From Eledone cirrhosa (lineage: Eukaryota), in NCBI GenBank assembly GCA_964016885.1, contig OZ024741.1, positions 212,722,001 through 212,786,000 on the forward strand: a DNA stretch of 64,000 nucleotides, read 5' to 3'. The notes beneath the pieces are model-generated. The model was not told where the DNA came from, ran no database searches, and saw only the letters and a program-made list of their open reading frames with translations. Of this stretch, positions 1 through 64,000 are shown one piece after another. The position numbers and the translations under genes were made by a program. How positions within the stretch are numbered: position 1 is the first letter of the stretch; every line of letters begins with the position of its first letter.

Positions 1-139
1 ATCACTAGCTTGTGTCCACGTGTGTTTTGTTATCTCATTTCTACACGCTGTCGCTTGCCTGCTTTTAATTCCCCTTCGGCATTTTAGCAGTGGTCATTTG
101 GATAATGTGTTGTGCACTACTGAAGATCAACTTTTTAAA

Positions 140-397
140 GATATAATATAGACACAAACACATATATATAGTCTAACAAAGTTCTTTCGTTGCACATCTG
201 CAACATCGTCAGTGGTGCTATTATGTTTCTTCCTGTTGTATTGTATGTCTACGCCATCTTTATCTGTTTATTTATTTATTTATTTATTTATTTATTTTTG
301 GCTTCTTATCTGCGCATGCGTTTGCGTGTGTGTATAGTGTTTGGTGTGTATAACAATATTTGTTTCGACACACGGTTTCATATCAAAATCTTCGCAA

Positions 398-400
<3 letters not shown>
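140..400. mobile_element. Penelope-like element 3' UTR relic with inverted junction
   Basis: 140-350 is the reverse complement of 34710-34920, the 3' UTR of the PLE relic. 351-400 matches the PLE terminal tail (caatatcggtttcaacacacgatttcagataaagaatcttgctaaac, rc of 55757-55804) and runs into (TA)n. HHR-like core on - at ~183-215: CTGACGA t gttgca gatg tgcaac GAAA. Confidence 0.7.
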
Positions 401-439
<39 letters not shown>

Positions 440-444
<5 letters not shown>

Positions 445-563
445 AATGAGGCTACTCACCCAATGTATACTAAAGAAAATACTATATATTATCAACCGTT
501 CAACACATTGGCAGAGAGGTATATAGTCCTGATAAAGGGTAATGGCCCAGAAACATGTTGATT
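440..563 (+). ncRNA. Octamer plus degenerate type I hammerhead ribozyme in a short TA-flanked element
   Basis: ATGCAAAT at 440-447; agtc CTGATAA a gggt aatg gccc a GAAA catg tt gatt at 525-563 (G8 mutated to A). Confidence 0.5.
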
Positions 564-681
564 GTTCCTCACAGTCAGTGTTGAACAGACAGGTGACGTC
601 CGGTAACCGGTACGGTACAGCTTCTATAGTGGCTCGTTTGTTTACAAACGTATCGAACATTATTATTAATATTCGATATAA

Positions 682-874
682 GGGCGGCAGTTTGGCAGTA
701 TCGGTAGAGGGTCGGACAACATGCCTTGCAGCACAGAGTTACGCCCCTTTCTGATCTGAGTTCAAATCCTGCCAAGGTTAACTTTGCCTTTCATCCTTAC
801 GGGGTCGAATAAATAAAGTACCAGTAATGCACTGGGATAATTGGTGGCTTTGTGCCAAAAGTAGAAACAATTAT
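682..874 (+). mobile_element. tRNA-derived SINE (family S1)
   Basis: A-box-like tggcagtatcgg, B-box-like gttcaaatcc, core ttgcctttcatccttacggggtcga..aagtaccag; 16 bp TSD ttattaatattcgata at 663-678 and 871-886. Confidence 0.9.
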
Positions 875-1339
875 TAATATTCGATACAGCCCATAGTTAC
901 ATATTTATATGTATATATATATGTGTGTGTATATATATATACAGATATGTATGTATATATATATATGTGTGTGCGCATGCATACTTACTTATAAATACAG
1001 TATATATATATATATATACGTGTGTGTGTGTGTGCTGAGGTAACATAGGTGCCAAGTTGTATCAGATCTTACTTTTCCTTAGGACAACATCAGCGTCGTT
1101 GACAGGCAAGACATTCATGCATGGGCGATTGGTGACCTGCAGAAAACTTCCTGACCAGGCTTGAGCCACGAATAGGCAATCACATGGTCAGCCAGTCATG
1201 AATGCAAATGTCAAGTCATGTCATAACTGAAGTAATTTCTCTCCTTCGCTCTCTCTTCTCTCTTTTGCTCTCTCGCGATTCCTCTCTCTAAGTAGGGCAT
1301 ACTCCAACTACTGATGCTGTTGCCACTACGACTGCTGCT

Positions 1340-1340
1340 T

Positions 1341-1411
<71 letters not shown>

Positions 1412-1532
1412 GCATTCACCAGCACCACCACCACCACCACAACCACCACCACCACCACCACCACCACCACCACCACCACCACCACCACCACCACCACCAC
1501 CACCACCACCACCACCACCACTACTACTACTG

Positions 1533-1574
<42 letters not shown>

Positions 1575-1637
1575 TCACCACCACCAACAGCACCCTTCAC
1601 CACCACGACTCCAATACAACAACCACCCCACCACCAT
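1340..1637. repeat. (CTA)n/(CCA)n microsatellite
   Basis: Direct inspection. Confidence 0.95.
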
Positions 1638-2934
1638 TAACTGTACTACTGCATTTTCTTCGGCCCTATCTCACTCACATGGCCAGGGTCAACTATTGGT
1701 TTCTGGTACAGACGCTTGCCCAAAATCTCACGCAGTGACCTCGTTATTGTGAATTAAATCTTTAAGCCATTCGTCCATGCTTCCACTAATTTTAGTAATG
1801 ATATACACTTCAAACAGTTGAACACAATATATTTATGAAGTGCTGCTGTAAGTGATATTAACGTCAAAGTTTGAAGCCCCTCTGTAGATATAATATTAAT
1901 GTTTTAACCAGAAATATGACCTGCGTGCTGCAGCTCACCCAGTGGCACGTCACGCTCTGCACGTAAAATGTTAAAATTTCAACCAGAAATGCAACTTGTG
2001 TTTAGTACCTCACTTTGTTAACCTTGTAGGTACAGTGTTAAACTTTGAACGAGAAAGTTAACCTGTGTATTGTGACTCACCTATTAGAAATAACAGCCTT
2101 CAATCCCACCCTACTTCTTAAAAAATGATAACATCTATGACTCCACAAGATAATGTAGCAAAACAAAGACAAGGCTTGTATAATTTATGTGATGTTCATG
2201 GCTGGAAGTGAAGGCCTGTGACTAAGAGGTTAGTAAGTTTAGCTCAGGATTATAAGTTCTTGGGTTCGGTTTCCGAACAGTTGAGTATGAACATTACAAC
2301 GGATTGTCCAGAAGGGGATTCTTGTATACTCAGTTGTTTAACACAACTTGAAACTTAACAATACCTGTTGCGCCACTAGACCTGGGCCAAACTGAAACTT
2401 TGTTATCACAGCAGGAAACCTGTTGTCATAGGCCTGTTTATTACGAGCCGACATGTTGGTTAAGCAACAACAAAAATAAAGATAAGACAGACAACAAAAT
2501 ATAATGTTTAGGTAAGATTTATTATCACACTACTATAAACATATCAACTTAACAAGTCCATATGGCCTTTAGTCAAACTATGAGGTGAATAGTAATCTAT
2601 AGGTTGTGGAGAACTTATTATATAGCTATGCAAAATTAATTGAAGCATGGTGACTATCAGATTGGGGAGAAGCTTAAGAGCTTTCTTTATGTACAAATTA
2701 AAGCAGAGCTATATAATATATGAATGGAATTTTGTCAGCATAGTTGGAAATCGTTTATTACAACATGAAATCAAATATTTATTTATTTAATATGCCGCAT
2801 TGAAATCGGTTTCATGCCAAATTACACTTCGCTTGCGAGTTCAAAGATTTTTGAGATATCAGAAGTTCGGCAGTTCAAAGATGGTTCGCTAAATATTTGA
2901 TATGAAATGATATATGTATTGAAATAATATATAA

Positions 2935-4110
2935 TTATTCCGACTCTTTCATCTTTGCTAAAGCTCTGCAGAGTTCAACAACATTTAGAATGTGTTTAAC
3001 TACAAATCGATGGCCGAGTATATTAAATGGAAATCCTAACCATATTTTTCTTTCGTATTCTTGAGAAATTGAATCTTCCAATAATTCCATACAGTATAGA
3101 ATGTCCAGGTTAGGTTTTCCGGACTCACGTGTGTACATGAATGACTCTCCTTAATCCTACAGTGCTGTCTCTCCAGCAATAATCTTGTCGCATTAAAATA
3201 TTAAAATCTTCTAATTCCTTCCACAGATATCCTTTATTTTCCAAATGTATCTGGAAGGATTAGTGGGATTAAACGTCTTCCATATGCTAGCCACAGTGAT
3301 ATAGTTTACGTAACTCTTCTATGAATGTATATTTAACGAAGATTCTATAGATAAAATATTGTCCATACCTTGCCTGGCTTCTCTATTCATTTCTATAACT
3401 GAATACAACTCTATTGTTTATCTTGCTAATATCGTCTGGGAAGTTAAGCTCATTGAAGGTTGGCAGAGAAAGTAAAAGTTAAAAATGATATTTTTTGCTG
3501 CTTGTTGAATCTTATTCTAGTTTTCATTCCTTTATTTCTAACTTGCATCATTCTGAGCTGTTTTTTTTTTAATTCTTAAAACGATCTACTATAAAAGGAA
3601 TGTTTTTAAGGAAGGCACAGGATTGGAAAAATGACAAGTAGCGCTTAAATGCGGAGCATCTAACCGTACAAAACCAACCAAGCAAATTTTCGGGAGGATT
3701 GTTCAGCTTTGTCAAAGATATGGCAACCTCAATGGAGCTGGTGCCACAGTACAATGCATCCCGGTTCAATGTGTAGAGTACGCGAACATATGCAATCAAA
3801 ATGCGGTTCCCTAGTCCGTTTGAGAGGCTAGTAAATCTGAGAACATACTGATAAGGTCTGTTACAGCCCGCCCAATCCTTACTAGCTGAAGAAAAACAGA
3901 CTATGAATGAGGATTTAGCATTCAGATACTGACGGATCTATAGCTTTCCTCAAGAAAGCGACTATTGCAGAAACATACAATAATATTTAGAACTTCTGCT
4001 ACAAAGTCAGATGACGAAGGTGAGAGTAATTGACACAGCCTACTTCTAACAATCCAACCTCCGTGTTTCACGTTGAAGAACTGGTCTAGTGCCGTTCTCG
4101 CTGCTAGCAC
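2935..4110 (-). pseudogene. Decayed coding relic of unknown protein
   Basis: Three ORF pieces on - (3922-4110, 3569-3799, 2935-3138) joined by codon-like non-repetitive sequence with scattered stops and frameshifts; no motif recognised. Confidence 0.3.
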
Positions 4111-4252
4111 GTCATAGATAGTTTATCTGTTGAGGATAAGTGCGTGGATTAGTAGTTGATAGATAATAGAAGTAGGCAAGTAGCTAGGTAGCTAGGGTAG
4201 TGGTGTCTTAACACTTTCATTATTATATGATATATTATATGATATATATATA

Positions 4253-4442
4253 AGGTCGGTGGATTGGCAGTATTGATTGAGTCGGACGCCATGCTTTCCC
4301 GCATAGTTACGTCCCTTTACAGACTGAGTTCAAATCCCGCCGAGTTTAACTTTGCCTTTCATCTTTACGAGGTCGATAAAATAAAGTACCAGTAATGTAC
4401 TGGGTGATTGCTGGCCTTGTGCCAAATGTATAAACAATTATT
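4253..4442 (+). mobile_element. SINE S1
   Basis: Aligns by eye to 682-874; flanked by repeated ttattatatgatatat. Confidence 0.9.
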
Positions 4443-4719
4443 ATATGATATATTGCAAACATTTAAATATGATAGCAAATATACAAAATCAAAAAGGAAG
4501 AGGCTATGTAGCCGGTAAGAGTTGTATGTTCATGTTGAATGATAAAATGACAATCATATTGATGGCCTCCCCACAGCCCCGGCGGGCAGGAATTGGCACC
4601 CAGTAACATTCATTTCAAAGATTTAGCCACATGTCTTTTCTAACAGCATTGTAATGTTATGAAATGCGACACGAAAGTTCCTTGAAAACCATTGATACAA
4701 GGACGTTATTTCTAATCTC

Positions 4720-4862
4720 TTGCATAGTTATATCCCTTTACGGTCTGAGTTCAAATCCCGCCGAGGTTAACTTTGCCTTTCATCCTTACGGGGTCGATAA
4801 AATAAAGTACCAGTAATGTACTGAGTAATTGCTGGCCTTGTGCCAAAAGTAAAAACAGTTAT
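4720..4862 (+). mobile_element. SINE S1, 5'-truncated
   Basis: B-box, core and tail present. Confidence 0.85.
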
Positions 4863-5038
4863 TTTTTAATCTCTTGAAACGAAGGATAATTTGCCGTGAA
4901 CGAGAATTGACCCGCGGTTTGAAACTCAGTTTATCTCCCCATATTTTAAAGATATATTTACACTGCTGACTTCATGGTGTTAACACGTCCAAATGCTATT
5001 GAATGACAATGTCAACTGAATTTTATATAATACTTGTT

Positions 5039-5132
<94 letters not shown>

Positions 5133-5273
5133 ATATGTATATATATATATCTGTGTGTGCGGTATGTATGTATGTTTCAGTATATATGTATATATACATA
5201 TATGCATATATATATACATACATGTGAATGTACCTGTGTACATGTATATATATATACATATGTACAAATACAT

Positions 5274-5347
<74 letters not shown>

Positions 5348-5375
5348 ATGTATATATATATACCATATATATGTA

Positions 5376-5444
<69 letters not shown>

Positions 5445-6129
5445 TATATATACATATATAATATATATGCTTTATATACATATATAATATATATGCTGAA
5501 ATCGTACTTTTAGCGATAATTCATTTCCTCCATATTCCAGGTCATATTTTCTGTTTGTTAGCTTATTTCTTCACATGAAAGCCTTCCTTTATTTCGCCAA
5601 ACGAAACTCTGTCGTTGTGTGACATGTAATACATTCACTTCACACCTCTAGTCTTTCCACACCCACTCTCTCTCACTCCGTCTTTCTAGCTTCTCTCTTT
5701 CTCTTTCCTACGTATTCACAGTTTCATTACAAATTTCTTTGAAAAATCTTAGTCAATAGTCACTAAGATTGGAATTTTCTTCTATCACGAATCGTTCTTT
5801 ATACACATATATATGAGTTTTATATATATATATATGTGTTATATATATATATGCGTCTGTGTAATATATGTATGTACTCATTTAGAGAGGTGTATATGTA
5901 AATATGTATTATATATATACATATATATATATATACGTGTGTGTGTGTGTCTGTGTGTGTGTATATATATATTTATACATATAACATATATATATGCATA
6001 AATGCATATATATACATACATATTTACGTATATACGTATATATCTATCGTATCACATCACCTAGAAACCCACAATTTTTGCCCCCTGAGTGGTAACACAC
6101 GAACACCACCACACACACACACACACACA

Positions 6130-6200
<71 letters not shown>

Positions 6201-6819
6201 CCGTACACATAGATTATTTCTTGAAAAACAAGTTTGAGTTCCTTCGCACGAAATGGAGGAAAAATGATTTTTTTTCACCATGCATTTCCTACATGATTTT
6301 ATTTTTTTAAATCATTTATTTAGATTTTCTTCACTTTTTTCTATTTTTTTTTTTTATTTAATACAAATATTTCAATGGGAGAACATATCTTTTTAAAATA
6401 AGCAAGAAACGAAAAAGTTGTCTCAGCTTTAGCTATAGAATTCTTTTATTCTTTTAGAACTAATAGCACCGAATTCTTCAATAAATGATGATTTATTACA
6501 AAATACTACTAACTACGTACGGTATAAGATCGAAAGATATAAGAAATATATATCAGAAATGAATGTATGTATGTATATATATATATATATATGTGTGTGT
6601 ATATATGTATGTTTATATGTATGTACGTACGCATGTATGTATGTATGTACGTATGTATGTATGTATGTATATGAATGCCAGTATGTAGGTACGTATGTAT
6701 GTAGGTACGCATGCATGTACGTATATATGTATGTGTACGTATGTATGTATGTATTTATATATATATATATATGTGTACGTGTGATGTATATATGTGTGGA
6801 TGTATGTATGCATATATGC

Positions 6820-6867
<48 letters not shown>

Positions 6868-7294
6868 GTGTGTGTGTATGTGTGTGTGTGTGTGTGTATG
6901 CCTATGTTACATTCTTATTTCACTGAGTTCAGAAAATAATCAATATGCAAACATTTCTTGATGTGGAGCTGTCACCTTTAGAAAAATGGAGGGAAAATAA
7001 GAAATAACATTTGTTTCTTTGAGAATGGTGTCTGTGATGGAAATACGACTATGTGTATATATCGTAAAGAAAGGGAAAACATGGAAGAAAACTATCTGTT
7101 CTTGTTCTGTAACGTCTATTGAGCTAGTAACGATATAATGGCCTCAGAATTTACAAATTTACAAAACTTCCGAATTGTTGTTATAACTAGATAAATCTAT
7201 ATTAGTTGTTTATATATGATTCGAAAGAATCTATCGCCATGCAAATTTCAGATGCGTAAAGATAATTCTGTAGCTTGAAAATATAAATATATAC

Positions 7295-7930
7295 ATACAC
7301 ACAGATATATACACACATAGACAGATATATATATATATGCATACATACAGAAAAATACAGGCACCCACACATTCGAGCAGAAACACACAAGCATATACAT
7401 ACATACACACAGAGATATACATACATAGACTTACATACATACAGGAAAATAAAGGCACCCATGCATACGACCAGAAACACACACACACACAAACACACAC
7501 ACATACATACACACAGATATATACTCGCATAGACTTACATACATACAAGAAAATACAGGCACACACACATACGATCAGAAACACACCCATACACACACAC
7601 TCATACACACACACAAAGATATACACACATAGACTCACATACATACAGAAAAATACACTAGACACATACAAACATACACTCAGGCAGCGACACACACACA
7701 TGCACACACACACTGACACAAAGACGCACTCATACACACACACGCCTATATACACACAAACACAAAGGCACAAATACACATATAGATACACACACACATG
7801 CACACAAACACACACACCTTCACAGACTCAAACAGACATACAGACGCACTCCTACGCACACGCACACCTATATACACACAAACACAAAGGCACACATATA
7901 CACATGAACACACACAGACACACACAACTC
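7295..7930. repeat. CA-rich minisatellite, ~105 bp period
   Basis: Unit acagatata..catagacttacatacatacag(a)aaaatacaggcac recurs at ~7300, 7408, 7513 and 7617. Confidence 0.75.
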
Positions 7931-8168
7931 CCACTGTTTTATGGGACTATTTGTTGAAATAATACAGATTATTTGAATGCAATTTGAATGTTAATATTTT
8001 CTAAAATGACATTTACAAAAATATATGAAACTATTCAGCTCACACGAAGGTAGCATAAACACTGTATGTTTTTTATTCTTCTATTGCTCTCAAGTCATTA
8101 GATTACGGCCATACTGGGGCACCTTTTATATTTTAATTTGTAAATCAAATTGACTCCAGTATTTAGTA

Positions 8169-8337
8169 TCGTATTTCCCGGCGCCGAAGACGCTTCGTGC
8201 TCGAGGACGCACCCTGATTTTGACAACCAAAAATTTGAAAAAAAAAATAATAGACAACTTTCGGCCTTCATGACGCATGGTAGATTTTTGAGATTTATTT
8301 TAGGAAAAAGTAATGTCTTCGACGCCGGGAAGTACGG
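8169..8337. mobile_element. Tc1/pogo-type MITE
   Basis: TIRs tcgtatttcccggcgccgaagac / gtcttcgacgccgggaagtacgg, flanked by TA on both sides. Confidence 0.8.
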
Positions 8338-8340
8338 TAA

Positions 8341-8432
<92 letters not shown>

Positions 8433-8433
<1 letters not shown>

Positions 8434-8834
8434 GGAAAAAATGAAACGAAATTTCATTTCTCACTCTTAGTACGGCTGTTACTTAAATATAAGTATGTAT
8501 TCGTACATACATATATGTATACAGACGTACAATAGTATGAATATATATATATATATATACATGCACACATATGTATATGTACGTATGGATTCACCGAACA
8601 TTTATTATAATATTCGGTGTGTTTGTAAACAAACATCCCGAATTAAGCCGTACGGTGTCTAGCAACCATCGTTGCTCTTTTGTTCAACACTGACAAAGGA
8701 ACGCTGTACTAGTTTCAAGTTTATTAGCTATCGTCAGCAACGTGTACCTTCCTGCCAGATGATTGAACGTCTGAAAGTATATATTTTCCTTATGCATATT
8801 AACGGCTGCGCAGCCTAATTTGCATATCGAGTGA

Positions 8835-8836
<2 letters not shown>
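8433..8836 (-). mobile_element. Diverged relative of the 467-nt HHR element (family A)
   Basis: HHR on - at 8701-8743: acgttg CTGACGA t agct aata aact t GAAA ctag ta cagcgt. Octamer at 8818-8825. Flanks align to 24160-24320. Element sits between (TA)n tracts. Confidence 0.7.
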
Positions 8837-8889
<53 letters not shown>

Positions 8890-8890
<1 letters not shown>

Positions 8891-9200
8891 ATATGTTGGA
8901 AAGGAAAAAGATTTTCTTCAGTAGAAAATGTTGAAGAGATTTTTTCAGTGAAATATCAAAACATTAATTTATTTACAATACCGGTTTCAGCCTTATATGC
9001 ATTTTCAATTGCGGATATGCAAAATATTAAGTTGCATATTTTTACAAATAGTTTAAAAAATAATAATAATAAAAATAATAATAAAAATAAAAAGGGGAAG
9101 AAAATTAATTTTCACATACATTTTCTTTCAGAGAAGAGAGTTCATTTCTCAGTCGATCCTTCTCAGTTAATAGCTTGGTTATGGCAGTCAAGACCAAGGT
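8890..9200 (-). mobile_element. Short TA-flanked repeat (family E) with U3-A8 HHR motif
   Basis: Homologous to 29945-30210; on - at 8975-9012: gcaa TTGAAAA t gc..gc t GAAA ccgg ta ttgt. Confidence 0.6.
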
Positions 9201-9345
9201 AAATTTACTGAATTTACCAAATGAAATAATTCGATCATTGAGTAAAAAAACTACTATAAGCGACCTTTGATTCTTGTTACATAATTAGATTTATTGAATG
9301 CTCAAACGGATATTAAATAATGCTATCATTCTCTCTAACTCTCTC

Positions 9346-9387
<42 letters not shown>

Positions 9388-9802
9388 AATTTCTTTAAGT
9401 CGTTTGGAAGCCTCGACAATGTAGATGGGTAAATCTCCGGGTAACAAGATCCGGTGGTGGAGAGAGAGATGTAATTGCGTGTACGTTGAGATGCGTGGCG
9501 TGTATAAGACTGTAGCGTGCAGAGGAATGAAGGAAAGAGCGTAAAGGATAAAAATAAAATTAAAATAACAACACGAGATAGAGTTACCTTGTGAGAGATT
9601 TAATTGTCCCTATATATTTCGGATTTACATACATCAACTGGGTTTTTTTCCGGGGGCGGGAAAGGTTGTCTGTGGGAAAGTTGCGAAACGTGTCCTCCGC
9701 TGTTCGTTGTTATGAATATCTGAGGTATTCAGCAGAGCGCGCGTGCGTGTGAAATGGGGTCGCTCAAGTAGATGTCAGCGGCCGAAGTATATATATATAT
9801 AT

Positions 9803-9955
9803 ATTAAAATAACAGATTAAAGTTTAAACAAAAATCGGGGCTTTCACCTTTAACAGGATCTTCTGAAAAGTTTCAGAAAGCAGCGATTCTTTGCTTGAAC
9901 TTTAATCTGTCATTTTAATACATATTTGCTCTACGGTATTTATATAATTTTATAT
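9803..9955. repeat. Short foldback element between (TA)n
   Basis: attaaaataacagattaaagtttaaacaaaaatcg (9803-9838) is inverted at 9884-9920; second family copy at 55350-55425. Confidence 0.7.
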
Positions 9956-10682
9956 ATATATTATCCTTATCGAGCCCTCTTCGAATTTTAGTCTTCACAT
10001 GTATTATTATTATATATATATATATATCATATTTTTAAATTCAAAACATTTAGAAGATCATACGCTATCAGTTTTAAAGTAGTTTAAATTGGTGCTCTAA
10101 AATAGCGATGTATACATGAATGTATGTATTGTATATTTGGCAATATACCGTATGTTTAATTTAAAAAAAACCTTTAGAAGACAATACGCTATCAGTTTTA
10201 AAGTAGTGACTATGTCACTTACTTCTTTTGTTGGACCGGCAATCGCTCTGTATGATCAGCTCCTGATTATTACCGGAATTCTATAAGAATCCAGCTTGTA
10301 TAAAGGTTTAAAATTAAAATTAATTTCGATTTTAATTTTAATTTTAAACCTTTCTTTACTTCTACCAACTCTTTTAAATTAATTTTTTCACTGGATTTGA
10401 CAAGATGGATCTTAATACAACGAACCGGTTATTTTTTTCATATACGTTATATACTTCATAAAAAGATTTTTAAAAAAGAATTGTCATTCTTTTTTTTTAA
10501 TAACATTATCTTTTTAATAACACTTTATTTTCAATAGTGTCACGTTGACGCATCAAAACGAAAAACAGACCCTTAAATATATATGCCGTGATAATCCCAA
10601 CATCATCTTTTCTCTGTATCCACTGTTTTGTATAGTACCTCACTTCCCTTTTCTAATATATATATATATATGTATATATACA

Positions 10683-10765
<83 letters not shown>

Positions 10766-10767
10766 TA

Positions 10768-10801
<34 letters not shown>

Positions 10802-11104
10802 AACATATATATATATGAGCCAATTTGCATACGGAAGAAAGAGCACCGTGTAAGGCGAACAAAAGCATATATTTTCCGCTTCAACCATGCTTAGAAAATA
10901 TGATAGATTATTAAAGCACAATAAATTTCACTTAAATATAAAACTACATACATATATAAATATATATCGTAAATTCAGTGGTAAGCAGTCAAAATATACG
11001 ATAAATGTATACTTGTATATAGAGATTACAATAGTAATGCATGAATGAGTATGTATACACATTATATATATTGACATTATATATATTGACATTTATATTG
11101 CCAA

Positions 11105-11293
11105 GGGTGGTGGATTGGCAGTATCGGTAGAGGGTCTGACGGCATGCTTTGCAGCAAAGAGTTACGGCCTTTTTATGATCTGAGTTCAAATACCGCCACT
11201 GTCAAACTTGCCTTTCATCCTTACGGGGTCGATAAAATAAAGTACCAGTAATGTACTGGTTTAATTGCTGGCCTTGTGCCAACAGTAGAAACA
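11105..11293 (+). mobile_element. SINE S1
   Basis: Full head, core and tail. Confidence 0.9.
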
Positions 11294-11519
11294 TTTATAT
11301 ATATTGACATGTAAACATTTCAAATATTCGTATTGCGCAGTAGATTGAAAGAAGTACAACTATCCTTAATTGAATTTCGGCTCTCATTATCGCCTCATCA
11401 GAGGACCTTTTCCTGATTGTGTGTGAGTGACAGCTCATACATATACATGTTTAGCTGGCCTCCTCCAAGGTATATCTCGTTGGAGCTGTCTTGGGTAATT
11501 TAATGATAGGGACCCCAGT

Positions 11520-11670
11520 CCTATCATCTCCTTTCTACAGCTGAGTAAACTGGAGCAACGTGAAATAAAGTGTCTTGCTCAAGGAAACAACACATCGCCC
11601 AATCCGAGAATTGAACTCACAACCTTTCGATTGCAGCCCAATGCTCTAACCAATAAGCCATAGGCCTTCA
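11520..11670 (-). mobile_element. tRNA-derived SINE (family S2)
   Basis: rc contains tggcttattggttagagc..gagttcaattc..ttgagcaagacactttatttcacgttgctccag. Confidence 0.75.
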
Positions 11671-11796
11671 GTCTTCCTCATTGGTCAACCACAAAGGAAT
11701 ACGTAACTAATGGTTTTACTTTACCGATTTTATTAGCAACCGGGAAATGAATGTACTACGTGTATATTGGTAGTGCTTATTTTGTCAGCTTACATC

Positions 11797-11858
<62 letters not shown>

Positions 11859-11910
11859 TAGTAGTAGTAGTAGTGGTAGTAGCATCATCATCATCATCAA
11901 CATCATCATC

Positions 11911-11948
<38 letters not shown>

Positions 11949-12045
11949 CAACATCATCATCAACATCATCAGTAGTAGTAGTAGTAGTAGTAGTAGTACC
12001 ATCATCATCATCAGCATCATCATCATCATCAACATCATCAGCAGC

Positions 12046-12096
<51 letters not shown>
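11797..12096. repeat. (AGT)n/(ATC)n microsatellite
   Basis: Direct inspection. Confidence 0.95.
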
Positions 12097-12098
<2 letters not shown>

Positions 12099-12400
12099 CA
12101 ATCCGTCGGTTACGACGGCGAGTATTCCTGTCGATACGATCAATGAAACAGCCTGCTCGTGAAATTAACGTGGCTGATCATTCCACAAACACGCGTACCT
12201 TTAATGTTCTTCTCAGGGAGATCTAGCGTGACAAGGCTGGCCCTTCGAATTGCAGGTGCTATTAATATTTGCCAGCTGAGTGGACTGGAACCACTTGAAC
12301 AAAAGTGTCTTTCTGAAGGACACAGCTCGCCACCGGCAACTGAACTCTCGTCCATATCATCATGAGCCGAATACTCTAACAATTAAGCCACGCACCTTCA
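12097..12400 (-). mobile_element. SINE S2-like
   Basis: rc head gaaggtgcgtggcttaattgttagag; body aligns to 22340-22660 and 20860-21130. Confidence 0.7.
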
Positions 12401-12570
12401 GAGTATATATGAAACTGTCCATTAAACAGCCGAATTATACAATAAATATGTATCTGTAAAGACCTCTTTTGGTCACGAAAGACCAAAGGATTTGGACCTT
12501 GAAATTTCCCCTCCGAAGCAGAAGTCCAGGAAAGTTTGTTTGTGGAAAACCACCAGTCGCATATCAGTCT

Positions 12571-12900
12571 GATGCGCATGGTTTAGTAATTAGAGCGCCG
12601 GGCTTACAATCATGAAGTTGTGAATTTGATTCGCAGACCGGGCTTTGCTTTGTGTTCTTGAGCAAGACATTTTATTTCATGTTGCTCCAGTTCACTCAGC
12701 TGTAGAAATGAGTTGTGACGTGACTGGTGCCAAGCTGTATCGGCCTTTGTCTTTCCCTTGGAAAACATGGTGGCATGGAGAGTGGGGGCTGGTATGCATG
12801 GGCGACTGCTGGTCTTCCACAAACAAACTTGCCAGGACTTGTACCTCGGAGGGTAACTTTCTAGGAGCAAATCCCATGGTCATTCTTGACCGGAGGGAGT
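12571..12900 (+). mobile_element. SINE S2-like with different tail
   Basis: gcatggtttagtaattagagc..ttgagcaagacattttatttcatgttgctccag; tail also seen at 1045-1200 and inverted at 12460-12570. Confidence 0.7.
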
Positions 12901-13956
12901 CTTTACCTACCTTACGTACCTGTACATATACAATATAACCAGCGAATTGACAGAGGCATTAGAACATCAGGTAGAAAGGTTTGCGTTATTTTGTTACTTC
13001 ATTTCAAATCCCCGCCAAGGTCAACATTGCCTTTCATCATTCCGGTGTCAATAAAACGTACCACTAACACACTGGGATCAATTCACCATTCATATATCTT
13101 CCTCACTTTTTTCTTTCTTTCTCTATCTTTACTTGGAAGAAATATACTGTGTTCAGACCTTGTAAGGAGATTAACCACATCGGGGTTTAAAATGCCGACG
13201 AAAAGTCGTATGTCAATATGACACCCCTTCGACTTTATCTGGTGTTACAGGTCCTTACGTACACACATACGCGGTATACGATTAATCAATAGCGCGTGCA
13301 AAAGTATGTAAATATAAATATCGAGTATATAGACATTGTGAGCCTGTCAAATTTCCGTATTTCCCTATAGATTGCAAACAATGATAAATATATTTAAGAA
13401 TCAAAACTACGTGATGAATGTTACTATACTTAAAATGCAATAAATAAATGATTAAATAAAGCTGAAATTGTCGGCCTTCGGTGGTCACATATTGCTGTAG
13501 TCTAGGTTGTCCACTTAAGCAAAAATTTGGCACACTGTCATTAATTTCTTGGCAATCTACACTTATGAATCAATAAATGCCCCGAATTCAATTGTGGCGA
13601 TGTCTGGTGAGGGTGTAGCCAGTTTGTCATGGTATTGGCCCAAGTCGCCTATGGGGTCAATTCTTTGTCAGGAATCTCAATTACCGTTATGGCATAGCTA
13701 TCCTTATAGCTGTCCTTATAGCTATCACTGTGCACCACTCACCTGCTGCACTGATATTTACATGTACAGAGTGATGTATGATGCATATATTTTCATAACT
13801 ACGAGATTATGGGAATAAATCGAGGGCTAGGCTTTTCGTGCAATAGAACTTATTCAAACTTGTTCGAAAATTGCATTTAATGTTTAGCACTTTCGAGTCG
13901 CTGGTGTAGCTTTCCAGCTACAATATTGATCGTAGCAATAATATCACACACACACT

Positions 13957-14028
<72 letters not shown>

Positions 14029-14089
14029 TATATCAATAAAGTATCCATTTTATATTGATATGAGAAATAGCATCGTAGATATTTCAGTA

Positions 14090-14132
<43 letters not shown>

Positions 14133-14723
14133 TCAAACACATGAATATTCCAGGTGTGAGTGAGCATTACTCTAGGAATATACAGAAACGTAATTTGTCA
14201 TCGTCTCCCCCAGAATGGTATAGGCTGGAATGGTGGTGAGAAGGAGGTGGTTGGTGTTATTTGGTTATTTAGAAGATAAATTCCCATTTAAAGCGTTATC
14301 AATGCACTTTGGAAATTTCCTCTGGGGGGAAGCAGATAAGTAAAATCGATGTACGTTGCAAGGTATTGATTTTAGAGATTAGCGGTGGTCGTGAATAAAA
14401 TACTCGATATGCACAGATCGGCCTCAAAGAGTCTTGTTTGTGATAAAACCATTGCAGCTATATAAAGTCCTATCAATTTGCCACGTATTTCAACTGAATG
14501 CTGCATGAAGGTAATACAGATGTGTTTACATTAGGAAACGACCACAGCATTAATCAGCTAAGTTTAGTTCAGCTTAGTTCAGCTCAGCTCTCTATGATAC
14601 TATGATGAATATGTTAATAATGGTGGCAGCGCTTATCGCAAGGAAGTTATCTTTCTCTTTTCCCTCCCTACCTCCACCTCTTTCCCTCTCATTCTGTTTA
14701 CCTGCATATATATATATATGTAA

Positions 14724-14855
<132 letters not shown>

Positions 14856-14907
14856 ATATATACATACATACATATATATATATATATATGTATATTTATA
14901 AATATAT

Positions 14908-14960
<53 letters not shown>

Positions 14961-15216
14961 CATATATATTTATATATGTACATATGCATGCATCTATATG
15001 TACACACACATATATATGGATACATATAGAGACACACATATCTACAAATATATAAAAACAAATATACATATACATATTTAGAAATATAACTATATATCTA
15101 AAATATATACACACACACACATATTCTCATACCTACAAGCACACACATACATACTCGAACACACGTATACATACATATTTACACACATATACATATACAT
15201 AGACCCACACACATCG

Positions 15217-15291
<75 letters not shown>

Positions 15292-15298
15292 ATATATA

Positions 15299-15368
<70 letters not shown>

Positions 15369-15671
15369 CACATTAATTTACATACTCTCATTCTCACATA
15401 CATATCTTCACACACACAATACATTATGATATAATATATTGCAAAGATTAACCTGTAAATTGCCAAATTGGATCTACGGTGTTTGATCTGATTGCCATAA
15501 ATAAGGCAAACACCAAAAACTACAGCAAACTCCCAAACTCCGCAGCTTGAATAGTAATATATTATTTATCTTAGATGACTAATGGCATTCCGTCATTCCG
15601 TTAAACCGAAGCTATGTAGAAGAAAAATACATAAAAGAACACGAAAGAGTCACACGCCTTGATACATAGTT

Positions 15672-15896
<225 letters not shown>

Positions 15897-16051
15897 GTTA
15901 TATATATATATATGTACATATATAAGATTCGATAAAGAATTTGCATTTACTTCCAACGTAACAAATTATATTTGCTAATCACGTAATTACAAAACTTAAT
16001 GGACACTAATTAGAGCCTCACCATTCTAAGCAAGTAATATTTCGTAATTCA

Positions 16052-16089
<38 letters not shown>

Positions 16090-16151
16090 ATATATATATA
16101 TATGTATACATATATATATGAGTAAGAGATATACATACCTCTCTCTCTCTC

Positions 16152-16216
<65 letters not shown>

Positions 16217-16696
16217 CTGTGTGTGTGTGCAACATACGTAATTTTTAGAGTTGTCAGAAAGATACTGGATATAAATCAATTTTAAATTGCTTTCATTTAT
16301 GTTTTTTTATTAATAAATATTTATCCGTTTTTACTGGTTTGCGGTTCATTTTATTGTTTTCGTTATTGCATTTCTAATTAAAATATTTCTTGATTCTTTC
16401 GACATTTCTTCAAAATCACATTAACAAGAATGTATGTCTTATAATAAGGTAGCTGAAGTATGATAACCATTCAAACTTACATCGTTACAGGAATATATAC
16501 AGATATACATATATACAGACATAGATACGTACATACGTACTTGTATACAAATACATACGTACGAGCTTGCATGCATATATCCGTACATGTATACGTACAT
16601 GAATACATATATACATACGTAGATGTGTTACATAAATACATACGTATATGCATACATGCATGTATCGATCTAAATCATTACACACACACACACACA

Positions 16697-16740
<44 letters not shown>

Positions 16741-16828
16741 TACAGATAAAGTGGCGAGACTGTGTGGTTACTGAAAACGAAGTGTTAGAATGTAATCGGG
16801 ACGTAAACAAGAGAAGAAAAGTTTCCCT

Positions 16829-17053
<225 letters not shown>

Positions 17054-17068
17054 ATATATATATATATG

Positions 17069-17186
<118 letters not shown>

Positions 17187-17662
17187 ATAACCACCTTTTC
17201 ACCTCTTAATAATTCTTTTGTGTGTGAGACACGTTTGCCGGGAAGGAAAAGATTGATTCTTTTTGCTTCCCGCCGCCACGTAAAATTTGTAAATCGGTGG
17301 CTAGTGGAGAGATAGAATCTTATCGGGTGCCAGTTGCTAATCGCTTTACCGTATCAGTCGTCACAAACAGTCATGACCGGCATGGACTGGTGTTCGGATT
17401 CTGTCGATCGATTGATTATTGATTAGGCGATACCCGCCGATGAAGCCGCATAAGCCGATTGTGCATTGTTGCATAATATATGCAGACGGATGGTGCAATG
17501 CACCTTACTGCTGTATCAGTGCGGCAGAAACTCGAGTCCGGGAACCATTATAGCCACCTGTTTTACGTGTGTTATGTTGAGGCAAATATCTATGTGTTTA
17601 CTCTGGGAATGTATCTTACATTGCCCATGGAGTACGCTGAGATACAACCGGTTCTAGCACTG

Positions 17663-17690
17663 ATAAATATGCTGGGACCATCAACACCTT

Positions 17691-17739
<49 letters not shown>

Positions 17740-17766
17740 AGGAGTTGACGGACCCAGCATATTTAT
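17663..17766. repeat. Inverted repeat centred on (TA)n
   Basis: ataaatatgctgggaccatcaacaccttatt / aataaggagttgacggacccagcatatttat. Confidence 0.8.
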
Positions 17767-18298
17767 ATATATATATAAATATATTCATATATATACATAT
17801 ATATACATATATATGTTTGAGTATTCCATAGTTCCATGTATGCTTAATGATATTCCTCAGGCAATTTCAAAGCTTCATTAGTTTGACAATGAGTGAGATG
17901 GGAATCTCCAAGTATATTCCAATCCATTATCTCGCGACTGGTTTCCGTCAACACAATATTATATATAAAACTGGGGCTGACACAAACCTATAATAATTTC
18001 GATTGCCAAAGCTTGGAAGCAATGGGTTTGAAAGTGAGATGTTGTGCTACTTTCAGAAAGATACACTTAATGATTCCAACGGACTCCATATAGTCTTCAA
18101 GATTGCAGTACGTTCATTCACGATTCAGCTCTTAGTTTATCAGAAGGCCACAGTTAGTGTTTCAGATTACCACAGTTAATTTTCCAGAAGGCCCCCACGT
18201 TCATACGGCCGCAGAATTCCCTAGAATGTTTCTAAATGTGTGATAAGCTATCAGAATCGAAACCATCTCCCACATGTTCATATTATATTATACCTCAA

Positions 18299-18484
18299 TG
18301 GTGGTGGATTGGCAGTATCGGTAGAGGATCCGGCGCCTTGCTTTGCAGCAAAGAGTTACGGCCCTTTATGGTCTGAATTGAAATCTCGCCGAGGTTAACT
18401 TTGCCTTTCATCCTTACAGGGTCGAAAGTACTAGTAAAACAAAGGGATAATTGCTGGCCTTGTGACAAAAGTAGAAACAATTAT
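18299..18484 (+). mobile_element. SINE S1; tail repeated at 18644-18700
   Basis: Head, core and tail; second tail copy after the (TA)n tract. Confidence 0.85.
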
Positions 18485-18533
18485 TTCTGCCAATATTATT
18501 ACAACAATATGCCCCCCCTCCCCAAGTATAACA

Positions 18534-18534
<1 letters not shown>
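18485..18534 (+). mobile_element. 50 bp Penelope terminal tail fragment
   Basis: ttctgccaatattattacaacaatatgccccccctccccaagtataacat matches 35053-35099 and 59461-59486. Confidence 0.65.
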
Positions 18535-18565
<31 letters not shown>

Positions 18566-18583
18566 CATATATACATATATATA

Positions 18584-18619
<36 letters not shown>

Positions 18620-19422
18620 CACACACACACATATATATATAGGGTACTAGTAATATACTGGGATAATTGCTGGCCTTGTGCCAAAAGCAGAAACAATTAT
18701 ATTATACCTCATAATTTAAAAAAAAGCATACCATTCTGATAATGTTTAAAATGGGTACGTATGTAACTCATTAGTATTGCGTGTGACTGGAGCGATTCCA
18801 TTTCTATTGTTCTCACTAACAGCTTGAGATCCTTGTAAATACTCTAGATATTAATTAACGAAGCCAAGTAGGCAGTAAACGGCGAGAATAATTGTTTTTC
18901 GAGTGTGGCTTGGTGTGTCGGTGGGTTGCCTGACCAAAACGATATTGGCTGGCGCTCACTCGGACGGACCTACAGCAATGCTTCATTAGACACTCAACAA
19001 GCAATATTCTATAAATCAATAGTATAATTAAAACTCGGAAATGAGAAAAATATCATTTGCAACTGCTGACTCGTTATTGAATACAATCAATTCATTCAAC
19101 ACATCAGCTCGGTTCTCCATCATTCTTTTGTGCATTCTTATTTCATTTCATTGCATTCACATTCGACGCATTCATTTTTGTATTCCTTTGCTTTCACCAT
19201 TTTATTACTTGGTAGCTTCTATTCTTCTGGCTATTTTTCGATGTATTTATATATGTATGTATACGTGTCAGCATATTTTTCTGCGTATATGCACATATGC
19301 TTAGGTATATGTATATAAATATTTATATGAATATATATGAAGACATATAAGCACACATGTCCTTATATATGTATATAATCTATATACAAATATAAAGATA
19401 TATATAAGTATGTATATATATA

Positions 19423-19516
<94 letters not shown>

Positions 19517-19939
19517 TACACACAAATATAATGATATATATGTGTATATATATATATATATATACATATATACTACACATACATTCATATTATACACATG
19601 TACATATATACACATACATACATATTATATACAGATACATATTATACACACATACTTATATACACGTGTATGTAAGTATGCATTCCTGATTGCCACATAA
19701 CGCGTCCCTCCGTTCGTGCATAACTATTAAGTAACATTATGTGAACACATTTCTACACACACGTACACACACACACACGTACACACACACACACATACAC
19801 ATTCACACACACATACACTCACACAATGATGATAGGAATTGTTTTCTGGAGCAAACAATGACAGTGTTACCTAGTAACTATTCCTTATTATTTCCAAGAG
19901 CATTCAGTGTTTAACATTCGATTTCTTGAAAAAAATAAT

Positions 19940-20182
19940 AATAACAATAACATTACTAATGATGAGGATGAAATTAACAACAACAATAACAGCAACACCA
20001 ACAACTAAAACAACAACTAAGACAACAACTACAACAAGAACAACTACAAGAAGAAGAAGAAGAAGAATAACAACAACAACAATAATAATACAACAACAAT
20101 AACAATAACATTAATAGTGATGAGGATGATAACAACAACAAGAACAACTACAACGAAAACAACAACAATAACAACAACAAAC

Positions 20183-20220
<38 letters not shown>

Positions 20221-20285
20221 AATAATAATAATAATAGTAATAATAACAATAATAATAATAATAACAACAACAATAACAATAAAAA
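19940..20285. repeat. (AAC)n/(AAT)n microsatellite
   Basis: Direct inspection. Confidence 0.9.
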
Positions 20286-20580
20286 AATGAAGGACATTAT
20301 GTGACATTTTTATTTGTTTCCTTCTAGATAACAAACAAGAAGAATTTACTATATGCTGTGGGCCTTTATTTATTTGCATGTATTGTTTACGTTTATCATT
20401 TTTCTGTTTGTGTCTTTGTTTTTTCTTATTGTATGAATAATATTTGATATTTTGTTTGCAATAAAGCTGAAACGTTCCCGAGATTTGTTTGTCTGTCTTA
20501 ACTCGTTGTTATGTGAACAAGGACATTACATGGAAAATTAGTTTGATCAAAAATATTTGAAACAATCACAAACAATACTA

Positions 20581-20660
20581 TTAGGTTGTAACATAAATTC
20601 CCGCCGTTGTTTTTTATTAAACAAATGATAACAACGGCGGGAATTTATGTTACAACCCAA
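20581..20660. mobile_element. Mariner-type mini-MITE (80 bp)
   Basis: TA|ttaggttgtaacataaattcccgccgttgtt ... aacaacggcgggaatttatgttacaacccaa|TA; ends resemble the mariner TTAGGTTG terminus. Confidence 0.8.
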
Positions 20661-20861
20661 TAATATATAGAAGGATAATAGCAACTTATTTTGTTCTGTC
20701 GTCTACCTATTAAATGAGATGCTGTCACAATAAAATACAGGAATAATTTTCTCTTATTTTCATCAATATTTTATTTCTTTGTCGAAACAATGTAAAAATG
20801 GCGCCTAAAACATTTAAAGGGTGTGACAGATGTGACTCTGCTTATTTACGTTGAAGTCTAA

Positions 20862-21130
20862 GAAGGTGTATAGCTTACTGGTTAGGATGCTAAGTTCCTT
20901 TTTATCATTGAGCAAGATACTTTATTTCACGTTGATTCAGACCATTCAGATGAATATAAATGAGCTGTACGTGTAATTCAAGGGATCAATTATGTCACAC
21001 ACTATGTTTTGCGGAATCGTCATGAGAATTACGTTAATGGTTTACTGATCATTGCAATGTTCAACCCCTTACCTGATAAATTCATGAGCAGGGGTTTTAC
21101 TTGAGTAGCGAAAGAAACGGAGGGCCATTT
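20862..21130 (+). mobile_element. Old SINE S2
   Basis: ttgagcaagatactttatttcacgttg core. Confidence 0.6.
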
Positions 21131-22344
21131 ACATTAGTCTCTCGGTTAGACAAATAAATTCACAGTAGAAATTTGTTGTGACTAAATGATAATCGATATA
21201 ATTCTCAAATAGAAACGAAATAATGATTTACGATTTAGGCACGAGGCTAATAATATTAAGGAGAGAAGAAATGTAGATTAGATCAACCTCCAGTATTTGA
21301 TAGGTACTTCATTTCATCAACCACGAAAAACTCAAAAACAAAGGGATATAAACTCAGAATATAAAGTGTCAGAAATATGTACCTAGAGAGTCGCATTACT
21401 GAACTTTAAACGATCAGATTTATACAAATTTATACAACTAAATTAAGTACATACTAATTTCGTCTGATCAATAACTAAATCTCTAAGCATCTTTGCTGGA
21501 TAGTAATGGTGTGGAAATATCCCAAACGTGGAAAGCTCCATGCGATCCTATACTGCTGTATGAGTTGGCGTGGGTGAATGTAAACTGTGTACTAGAAAAT
21601 AGAAAATAAAAATGTTCTACGCCTGAATTAGGAGGCATATATTAATATAAAAAATAATTAAGTTTGTCAGCTTGCCAAACTGAAAGTTGAAATTATTTCA
21701 TTAGAGAGAATGTTGTGCTCATTTTAGAGCTAGCCTAGTGCCCTAAATAGTCAAGCAGCAGTTTTAGCTGTAGGCTGTGGAAACATCAGATATTGCAGAT
21801 ATAGAAACAGGTTTATTTGAGAATTAACAAAACCTAATAATATAAAATGTGAACATAGAAATATAAGTGCTATGGTTTAGAGTAATGTTGGACTCACGAA
21901 AAAAATGTCGTACATTCGATTTCATTGATGGACTCCCGTGGTGTTTACGTGAAAACGATATTTCATTTAATAAATATAAAAATGAGAAAACTCATCGCTA
22001 TACAGCTGTTAAAACAGCTTAATGCTGTCAAAGACAGCGATGGGCAAAAATGTCTCAGAAACCAGCAGTCAACACAGGGACAATGTATAAGGCGGGTGAC
22101 AGGCTGATCAAATATAGAAAATGACAGGAAGAAGGAAATGTAAAAAAGCGGTTCAAGACATATTTACACACATCGCCACACTCATCTGCTCTCACATCAG
22201 TAAAATGGTTTCGCACGATTTATTTTAATGTTTCTTTTACGTGATAAGATTTTGGCCCGTCTCATTAAAGTATTGATGAAACCTTTTGTGACATACACTC
22301 CTTTTGAACAAGCAGTAGTGTAGATTCTATATATCGTTAGCAAT

Positions 22345-22665
22345 TTAAGCCAAACAGTTTAGTAGTCGAAGTGTCCGGCTAACGCTCATAATGACGGGAG
22401 TTCAATTCCAGCAGGAGTATTGTTTCATTCAGCAAGACTCCGTATTCCACGCTCCTCCACTGTATCTCATGTAGCTTATAAAGAATGTGTTGTGTCTGAA
22501 ATTTAAAGAGCCAGTCGTGTCACAATGTTTCATGTTGAATCTTTCTGGGAACTTCGTTAAGGGTTCGCGTATTTATGGAATGCTCTGCCACTTTCGGTTT
22601 AATTTCTCGTCCATGGTATTTGGTTGATAGACATCCAGTGAAAAAACTCATCGTTGCAACTGACT
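22345..22665 (+). mobile_element. Old SINE S2
   Basis: gagttcaattcc B-box-like motif; body homologous to rc of 12097-12400. Confidence 0.6.
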
Positions 22666-23208
22666 GAGGTCCCCACATCAGCAGCAACAGAAACCTTATA
22701 AACTCAATCAATATCTGGAGACATTTGTGCAGCCAGTATGTTTGTGTGCGTTTCTATGTTAGAAATATTTAGAGTGAACTAAACTAAGTTGCACCTTAGG
22801 GAAAACTTGTGAAACATTTGCACACTGCACCTATCTTTTCTAAATGTCAGCTGACCTAACGAGCGTTGCAGTATTTTTTCATGTGTGAAAATTATATATG
22901 TTCAAATGAATACACACAGAGATACACACACTGAGGCACACACGTACACACAAACATATTCACACACAGATGCATACACACATAAATATTGCATTAAGTA
23001 TTGGTATAAATACTCGCATAATGTGTAAATGTATGTATGTATATAAATAAATATGTGTGATACACACACACTCACAAACACACATATATATATATATTTT
23101 ATTCTATCTGCATACACTGATATATATATAATTTTATCTCCATATAGTGAAATATATGTATATATATATATATATCACTATATGCAGATATAAATATATA
23201 TATATAAA

Positions 23209-23294
<86 letters not shown>

Positions 23295-23359
23295 CATATA
23301 GTAAAGATTAGTTGGTTGATCGAATAATCTACCGTGTACCGTATAAACATAAGTAAAGC

Positions 23360-23665
23360 ACTCTACGACTTGTGTTCTTTAAAGTATTATGAATAAGGTA
23401 TCAAACGGAGTGTCAATATTATAAAGAACAGAGACGGTTTTGAATGTATATCCTCTATTTATTCTATAAACATGTTATACATATTTCAAAGACGTCACAA
23501 TCATTGCAAAATGACCCTTTGACGGCTTCTCATCGGACAGTAAACCTATGTCTACTGCAGTGGACTACCACGTTCCTATGCAACAGTTTGACGTCTCTGA
23601 AATACGTATAACAGAATTATACAATAAATAGAGGATCTGCACTTAATATCTCTCTCTCTCGTTAT
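23360..23665. mobile_element. Foldback element with HHR relic
   Basis: IR 23451-23497 / 23589-23635; on - at 23473-23540: ctgt CCGATGA gaagccgtca..tgacgtcttt GAAA tatg ta taaca. Confidence 0.55.
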
Positions 23666-23666
23666 A

Positions 23667-23791
<125 letters not shown>

Positions 23792-23814
23792 CACATGACA
23801 TACATATATATATA

Positions 23815-23875
<61 letters not shown>

Positions 23876-23902
23876 CACACATATATAAATATATATATAT
23901 AA

Positions 23903-23944
<42 letters not shown>

Positions 23945-24167
23945 CAATTAAGTTAAAAATGTACATCTACATATGCATACTGAAATACTAGTGTGTATAT
24001 GAATACACACACGTATACATATGTAGGTGTACCAAGTCTTTCACTGGATGCTTTACTGTGAGCAGCCCAGCTATTCTGTATGTAAACACACAGACAAACC
24101 GGTTTTTAGAGTCATACTGGTTTTCGGGGGAACACCTTCCCTCTATTCTCCAGAAAGCCAGACAAGG

Positions 24168-24212
24168 AATATTGAACTAGTTTCGTTGTTGTTACAACTC
24201 ATCAGCAATATT
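24168..24212 (-). ncRNA. Minimal type I hammerhead ribozyme
   Basis: aatattg CTGATGA gttg taacaa caac GAAA c ta g tt caatatt; intact core, 7 bp helix I, palindromic helix III region AACTAGTT. Confidence 0.85.
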
Positions 24213-24297
24213 TACCTATCTACCGGCCCTTCTGGAGAATTGTAAAAGCACATATCGTTATATGCTTTTTCTATGAAAATTAGTAGTGGGCAGACTA

Positions 24298-24305
24298 ATT
24301 TGCAT
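24298..24305 (-). promoter_or_regulatory. Octamer motif ATGCAAAT (snRNA DSE-like)
   Basis: 86 nt upstream of the HHR on the same strand; equivalent sites at 440, 8818, 60194 and 61959. Confidence 0.55.
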
Positions 24306-24426
24306 AGAGTGTGAGTACGCACCGGTTCAGCGGAGACGATAAAAACAAATAACGACTAATTTTCATAGAAAAAGCATATAACGATATGTGCTTTTACAAT
24401 TCTCCAGAAGGGCCGGTAGATAGGTA

Positions 24427-24471
24427 AATATTGCTGATGAGTTGTAACAACAACGAAACTAGTTCAATATT
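24427..24471 (+). ncRNA. Minimal type I hammerhead ribozyme (inverted arm copy)
   Basis: Same motif on the + strand. Confidence 0.85.
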
Positions 24472-24762
24472 CCTTGTCTGGCTTTCTGGAGAATAGAGGG
24501 AAGGTGTTCCCCCGAAAACCAGTATGACTCTAAAAACCGGTTTGTCTGTGTGTTTACATACAGAATAGCTGGGCTGCTCACAGTAAAGCATCCAGTGAAA
24601 GACTTGGTACACCTACATATGTATACGTGTGTGTATTCATATACACACTAGTATTTCAGTATGCATATGTAGATGTACATTTTTAACTTAATTGTTTAAG
24701 CGTCAGTCATACAAAAGTGAGTTACAAACGAAGCGAAATTTAATTTCGTTTCGTTATTTGTT

Positions 24763-24789
<27 letters not shown>

Positions 24790-24795
<6 letters not shown>

Positions 24796-25555
24796 CGTAA
24801 AATAAGAAAATTATAAAATTAACTTACTTACTAAAAAATCTCTTCCAACTAATTAGTTTCTGGAATGGAGTAAATATATTTTCCGAAGAAATTTATGGAA
24901 AATCATTCCGTCATCAGGAAAGTCTTTTTCCGTATAGTTCTCCAGGCATAGCGAGGACACTGGAAACTTATTAAAAAAATAATTCAGTGGAATGGAAATA
25001 GCGATGCGTGGACTGGATTCCAAGCCATTGAGAAAATCACTGTCTCTACGTCCGTGGCAAATTCAAAAAGAATCAATCACGTGACATCGAGGTCAATCAG
25101 TGGAAAGCGAGTGGTTATTAAGACAGCGGCCAGCTTACTACCATAGTAGCAGTCATGGCCAAATATTGCTCGACAAATGAATTGGAGATAATTATAAGGA
25201 ATTTATATCTAGTAACATTTATATACACACAGATGCATATCAATGCTAGCAAATATATAGGTTTTGTCTTATTAACAATGTGGTTCAATGCATGGGTTGC
25301 AGAACAATAATATAAGAGACGTAATGATTTTCTATAAATTTCTTCGGAAAATATATTTACTCCATTCCAGAAACTAATTAGTTGGAAGAGATTTTTTAGT
25401 AAGTAAGTTAATTTTATAATTTTCTTATTTTACGTCTCTCATATTATTGTTCTGCAACCCCATGCATTGAACCACATTGTTAATAAGACAAAACCTATAT
25501 ATTTGCTAGCATTGATATGCATCTGTGTGTATATAAATGTTACTAGATATAAATT

Positions 25556-25560
<5 letters not shown>
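24790..25560. mobile_element. Non-coding HHR element family B (~525 nt monomer) with inverted arm
   Basis: Start agagacgtaa (24791) recurs at 25315, then the sequence flips: 25322-25560 is rc of 24790-24908 joined to rc of 25193-25314. TA tracts at both ends. Confidence 0.85.
24842..24922 (-). ncRNA. Type I hammerhead ribozyme with extended helix II
   Basis: ctttc CTGATGA c ggaatg..cattcc a GAAA ctaattag tt ggaag; covaries with 61106-61187. Confidence 0.8.
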
Positions 25561-25594
<34 letters not shown>

Positions 25595-25606
25595 GTAGAG
25601 AAGATA

Positions 25607-25780
25607 ACTGTTTCTACTTTAGGCACAAGGCCAGCAATTACTCAGTAGATTACTGGTACTTTATTTTATCGACCCCGTAAGGATGAATGAAAGGCAAAGT
25701 CAACCTCGGCGGATTTGAACTCAGATCGTAAAGGGACGTAACTATGCTGGAAACCATGGTGTTCGACCCTCTACCGATAC
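25607..25780 (-). mobile_element. SINE S1
   Basis: rc of S1 consensus. Confidence 0.85.
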
Positions 25781-25919
25781 TAGAAGATAACACATCAGAG
25801 AGAGAGAGATGGTGCGCTATCAGTCAAGCAGGGAAAAACCACCATGGAAGGCAAAGTAGACACATAATAATTAAAAGGATAAATCAAAGTACAAATACGT
25901 ACCTTGATAACTATCTAAC

Positions 25920-26002
25920 ACACACGTACAAATCCAACCGGATCTGTTTCACCAACTAATTTGTTGACAGAAGTGATTAGCCTATGGTTCATCAGCGTGT
26001 GT
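25920..26002 (-). ncRNA. Complete type I hammerhead ribozyme
   Basis: acacacg CTGATGA acca..gctaat..attagt tggt GAAA cagatcc ggtt ggatttg TA cgtgtgt: all three helices, intact core, GUA site. Confidence 0.9.
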
Positions 26003-26244
26003 AAGGCTATACGTTTCAGACAATACTAAAAGGATCTAAACGACCGTCCAGCCACACGTCGTAGAGAGAAATTCACAGCGTGCCTAGGGCAGCAACCAGT
26101 GGACTCTGAGGGACGAGCTGCTAGAAAGAGCAGCCCAAACCACTCAGAGAAGTGTGCTCAACCAAACGGAGTAAGAGAAGCTACTGTTATAAGGAGCGAA
26201 ATATCACGATAAATTAACGGAGACATAGACTCTCGCCATTCCCA

Positions 26245-26337
<93 letters not shown>

Positions 26338-26988
26338 TACATACATATATATACATATAAGAATTAAAATACTAGAGTGCGTTGGAGTAAAACACACTCG
26401 TCGTATTATAGAAATGACAGTATCAGATATAGCTCAATGTAATACAACAGAGCCGAAAAATTATAATAAAAATTATAATATATATACATACATATATATA
26501 TATATATATATTGTATGTAATTGCGAGTGTATATTTATTCTTATATGTGTGTGTTTGCCTGAGCCTGTATATATGTGTGTGTATGTGTGTATGTATATAT
26601 ATATATATTATATATACGATTTTTTAATTTTTTTATTCTTTATTTTCTTGTTTTTGTCAACCCCTGTGTTTATAGATAAAGTCGCGTGCGCGTGCAAGCG
26701 TACATTTATTTTTATTTTTATTTTTTATTTTCAATATTTTTCTTGTTTGCTTTATCAGCCACTGAACTATATCGACGTAAATGTACGTGTGTGTATGGTA
26801 TATTGTATATGTATTTATATGTGTGTATATGTATCCATATGCATGTGTGTGTGTGCATGTATGTACATATATGTATGTATATATATATGTGTGTGTGTAA
26901 ATATATATATATATATATGTGTATATATATATATGCATATATGGGTATATGTATGCATGTGTACATGTATGTATTTATGCATGTGTGC

Positions 26989-27024
<36 letters not shown>

Positions 27025-27411
27025 TTACAGACATGTGTATGTGCATGTGTACGTATGTATACGCATGTGTAAGTGTACGTGTGTATGTATATACGTATGT
27101 ATATACACGTGTTTGTGTATATATATGTATGTGTATATTTACGTATGTGTAAGTGTGTGAGTATAATTATATGCGTATGTATATGCTTGTAGATGTATGT
27201 GTATATTTTTATATGTATATACATATACATTTATTATTTTCCCCTTTACTTTACGTCCGTTATATTATTTCAGCCTCGCTTTCAATTGTTCTAGACTGAT
27301 TTGAAATCTATATCTCACATCCGTTTCAAATAAATTTTCATTCTGAAGAACAATTTCAGACGTCTGTGTCAAGCTCTTCTATATCTCTCTCTCTATCTCT
27401 CTCTCTCTCTC

Positions 27412-27501
<90 letters not shown>

Positions 27502-27821
27502 AGTGTGTATGTGTATATATATTTACTGAGAGGACAAATTATATGTATTCAAATTTCTACCAACATCGTTACTTTTAATGTTCTGACTAAAACGTTGACC
27601 AATAATGGAATCTCTTTATATTCTGTTTGTATTCATATTTACCTTATAATTCATTGGTAGCTACGATATGTAAAACATGGCAGTAACTATCAACAGAAAT
27701 GTTTCTTAAGTACTTATGTGGCTTTACACTGTTATTTTAACTTGTTACTTTGCCCAATTGCAGCCATTGAATCGCTAAAGCCAATGAATGATAAATATGG
27801 TAATAATAATAATCATTATTT

Positions 27822-28266
27822 GGCCGAGGTTGACTTTGCCTTTCATCTTTACTGGGTCTATAAAATAAAGTACCAGTAATGCACTGGGTAATTGCTGGCT
27901 TTGTGCCTAAAGTAGAAACAATTATTTGGGTGGATTGGCAGAATTGGTAGAGGGTTGGACATGCATTCTAGCATAGTTTCGTCCCTTTACGGGATCGATA
28001 AAATAAAGTACCAGTAATGTACTGGGTAATTGCTGGCCTTGCGCCAAAAGTAGAAACAATTATTTGTAATATTATTAAGGGCGGTGGATTGGCATAATCG
28101 GTAGAGGGTCGGACGCCATGCTTTGCAAAGTTACGGCCCTTTATGGTCTGAGTTCAAATTCCGCCGAGGTTAAATTTGCCTTTCATCCTTACGGGGTCGA
28201 TAAAATAAAGTAGCAGTAATACACTGGGATAATTGCTGGCCTTGTGCCAATAGTCGAAACAATTAT
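27822..28266 (+). mobile_element. Three tandem SINE S1 copies (two partial)
   Basis: Tail gtagaaacaattattt / gtcgaaacaattattt at ~27912, 28050 and 28252. Confidence 0.85.
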
Positions 28267-28436
28267 TTGTAATATTATTAGTAATATTAGTACTGTTAGT
28301 AGTATTACTGCTAACAATAGTTTGAAGTCAATAGAGGTGTAGCGTTTATTTTCTTCACAAGAATCTTTCTCTGGTCATTGAAAAACAAATCAAAAAGTCT
28401 GAAATAATATCGACAACCATAACAACTGCTGTCAAC

Positions 28437-28764
28437 AGCACCACCCTCAACAACTCCACCATCACCACCACCAGTACCAGTACAACACACCACCACCACC
28501 ACCACTAGTACACCACCACCATCACAACCACCAGTACCACTACAACACACCACCACCACTTCCACCACTACTACATCACCACCACCACCACCACCTACCA
28601 CCATTAACATTACACCACCACCAATACCAGAACCATTACAACACCCACTTATAAAATTACTGCAGCTACTACTACTGATACTACTACTACTACTACTACA
28701 AATACAAATACCACCACCGCCATTACGGCTATTACTACTACAACCACTGTAATTACTGCTGCTT

Positions 28765-28834
<70 letters not shown>

Positions 28835-28900
28835 TACTACTAGAACTACCACTACGAATGCCACTACCACCACTATCACTACGACACCAACCACCGTAAT

Positions 28901-28952
<52 letters not shown>

Positions 28953-28955
28953 GCT
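28437..28955. repeat. (CCA)n/(CTA)n microsatellite region
   Basis: Direct inspection. Confidence 0.9.
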
Positions 28956-29944
28956 GTTGCCAATATTCCTTTTTTTTATAAAGAGTGCAATTTATTACAC
29001 CACCACCATGCTTTATATTTATTTGGTTTTGATTTTGATTATATTTTTATTTTTCTTCTTGATTTACGTAAATCATATCGAACCTGACCCCTTCCCCCTA
29101 AGTTAATCGATACCATGCCCCAGTAAACGATTTTTTTTTTTTAGCGGGACTGCATTCATCAATATCTTCTCACAGATATCAGCAAACCTTTAATCAACGC
29201 AATAATCATCACCTACCAATATACTATATTATCGTGAAAACATAATTATGAAACTGTGATTTCTTTCGAGAAAATTGTATTTTCCCGCCTTCATTTGTTA
29301 ATGAAAACTTATTCCTTTATTTTTATAGATTTGAATTATTTTATTTTTTATTTGTTATTCATTTATCATTTAATAGTTTCATTCTTTAGACAGCGGCCAT
29401 GCTGGTGCACCAATTTAAAAGGATTTAGTCGATCGTACTGAACCCATAACATTTGTTCCAGTTTATAAACTGTAGCTATGCTAGAGACAGCAGCTTCAAC
29501 GGATTTAATCTCGATTTTATCGACCCCAGTAGTCTATAGCTGGTTTCAATCATTAGACTGCGACTGTACTGGAGAAATCATATTAAAGCAATTAAACTGA
29601 TCATATTTACCACAGAAGTATATATGTTGTATACATTTCTTTCCGTCGAACCGCTAGGAGTGGTGCATAATTAGACGACAACGTAAACACAAATACACAA
29701 ACAACTCACAAAACACACACAATACACACAACACACACACATTACACACACATACACACACTCACATACACGCATATATATATATATATTTAATATAGAA
29801 TTGTCTTCTACAGTTCTAGTCCTGTAGAAGCCATTTCTATATTAAATATTATACTATGCTATGTATTGAGTACCTTACTTACTGTGGTGACCCTCGATGG
29901 AATCCGGGATGAACATATATATCTAAATATATATATAAACAAAT

Positions 29945-30210
29945 AATAGAAAGGAAAACGATTTTTTTTCAGTAGAAAATGTTGAAGAGATTCTTTCTGA
30001 GAAATATCAAAAATTAATTTAATTTGCAATACCGGCTTCAGCATTGAATGCATTGTCAATTGCGTATATGCAAAATATTGTTAAGTTGCATATTTGCACA
30101 AATAGTGGAAATAATAATAATAATAAAAAAAATAATTAATTTTCATATACATGTTCATTCAGAGAAGAAAATTAATTTCTCAGTCCATCCTTCTATGCCA
30201 ATGACTTGAT
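29945..30210 (-). mobile_element. Family E copy with U3-A8 HHR motif
   Basis: Homologous to 8890-9200; on - at 30026-30063: gcaa TTGACAA t gcat tca atgc t GAAG ccgg ta ttgc. Confidence 0.6.
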
Positions 30211-30344
30211 ATATACATACAAAACGCCAGCACCAACAGTTTTGCAAGAGATGTCAACATGAATGGACCTATTATTTTTATCTAAAGACATTTTTTCAAA
30301 TTCTATCCCGCCCGTCACCTTAATCTATTTTATTTCTCATTCTT

Positions 30345-30382
30345 TCTTCTGATGAAGGACTAGTGTCTGAAACGTTAATACC
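30345..30382 (+). ncRNA. Minimal HHR-like motif in a PLE-type 3' relic
   Basis: CTGATGA a ggac tagt gtct GAAA cg tt aa; helix I weak. Confidence 0.5.
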
Positions 30383-30464
30383 CTCTTCCTGCTATATCAA
30401 GCGTTAACCCAATATATACCTTCCATATACTGTAGCGATTGTGTGTTTATTTCTGTTTACCTTT

Positions 30465-30526
<62 letters not shown>

Positions 30527-30535
30527 CATATATAT

Positions 30536-30647
<112 letters not shown>

Positions 30648-30855
30648 TATATATAGTGAAATAAAATAAGAAGGACGTTTGGTTACTCCTTCATTACGTT
30701 TATTGGTTGGTGACTCGCGTTTCATCCCTGATCAGCTCAAGGTTCGATCTGTATCGATCTGATCCAAAGCTGTAATGCGCGGCTCGTCAAACTCCATGTA
30801 ATGGTAATGGAAAAATGAACCTACAGTAACTACAAGTTACACTCCCTGGATATAA

Positions 30856-30998
<143 letters not shown>

Positions 30999-31379
30999 GT
31001 TATGTAATAAACAACATACGGCAATTATTTCATTTACCAGTTGTTTCTTAAAAGCAAACAAAGTTTGCTTTCAATCATCAGAATGAAAAAATCCTGGTGT
31101 ATTTATTGACATTGGATTTTAAAAGCAAAAATATAATCTTTATGAAAGTGAGGCTTGAAGAGGAAGAAGGAAAGGAAACATAAACACACATGCACACACT
31201 CACACACACATACAATTACATACACACACATATATACATACACATATATATACACATATATACACACACACATATATATGTATATATGTACATACACATA
31301 CATACATACACACATATATATCAACATATCCATACATACACATACACACAAATACACAAACGCGCACACACACACATAT

Positions 31380-31434
<55 letters not shown>

Positions 31435-31836
31435 CATATATATATACATACATACACACAATCATACATATATACACAAGTACATACACACACATACATA
31501 CACACATATATAGACGAATACGTACGCATGCACAAATATAGATATATGTACACACACCTACATACGCACACACCAATAATTATAAGAAAAAATATAGTAA
31601 TAAAAATACTGTCACATAAGTATAAAAATGAATATAAAAATTATTATAAAGTCCACAGCCATATATGCTACAAATAAATGAACAAACACATGTGGTAAGC
31701 AATACACACAATTGCACATACACATACATACGTAAAAATAAATACATACACACACACACATACACATACATATACATATACATATACACATACAATTACA
31801 TACACATATACATACACACACACATATATATACATC

Positions 31837-31872
<36 letters not shown>

Positions 31873-31879
31873 TATATAC

Positions 31880-31977
31880 ATACATATAGACAAAGACATA
31901 CATACAAACACATACACACACATACGTATGTGTGTAAAACTCATTCTTAGATGTATCCATATGAACCTTGTTTAACT

Positions 31978-32069
<92 letters not shown>

Positions 32070-33072
32070 TATACATACACACACATATATATACACATAC
32101 ACATACATACATACACACACAGATATATAAGAAAATACATAAATAATATATATATATATAAAAATAAAAAGTTGGGAATACGACAAATAATAAATAAATC
32201 AATAATTAGAAAACAGTATAAATGTATATAGCTAAATTAGAGCACTCAACAAGTTCCTGGACAAATGATCTATGAAAATAAGCATTAAATCACTGTAAGT
32301 AATTATGCATATACATACACACATACATATACATATATATATATGTATATATATACATCAACACACACAACCATACAAATACACACACATATACATATAC
32401 GTATAAATATACACATATAGGAAAAAGTATGACCCCATGGCAGAGCTCTCGCAAATAAGGTGTGGTAATTCAAGGATAAAATCATCCCGTACTCTATCGA
32501 TGGGTCTATTTTAGACCATTCGAGGGAGTACCAAAGGGGCACAAATAATTGTTCTTTGTGTACCACTGAAAAATTTAGGATTTTACGAAACGTGAAAGCC
32601 ACTTCAGCTTGCCTGAACTCCAAGACCGAGATCTTCAGATGTTGTCCTCACCCACCTGAAATCACATCTGATCTGTAGCTGGATTGCCATTCCTACGATA
32701 ACTCAACCACCCTGAACTTCTTCTCTGCTCTCTACGCCTTACATCCACTACGATTTTTTTACCTTCTGAATTCACTTTCTGTACTTTTATATTCTTTTTC
32801 TCCCTTATATCCCCTTATATTTAAACCTTTTCCTATGTCATATATTTTCCTTATCCCCCCCCCTCTACTTTCTACCTTACCCTTCACATACCCACCATTT
32901 TTATTTTTAGATATTTATTTCTGTGTATATGTGTGTATGTGTGTGTTGCGCATATGTGTATATATGTATATAAATATATATGTATATATATGTATGTGTG
33001 TATGTATGTTTATATATCTGTATGTATATGTATGTGTGTATATAATTGTATTTGAGATGCTTCTGTTGTATT

Positions 33073-33114
<42 letters not shown>

Positions 33115-33690
33115 GTGTGTGTGTGTGCGTGTGTATAATTGTGTGTGTGTATTTTTATATAATTGTTTTTTTCTGTGTATATATATAATAGCCTCAGAAA
33201 CGGCTTGAGCTCTGCCGTGGGGTCATACTTTTTCCTATATGTGTATATTTATACGTATATGTATGTATATGAGTGTGTATTTGTATGGTTGTGTGTGTGT
33301 GTGTAAATATATATATATATATGTATATGTATGTGTGTCTGTATATGCATAATTACATACAGTGATTTAATGCTTATTTATTTGTTGAGTGCTCTAATTC
33401 AGCTATATACATTTATACCCTTTTCTAATTATTTATTTATTTATTATTTGTCGTATTCCCAACTTTTTATTTATATATATTATTTATGTATTTTCTCATA
33501 TATATATGTGTGTGTATGTATGTATGTGTATGTGTATATATATGTGTGTGTATGTATATATATATATATATGTGTATATATATATTTAAGAGTTAAACAA
33601 GTTTTATATGAATACATCTAAGAATGAGTTTTACACACATACATATGTGTGTGTATGTATTTGTATGTATGTGTTTGTGTATATGTAATG

Positions 33691-33700
<10 letters not shown>
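31880..33700. mobile_element. Old inverted PLE insertion with GIY-YIG C-terminal fragment
   Basis: 32463-32655 (+) translates W*FKDKIIPYSIDGSILDHSREYQRGTNNCSLCTTEKFRILRNVKATSACLNSKTEIFRCCPH, resembling PLE endonuclease C-termini. 31920-32448 is an inverted copy of 33207-33650. Confidence 0.7.
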
Positions 33701-33736
<36 letters not shown>

Positions 33737-33739
33737 CCT

Positions 33740-35095
33740 GATACTGATACTCAAAAACTCACCAATGTCCAGTAGTGCTAAGTTTAATATTCTGATCGCA
33801 GACCTGGTATGAGTGATGAAGAATGTGTCCTGCATGTGCGACCCAACTGAAATGGAAAGACACATCCAACACTTCATCAACTGCATGCAGTTCTCTGGCT
33901 ACAACCAAAGAGACAGAGTCAGAGTATACGAAGGAGCCATGGAGAAGTATAAGACCCTCATAGAACTGGACATGAAAGGAATTTGCCCATTATACAGGAG
34001 TAAACCATGGAATAGCTTAGATAGGGAAGGCCACATCATGGTATGACAACCAGAGATACCAGAGTGTCATGTTTGTTGGCGCTATCCCTGGAGGGAAATT
34101 AGCTAACCAGTGTAGAAAGGCCCTGAGAAAGACCCACTTAAAAATTAAGGTGGTAGAAAAGCCAGGAACCACCATAAAATCCCTGATCAGCAGAACCTAC
34201 CATTTTAAGAAAACCCACTGTACTAATAGGAAATGTATCATATGTAAGGTAAACCCCCGGATAAACTGTAAAACTAGAAACGTAGTCTATAGCATAAGAT
34301 GTACAGAGGGTACTTGCAGAAACATGACAACAACATACATAGCCGAGACAGCTCGTAGCATAGGTGAAAGGATAGACCAACACTGGGGGGAACGAAAAGG
34401 AAGAAAAAACTGTTCAGTACTATAAGAACATGCCAGAAAACAACACGACAGGAACATAGACAACATAGAAATTAGAATAATATCTAAACATAGAAATGAT
34501 CCAGCATATAGGCAAATCAGAGATGCCAGTGAAACAGAAAGAAAGAATGGAATAAACAGCACCCAAACAAACAACACTGACCAAAAAAAAGTATAAATAA
34601 ATAGATAGATAAATAAATAAAAAAATACATACACAAGCACAATAACACATATAAACACACACTAGTAAAGATAGAATACATTAACCAATACACAGTCACC
34701 CAATCACGAACACACATCAAACAAAACACTATACACACTCGCAAACGCATGCGCAAAAAAGACAAAATAAAATAAACAAATAAATAAATATATAAACAGA
34801 CTAAATAAAGATGGCATAGAAAATACAATGCAACGGGAGGAAACAATAGCACCACTGACGTTGTTGCAGATGTGCAAGGAAAGAACTTTGATAAACGATA
34901 TATGTGTTTGTGTCTATATTGTATATGTATTATTTTTGACCGTTGGTCAGTCAATGGCAACATTGAGGACCGAATAAATTAGATTGCCGATATATAAGAA
35001 ACAGAAGCGAAAAGCGAAAATCAACCAAACAGTGAGTGTGTTCTGTTATTAATTCTGGCAATATTACACAAATATGACCCTCCCCAAGTATAACA

Positions 35096-35099
<4 letters not shown>
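33740..35099 (+). pseudogene. 5'-truncated decayed Penelope-like element (RT thumb + GIY-YIG + 3' UTR)
   Basis: ILIADLV*VMKNVS..MQFSGYNQRDR and CIICKVNPRINCKTRNVVYSIRC..YIAETARSIGER, homologous to 58240-59060; ends at ccctccccaagtataacaat+(AT)n. Confidence 0.85.
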
Positions 35100-35128
<29 letters not shown>

Positions 35129-35129
35129 C

Positions 35130-35228
<99 letters not shown>

Positions 35229-35685
35229 AGAATCGTGACAAAAAAGCAGAAAACAGCAAGAACGAATTTTCTGTATTTAAAAATATTGCTCGGTACATGG
35301 CTAACAGATGCCGGATGGCTGAATGCACCTAGATCTAAGTTTACGTGTAACATATAGAAAGTATGAATACGAAAGCCGATTGTGTGCGCATGGAACGGAA
35401 GCTTATCTTTATTTTCATTTTATTTTGTTTTTGATAAGCACGAAATTGTATAAACCAATAGTATATTAAAAATGGATCCTCTGCGAGAAAGTATCGTATC
35501 GATAACTGTTCCTCTAGAGCAGAACTTATTGGATAACTGACAAGACCAAACCAACCTCAGCTTAGCTGTTTGTTCTTTGCAATACTGCTGAGCTATGCTG
35601 CGCTATGCTGTACTGAGAACAGGGTGGATGTGTGTAATCGCATGTATATACATTGTGTATTGTGTAGCGTACATTCTAAAGGCAT

Positions 35686-35835
<150 letters not shown>

Positions 35836-35846
35836 CTGTATATATA

Positions 35847-36000
<154 letters not shown>

Positions 36001-36058
36001 GATATAATATAATACAAACTACAATGTGAAAAGTTATTAGTAATAAAAATAATAGTAA

Positions 36059-36709
36059 TCTCCTTATAATATATAACCAGCAATTTCTCTGTCTGTCTGT
36101 CCGACAGTGGAAACACGTGCGCACGTGGTTGCTATCTCTCTCTCTCTCTCCAACTATCCCTTTCTTTTAGTCTGTCTGTTTCTCTCACTCTCACTCGTTC
36201 TCTTTGTAACACACTAACATTCCTCCCCTCTATCGCTGTGACGAATGGGGAGATGGAGAGTGTCACTTCGTCACTTCACCTCTGCCTTTCTTTCTCCCCC
36301 CTCTCACTCCCTCATTACGTACAGGCATTAGGGCGGTGGATTAGCAGAATCTGTAGAGAGTCGGACACCATGCTTCATAGCATGGAGTTATGTTCCTTTA
36401 CGGTCTGAGTGCAAACACCGCCGAGGTTAACTTTGCCTTTCATCCTCACGGGGTCGATAAAATAAAGTACCAGTAATGTACTGGGTTATTGCTGGCCTTG
36501 TGCCAAAAGTAGAAACAATTATTAGAAACATTGCTTCATTTTTACATATCTAAGCATTAGTAAAATAACTAATAATTTCAAAAGTAATTTTTCAATTTCA
36601 ATTGTTATGAACAGCAAAACATTAATAACAATTTTGTTCTAAGAAATATATATACATTTCTGTGTGTAATATATATACACACAGAAATATATATACATTT
36701 CTGTGTGTG

Positions 36710-36764
<55 letters not shown>

Positions 36765-37315
36765 GAAATATATGGGCATTTCTCTGTTTGTCTGTCTGTC
36801 TGTCTGTCTGTCCTACCCTAAAACTCAAATGTAGGTGCTACAGAAATATTACCTTCCCCTTTCTTTCTCCACTTTGGTACTACCAAGAGAAACACTGTCG
36901 CTATAGAAACATTACCTTCCCCTCTCCACTGACTTTGGTCACTGAGGCCGAAGGAATCGCTGGTTGCTATAGAGACACCTTGCACGAGCCATAAGTAACC
37001 AGTTCGAGGCGGTTCTGACTTGACACTATGCCAAGGACCATTTGAAGATATATTTCCATCGTTATATCATAACGTTTATGTATCATAACGTTTATATTTC
37101 CGTCACTAATCTCTTTTTCTCCTTTTTCGTTTTAACATATATTTATTTCAAAGATTTCACCGTATAGATAACATATATATTTATACATGCATAAAAGACA
37201 CACCGAGACGATGAACATGTGGTGCCGAAAACATTTCTCATCCAAATCTCAACAATATCAGTATATACACTAGATTTGCTACCAGAAAACCGCCCACCGG
37301 GTGGTTTTCTGCTAG
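36059..37315 (+). mobile_element. Non-autonomous Helitron (interrupted by a SINE)
   Basis: A|TC..tataatatataac start followed by (ctgt)n; 3' hairpin cagaaaaccgcccaccgggtggttttctg then CTAG|T. Pairing of the two ends is inferred. Confidence 0.5.
36331..36522 (+). mobile_element. SINE S1
   Basis: Full length. Confidence 0.9.
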
Positions 37316-38153
37316 TCTATATATATAAAACTGAGGATGTCTGTTTGTGTGTGTGTGAGTTTCAATCGCTAAAACTAGAGAACCACCCAACAGACTCTTT
37401 TCAAACTTTACATATGTAATACTTATGTTTCAGAGAGTGTTCTGAGCAAAACAAATTTCAAATTTTCAATGTCCTAGCGACCGCATTAGGCAATTTTCCG
37501 ATCTCTCTCTATAATTCTTAGTCTTTCTCTTTTCAGATAGATACATACATATAACATGGCGCCCTTATAATATCTGTCTGTATGTCTGCCTGTCTGCACT
37601 ACGTCACTTGCCTGACGATGTCTGTGTGTGTGAGTTTGAATCCCTAAAAGTCGAGAAGTACCCAACCGACTTTTTTCAAACTTTACATGTGTATTACTTA
37701 TATTTCAGGGAGTGTTATGCACATAAAAAATTCAAATTGTAACTATTGTAAAAAATTCAAATTGTAACTATGTATTAGTCAGTCTCTTCTTCATACCGTG
37801 AGCAAAGAAAATCGAACTTTCTTATGGCCTAGGGCCGGCATTAGGTGAAAAACTTGATTTTTTTCAGCTTTTTAGTGCTTTTTTGAGGCGTTACGTCTAG
37901 CTGATTTTTCCCGAAATTTCAAGGCATCATATGCACACAAAAAAATTCATTTTCTTGATCCCCTAGGGCCCTCATTAGGTGAAAAACTGCATTTTTCCTG
38001 CTTCATCGAGGAAAATCTTAAAGAATATTCAGCCATCATTCGGTTTATTTTCTTTACATACTGTCCACGCATGCAGTTTTTCGACGATTAGGTCTGTTGG
38101 CGGCCCGCGTTCCAAAATACTTTATCCCGTGCTACACCGGGTACCACTGCTAG
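37316..38153 (+). mobile_element. Non-autonomous Helitron
   Basis: 5' TCTATATATATAAA; 3' hairpin cccgtgctacaccggg then CTAG|T; internal repeat starting at 37338 and 37619. Confidence 0.7.
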
Positions 38154-38178
38154 TTAATAAAAATAATAGTAATATTAA

Positions 38179-38367
38179 TAATTGTTTCTATTTTGGCACA
38201 AGGCCAGCAATTATCCCAGTGCATTACTGGTACTTTATTTTATCGACCCCGTAAGTGTGAAAGGCAAGGTTAACCTCGCTGGGATTTGAACTTAGACCGT
38301 AAAGGGGCGTAACTCTTTGCTGTAAAGCATGGTGACCGACCCTCTACCGATACTGCCAATCCACCGA
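38179..38367 (-). mobile_element. SINE S1
   Basis: TSD tagtaatattaataat on both sides. Confidence 0.9.
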
Positions 38368-38651
38368 CCTAGTAATATTAATAATAATAGCAAAATATTA
38401 GTATTAGAAGTTTCTGTTGTTGCTGATGCTGTTGTTGTATTGGTGGTAGTAGTATTAGTATTAGTGGGAAGGCATATAGTGGTCATGATAATGATGATAT
38501 GTGAAGAGATAAATATGTAACAATGTGAAACAACAGAACAGAACACCAAGACAGAGAAACAAGAACAAGAACAACAACAGCAACAACAACGACCGCAACA
38601 ACAACCACAACTGCAACAACAACAACAACAACAATAATAATAATAATAATA

Positions 38652-38835
38652 ATTGCTTATACTTTTGGCACAAGGCCAGCAATTAATCAGTGCATTACTG
38701 GTACTTTATTTTATCGACCCCGTAAGGAGGAAAGGCAAAGTTAACCTCGGCGGGATTTGAACTCAGACTGTAAAGGGATGTAACTATGCTAGAAAACATG
38801 GCGTCCAACCCTCTACCGATAGTGCCAATTCACCG
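38652..38835 (-). mobile_element. SINE S1 inserted in (TAA)n
   Basis: rc of S1 consensus. Confidence 0.9.
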
Positions 38836-38924
38836 AATAATAATAATAATAATAATAATAAGGGAAGAAGATGCATGTGGTGGATCGAATGTTATGGAAT
38901 CGCTCCCGTAATTTTTTTTTTTTT

Positions 38925-39580
38925 AACATATTTAAACAATCGTGATATAAAAAATTCTTAGTACAAATGAGACATAAATCGCCAGACTCAGCTCTCAGAA
39001 AATTAGGATCCATAATATCCTGTTATATCGCTCAAATATTCAATTTTGTATTATAAATGTTATATTCAAAAAGAAAATGGTTATAAATGGAAGAAAACCC
39101 CCTCTGTCTACACTATATAGAACAACCAAATAACAGCAATTTCACCAACACCACAAACTAGATACACCACCTATCCCATCACCCCTCTGTGTAGACTAAA
39201 TAGAATAGCCAGATAACGGCAATTTCACCACCACTACCACCAATCCCAGCATAATAATAATAATTACTATTATTTATCTCAAATTTTCTCAAAATGTTTA
39301 ATTCAAATATTAAGGAAATATTTCAACACATATATTGAACATGCGCGACAAACGCATACTACTACAGTCTATTCAACAAAACTCAGTAACGACAACGCCA
39401 TCATTATAGTCACCGCCGCCACCACTCCATCATTGCTACCACTATCCCATCACCGCCGCCACCACTTTTTCATTGCTACCACCACTATTCCCCCACTACC
39501 TTCTGTTAACTTAAGAAATAGGAAGGTGGCGGCATCACTAGACAAGGGAGAGGCTAGCAAAAGATATAAATAGACTGACT
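38925..39580 (+). repeat. Unclassified interspersed repeat (inverted copy at 47910-48510)
   Basis: aacatatttaaac..ctcaaatattcaa..aatggttataaatggaagaa..cactatatag shared in opposite orientation. Confidence 0.65.
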
Positions 39581-39829
39581 TAGTGACTCGATCAAACGTC
39601 AACGACTATGGCACTGCTGACTCCCCCTTCCCCACCAACAATAGAAAAAGCCCCAGCACCACCACCGACATAGCCAACAACAATAACAGGCAACTTAAAA
39701 AAAAAGTACATTATATTATTAATAATAATTTCATTCTGAAGCCACGCAATGCTCACATTAAGGAACCACTCATGATAATAACAATTTAAAAAACAACAAA
39801 AAAGAAAACCCCGTGACCAAGAAATAACG

Positions 39830-42800
39830 ATATGGCGGCCGTCGGGGAATAGCCGTGTCTCTAGGGGAGGACGAACCCTCTGTTCTTGGTTGACACTCGT
39901 CCTAGAAGTGGTAACGCGGAATGATTGACCCTTGGAGGTTAAGGATAAAACGCGACAAAATAAAGTAAATGTCAAATGATAAAATCACATACCGGATCGG
40001 CCGTCACCTGGGTCAAAAAGAGCCGCGTCCCTCAGAGAGGAACCAGACTGAGGTCGAAAAATCAGCTAATGGTTCACACCTTCCCATCACTTCGGCGCTG
40101 GAGACCTCCCATAACCGGAATACTCCTACTGAGAGAGAAAAATGATCAAGGGAAGACAATAAAGAAGTTCTTGTGGCTTTCTACACTGCCATGTACTACC
40201 CATCCAATAGATCGAATACAGAACAGACATATATCAACTGGAAAAAGAAACATCCCGAAAACAGCGGCTATATTGACAGTAAAAAACTAGCCAATATACG
40301 AAGAAATATTGTTTTAAAAAAGTTACTAACTGATATAGAAATTGATCAGATCAAAGTCAGCGAAGGGAAAATGAAACATGTGTCAGTGAAAACGAGGTAA
40401 ATTGTAACACTTCGAATCCCAGGGTTGGAGCGGAATCACTGACAACAGATCAAATTAAAGAAAGGATCGAAAAGTTGGAGGGAGTGCATGCTCATGATGA
40501 AACTCAAAATGAAAACAATGAGATCGTAAATGATGAAGAAATGAATGAGAATGAACTTGCCAACTTGAACGATGAAATTATGATCGAATGGATGTAAATG
40601 AAAGAATCTGACATGGGAGAGCGAGACACTCTCCATAAGATCCAGAACTACAAACAGAACCAAAAGATAATACACAAGACTAACATAATTCTCAAAAACA
40701 TTATCATCACAAACAAACTAAACATTACTGATTTAAATCATTTCTATTATGCATCGGCTAAAGTCACCACTCACTTATGTGGAGTGAAAATGACAAAACA
40801 AAGGAATTCTCACAAGAAATCTACTTGGCAAAAGAACATCAAACGCCAAATAAACCTTCTCCGATCTGACATAGAAATTTTAACAAACTACAAAGTAGTT
40901 GAACATGTTAAACAAACTAAAGTTAGAAAATTGAAAAGAAAATACAGTATAAAATCAACAAGTGACATAGACATACTGATAGAAATAATAAAGCAAAAAG
41001 TGTCGGCCAAAGGTGCTGGTATAAGGCGCTTTGAAAAACGATCTAGATTCTATAAGGACAATAATATGTTCAAAAACAACAAAAGAAACTTCTACAGAAA
41101 AAATTGGCAAGTCAACAATAACTGCTAAATCAATACCACCCAAGGAGGAAGTGCAAGAATTCTGGGAAAAGATCTGGGCCGAAGAAAAAGTTCATAATAT
41201 TCATGCCCCATGGATAGACAGACAAATGAAAGATACAGCTCACCTTGAGGAACAAATATGGGAAAATATAACAGTTGAACAGTTGCATTTGGCTCTTAGA
41301 AAAACCAGCAAATGGAAATCCCCAGGAAAAGACAAAATACCTAATTTTTGGATAAATGCCTTCACAGAGTCTCATGAGCTGTTAGCCCAACTTTACAATG
41401 AAATAGTTAAGGAGCCAGAAAAGATACCATCATGGTTAGTAAACGGCATTACATTCCTGCTTCCGAAGAATGATGAGACAAACAATCCCTAAAATTACAG
41501 ACCGATAACTTGCTTGACCACAATGTATAACATTTTAACATCAGTCCTAACTGAATATACATATGACCACCTGATATCAAATGAGCTATTTCCCAATGAG
41601 CAGAAAGGGTGTAAACGAGGCTCATATGGCTGTAAGGATCAGCTTTTGGTTAACAAAATGATACTGGAAGGTTGTCATAATAGACACAAAATATATCAAT
41701 TACTTGGATAGATTATAAAAAAGCATTCGATAGTTTGCCACACAGTTGGATTGAAAAAAGTTTAGACATTTTCAAAATATCTCCCGTTGTCAGGAGGTTC
41801 CTGTCATTCAGTATGAAGACATGGAAAACGACACTCCTTTTGAATAGTGAAAAAAAATCATTGGAAGCTGGAGAAGTTAATATTAATTGTGGAATTTTTC
41901 AGGGTGACTCTTTATCACCGCTTTTATTCTGCATCGCACTTATACCATTAAGTAAAATGCTCAATGAAACAAAACATGGATATAAAGTCTATGACAAAAC
42001 CATTAATCACCTGTTTTACATGGATGACCTGAAACTATTTGCAAAAAATGATGAACAATTGCAAGGGCTATTATCCACTGTGGAGAAGTTCAGTGATGAC
42101 ATTAAAATGGAGTTTGGACTAGATAAATGCGCCAAAGCAACGTTCACCAGAGGAAAGCTGCTGAAGAGTTCAGACATTAATCTTGATCGGGGGAACGTGA
42201 TAAGAGAACTTGATCAAGGAAAACTTACAAATATCTAGGTGTTTGTGAAGGAGACGGAATCAAGCACTCGACAATGAGGTAAAGGATAAGGAAGGAATGT
42301 TACCGCAGAGTAAGAGCAATCTTAAGAACGGAATTGAATGCAAGGAATAGGATCGATGCCATAAACACGCTTGCCATACCAGTAGTAACCTACAGTTACA
42401 ATGTCATCAACTGGTCAAGCACAGAGATCCGTAGGCTCGATACAAAAATTCGAAAATTCTTAACCATGCACAGAATGCATCACCCTAAGGCAGATATAGA
42501 TAGATTATATCTCCCTAGGAAAGAAGGAGGACGTGGGTTAATCCAGTTAGACATTGCGTTAAAAACTGCGACAATTGGATTATCTACATATCTAAGGGAA
42601 TCACATGATTGGATGATCAAACTCGTTTTGAAACACGAAAGCATCAAAAGATCATATTCCATTACAAAAGATGCACAAAGATACAGTAATGGACTACAAA
42701 TTTCAGAAGTCTCATTTACTGCTGAAATGGAAAACACAGAAAAAGCAAAGCAGGTAAAAGTAACTGCAAAGAAAGAACTGCTACAGAAACTGGCTAAGAA

Positions 42801-43605
42801 ATGGCAAGAAAAGCCTCTGTATGGAAAATACCCAGAGCGAGCTAACAATGCTGATGTTGACAAAACTTTAACCCATCAGTGGTTGGCATCCTCCGGACTG
42901 AAATCGTAGACTGAAGGACTGATTATATTAGCACAAGATCAGTGACTGCCAACAAAAACTTACCAAGCCAACATAATAAAAAATGGATGCAACCCATTAT
43001 GCCGTGTATGTAAAAAACAACCAGAGACTATTGATCATATAATTTCAATGTGCAGCCCTATATCCCCAACCGAATACCTAAACAGGCATGACAGAGCTGC
43101 ACAATACATACATTGGATAATGTGTAAGCATTTTGACCTGTCCCATCAAAAGAATTGGTGGGAGCATCAGCCTCCTCCCATACTTGAAAAAGATCACATG
43201 TCAATCTTGTGGAACTTTAGCATCCAAACAGACCGAAAAATAGATGCAAATAGACCTTATATAATACTGAAGGACTTTAAAAAGAGGGTATGCCTACTAA
43301 CTGATATGTCCGTTCCAATAGACAAGAATGTATTTATAAAAACATGTGAATATTCGAGCAAGTGTAAGGACCTGGAGATAGAAATTGGAAAAATGTGGAA
43401 ATTCAGAACTAAAACAATACCAGTGGTTGTAGGCGCTTTAGGAATGATACCTAAGGGGTCTAATGATTACTTATCGCAAATCCCAGGAAACCCGCGTATA
43501 GGACCTTGTTGTCGGACCTTGTTGTCTCTTGAGGTCACTGGTTGTGACTTGGTGATAACTCGTATGAACATCAAGCAAGATAAATGCAACTGTAATAATA
43601 ATAAT
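39830..43605 (+). pseudogene. Decayed R4/Dong-clade non-LTR retrotransposon
   Basis: Fragments WKSPGKDKIPNFW, NEQKGCKRG, GIFQGDSLSPLLF, HLFYMDDLKL, RHD, ANRP(Y)II; multiple stops and frameshifts; ends in (TAA)n. Confidence 0.9.
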
Positions 43606-43820
43606 GATTTCTCGTATAGGCACAAGGCCAGTAATTTTGGGGAGGGGAAAGTCGATTAAATCGACCCCAGTACGTAACTGGTGCTTTATTTTATCGACCC
43701 CGTAAGGATGAAAGGCAAAGTTAACCTCGGCGGGATTTGAACTCAGAATGGCAAGGGCCGTAACTCTATGCGTCAAAGCATGGCGTCCGACCCACTACCG
43801 ATACTGCCAATTCACCGCCC
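43606..43820 (-). mobile_element. SINE S1
   Basis: rc of S1 with variant tail. Confidence 0.85.
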
Positions 43821-44087
43821 TATAACTCCTAATAATAATAATAATTATGATAAACAAGGAATGGAGAGTGGGATTTCTCTATCCTCTGGTATCAAAGCAC
43901 ATCTGGAAGACATATTCATGTGTATATATTTACTACGATAAAGATATTGTTGTTACTGTTGTTGTTGTTGCTCTAGTATTATTATTATTATTATTATTAT
44001 TGTTATTGTTATTCCTTGAATCTCAGTCATTGATGTTGGTTAACTGGAAAGTCCGTTGGATTGAATATCAAGCCACTACCTGCAGCC

Positions 44088-47000
44088 TCAGATATTCAGG
44101 ACGTATCGGAGGGTTCTTGCTGTTCCAAGCAAGCATGCCTTTTGAAGCGTTCCAAAAAGCGTGAAGGGGCCGATGTTCTTTAACCATCCCTGGAAACTTT
44201 TGGTGTTAGTCCCCAGTGCGCCTATGACAATCGGGATCACTTTGACTTCATGGCAGTTCCAAATCCTTTTCACCTCCCACTTTAGGTCCTGGTATCGGTT
44301 AATTTTCTCCCTCTCCTTCTCTTGCACTCTCGTGTCGAACGGGCAGGCCACATCCACAATCAGGCACGATCTTTTTTCTTTGTCCACAACCACCAGGTCA
44401 GGTCTATTGTGTTCCAGTTTTTTGTCCGTCTGTATCCTAAAATCCCACAGCACCTTCACCTGATTGTTCTCCATCACCGCCTCTGGCCTATGCTCATACC
44501 ATTTCTCAGAATGTGGTAGAATGTTTACTTTGCACAGGTGCCAGTGGATCACCCTGCCCATAACATCGTGTCTCCAGCCCTTATAGTGGGTCTGGGCTAG
44601 GTGTTTACACTCGGACACAATGTGAGCCACAGTCTCCTCTCTCTCTCCACAGATCCTGCACAGTGGGCTGGCCTCCTCCTTGCAGATATGGTGCTTCAAC
44701 CACTTCGTTTTGAGGGCCTGCTCCTGCGCAGCCATTAGCATTCCTTCTGTAGCCTTTTTGAGGTCTCCTCTTCTCAACCAGTTCCATGTCTGTGGATCTC
44801 TAAATTCAGTTTTCTCAAAGAAGGTACTATGAAGGGGTTTTCCCTTAAGGCTGCTCTTCCTCCTTGATGTTATTTCCTCCCTGGACATCCCCTGGCCTAC
44901 TGTCCCCTCCTTCAGTACAGCTCTGAGCATTGGCTCCTTACTATAGGTCACGTATTTGTATAGGTTGTTTTTCTCCATCTGAACACAGTCCTCTATGCTG
45001 ATAAGACCTCTTCCACCCTCAGATCTCCTTAGGTAGAGTCTATCGACATCACTCCTCTTGTGGAACATGTTGTAGATAGTCAATAGCTTCCTAGTCTTCC
45101 TATCCATTTCTTTCTGTTCAGCAACATTCCATCTCAGAATTCCCGCACTGTACCTAATAATAGACACAGCTCGGGAATTTACTGCGCTTATGGCATTTCT
45201 GCTGTTCAGATGTGACTTCAATACGCTCCTTACTCTCCGAATGTATTCAGTTCTTAACAATTCCTTCATTTTTTTGTTCTTTATGCCATCAGCCTCCAGA
45301 ACGCCCAAATACTTGTATCCTTCCTCAGAGTCAATTTCCTTTATCATCTCACCTGTTGGTATCTGGATCCCGTTACTTCTGCTGAACCTACCCCTCTTCA
45401 TCACAATGACTCCACATTTACCAATACCAAACTGCATACATATATCACTGCTGAAAATACGGACAGTGTCAACAAGCACATCCAACTCCTTCTCACTTTT
45501 CCCGAAGAGCTTAAGATCGTCCATGAAGAGGAGGTGATTGATGGTAAGCTCTCCCCTTCCCAACTTGTATCCTGCTCTCACTTTTCGCAGCATAATGGTC
45601 AAGGGCATCAGGGCAAGGACAAACAATAGAGGGGACAGGCTATCTCCCTGGAAGATACCTCTCTTGATCTTCACGCTTCCCAAGGATACTCCAGTTGATG
45701 TCAACTCTGTCTCCCAGGACCCCATACTCCTGCCTAGCAACTGTCTGATGTTATCCGCCACCCTGAAGATCTCCAGGCTTTTGGTGATCCAGGAATGAGG
45801 CACCATGTCAAATGCCTTTCTGTAGTCTATCCATCCCATAGCAAGATCAGTGTGTCTCCTCCTGCAATTCCCCATTACCATCTTATCAATAAGCAACTGG
45901 TCCTTTGTACCACGTGACTTCTTTCGGCATCCTTTCTGTTCGTCCGGTAACAAGTTGTTTGTGTGGAGGTGATGGTAGATTTCCTCAGACACAATGCTCG
46001 TCAACAGTTTCCACATTACGGGCAGACATGTGATAGGTCTATAGTTGGTAGCATCATTACCCTTGATTCGGTCTTTCATTATCAGAACTGTGGTACCTTT
46101 TGTCAACCACTCTGGCACCTCACCCGACACCAAGCAGTCATTGAACATGGCCGTCAGCTTCGGGTGGAGGGATGTTAGATGTTTAATCCAATACCCCTGC
46201 ACACCATCTGGGCCTGGCGATTTCCAGTTGGTTAGTTTTTTGGCTTGTCCCTTAAGAGTTTCAACTGTGATACTCAAATCAGTCTGTTGCTGTGCCTGCT
46301 CACCGATCTCCCTCTGTACTGTCTCAATCCACCCTGCCTGGGCATTGTGTCTAACATCCTGCTCCCATATTCCTCTCCAGAATGTTTTAGTTTGCTCCGC
46401 CCCAGGGATCAAGTCGTTGCCTCTTTCTTTGCCCTCAAGCTGTCCAAACAGCATCTTCTGGTTGTTGTCGAACATGCGGTTCTGTTTATACTGACTGACT
46501 CTGTTCTCGTATCGCCTGATTTTTGCACTCTTTGCTACAATGCGTTGCTTCAATTCCTCTATGATAATATTTAGGTTTTTACTCCTAGTTTTGTATTTTA
46601 TTTCCAGTCTATTTTTAGTGCCTATGTTTTTTAGTGTCCCATTCAGTAGTGACTCAAGCTTTCCTATGTCATTCCTCATTTCCCCGATTTGCCCACTCAG
46701 TCGCTTCTTCCACCACGGCTCTGCTCTTTCTTGTCTGTTGTTTCCTCTCGCTTTTATACCAAGTAGTTTCCTCACCGTATTTGCTGTTGCTTTGAGGATA
46801 TTGTTGCACTGGTGAAGACTCCTCGCCTCAAGGTATGGGATGACTTTGTTTACCTTAGCTGTTGTTTCTTTTAACTTTTTCCTGTCTACAAATCTTAGGT
46901 TCATAGGTCTCCCACTATCATTGTTCAATTCATCTACCACTAAATTTAGGATGTCAACCGAATCTTGTCCTAGCCCGTCAGCATTCATCTCCTCAGTGGC

Positions 47001-47480
47001 CGTATCTCTGTTCCAGGTATTATTTATCTCAGTACTCAGATCATTGTCTGCTTCGGGTGGTTCCTCCGTTCTCAGGACCTCCTCACCTTCATTTCCCACC
47101 GGCTCGCTTGTCTGGCATACTACACCCGCCATCTCCAAGCCATTCTCTCTGCTCAGTTCCTCCAGTTCCAGCTCGCTTATCCACCCATTAGTTCTTATTA
47201 CCCGAGCCTGCCCGGCCAATTTTTGTTCATCTAATTTAAATAAACCAATCTCGTTCCAGATGTTATGCATCCGTCTCCTGTAGCCCCTCTCCTTGGGGTT
47301 ACTTTTCAGGTAGCATTGCATAACAGTTCTATTCAATTCTTTCGTCCAGTTGGTTCTGGCCCCTTTCCTTCTTCTCCTTCCTCCAACATCAGCAGTATTT
47401 GGTTGACAGTCAGGTTCCTGCTGCTGAGCCAGGGGGCACCTGTTGGGTGAGAGTCTGTCACATGACGTTCTAGTCTCCAT
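44088..47480 (-). CDS. Intact R4/Dong-clade non-LTR retrotransposon ORF (RT + CCHC + restriction-like endonuclease), 1130 aa
   Basis: NYRPITCLP, EQKGCRK, WIDYRKAFDMVPH, GIFQGDSLSPLLF, HLLFMDDLKL, CRIC..HIVSEC, RHD, RPDLVV..DVACP..EKINRYQDL; ~75 bp 3' UTR ending in (TAA)n at ~44013. Confidence 0.95.
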   Translation of the reverse strand: METRTSCDRLSPNRCPLAQQQEPDCQPNTADVGGRRRRKGARTNWTKELNRTVMQCYLKSNPKERGYRRRMHNIWNEIGLFKLDEQKLAGQARVIRTNGWISELELEELSRENGLEMAGVVCQTSEPVGNEGEEVLRTEEPPEADNDLSTEINNTWNRDTATEEMNADGLGQDSVDILNLVVDELNNDSGRPMNLRFVDRKKLKETTAKVNKVIPYLEARSLHQCNNILKATANTVRKLLGIKARGNNRQERAEPWWKKRLSGQIGEMRNDIGKLESLLNGTLKNIGTKNRLEIKYKTRSKNLNIIIEELKQRIVAKSAKIRRYENRVSQYKQNRMFDNNQKMLFGQLEGKERGNDLIPGAEQTKTFWRGIWEQDVRHNAQAGWIETVQREIGEQAQQQTDLSITVETLKGQAKKLTNWKSPGPDGVQGYWIKHLTSLHPKLTAMFNDCLVSGEVPEWLTKGTTVLIMKDRIKGNDATNYRPITCLPVMWKLLTSIVSEEIYHHLHTNNLLPDEQKGCRKKSRGTKDQLLIDKMVMGNCRRRHTDLAMGWIDYRKAFDMVPHSWITKSLEIFRVADNIRQLLGRSMGSWETELTSTGVSLGSVKIKRGIFQGDSLSPLLFVLALMPLTIMLRKVRAGYKLGRGELTINHLLFMDDLKLFGKSEKELDVLVDTVRIFSSDICMQFGIGKCGVIVMKRGRFSRSNGIQIPTGEMIKEIDSEEGYKYLGVLEADGIKNKKMKELLRTEYIRRVRSVLKSHLNSRNAISAVNSRAVSIIRYSAGILRWNVAEQKEMDRKTRKLLTIYNMFHKRSDVDRLYLRRSEGGRGLISIEDCVQMEKNNLYKYVTYSKEPMLRAVLKEGTVGQGMSREEITSRRKSSLKGKPLHSTFFEKTEFRDPQTWNWLRRGDLKKATEGMLMAAQEQALKTKWLKHHICKEEASPLCRICGEREETVAHIVSECKHLAQTHYKGWRHDVMGRVIHWHLCKVNILPHSEKWYEHRPEAVMENNQVKVLWDFRIQTDKKLEHNRPDLVVVDKEKRSCLIVDVACPFDTRVQEKEREKINRYQDLKWEVKRIWNCHEVKVIPIVIGALGTNTKSFQGWLKNIGPFTLFGTLQKACLLGTARTLRYVLNI

Positions 47481-47909
47481 TTCACCGTTATTCGAACTGT
47501 TTATGTTCGATATTTAAACACTCTTATCGAGGATTGGCGAATGTATGTTTACATAGCCATCTGTGGATCCGCCATCCCACTTGGCCCTTGTGTGGCATTA
47601 TCACCACGCTGTATACGAACACACATAAATAAACAAACACACAGGCAGAAAGGGCCCCAGAAATGAATAAGCATAAGTTTCATTGTAATGTAGTGTTCGA
47701 ATGTCTGACTTAGTTTTAGTTTTTTAAGTTTTACTTTTTCCCCCCTCTTCTCTGTCCGTCCGCCTGCTTCTCTCTTCATTCTTATTTTCTTTACGTTTTG
47801 GGGGTTTCTTTTTTTTTTGTTTTTGTTTTTCTCTGTTTGTTTTTCTCGTTTTTTGCTGTTGTTGCTGTGCTGCTTTGGTTTTGTTGTTTGTTTTTTCTTT
47901 ATTCTTTTG

Positions 47910-48510
47910 GGTCTATCTATATATTTTGATGCCTTCCTCTTTGTTAGTAGTAGGAATTCTATACTGTGGAAGTAGCAGCCAGCAGGGAAGTGGGAGACTG
48001 GCGGCGTTAGCGATACTGAGACAGTGGTGGTGGTGATGTCGATACCGAGGCAGTGGTGGCGGTGATGTGACCGTATTACTGTAGTGATGGTGCTGTAGCG
48101 GAGTCAAGGGGTGGTGGCGGCGGTGCTGGGATAGTGGTGGTAATGATGGCCGTAGTGAGCGGTGGCGGTGAAGGTGAAAATGTGTCATTATCTGGCTGTT
48201 GTGTTTAGTGTACACAGATGATGGGGTGGGTGGTGTATCTAGTTTCTGGTGTTGGTGAGTTTAGCTGTCCTATATAGTGTAGCCAGAGGAGAGGAGGGGA
48301 GGGGTTCTTCTTCCATTTATAGCCATTTTTTTTTTTTTTTTGGATATACAGTGTACAGTACAAAGTTGAATATTTGAATATTTGAGCCTTATAACAATAT
48401 ATTTTGGGTCCGAATTTTTTGGGGCTCAAGCCGGGTGCTTTACGTAGCATTTGTGCTAAGAGTTGTTATTTCACAAATGGTTTAAATATGTTATTATATG
48501 GTTTAAATAT
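47910..48510 (-). repeat. Unclassified repeat, inverted copy of 38925-39580
   Basis: See partner. Confidence 0.65.
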
Positions 48511-48531
48511 GTATTATTATTATTATTATTA

Positions 48532-49040
48532 TTTGCATTTATCTTGCTTTATGTTTATACGAGTTATCACCAAGTCACAACCAGTGACCTCAAGAGACAA
48601 CAAGGTCCGCCATGTTCAAGAAAGAACACACATATTCACACATGCATCCTTAGTGTTTAGACTTGTGATGTACTTATATTGACAGGATCTTCCTTAGTAT
48701 ATGGGCAGTTCCCATTAGTACTATCTTTTGTATTTCTCCTATACGCGGGTTTCCTGGGATTTGCGATAAGTAGTCGTTAGACCCCTTAGGTATCATTCCC
48801 AGAGCGCCTACAACCACTGGTATTGTTTTAGTTCTCAATTTCCACATTTTTCCAATTTCTATCTCCAGGTCCTTATACTTGCTCAATTTTTCAAATGTTT
48901 TTATAGATACATTCTTGTCTATTGGAACAGACATATCAATTAGCAGGCATACCCTCCTTTGAAAGTCCTTCAATATTATATCAGGTCTATTTGCATCTAT
49001 TTTTCGGTCTGTTTGGATGCTAAAGTTCCACAAGATTGAG
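48532..49040 (-). mobile_element. 5'-truncated R4 copy (RLE domain + 3' UTR) of the 39830-43605 family
   Basis: WNFSIQTDRKIDANRPDIIL..DMSVP..KYKDL..PVVVGALG; (TAA)n on both sides. Confidence 0.9.
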
Positions 49041-49048
49041 ATGTGATC

Positions 49049-49176
<128 letters not shown>

Positions 49177-49877
49177 TACAGTTTTTGTTATTGGAAGCAA
49201 GAGATCAAAGCAATCGATAGTTATACTATCTGCATGTATGAAAACATATACTATAGATAAAATAACATCGATCTCCCTTTCATACAAACAATTCTATTTA
49301 CAATGCTCAACAATTCGTAAGCCTTAGCAATAATATGTTGCAAAACCATCATAACTGAAGAACTACAAAAAAACAAAGCAAGATGGATTTGTGACTTGAC
49401 CGCTTATGGCTGACAGACTGATATAGTTGCGTTCTCTGGTAGATATGTTTGCGCTTTGTATTTAAGTTTATTTTTTCTGATGCAGATTTGAAATATAGAT
49501 TAATATCAAGGTCTAAATGCACCAATGATTTACTGCAAGTTGCTATTGAAGAAATCAAGAAGGGGAAAATGGATTATTAAATATGAATTTTACACCCTTA
49601 TATTTCACTACTGCACTCTGTTTACTTTCTTCTGTTCATGTATTTGTTCATCATTTGTTCATACAGACACACACATACACGCGTATATATATATATGTAT
49701 ATGTCAACACATATATATATATATATATATACAAATGTAAGTATGTATACGTACATACATATATGTATAGAGACGTATATATATATATGTATACAAATGT
49801 ATACATATATATATATATTTATTCATTTAACACACACATATATATGAATTTATATATATATATATATATATTTATAA

Positions 49878-50000
<123 letters not shown>

Positions 50001-50381
50001 TATATATATTGTTTCTGTATCTCTTTTGCAAGATTTACCAAATCTAACAGTGTGTGTGTGTGTATGTATGTATGTGTGTGTGTGTGTGTGCGTGTGTGTG
50101 CGCATCTGTGTGTGATGTATTTATTGAACAGTTTTACCTTCAAACGTGACATGTCTCAAGTTTCATCTTTTTTTATTAAATATATTTCATATGTTCTCAT
50201 AAATTCTTTGTTTGATATGGAACAATAGTGTTTCTAGATCCATAAGTATATTGACGCTTCGAGTTCATCATATCCTCCTTTACTGAATAAGAATTATACT
50301 ATTTCTGAGTTACTTTTCCCATTCAAACCACATCAAACACCTTCCCCGTCTATATGTACGTATATACATAAATATATACAT

Positions 50382-50480
<99 letters not shown>

Positions 50481-50530
50481 TACACACACACATATATATA
50501 TATATATTTAAATATATATATATAAATATA

Positions 50531-51127
50531 TAAAATCAAGGGAGTGTAAACACAGAAAATATCTTTAAAAATAATAATAAATAATTAAATTCCAAAAAAT
50601 TCACTGTACTTACTATATGTGCCCTTACCGTGGTTTCAGATCCCAAATAAATAGACAATCGAAGTAGATTTCCATTGAGAAAGAGATTATCATCAGAAGG
50701 CTTTTCTCTCTCGGAGAATGTAAAATTCCCGAGTTCAAATTACAAACTAACGCCATACCAAACTGCCTCAAAATGAGTCAGTTATGGTTAGGAACGCGTG
50801 CAAAGGCGGAAGCACGTTGGACAGGTCAATTTAATGCTACTAAAAATAGCAGCTATACGAATGACCAAAGGTGTCTCTACCATTGGGGAGAATAATAATA
50901 AAAGTATGTGTCCTTATGTAATTAATACATACAGGGGTACAAGTAAATACAGTGAATTTTTTGGAATTTAATTATATATTATTATTTTTTAAAATATTTT
51001 CTGTGTTTACACTCCTTTGATTTTAAATGTTCTGGCTTGTTAATTTATTAACTTGCTATTGAACCACACTGGCATACGGACTATACTTGTATCCCTGTAT
51101 GTATTAATTACATATAGGACACATAAT
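50531..51127. mobile_element. Non-coding HHR element family D with inverted arm
   Basis: 50531-50612 is inverted at 50942-51025 and 50905-50945 is inverted at 51084-51125. HHR on - at 50621-50701: gcctt CTGATGA t aatctc..gggatc t GAAA ccacgg TA agggc. Confidence 0.75.
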
Positions 51128-51158
51128 TCTATTATATAAATATATATCCAAAATTAAA

Positions 51159-51417
<259 letters not shown>

Positions 51418-51431
51418 AAGCACGCAAATAT

Positions 51432-52320
51432 TTATTTCAAGTCATCTCTCACAAAGTTTTCAGGCAGTAAAGAACCTTGAACACGTGGTAATATTCCAGA
51501 CGTCAGTTGTCCATTCTTCGTGTGTTCTTCATCCAGATCTAGCGCTCGGTCAAAGAGACGTACGTTCTCTGGAATGACATGTCGTATGCAAGGCACCCAC
51601 ACCGGTTGGGCGTCTCTCTCCTTGTCATCGTCGTTTCGGTAGTTGAGGAAATTCCAAGTGCGCTGCCGTAGTATGTTCCTGCACATCAATACAATTGTTT
51701 CCTGAAGTCTATCAATGAGTGAACGTTTATATGAGATTGATTCTCTGATCTGTAGTGCTTGTCCTTTACAGGAAAACTGGAAGAGCATGCGTTACAATCT
51801 GATTAGGGCTTTCATGGCGGTCAGGTGATAGTACACCATCGAAAGGATGTAGTTCGTTACCAACTACACCAGTCCTTTGAGGGGCAGCGTTTTTTCTGCA
51901 TATTTTCGTGAAAATTTGACTCCTTTGTTCATGACCTCCTGGGAATATTTGTTCACCTGGAGATTTGCTACGAAACAGTCACTTTTCCATGTTTAGGTGT
52001 GGGCCTGCCTCTGTACGATTGGCAAGCTCACTGACTTGTCCCTTTTAAAGCAAACTCATGTGACCTGCAATACGGTGTCCACTGTCTCTATATCTGAAGT
52101 GTCCGCATCATGTCAGTTGTGTCATCTGTGTATGTCAACAAGGGTTTCTTGCGACTAAGTCCAAAGGCAATTATTCTTAACATATCGGCTTTTCCTCTGG
52201 ATGACTGCGTTTCTTGCGGTCGACCAAGTTCCAGAAATGAAGCAGTGCTCTTTCGGAAGGGACTCCACCTAAATGTAAGAACGGTTTTCCTGCATTGATA
52301 GTGGTGGTTGTAGATGACGT
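51432..52320 (-). pseudogene. L1/Tx1-like RT relic
   Basis: Across frames: LTYTDDTT, KRDKSVSL, NLQVNKYSQEV, LPLKGLV*LVTNYILSMVYYHL..RMLFQFSCKG, resembling the L1/Tx1 YADD..SLKGR..YI.S..F.FLWKG region. Confidence 0.6.
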
Positions 52321-52364
52321 TTGTGATTGTAGTATGCTTATACACACACACACACGAGCGCGCA

Positions 52365-52420
<56 letters not shown>

Positions 52421-52423
<3 letters not shown>

Positions 52424-52565
52424 AAACGAAGGAAGTGTGGTAAGGAACCAAGTGGACTATAACGCATCAGAGTACTCAATACTTAGGGTAGTAGAGTGGT
52501 TAATAGGAAAAAGTTCAAGACCCCAACGACAGGGCTCAAACCATTTCGACGGCTATTTCTGGATA
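52421..52565 (-). mobile_element. PLE-type 3' tail fragment
   Basis: rc of 59610-59742; related to 33190-33240. Confidence 0.65.
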
Positions 52566-52629
52566 TATATATATCCCGGCATTCGTGGTCCCGATGTTAG
52601 CGGTCCTGGTTATTCGCAGAATCTTTTTC

Positions 52630-53030
52630 AGAACCTAACTAATAATTGTTTCATCCGAGCACAAGGCTGGAATCATCGGAGTATATAATAAAGGTTGAAA
52701 CGCAAATATAATATAGGAGGTTTGTCATAAGAACATTAGGATGATACATAATATGGGGAGTATGCATAAGTATCAACATTTATATAAGAAAAGATAGCAA
52801 AGGCGCAAGAATCGTATGAAAAATATAGCATATAAATGGAATCAAATAAAATTAGGAGTAGCAAAAAGCATTAAAAATAAAAAAAACAGGCTGCTGTTAT
52901 ATTTGTGTTTTATTATTATATGTGTTTTAACCTTTATTATAAACTCCGATGATTCCGTCCTTGTGCTAGGATGAAACGATCGCAAATGATTATATGTTTT
53001 AAACACTGTTTGATTGTTATTTATAACGTA
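52630..53030. mobile_element. Inverted pair of HHR relics
   Basis: 52638-52696 (-) and 52929-52987 (+): act CCGATGA t tcc..gga t GAAA caatta/cgatcg. Confidence 0.5.
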
Positions 53031-53045
53031 TATATATATATATAC

Positions 53046-53583
<538 letters not shown>

Positions 53584-53680
53584 GTATTCACATATATATA
53601 CATATGTATCTATATATTTATATATATATATATATAAACATATATATCTATCTATAAACATACATATATATATATATATA

Positions 53681-53912
53681 TGAATGTATTAGTGTATTTT
53701 GCAATACACTGTATGCTTAATTAAAAACGTCTCACTTACTTTAAATTTTCAGCAAACAGGGGAGCATTTTTGCTGAAAATTTAAAGTGAGGCTGTAACTA
53801 CTCTAAAACAATAGCGTAAGGTCTTCGAAATGTTTTTAATTAAGCATACAGTTTATTGCAAAATACACTATATATATATTCATATATATATCGCTATTTC
53901 AGAACACCAATA
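53681..53912. mobile_element. Short foldback element (family F)
   Basis: IR 53681-53728 / 53832-53883; other copies at 10030-10230 and 55436-55727. Confidence 0.65.
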
Positions 53913-53920
53913 TATATATA

Positions 53921-54795
53921 AGGAAAAAAGATGAAATCGAAAATGCAACTGGAGTCGTTTTTTTTTAAATATATATTTATTTGGTTCCTTTACCTATTTC
54001 GCAGTGCTTGAGCTTTTCAAAAGTAGAATTTAGATGGAGGGTTTGTGGTTTTTCTCGCATTGGATTGGTGTTCGAATGTTACTTCTGTTTTATATGGAAA
54101 AAAGTGGCTCGAAATGCTAGGTTTTTAGAAAAGTAATTTTTTCTTGACCACTGGTTTGGCACAACATTCTCTAAATGGCTACAAAAAAATTCAAAAATAC
54201 GGGCACGAAATTTAATGTACGTGTTCACGTGACAGTCATAATTTCATTTATACCCAATCAAATTACATTTATAAAAAAAAGCCTTCGTAAGCCATATATT
54301 TTTAAGTAAAAATAAATTCAAACTCAAACTGGCGCGAAAGCTGATGTGCTTATTCACGTGACTGCATTAACCAACCAAATTTCACTCATGTATGAAAAAA
54401 CAATCTGAGCCCCCCCTTTTTTTAAAGGCAAATATAATAAGAACTTTGTAACGCGAACTGGTGCGAAATTTATTATACTTATTCAGATGAGAGTCATCAA
54501 CCAACCAAATTACTTCTCTAAAAACCTAGCATTTCGAGCCACTTTTTTCCATATAAAAAAGAAGTAACATTTGAGCACCAACCAGATGCGAGAAAAACCA
54601 CAGACTCTCCATCTCAATTCTAATTTTGAAAAGCACAAGAACTGCGAAACCGGTAAAGGAACCAAATAAATATATATATATTTTTTAAAAGACTCCAGTT
54701 GCATTTTCGATTTCATCTTTTTTTTTCTTTATACTTTCACCCTTGTAGGACATCTCGTTTTTTTTTCATTTTGTAAAAGAAACCTCACTTTCTAG
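53921..54795. mobile_element. Inverted-arm element (family G) with U3-A8 HHR motifs and internal ~130 bp repeats
   Basis: IR 53921-54138 / 54508-54730; TTGAAAA gca..tgc GAAA ccgg TA at 54618-54661 (+) and 53985-54028 (-); subrepeats at ~54201, 54331 and 54461. Confidence 0.7.
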
Positions 54796-54803
54796 TATAT
54801 ATA

Positions 54804-54851
<48 letters not shown>

Positions 54852-54924
54852 TTTATTTTATCGACCCCGTAAGGCTGAAAGGCAAAGTCAACCTCGGCGG
54901 GATTTGAAACATTCGATTCAGATG

Positions 54925-55328
54925 ACATTTATTGTATTCACAATGTAGAGCGAAATTTTCTTTTTCATTTGAATTTGGCAAAGCCGGCCATTTATCGCTC
55001 GTATACAGGAAACTGACTGGCCAGTCTGCTGATATACGAATCTGGCTGATCAGTGGACCTGCTGATATGCAGATCTGACTGATCAGTCACTGTTTATTTT
55101 AGAAAATAGCATATATTTTCACTAGTTCTGACAGTTGGCAGGTAAAAAGTGAGCTGTACTGATGAAGGGTGATACCAAGAAATATTAGTGTCTGCTGTTC
55201 TGTATACATGCCAAAACAAGAGCAAGAATGAAGGGTTCATTCTACTGACATGGCTTTAAAAATGAGGCTTGTTTGCATAATTGCAAGCGAAACGAATGTT
55301 AATATTAATATTCGAAAAACGCATATTA
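54925..55328 (+). mobile_element. Non-coding HHR element family C
   Basis: HHR at 55151-55200: gagctgta CTGATGA a gggt gat acc aa GAAA tattagtg TC tgctgttc; homologous to rc of 59770-60300. Confidence 0.75.
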
Positions 55329-55435
55329 CTGTTACTATATATATATATTTATTAACATAACAGATTAAAGTTTAAGCAAAGAATCGGTGCTTTCACCCTT
55401 AACGGGATCTTCTGAAACTAAAAAAGTATATATAT

Positions 55436-55727
55436 TAGAATTGGTGCTCTGAATTAGGGATGTATACATGAAGATATATATATAATATTTGGCAATATAT
55501 TGAATGCTTAATTAAACAAATTTTGAAGACATTCCGCTATTATTTTAAAGTAGTGACTATCTATATTACTTACTTCTTTTTTCAACAGTCTGTCAGCTTA
55601 TCTCCCTTTGGTTGTTGTAAAAAGAAGTGACATAGTCACTACTTTAAAATAATACCGCAAGGTCTTCAAAATATTTTTAATTAAGCATACAGTATATTGC
55701 CAAATATACTATATATATACATTCATA
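55436..55727. mobile_element. Family F foldback
   Basis: IR 55460-55560 / 55632-55727. Confidence 0.65.
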
Positions 55728-56709
55728 TATATATATATATATTTCGTTTCTGAATTTGTTTAGCAAGATTCTTTATCTGAAATCGTGTGTTGAAACCGAT
55801 ATTGTTATACTTTGGGAGGGTCATGTTGCCAATAAGAAACACACGCACCAGTTGCTTTCACTTCAATTTATTATATATTTATAAATTTATAAATCTACAA
55901 ACTTATAAATTTCTGGTTGGTTGGTTCTACAACCAGATAGTTGTTTATATATAGTAATAGTCCTTTCGTCACACACTCTGTGACCTCTTCAGTGACTGGG
56001 GATTCCTTTCTTTGTTTCTGTGCCTTTCCTTTCTTCTGTCCTACGCCATTTTGTTTCTGTGTGTGTGTTGTGTGCTCAGTTTGCGCATGCGCCACATCCG
56101 GGTGTCTGAGTGTGTTTGTGTTCATTTATCTATTTGTTTATTTATTTATTTATTTATTTACATGTTGTTGGTTGGTTGTTTGTTCTATGTGTGTGTGTGT
56201 TTTCATTTTTTCCTTAATTGTAAGTTGTGATGTTGCTGTTCCACACATATTTTCTATTTAATTTTGGTTGTAATTCTTTTATGCTTACTGCCTCTGTAAT
56301 TTGCCTAAACATTGCATCTTTTCTGTGTGTGGATTCTATTTTTATTTCTATGTTCTCTAATTTACCCTTGTGTTCTATCTTAGCATGTTGGTAGAGCACA
56401 GATGATTCTTTATTATCTTGAAGGTCTCGCCAGTGTTCATTTATTCCCCTATACTACGAGCTGTCTCACCTATGTACACTATATGTTTGTTTCTACATTG
56501 TCCTTCAGTACATCTTATGCTATACACTACATTTCTAGTTTTACAGTTAATATGGGGGCTTATTTTACAGGTAATACATTTCTTATCTATACATGAGGGT
56601 CTTTGGAACGGGTATGTCTTGCTAATAAGTGTTTTTACGGAGGTACCTGGTATTTCTACTATCTTAATATTGAGTTTATGTTTATTTAGGGCCCTTCTAA
56701 ATTTGTAAT

Positions 56710-59067
56710 CCCTCCGATAAATCATTCGACCTGCGACGAGTCCACGCCACGACTTTACCATTTAACAAACGCACGCAGTTGCCGTCGCAGGTCGATGAAC
56801 AAACAGAAGCACAATTTAGTATAGCTAAATCCGAACTTAGAAATATTATAGAACAGTATGGCAAGAAGCATAATAGAATAGAGGCCCAGCAACTGGGAGA
56901 AAAATCTGCAAATGGCTTGCGTAAGCTCATGCAGCGCTCACGTAATGGAGAGATAGCATGCTTTCCAACAGACAAGTCTGGCAGAATGTCGGTTGACAGC
57001 CTGCCAAACTACATCCAGGCAATGCAACCCCACATCACTAACACAAGAGAGGTAACACCACAGGAGCATGAGGATAGAGAAAAAGCCCTCAATGCCCATA
57101 TGGTGATGTGGACGAATATAATGCAGCCCAACAAAAGGACTGCTAACAACTTCCAGGCCTGGAACAATGACGTGCCGGCGTTGTATGGGCTTCGAAAAGA
57201 CCATAAAACGGGCTGTGACCCTGTCGCGGGACCACCAACACGGCCAGTCTGTGGAGCTAACATTGCTAGTAACTACAGACTGTCCTACTTCCTCTCCCTG
57301 ATCATACGCCCCATCATTGAGATGTCCCCAGATGTATGTGACAGCACGGAGGACCTCCTCAGCAGAATCGGCGTGAGTAACCGATCTGGGGACCTAACAA
57401 ACTGCATAATAGGCAGTATGGATGTTGTGTCCCAGTATCCATCTATTGACGTGGATTTTGCTGTGGAGAAATGCGTAGAAATGATCAGCGAGAGCAAGGT
57501 TGAGTTCCGTGGGATTGATACCAGTGAGCTGGGACTTCTACTTAAGCTTACCCATAGTAATAGTTACCTAGACACTTATGACCTTAGCAACCTGTGCCCT
57601 ACAAGACCAGCAAGAGGCAGACCACCTACCATTACCTCAATGACCAAGAAAACCCACACAGAGAGATGGAACGTGTGGACCAGAGCAATACGGACACCCG
57701 AAAACCACGATGAACTGAAGAAAATGATTGCACATGCGGTAAAGGCCAGCATAAAATTAACCCTTAAGGAACATATGTTCAAATTTAATGGTAAAACATA
57801 TGCCCAAGAGGAAGGAGCAGCCATTGGTGTTAGCATTGCAGGCGACATAGCTAACTTATTCATGGTATGGTGGGACAGTAGACTTAAACAAAAACTTAAA
57901 TAACAATTAGAAGACAGCTTAACCCTGATAATGTACTCCCGCTACGTAGATGATATAAACATCGTAGTTAAGACACCCCCACTAAAGAAAAGTCAGGAAC
58001 TAGAGAAAAACACAATGGAAAGCATCCAGCAAATAGCAAACTCCATCCACCAGAGCATTAGAGTTACTATAGACTACCCAAGTAGACACCCCAACCATCG
58101 ATTACCTGTACTAGACACAGAGCTCTGGTTAGATACCATTAACAACCAAAAACAAATCCTCCATTCCCATTATGCCAAACCCATGACTTACAAACATCTG
58201 ATCCACCGAAACTCGGCCATTTCGGACCATACCAAAATCAACATACTGATTGCGGATTTGGTACGGGTGATGAGAAATGTGTCCCGCATGTGCAACCCCG
58301 AAGAACTAGAGAGACACATACAACTCTTCATCCACCGTATGCAGTTCTCTGGCTACAATCAGAGAGATAGAATCAGAGTGTATAGAGGAGCCAGAACCAA
58401 ATGGGAAAAAATGGTAAATAATGACATAAATGGGACCTGCCCCTTGTATAGGAGCAAATTTTGGAATAGAATAGAAAGAACTAGGAACAAGGCCAATAGA
58501 ATAAACTCATGGTATGATTGCAATAAATACCAGAGTGTAATGTTCATCAATACAACCCCTAGAGGCGAACTAGCCTACAAATTTAGAAGGGCCCTAAATA
58601 AACATAAACTCAATATAGATAGTAGAAATACCAGGTACCTCCGTAAAAACACTTATTAGCAAGACATACCCGTTCCAAAGACCCTCATGTATAGATAAGA
58701 AATGTATTACCTGTAAAATAAGCGCCCATATTAACTGTAAAACTAGAAATGTAGTGTATAGCATAAGATGTACTGAAGGACAATGTAGAAACAAACATAT
58801 AGTGTACATAGGTGAGACAGCTCGTAGTATAGGGGAATAAATGAACACTGGCGAGACCTTCAAGATAATAAAGAATCATCTGTGCTCTACCAACATGCTA
58901 AGATAGAACACAAGGGTAAATTAGAGAACATAGAAATAAAAATAGAATCCACACACAGAAAAGATGCAATGTTTAGGCAAATTACAGAGGCAGTAAGCAT
59001 AAAAGAATTACAACCAAAATTAAATAGAAAATATGAGTGGAACAGCAACATCACAACTTACAATTAA
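56710..59067 (+). pseudogene. PLE reverse transcriptase + GIY-YIG endonuclease (1 stop, 2 frameshifts)
   Basis: PTDKSG, LYGLRKDHK, RPVCG, SMDVVSQYPSI, QEEGAAIG, YSRYVDDI, LPVLD, CITC..CKTRNVVYSIRC..YIGETARS; TAA at 57901, frameshifts at ~58616 and ~58837. Confidence 0.92.
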
Positions 59068-59277
59068 GGAAAAAATGAAAACACACACACACATAGAACA
59101 AACAACCAACCAACAACATGTAAATAAATAAATAAATAAACAAATAGATAAATGAACACAAACACACACAGACACCCGGATGTGGCGCATGCGCAAACTG
59201 AGCACACAACACACACACAGAAACAAAATGGCGTAGGACAGAAGAAAGGAAAGGCACAGAAACAAAGAAAGGAATCC

Positions 59278-59325
59278 CCAGTCACTGAAGAGGTCACAGA
59301 GTGTGTGACGAAAGGACTATTACTA
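59278..59325 (+). ncRNA. PLE-associated minimal HHR (inverted copy at ~55954-56000)
   Basis: agtca CTGAAGA g gtcaca gagtg tgtgac GAAA g ga c TA ttact; helix I has a mismatch. Confidence 0.65.
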
Positions 59326-59478
59326 TATATAAACAACTATCTGGTTGTAGAACCAACCAACCAACCAACCAGAAATTTATAAGTTTGTAGATTTATAAAT
59401 TTATAAATATATAATAAATTGAAGTGAAAGCAACTGGTGCGTGTGTTTCTTATTGGCAACATGACCCTCCCAAAGTAT

Positions 59479-59549
<71 letters not shown>

Positions 59550-59551
<2 letters not shown>

Positions 59552-59742
59552 AACGAGTAGGACCCCGACGGCTGAGCTCAAGCCGTTTCGACGGCTAATT
59601 CAGTCCAGAATTAGCCGCCTAAACGGCTTGAGCTCAGCCATCGGGGTCCTACTCGAAATCTATTACCCACTCTACTACCCTAAGTATTGAGTACTTTGGT
59701 GCGTTATGGTCCACCTTGTTCTCTACCACATTTCCTTCGTTA
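59550..59742. mobile_element. Mini inverted PLE-type tail (foldback)
   Basis: IR 59554-59601 / 59608-59655; homologous to 33190-33240 and rc of 52421-52565. Confidence 0.8.
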
Positions 59743-59754
59743 TATATATATATG

Positions 59755-60382
59755 TAAGAAAATTTCGTTCTGATCAGTCAGATCTAAATATTACCAGATC
59801 CACTGATCAGCCAGATTTCAGATTTGTATATCAGCAGACTGGCCAGTCAGTTTCCTGTTTGCGAGCGATAAATGGCCGGCTTTTCCAAATTCAAATGAAA
59901 AAGAATATTTCGCTCTACATGGCTGAAAAATATCAATGTAATCTGGGTTTTTCGAATATTATTAAATATATTTGATTCCTTTGCAATTATGCAAACAAGC
60001 CTCAATTTTATAGCTTTGTCAGTAGAATGAACACTTCATTCTTGCTCTTGTGTTGGCATGCGAACAGAACTGCAGACACTAATGTTTCTGGGTTTCACCC
60101 TTCATCTGTACAGCTCACTGTTCACCGGCCAAGCTGTCAGAGCTAGTGAAAATATATGCTATTTTCAAAAGTACACAGTGACTGATCGGCCTAATTTGCA
60201 TATTAGCAGACTGGCTGATCAGTCAGATCTGCATATTAGCAGATCCACTGATTAGCCTGATTTGCATATCAGCAGATAGCCCAGTCAGTTTCCTGAATAT
60301 AACATAGTTATAAAATTGAGGCTTGTTTGCATAATTGCAAACGAATCGAATGTTATTATTAATATTCGAAAAACCCAGATTA
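59755..60382. mobile_element. Family C element: ~1.2 monomers (~445 nt) plus inverted arm
   Basis: 59771-59856 recurs at 60216-60296; 59940-60013 is inverted at 60306-60382. HHR on - at 60067-60116; octamers at 60194 and 60260. Confidence 0.8.
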
Positions 60383-60445
60383 TATATATATATATATTCA
60401 TATATATATACACACACATAAACACACACACACACACACACACAC

Positions 60446-61053
<608 letters not shown>

Positions 61054-61105
61054 GACGTAAAATAAGAACATTTTAAAAATTAAAAATTAACTTACTAAAA
61101 TGTTC

Positions 61106-61187
61106 ACTCCAACTAATTAGTTTCTGTAATGGGATAAAGATAGTTACGCAATGTAACCATCGAGAATTCATTACGTCATCAGGGAGT
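61106..61187 (-). ncRNA. Type I hammerhead ribozyme, family B relative
   Basis: actcc CTGATGA c gtaatg..gatggttac attgc gtaactatc..cattac a GAAA ctaattag tt ggagt; lies in element 61050-61225. Confidence 0.85.
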
Positions 61188-61222
61188 CCGTACATCTGGA
61201 CGCATATGTTGGTAAATATACT

Positions 61223-61367
<145 letters not shown>

Positions 61368-61531
61368 CATATATATATACATATACGTGTTTACAGTCTC
61401 GCACGTTCCCCTTATTTACGTGTCCCAACGACTTTATTTAGCCGTTGCTCGCACCAACTGGAGGTATATGGTCTTTAAAGCGATGAAATACCAATGAAGG
61501 TTGGAAGATCACTGATGAAGGACTAACTTTA

Positions 61532-61606
<75 letters not shown>

Positions 61607-61607
<1 letters not shown>

Positions 61608-62677
61608 ATTAAGTTAAAAATGTACATCTACATATGCATACTGAAATACTAGTGTGTATATGAATACACACACGTATACATATGCAGATGTAACAAGTCT
61701 TTCACTGGTTGCTTTACTGTGAGCAACCCAGCTATTCTGTATGTAAACACACAGACAAACCGGTTTTTAGAGTCATACTGGTTTTCGAGGAAACACCTTC
61801 CCTCTATTCTCTAGAAAGCCAGACAAGGAATATTGAACTAGTTTCGTTGCTGTCACAACTCATCAGCAATATTTACCTATCTACCGGCCTTTCTGGAGAA
61901 TTGTAAAAGCACATATCGTTATATGCTTTTTCTATGAAAATTAGTAGTGGGCAGACCAATTTGCATAGAGTGTGAGTACGCACCGGTTCAGCGGAGACGA
62001 TAAAAACAAATAACGAAACGAAATTAAATTTCGTTTCGTTTGTAACTCACTTTTGTATGACTGACGCTTAAACAATTAAGTTAAAAATGTACATCTACAT
62101 ATGCATACTGAAATACTAGTGTGTATATGAATACACACACGTATACATATGCAGATGTAACAAGTCTTTCACTGGTTGCTTTACTGTGAGCAACCCAGCT
62201 ATTCTGTATGTAAACACACAGACAAACCGGTTTTTAGAGTCATACTGGTTTTCGAGGAAACACCTTCCCTCTATTCTCCAGAAAGCCAGACAAGCATATA
62301 ACGATATGTGCTTTTACAATTCTCCAGAAAGGCCGGTAGATAGGTAAATATTGCTGATGAGTTGTAACAACGAAACTAGTTCAATATTCCTTGTCTGGCT
62401 TTCTAGAGAATAGAGGGAAGGTGTTTCCTCGAAAACCAGTATGACTCTAAAAACCGGTTTGTCTGTGTGTTTACATACAGAATAGCTGGGTTGCTCACAG
62501 TAAAGCAACCAGTGAAAGACTTGTTACATCTGCATATGTATACGTGTGTGTATTCATATACACACTAGTATTTCAGTATGCATATGTAGATGTACATTTT
62601 TAACTTAATTGTTTAAGCGTCAGTCATACAAAAGTGAGTTACAAACGAAACGAAATTTAATTTCGTTTCGTTATTTG

Positions 62678-62682
<5 letters not shown>
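61607..62682. mobile_element. Family A element: ~1.47 tandem 467-nt monomers plus inverted arm
   Basis: aattaagttaaaaatgtacatc at 61607 and 62074; flip at ~62294; HHRs at 61829-61873 (-) and 62347-62388 (+); octamer at 61959. Confidence 0.9.
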
Positions 62683-62719
<37 letters not shown>

Positions 62720-62723
62720 GATA

Positions 62724-62812
62724 ATAATTGTTTCTACTATTTGGCACAAGGCCAGCAATTAACCAGTACATTACTGGTACTTTATTTTATCGACCCCGTA
62801 AGGATGAAAGGC
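62724..62812 (-). mobile_element. SINE S1 3' fragment
   Basis: rc core and tail; a similar fragment lies at 54850-54909. Confidence 0.8.
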
Positions 62813-63001
62813 AATATTATTTATACTTATACATACACTATATATAACTATAAACATGAAAGGTCAGTAATTCATTACCACCTTATTACCAGTATATATA
62901 TACATACAGAAATTATACATATATATATTACATATATATATTACGTATATATATACATATATAAATATTACATATATATATACATATATAAATATAGCAA
63001 C

Positions 63002-63073
<72 letters not shown>

Positions 63074-63311
63074 ATATAGATAATCTAGCTGTCGTCTGTT
63101 CTACAGTGTGGATGTCATTCACTTCGCACAGAAGTTTTGTTCAAATTTATTGAGGAAATTTTGTGAGTTCAAACTTAATTTTGATACAATTGTGTAGCAT
63201 GACCCTCCGTCTGAACTGTCAGGCGGTGGGTCAGCTCATCTTTACCCCTCCTAGAGGTGAAAAACCTGTTTTAAAAAATTTTGTGTAAAAACTTTCAATC
63301 GTCTAACAGAA

Positions 63312-64000
63312 ATGTTAAACGCAGCGAACGAAAATAGTGGTGGGGGGACAGCGGTAAGAGTTGTAAGCTCGCACGCTTTAGTCCTCCCTTCCTTCCCAAC
63401 TAACGTCATAGAGAAGGAAGGAAAAATGAAAATAAAAACGGACGAATCTGCGGAGAAAAAATTAAATGACGAAATAAATCTGGACTTGGATTCCAACAAC
63501 GGAAAAAAAAAATTTGAAAAATTGCATGACAATACTAATAACACAAACAAAGACACAACAAACAAAAAAATAACAGTTGAAAATAACATCATATCAGAAA
63601 ACAAAGCAGACGACAAGATTTCATTTGCACAGAAAACAAAGAAATCTTTGACTTATATAGCGGAAAACATTTCAGATGTGGTACGAAGGATCACGGACGC
63701 AAAACAATACATAAGTGAAGGTGAGAATGGTATTTTATTGGTAAAAATGCCTCAAGAATTCACGAAAGACATTGAAAGCCGAACGGTCAAGTTTCGGACC
63801 ATCAACAACAGTACAAAAAAAACCTGAACAGCCTTCTCAAGCAGATATCAAAACAGTACTCGCAGAAGTACTGAATGAAACCACTTTCATAAGAAAAGAC
63901 AGACTGTATGGAAGCCTAGCAATTATCATGAAGAACGAATCGGCGGCAAAAAAATGTGCTTTGTCACCGATTAGTTCGAAAAATTTCACCTTTTATCCAT
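63312..64000 (+). pseudogene. Probable LINE ORF1 N-terminus, frameshifted at ~63822 and running off the window
   Basis: 171 aa ORF with low-complexity K/N/E region then SFAQK; continues in another frame PEQPSQADIKTVLAEVLNETTFIRKDRLYGSLAII; preceded by a ~200 bp leader after (TCTA)n. Assignment is by general resemblance only. Confidence 0.45.

Follow-up and report, generated by a model that had tools for sequence, protein, structure and literature searches.

The 64-kb stretch of octopod DNA analysed here (the window) carries on its minus strand, at 25919..26003, a type I hammerhead ribozyme (HHR) motif delimited by a descriptor scan, by folding and by a chance test on simulated windows. As read by the scan on that strand, helix I is composed of seven Watson-Crick pairs (26002-25996 with 25920-25926) plus a U-G pair, the CUGAUGA core occupies 25995-25989 and GAAA 25950-25947, and a helix II of 4 bp (25988-25985 with 25951-25954) encloses a 30-nt insert. 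Helix III is formed by seven pairs, one of them G-U, plus the A15.1-U16.1 pair, and is capped by a GGUU loop. The G-U-A triplet corresponds to minus-strand positions 25929-25927, and the predicted cleavage site lies on the same strand between A25927 and C25926 (25926..25927), as given by the position of H17, which we take from hammerhead numbering to be 25927, with the cut on its 3′ side. The motif presents CUGANGA, GAAA and NUH in the order of type I HHRs, an open helix I and three complementary helices (7-8, 4 and 7 pairs), and the 10.1-11.1 pair of the window copy is A25988-U25951 in place of the usual, although not absolute, G10.1-C11.1. The descriptor scan bears out the fold described in the initial annotation (helices I to III, an intact core and a GUA site on the minus strand), which had passed over the A-U pair at the start of helix II.

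Such a fold was obtained in none of 150 simulated 64-kb windows, generated by a Markov process with the dinucleotide make-up of the window and scanned on both strands under three helix-length settings, and once in the real window. Judging from its sequence, 26003-25919 is a real type I hammerhead fold for which cleavage is predicted, distinct from the minimal Penelope-type motifs of the window. The remaining hammerhead-like matches of the scan in the window were four minimal motifs, at 24427-24471 (+), 24212-24168 (-), 62347-62388 (+) and 61873-61829 (-), which belong to one Penelope-type family, and two weak candidates. Rfam searches gave nothing at gathering score across the window and, up to an E value of 5 in the region 23600-26600, matched only two minimal hammerheads and missed the type I motif at 26003-25919; as the Rfam models miss this architecture, families of this kind may be undercounted. 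Exact and gapped pattern scans of metagenome contigs, viral contigs and GTDB genomes found no match, as expected for animal DNA. A separate hammerhead-like sequence, at 31088-31028 (-), shows a helix I of 7 bp, CUGAUGA, a long AU-rich helix II, GAAA, a helix III of one pair and a UA site.

Folding with ViennaRNA gave helix III a probability of about 1.0 in all contexts folded, so that a dimer is unnecessary for building it. Helix I reached a probability of 0.82 alone and of 0.22 with its flanks, where a two-base slip competes, and helix II of the window copy one of 0.02-0.03 in the nearest-neighbour model, which leaves pseudoknots and Mg2+ outside, owing to pairing of the core with 25977-25974 in the helix II insert. 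In this model, the ensemble is 3.6-4.6 kcal/mol more stable than the active-like fold; hammerhead cores are often mispaired by nearest-neighbour models. The earlier expectation that this HHR should fold as a monomer, in contrast to the minimal motifs, holds for helix III, which forms without a dimer in a fold distinct from theirs; for the active form of the window copy it is at most tentative, helix II being disfavoured in the model. The window copy may be partly decayed, since some of the letters related to the core mispairing (25973, 25977, 25960 and 25956) differ in its relatives, where the variants are unphased and come from several subfamilies. As a whole, the minus strand of the element folds better than 100 of 100 shuffled sequences (z -2.7); the plus strand folds about equally well (z -2.7), and therefore the folding score does not choose the strand. 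Just downstream of the hammerhead, an 11-pair hairpin at 25883-25908 (-) is predicted with a probability near 1.0, and several of its positions vary in relatives.

The 30-nt insert that makes up loop II (25955..25984, minus strand) is marked in relatives by a trough in depth and by loose ends at 25954 and 25986, and folding indicates that in the window copy it can mispair with the core. Its start, 25983-25978, is fully complementary to the six bases directly 5′ of helix I (26009-26004), so 26004..26009 (minus strand) could be the 5′ strand of a candidate 6-bp pseudoknot made of six Watson-Crick pairs. The energy of this pairing was equalled in 146 of 5000 loop shuffles, a P of about 0.03, and in 2 of the 334 windows taken elsewhere in the element; these figures are optimistic because the pairing was chosen post hoc. 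In relatives, a change of A to G at 25983 (about three quarters of contig depth) retains a U-G pair in the pseudoknot and a change of A to U at 25977 (31-39%) would extend it by one pair, and the changes seen among the variants listed are one-sided, with no two-sided (compensatory) ones. In terms of energy, a cost of +7.2 to +8.7 kcal/mol stands against -12.2 of stacking with the pseudoknot penalty left out, and freeing the pseudoknot strands alone still leaves helix II at a probability of 0.0 in the model. The 6 bp formed by loop II with the flank of helix I might thus make up for the disfavoured helix II only as a possibility in this energy balance. According to the available text of Perreault et al. 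2011 (PMC3088659), pseudoknots of at least 4 pairs between stems I and II replace the loop contacts in about 40% of representatives of all three HHR types, being common in hammerheads and needed for speed. Compared with those described there, the octopod pseudoknot is a candidate, given its shuffling probability and one-sided variants, and its loop II is unusually long. Two other pairings were discarded. A second pseudoknot, between loop II and the sequence 3′ of helix I, stayed at chance level (601 of 5000 shuffles and 45 of 332 windows), and a helix that would join both ends of the element into a circle (26190-26185 with 25787-25792) had a probability of 0.001.

The HHR is carried by a non-coding repeat copy, whose body spans 25782..26245 on the minus strand (464 bp, GC 0.433), with a longest stop-free frame of 60 codons and a longest ATG frame of 25 codons. 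Neither a coding remnant in its six frames, nor an RT or GIY-YIG ORF in or beside it, nor a terminal direct repeat within it was found, and no second hammerhead appeared on either strand of the element when one core mismatch was tolerated in CUGANGA. The 3′ end of the element is interrupted by a younger SINE-like repeat (25609..25781), probably on the minus strand as suggested by its truncation and AT-rich tail, which matches 13 other places in the window at E<1e-20. A 10-bp target-site duplication surrounds this insertion (left copy 25599..25608, right copy 25782-25791), so the SINE inserted inside the end of the hammerhead-bearing segment, and the duplication would leave the last element bases, displaced by the SINE, at 25595..25598 (minus strand), adjoining the left TA run. 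Before the insertion, the element would have measured about 468 bp (464 plus 4 nt). A repeat scan delimited (TA)n runs at its 3′ end (25559..25594) and at its 5′ end (26246..26359), and these TA runs make up the ends of the hammerhead element, for which no poly(A) or simple-repeat tail and no target duplication were recognised. The element contains no tRNA. Neither strand has a Pol III A box, and the only Pol III B-like words are two, each with 2 mismatches, on the plus strand. No host exon was recognised around it, with Pfam giving only RT domains. Directly left of the bounding TA run lies a palindromic MITE-like element (25193-25562), with a partial copy at 24790-24912.

As previously annotated, the segment 25790-26250 is single in the window, where blastn (word 7) found no second copy of 25790-26245. 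The uniqueness that this implied has to be abandoned, since the segment belongs to a many-copy family in public sequence runs. A total of 760, 834 and 734 contigs from three runs of one sample, together with 1343 reads of a second sample, aligned to the 476 bases analysed, all 30 bins of which were covered in 4 of 4 runs. These four were taken from six runs, three contig sets and three raw-read runs, the latter chosen by species label. The three contig sets have only 13-17% of sampled words in common with the window and may come from another species; the contigs are mostly 90-99% alike to the window copy. These alignments place the 25782-26245 segment in a family of many copies, present either in the same species or in a related one. 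Among the 40 variants listed out of 118, which affect 39 positions, none falls in the 39 positions of the core, helix I and the helix III stem, which would have a P of 0.025 if random among those listed, in alignments that favour conserved places. Loop II is the most variable part in relatives, and loop III is not conserved either: in about 85-98% of contig depth other bases occupy 25938-25940, so that the top pair of helix III is U-G instead of C-G and the GGUU loop is altered. Position 11.1 is C in 57-69% of contig depth, and at many positions the window copy departs from most of the family.

In 23, 24 and 19 contigs (three runs) the family passes into a TA run at precisely 26201, a 3′ end in the hammerhead sense, and 46, 59 and 43 contigs of the three runs continue beyond 26243 into one other sequence. 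The 43 bp between both of these ends (26201..26243, minus strand) form a terminal piece resembling a Penelope 'tail', with which the window copy starts. Moreover, one contig in each of the three runs shows an opposite-strand joint of 25835/25840 to 26243, and the three may all derive from a single locus of that sample. The available texts of PMC8557442 and PMC11167929 attribute to Penelope elements TA targets, inverted stubs and double 3′ ends at fixed positions, and the latter gives a tail of 30-40 bp. The Penelope-type family with minimal hammerheads in the window itself, found in inverted arrangement at 23944-24762 and 61607-62681, has two 3′ ends on (TA)n that lie 66 nt apart, with or without a 66-nt tail (24697-24762). 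The end structure found in the family of the element is that of Penelope elements, with (TA)n targets, fixed 3′ ends with an optional tail and inverted ends, and no sequence likeness to the Penelope ends of the window was detected.

Some features of the contigs bear on the size of the unit. One contig shows a backward joint from 26243 to 25801, with the letters between them undefined, and the sequence that follows 26243 in relatives has a far end resembling 25598-25607, with 7 letters shared by eye with 25598-25604. This 7-nt word occurs once in the element, and the overlap falls at the poorly supported far end of the consensus. Such weak signs would be compatible with a closed head-to-tail unit of about 480 bp. 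If the overlap is real, the unit closes at about 480 bp and the window copy is nearly one full unit, with its 3′ end lying some 63 nt upstream of the 26201 end. Contigs of the relatives are continuous across 25965-26144 and 26099-26243, in the window copy only some 200 nt separate the tail-like piece from the hammerhead downstream of it, and about 315 nt of family sequence precede the cut site. In the four runs, no single contig or read spans the whole stretch and no tandem array was seen.

What was observed directly comprises the motif, the family of repeats that carries it, the absence of an ORF, the flanking TA runs and the SINE insertion that came later. The best explanation, which we regard as probable, is that the hammerhead element belongs to an octopod non-LTR retrozyme with units of about 480 bp and is a solo copy of roughly that length. 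At the sequence level, the repeat has the many copies, the lack of coding capacity and the GC content below 50% of retrozymes. By analogy with them, tandem copies elsewhere in the genome would be transcribed, and the hammerhead would cut the tandem transcripts at GUA into unit lengths, which could possibly be circularised. A single ribozyme is present in the window copy, which could therefore be cut once and could not release a unit on its own. In the folded RNA, the pseudoknot of the 5′ flank of helix I with loop II would join helices I and II, replacing the usual loop contacts. Finally, the units would likely be pasted into (TA)n microsatellites by a Penelope reverse transcriptase and endonuclease.

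Retrozymes are known from mussels, corals and salamanders, and the available text of PMC7229834 places most canonical type I HHRs of animals in non-LTR retrozymes, with units of 150-450 bp. In Mytilus, this source (Cervera and de la Pena 2020) describes in its accessible part a family of 350-390 bp, whose motif has few of the nucleotides that usually make the loop 1-loop 2 contacts and cleaves slowly. As in that and other metazoan non-LTR retrozymes, the octopod element combines a type I HHR and a stable helix III with a short, non-coding, many-copy mollusc repeat of less than 50% GC, and shares its genome with Penelope elements that bear minimal hammerheads. Unlike the Mytilus family, it is known from sequence alone, as a solo copy with an estimated size of about 480 bp, a helix III of 7 bp, a loop II of 30 nt, a candidate pseudoknot and ends on TA runs without target duplication. 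The estimated 480 bp exceed the range of PMC7229834, but lie within the 51-972 bp given in the accessible part of a 2026 preprint (Li, Clavereau and Pollet; 10.64898/2026.07.22.740005). As far as its text is available, this preprint, which covers 31 vertebrates, 3 insects, 1 anthozoan and no mollusc, describes solo retrozyme monomers as common, links them to Penelope-like elements by pLTR homology and reports cleavage in 1 of 9 frog elements tested, whereas the Penelope link of the octopod element is one of end structure. Invertebrate retrozyme HHRs mostly have a stable helix III and cleave as monomers, according to the accessible part of PMC7761336.

A different origin, which we consider possible although clearly less probable than a solo retrozyme, would be the terminal repeat (pLTR) or an internally deleted form of an autonomous Penelope-like element, with the window copy as a truncated end. 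The TA targeting, the fixed end at 26201, the inverted joints and the tail-like 43-bp piece are Penelope signatures, and copies of Penelope elements are mostly truncated ends. Penelope-like elements have in common with the octopod motif its type I topology and with the carrier its TA targets, tails and inverted ends, and hammerheads with a large helix III, active as monomers, occur in those of fungi and protists (PMC4209133). However, the HHRs of metazoan Penelope elements, including those of the window, are either minimal or built with a helix III that is short and palindromic (PMC4209133), whereas the 7 bp of the octopod helix III are kept in relatives as far as their variants were listed. 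Likewise, animal pLTR motifs have no or a short palindromic helix III and a G10.1-C11.1 pair, in contrast to the long helix III, the A-U pair and the lack of an attached ORF in the octopod element, where neither a coding remnant in six frames nor an RT/GIY-YIG ORF joined to the window copy was found. The tail-like piece some 200 nt upstream of the HHR and the continuity of the contigs across 25965-26144 and 26099-26243 leave no space for an ORF there, and one contig passes from 26243 to 25801.

The ribozyme could also mark the end of some other retroelement, either the 5′ end of a LINE or a SINE-like unit, excising itself from read-through transcripts, with the TA flanks reflecting the density of microsatellites in the genome. 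The window is indeed very rich in TA runs and contains LINE RT frames at 44088-47513 and 41684-42238 (Pfam RVT_1), and ribozymes at the 5′ ends of LINEs are recorded in the accessible text of PMC7761336. We regard this origin as improbable, however, since the element is devoid of a poly(A) or simple-repeat tail, a recognised target duplication, a Pol III A box and a tRNA, its relatives show inverted joints and meet (TA)n at a single fixed base, and the cut site is preceded by about 315 nt of family sequence. Least credible, and very improbable in our view, is a single-copy ribozyme domesticated by the host to process an intron or other host transcript, as amniote HH9/HH10, because the occurrence of one copy in the window, the intact core and the long stable helices are outweighed by the many-copy family, by the departure of the window copy from its majority at many positions and by a setting of mobile-element debris with a SINE insertion and no recognised host exon.

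With regard to the significance of the solo retrozyme reading, the hammerhead of the window is genuine, and the mobile repeat that carries it is of an ordinary kind, although probably undescribed for octopods. No description of an octopus or cephalopod retrozyme, or of an octopus hammerhead, was found in the openly accessible papers searched, and the giant squid genome paper offers, in its available text, only a count of 235 Rfam hammerhead matches. One more family of this type was to be expected, as hammerhead-bearing repeats are already known in many animals, the mussel included, and the retrozyme reading, if true, adds cephalopods to the hosts. The features that stand out are the long helix III, the long loop II, the candidate pseudoknot and the Penelope-type ends. 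The case for one enzyme or another as the mover of animal retrozymes still relies on pLTR homology and co-occurrence, and a family with Penelope-type tails and inversions would make Penelope mobilisation testable from an assembly. A Penelope tail and inversion in the absence of pLTR homology would, if true, be direct structural evidence for the mobilisation of a retrozyme in trans. In its fullest form, the proposal would make this the first retrozyme from a cephalopod, with abundant units of about 480 nt, a hammerhead that combines a long helix III with a locking Watson-Crick pseudoknot in place of the usual loop contacts of animals, and insertions with Penelope tails and inversions but no pLTR homology; it is put forward as a tentative idea that is rather unlikely to hold in all its parts.

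Other mobile elements in the window include a frameshifted Penelope-like element at 55799-59486, with RT frames at 56701-58659, a cysteine linker, an endonuclease-like end and an inverted copy of its 3′ part. Its RT frame at 56701-57900 is 70% identical to an Octopus vulgaris protein, which makes an octopod the probable host, and its terminal repeat shows by eye a hammerhead-like core near 59280-59330, which was missed by the descriptor. An older Penelope-like 3′ fragment at 33786-34900, 69% similar to the kind at 55799-59486, begins beside a TA run. Among LINE-type RT elements, the one at 44088-47513 (-) keeps an open frame of 1141 codons with RVT_1 and may be young, and the one at 40598-43659 (+) is frameshifted. 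Finally, a host-exon-like open frame of 188 codons lies at 63261-63827 (+), with no match in Pfam or Atlas.

Follow-up and report, generated by a model that had tools for sequence, protein, structure and literature searches.

Hammerhead-bearing units with a Penelope-like insertion structure in the genome of Eledone cirrhosa

A 64-kb stretch of the Eledone cirrhosa assembly (contig OZ024741.1, positions 212,722,001 to 212,786,000; the whole of it is referred to as the window) holds three families of short units, A, B and C, which carry hammerhead folds and are built into the DNA in the manner of Penelope-like elements (PLEs). We are highly confident that PLE-type machinery mobilised them, and they are likely to be non-autonomous PLEs or animal retrozyme-like elements, members of these groups that have not been described before. 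As for how they were copied, it seems just about probable that the reverse transcriptase (RT) and endonuclease of a PLE copied them into (TA)n from linear, partly uncleaved tandem RNA; taking PLE-type mobilisation as given, a linear template becomes somewhat probable.

The unit of family A is 467 nt long and non-coding, and we number it as a circle from the first base 3′ of the predicted ribozyme cut. Its insertion at 62 kb consists of a left arm on the minus strand (61607–62294; 688 nt or 1.47 units, from circle position 9 round to 229) and an inverted right arm on the plus strand (62292–62681; circle 375 to ~303), of which a ~70-nt tail crosses the unit junction. In RNA sense, the left arm has its 3′ end in (TA)n at circle ~229 and its 5′ end 8 nt short of a second cleavage site. 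As the original prediction had held, this arm reads through one full unit and restarts before flipping; the restart spans 221 nt, and the two passes (61607–61827 and 62074–62294) differ at 1 of 221 positions. At that position, 61812, T is found in the first pass and in the right arm, and C in the second pass, the latter being the base at the equivalent place in 225 of 225 reads of run X21 and in ~99.5% of the depth of run X2. Of 322 columns compared between the arms, 4 show a difference, every one of them in ribozyme loop II. Two changes private to loop II of the left arm, at 61850 and 61854, are A-to-G on the RNA strand and could have arisen by ordinary mutation or by editing of the RNA template ahead of its copying.

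A second family A insertion lies at 23944–24762, with arms at 23944–24355 (minus strand; circle 287 to 232) and 24352–24762 (plus strand; circle 355 to 303) that have one hammerhead fold each and are identical except at the junction edge. Both A insertions use a common pair of staggered 3′ end sites, circle ~230 and 303, and differ in their inversion points. The conserved ends are backed by loose ends of X2 contigs that run into TA, which among the rows listed fall at 62000 (12 contigs), 62074 (3 contigs) and 62045 (1 contig), and two further A inversion joints were found in runs X1 and X21. All four A arms read through the cleavage site, and of 8 known 5′ ends, 2 are found no more than 13 nt past the cut (at 9 in the window and ~12 in a contig of X1; p ∼ 0.02, post hoc).

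This read evidence comes from 4 of 23 listed sequencing runs; organisms D–Q, with small shares, were left out, and organism C (X6) amounts to 11 contigs. Run X2 and the window share 0.63 of words and is a different sequence, so that window bases cannot be checked against it. Run X1 covers the whole A unit and, its sample kind being unrecorded, was not counted as RNA evidence; summed contig depth was not taken as copy number. Two candidate signals were discarded: the ends of X21 RAD reads as element ends, since they coincide with AATT sites and were read as restriction cuts, and joints in the reads that 'go back 467', an artefact of the chosen unit rotation.

For family B, the original prediction of a restart after ~525 nt held in part. 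The unit is 524 nt, and in the insertion at 24790–25558 the left arm (24790 to ~25324, minus strand; hammerhead core at 24917) is followed by an inverted arm (25318–25558) that does pass the unit junction, continuing for ~117 nt as a tail. The direct restart, at 25314, shrinks to ~11 nt, 7 of which are common to the start of the inverted arm. A diverged B fragment (61049–61190, minus strand) has a hammerhead fold and the same 3′ end as that insertion. Family C is represented by an old insertion at 59770–60391, comprising a ~445-nt unit with an 81-nt second pass on the minus strand, an inverted arm at 60302–60391 and a hammerhead fold at 60108–60075 with the variant core CAGAUGA. The direct repeat from which the ~445-nt periodicity had been proposed (59770–59857 against 60215–60295) is weak when taken alone, being 82% identical over 88 nt and lying within internal subrepeats, and the second pass is too old for testing pass identity. 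The continuity of the unit is confirmed by a second C copy (54919–55340, plus strand, opposite to the 60-kb copy), which makes about one full turn of the C circle, aligning once round it at 79%, and has the standard CUGAUGA core.

The three families show no similarity to one another. As predicted, none holds a credible open reading frame: the longest ATG frame on the ribozyme strand is 19, 17 and 28 aa in A, B and C, respectively. On the strand opposite to family C, an ATG frame of 120 aa spans the unit junction (59938–60214 / 59770–59880, plus strand). Judging from the list of open reading frames and from blastx against 68 homologues of the PLE protein in the window, which returned 0 matches for the units, the C 120-aa frame included, coding capacity for RT or a GIY-YIG endonuclease is absent from all three.

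These observations bear on the idea that the units are ordinary pLTR ends left by 5′ truncation of autonomous PLEs, other copies of which would carry coding sequence upstream. Close opposite-strand hammerhead pairs have been ascribed to truncated PLEs in an earlier study (PMC4209133), and the PLE in the window has a geometry identical to that of A, B and C. Upstream of one full A unit, however, stands another stretch of family A rather than a reading frame, C closes on itself in two copies, and the blastx matches to PLE-like proteins that coding sequence should give are missing; we regard this explanation as very unlikely. The units may themselves have descended from pLTRs.

A descriptor scan placed one type I hammerhead fold in each unit, in agreement with the one hammerhead per monomer noted originally. 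In the 62-kb A insertion, the left-arm fold (61829–61873, minus strand) has a GUU site, a predicted cut between 61836 and 61835 and a 2-bp palindromic stem III, and the right-arm fold (62347–62388, plus strand) has a loop II unlike that of the left arm. The descriptor sites are 61866 (−), 62354 (+), 24205 (−) and 24434 (+) for A, 24917 (−) and 61182 (−) for B and, with the core variant, 60108 (−) for C; the 55-kb C copy, with its bulged stem II, was missed by the descriptor and its fold was recognised by eye. Strict-core hammerhead loci number 8 in the window versus 0 in each of 30 Markov-shuffled windows. Rfam gave 0 matches at the gathering threshold; below it, Hammerhead_HH9 matched the four A copies (E 1e-7 to 7e-5), there was no hammerhead row for B or C, and miRNA and sRNA rows were rejected as fold-back or low-complexity noise. 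Hammerhead motif scans of metagenome and viral contigs yielded 0 and 0.

Read phase aside, the fold shows a compensatory-type base-pair change in stem II: in X21 reads, the two bases of the pair 61847/61858 vary about equally often (157 of 313 and 163 of 337, as per-site counts without phase). In reads of the related organism, the cleavage triplet GUU is replaced by GUC in 56 of 288, and hammerhead core positions are absent among the best 40 of 64 variant rows. Two ribozyme copies are predicted to co-fold via stem III, at −38.4 versus 2 × −17.5 kcal/mol for A and −38.0 versus 2 × −13.0 kcal/mol for B. No copy in the window carries a same-strand pair of ribozymes, the longest run being 1.47 units.

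All insertions share one plan, in which two arms are joined 5′ to 5′ and their 3′ ends point outward, on the ribozyme strand, into (TA)n. Such runs stand at both ends of all 4 two-arm A/B/C insertions. The same 4 insertions have an inverted 5′-truncated copy on the 5′ side, a more-than-unit (partial tandem) structure is seen in A, B and C, and the stagger of the 3′ ends that forms the tail is ~70 nt in A, ~117 nt in B and ~170 nt in C, compared with 60 nt in the PLE of the window. Partial tandems, an inverted 5′-truncated copy, a tail and microsatellite targets make up the PLE signature as given in PMC8557442. A PLE protein assayed in vitro cut the two strands of its target, extended each of them and began copying at two internal RNA sites, which define the tail (PMC11167929).

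The comparator within the window is a broken PLE of autonomous type at 55742–59483 (plus strand), with both ends in (TA)n, an inverted 5′ arm at 55802–56707 and its tail at 55742–55801. It carries what we take to be an RT with YVDD and a GIY-YIG endonuclease, together with a CX4CxxC linker. Its label as a PLE is based on these motifs and on its build; Pfam assigned no family to its reading-frame pieces, and the best match of the piece at 57904–58626, among 68, is a protein labelled Octopus vulgaris, at 68% identity. A short two-arm insertion of the end of this element (53165–53512) repeats both its end points and its tail. The linker matches the Neptune/Nematis type described in PMC8557442, where that type is tied to (TA)n targeting. 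Because A, B and C are built identically to this neighbouring element, they are likely its hitch-hikers, and an element of its kind is the likely helper.

A second, diverged PLE remnant (33786–34924; a separate end piece at 141–348) is 69–72% identical to the 56–59 kb element and has a Zn-finger linker and a GIY-YIG motif. In the PLE 3′ ends, at 59285 (+), 55992 (−) and 212 (−), a hammerhead core with its stem II can be made out, but neither a stem III nor a cleavage triplet is clear.

At the level of sequence, blastn (word size 7, E < 0.01) matched none of the three families to either PLE 3′ region of the window. The sole stretch that A shares with the PLE tail end is a 10-mer, GAAACGAAAT, which ends the PLE tail and forms a hairpin just before the tail end of A. 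It has 9 matches versus 0.12 expected, 7 of the 9 in the PLE and family A (sites at 55741–55750, 53164–53173, 62015–62037, 24743–24752, 8443 and 21212), and is possibly a recognition signal common to both. A and B copies lie in common TA arrays at two separate places (24763–24789 and 61049–61607), which suggests repeated insertion into those target runs.

The window as a whole is AT-rich and abounds in (TA)n runs, LINE pieces and fold-backs, with TA runs on both sides in 10 of 20 listed fold-backs. Other fold-back inserts lie at 32074–33554, 52426–52563, 53692–53868, 55485–55707, 59554–59655 and 60618–60996, some of which may be further PLE-type two-arm insertions. This setting gives some ground for an origin at the DNA level, by local tandem duplication and fold-back (template switching in TA runs, or a MITE- or Helitron-like process) with the ribozyme as a passenger, the more so as inverted repeats invite conversion. 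Against such an origin, independent insertions have a common 3′ end pair yet different inversion points, in each of three unrelated families all 3′ ends of the ribozyme strand face outward, and the right arms contain cross-junction sequence that the 24-kb left arm never reached. We consider it largely refuted and extremely improbable.

The original prediction of a template longer than the unit, circular or multimeric, and of retrozyme-like units stands in this form, though without the circle being singled out by permutation, since internal initiation by a PLE on uncleaved tandem RNA looks alike (PMC11167929). The template of the 62-kb A insertion comprised more than one unit and measured at least ~760 nt if one RNA served both arms. 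As the A arms read through an intact cleavage site, a cleaved linear monomer is excluded as template. The unit continuity, arm geometry, conserved ends, hammerhead folds and PLE-like build observed here would all be produced if a source locus elsewhere, with at least two head-to-tail units, were transcribed and a PLE protein acting in trans nicked both strands of a TA microsatellite. cDNA synthesis would start at two fixed internal RNA sites (circle ~230 and 303 in A), each cDNA would run back through the intact hammerhead into the preceding unit, and the two truncated cDNAs would be joined 5′ to 5′ by a few bases of microhomology, giving inverted arms and staggered ends. For cleavage the ribozyme would have to dimerise, and it may also determine where the RNA has its 5′ end.

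Since the arms of the 62-kb A insertion differ in loop II, the copying seems to have drawn on two distinct ribozyme copies. Together with the base at 61812, the 5′ ends near the cut and the lack of a same-strand ribozyme pair, the differing loops are small signs in favour of a linear, heterogeneous template. The differences at 61812 and in loop II could also stem from later mutation, gene conversion, switching between circles or assembly error. The window holds no tandem source array, and a lineage passed on by linear RNA throughout would lose length to 5′ truncation if its tandems were not regenerated.

An alternative is that monomers released by the ribozyme are closed by a host ligase into circles of 445–524 nt, round which the PLE protein copies from two internal sites. 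Consistent with circles, each of the three units continues across its own ends and there are arms that span the cleavage site; the circular monomers are predicted to fold well (z = −10.7, −4.4 and −4.8 for A, B and C; 40 shuffles each), and the ends of the A monomer are predicted to pair over ~30 nt, a pairing that would keep them close enough to be ligated. The two-sided variation of the stem II pair in X21 reads and the identity of the 24-kb A arms up to their junction edge also agree with it, and circles are reported for comparable units of coral, mussel and axolotl (PMC7229834). The folding is not specific to a circle, however, as the antisense strands also fold well (z = −5.3, −2.0 and −5.3). 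A single monomer circle predicts identity, whereas the passes and arms of the 62-kb A insertion differ, which counts against the single-circle reading proposed originally; no arm reaches two units, and no window copy has the same-strand ribozyme pair. Ribozyme cleavage is, moreover, dispensable for a PLE in vitro, where ribozyme mutants insert equally well (PMC11167929), and 8 of 9 Xenopus dimers stayed uncleaved in vitro (bioRxiv 10.64898/2026.07.22.740005). A circular template is thus slightly disfavoured, and we think this route rather unlikely.

In its broader form, the proposal would have octopod genomes host several families of ribozyme-made circRNA, copied by rolling-circle target-primed reverse transcription by a Neptune-type PLE protein from two fixed internal starts, one per target strand. 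We doubt it slightly more; if true, it would be the first direct genomic footprint linking circRNA retrozymes with the PLE mechanism. Rolling-circle reverse transcription had been called established for retrozymes, but in PMC7229834 the circles were demonstrated and their role as RT template was a hypothesis, one that PMC4209133 had put forward for PLEs in 2014. Nor would divergent RT-PCR alone, put forward as a check, discriminate, because genomic partial tandems yield an identical product.

Linear and circular RNA accumulates from animal non-LTR retrozymes, which consist of tandem units with type I hammerheads (PMC7229834). Like them, A, B and C are small, AT-rich, non-coding and self-paired, have a single hammerhead of type I whose palindromic stem III is tiny, and co-occur with PLEs; unlike them, the copies form inverted pairs in (TA)n rather than tandem arrays, stay below a dimer at no more than 1.47 units, and are described here at the DNA level. 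Retrozymes in the strict sense have at least two consecutive complete ribozymes in tandem, which the window copies lack, so that as strict retrozymes these would at most be offspring copies. The tail and inverted arm of the PLE signature are visible on A, B and C and are not described for retrozymes in the portions seen of PMC7229834 and bioRxiv 10.64898/2026.07.22.740005. The latter argues that animal retrozymes are non-autonomous PLE derivatives, with cleavage in 1 of 9 dimers.

With EN+ PLEs (Neptune/Nematis; Poseidon of Anolis), A, B and C share the partial tandem, the inverted 5′-truncated copy, the one-end tail, the (TA)n target and a hammerhead near the 3′ end (PMC8557442, PMC4209133 and PMC11167929). 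They differ in having no RT/endonuclease frame, in RNA-sense start sites of A that are U-rich rather than AC-rich, in tails of ~70, 117 and 170 nt against a published 30–40 nt, and in bearing no pLTR likeness to the two PLE ends in the window. Plant LTR retrozymes are likewise non-autonomous and hammerhead-bearing, but have a type III ribozyme, LTRs, PBS/PPT and 4-bp target duplications (PMC4918200, PMC5680766 and bioRxiv 10.64898/2026.07.22.740005), whereas A, B and C have a type I ribozyme and are not flanked by a pair of LTRs.

We found no cephalopod precedent for such ribozyme elements in the literature outside subscription journals and repeat libraries; a 2026 repeat annotation of Octopus vulgaris reports recently active PLE families, and the word 'ribozyme' occurs 0 times in its main text, the part seen (PMC13282606). 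A, B and C imply no new class of element and are PLE/retrozyme members not yet described in cephalopods, probably octopod ones. Whether circular or linear tandem RNA serves in the movement of PLEs and animal retrozymes has been an open question since 2014, when PMC4209133 proposed that PLE copies longer than the unit come from a circular template. The link between PLEs and retrozymes has until now been argued from co-occurrence and pLTR similarity; units with the full PLE insertion signature are evidence that PLE machinery moves retrozyme-like units. As the arms exceed one unit, comparing them pass by pass in a long-read assembly offers a cheap, countable test between circle and multimer.

Several other elements were observed in the window. 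An uninterrupted RT frame of 1141 aa (Pfam RVT_1) at 44088–47513 (minus strand) is LINE-type, and a broken LINE-type relative lies on the opposite strand at 40598–43659. A high-copy SINE-like repeat of ~200 nt occurs at 659–881 and in about 15 other places (e.g. 25599–25781 and 62718–62814), and pieces of it sit immediately behind the B insertion and behind the A insertion at 62 kb. Another hammerhead fold of type I at 25927–25995 (minus strand), with a stem I of 8 bp, a stem III of 9 bp and a GUA site, is unlike those of A, B and C; by its predicted stems it could act as a monomer, its z being just −1.3. Hammerhead-core-like sites also occur beside TA runs at 31035–31081 (−), 30349 (+) and 61512 (+), and the latter two have a common stem II start, possibly marking a fourth family.
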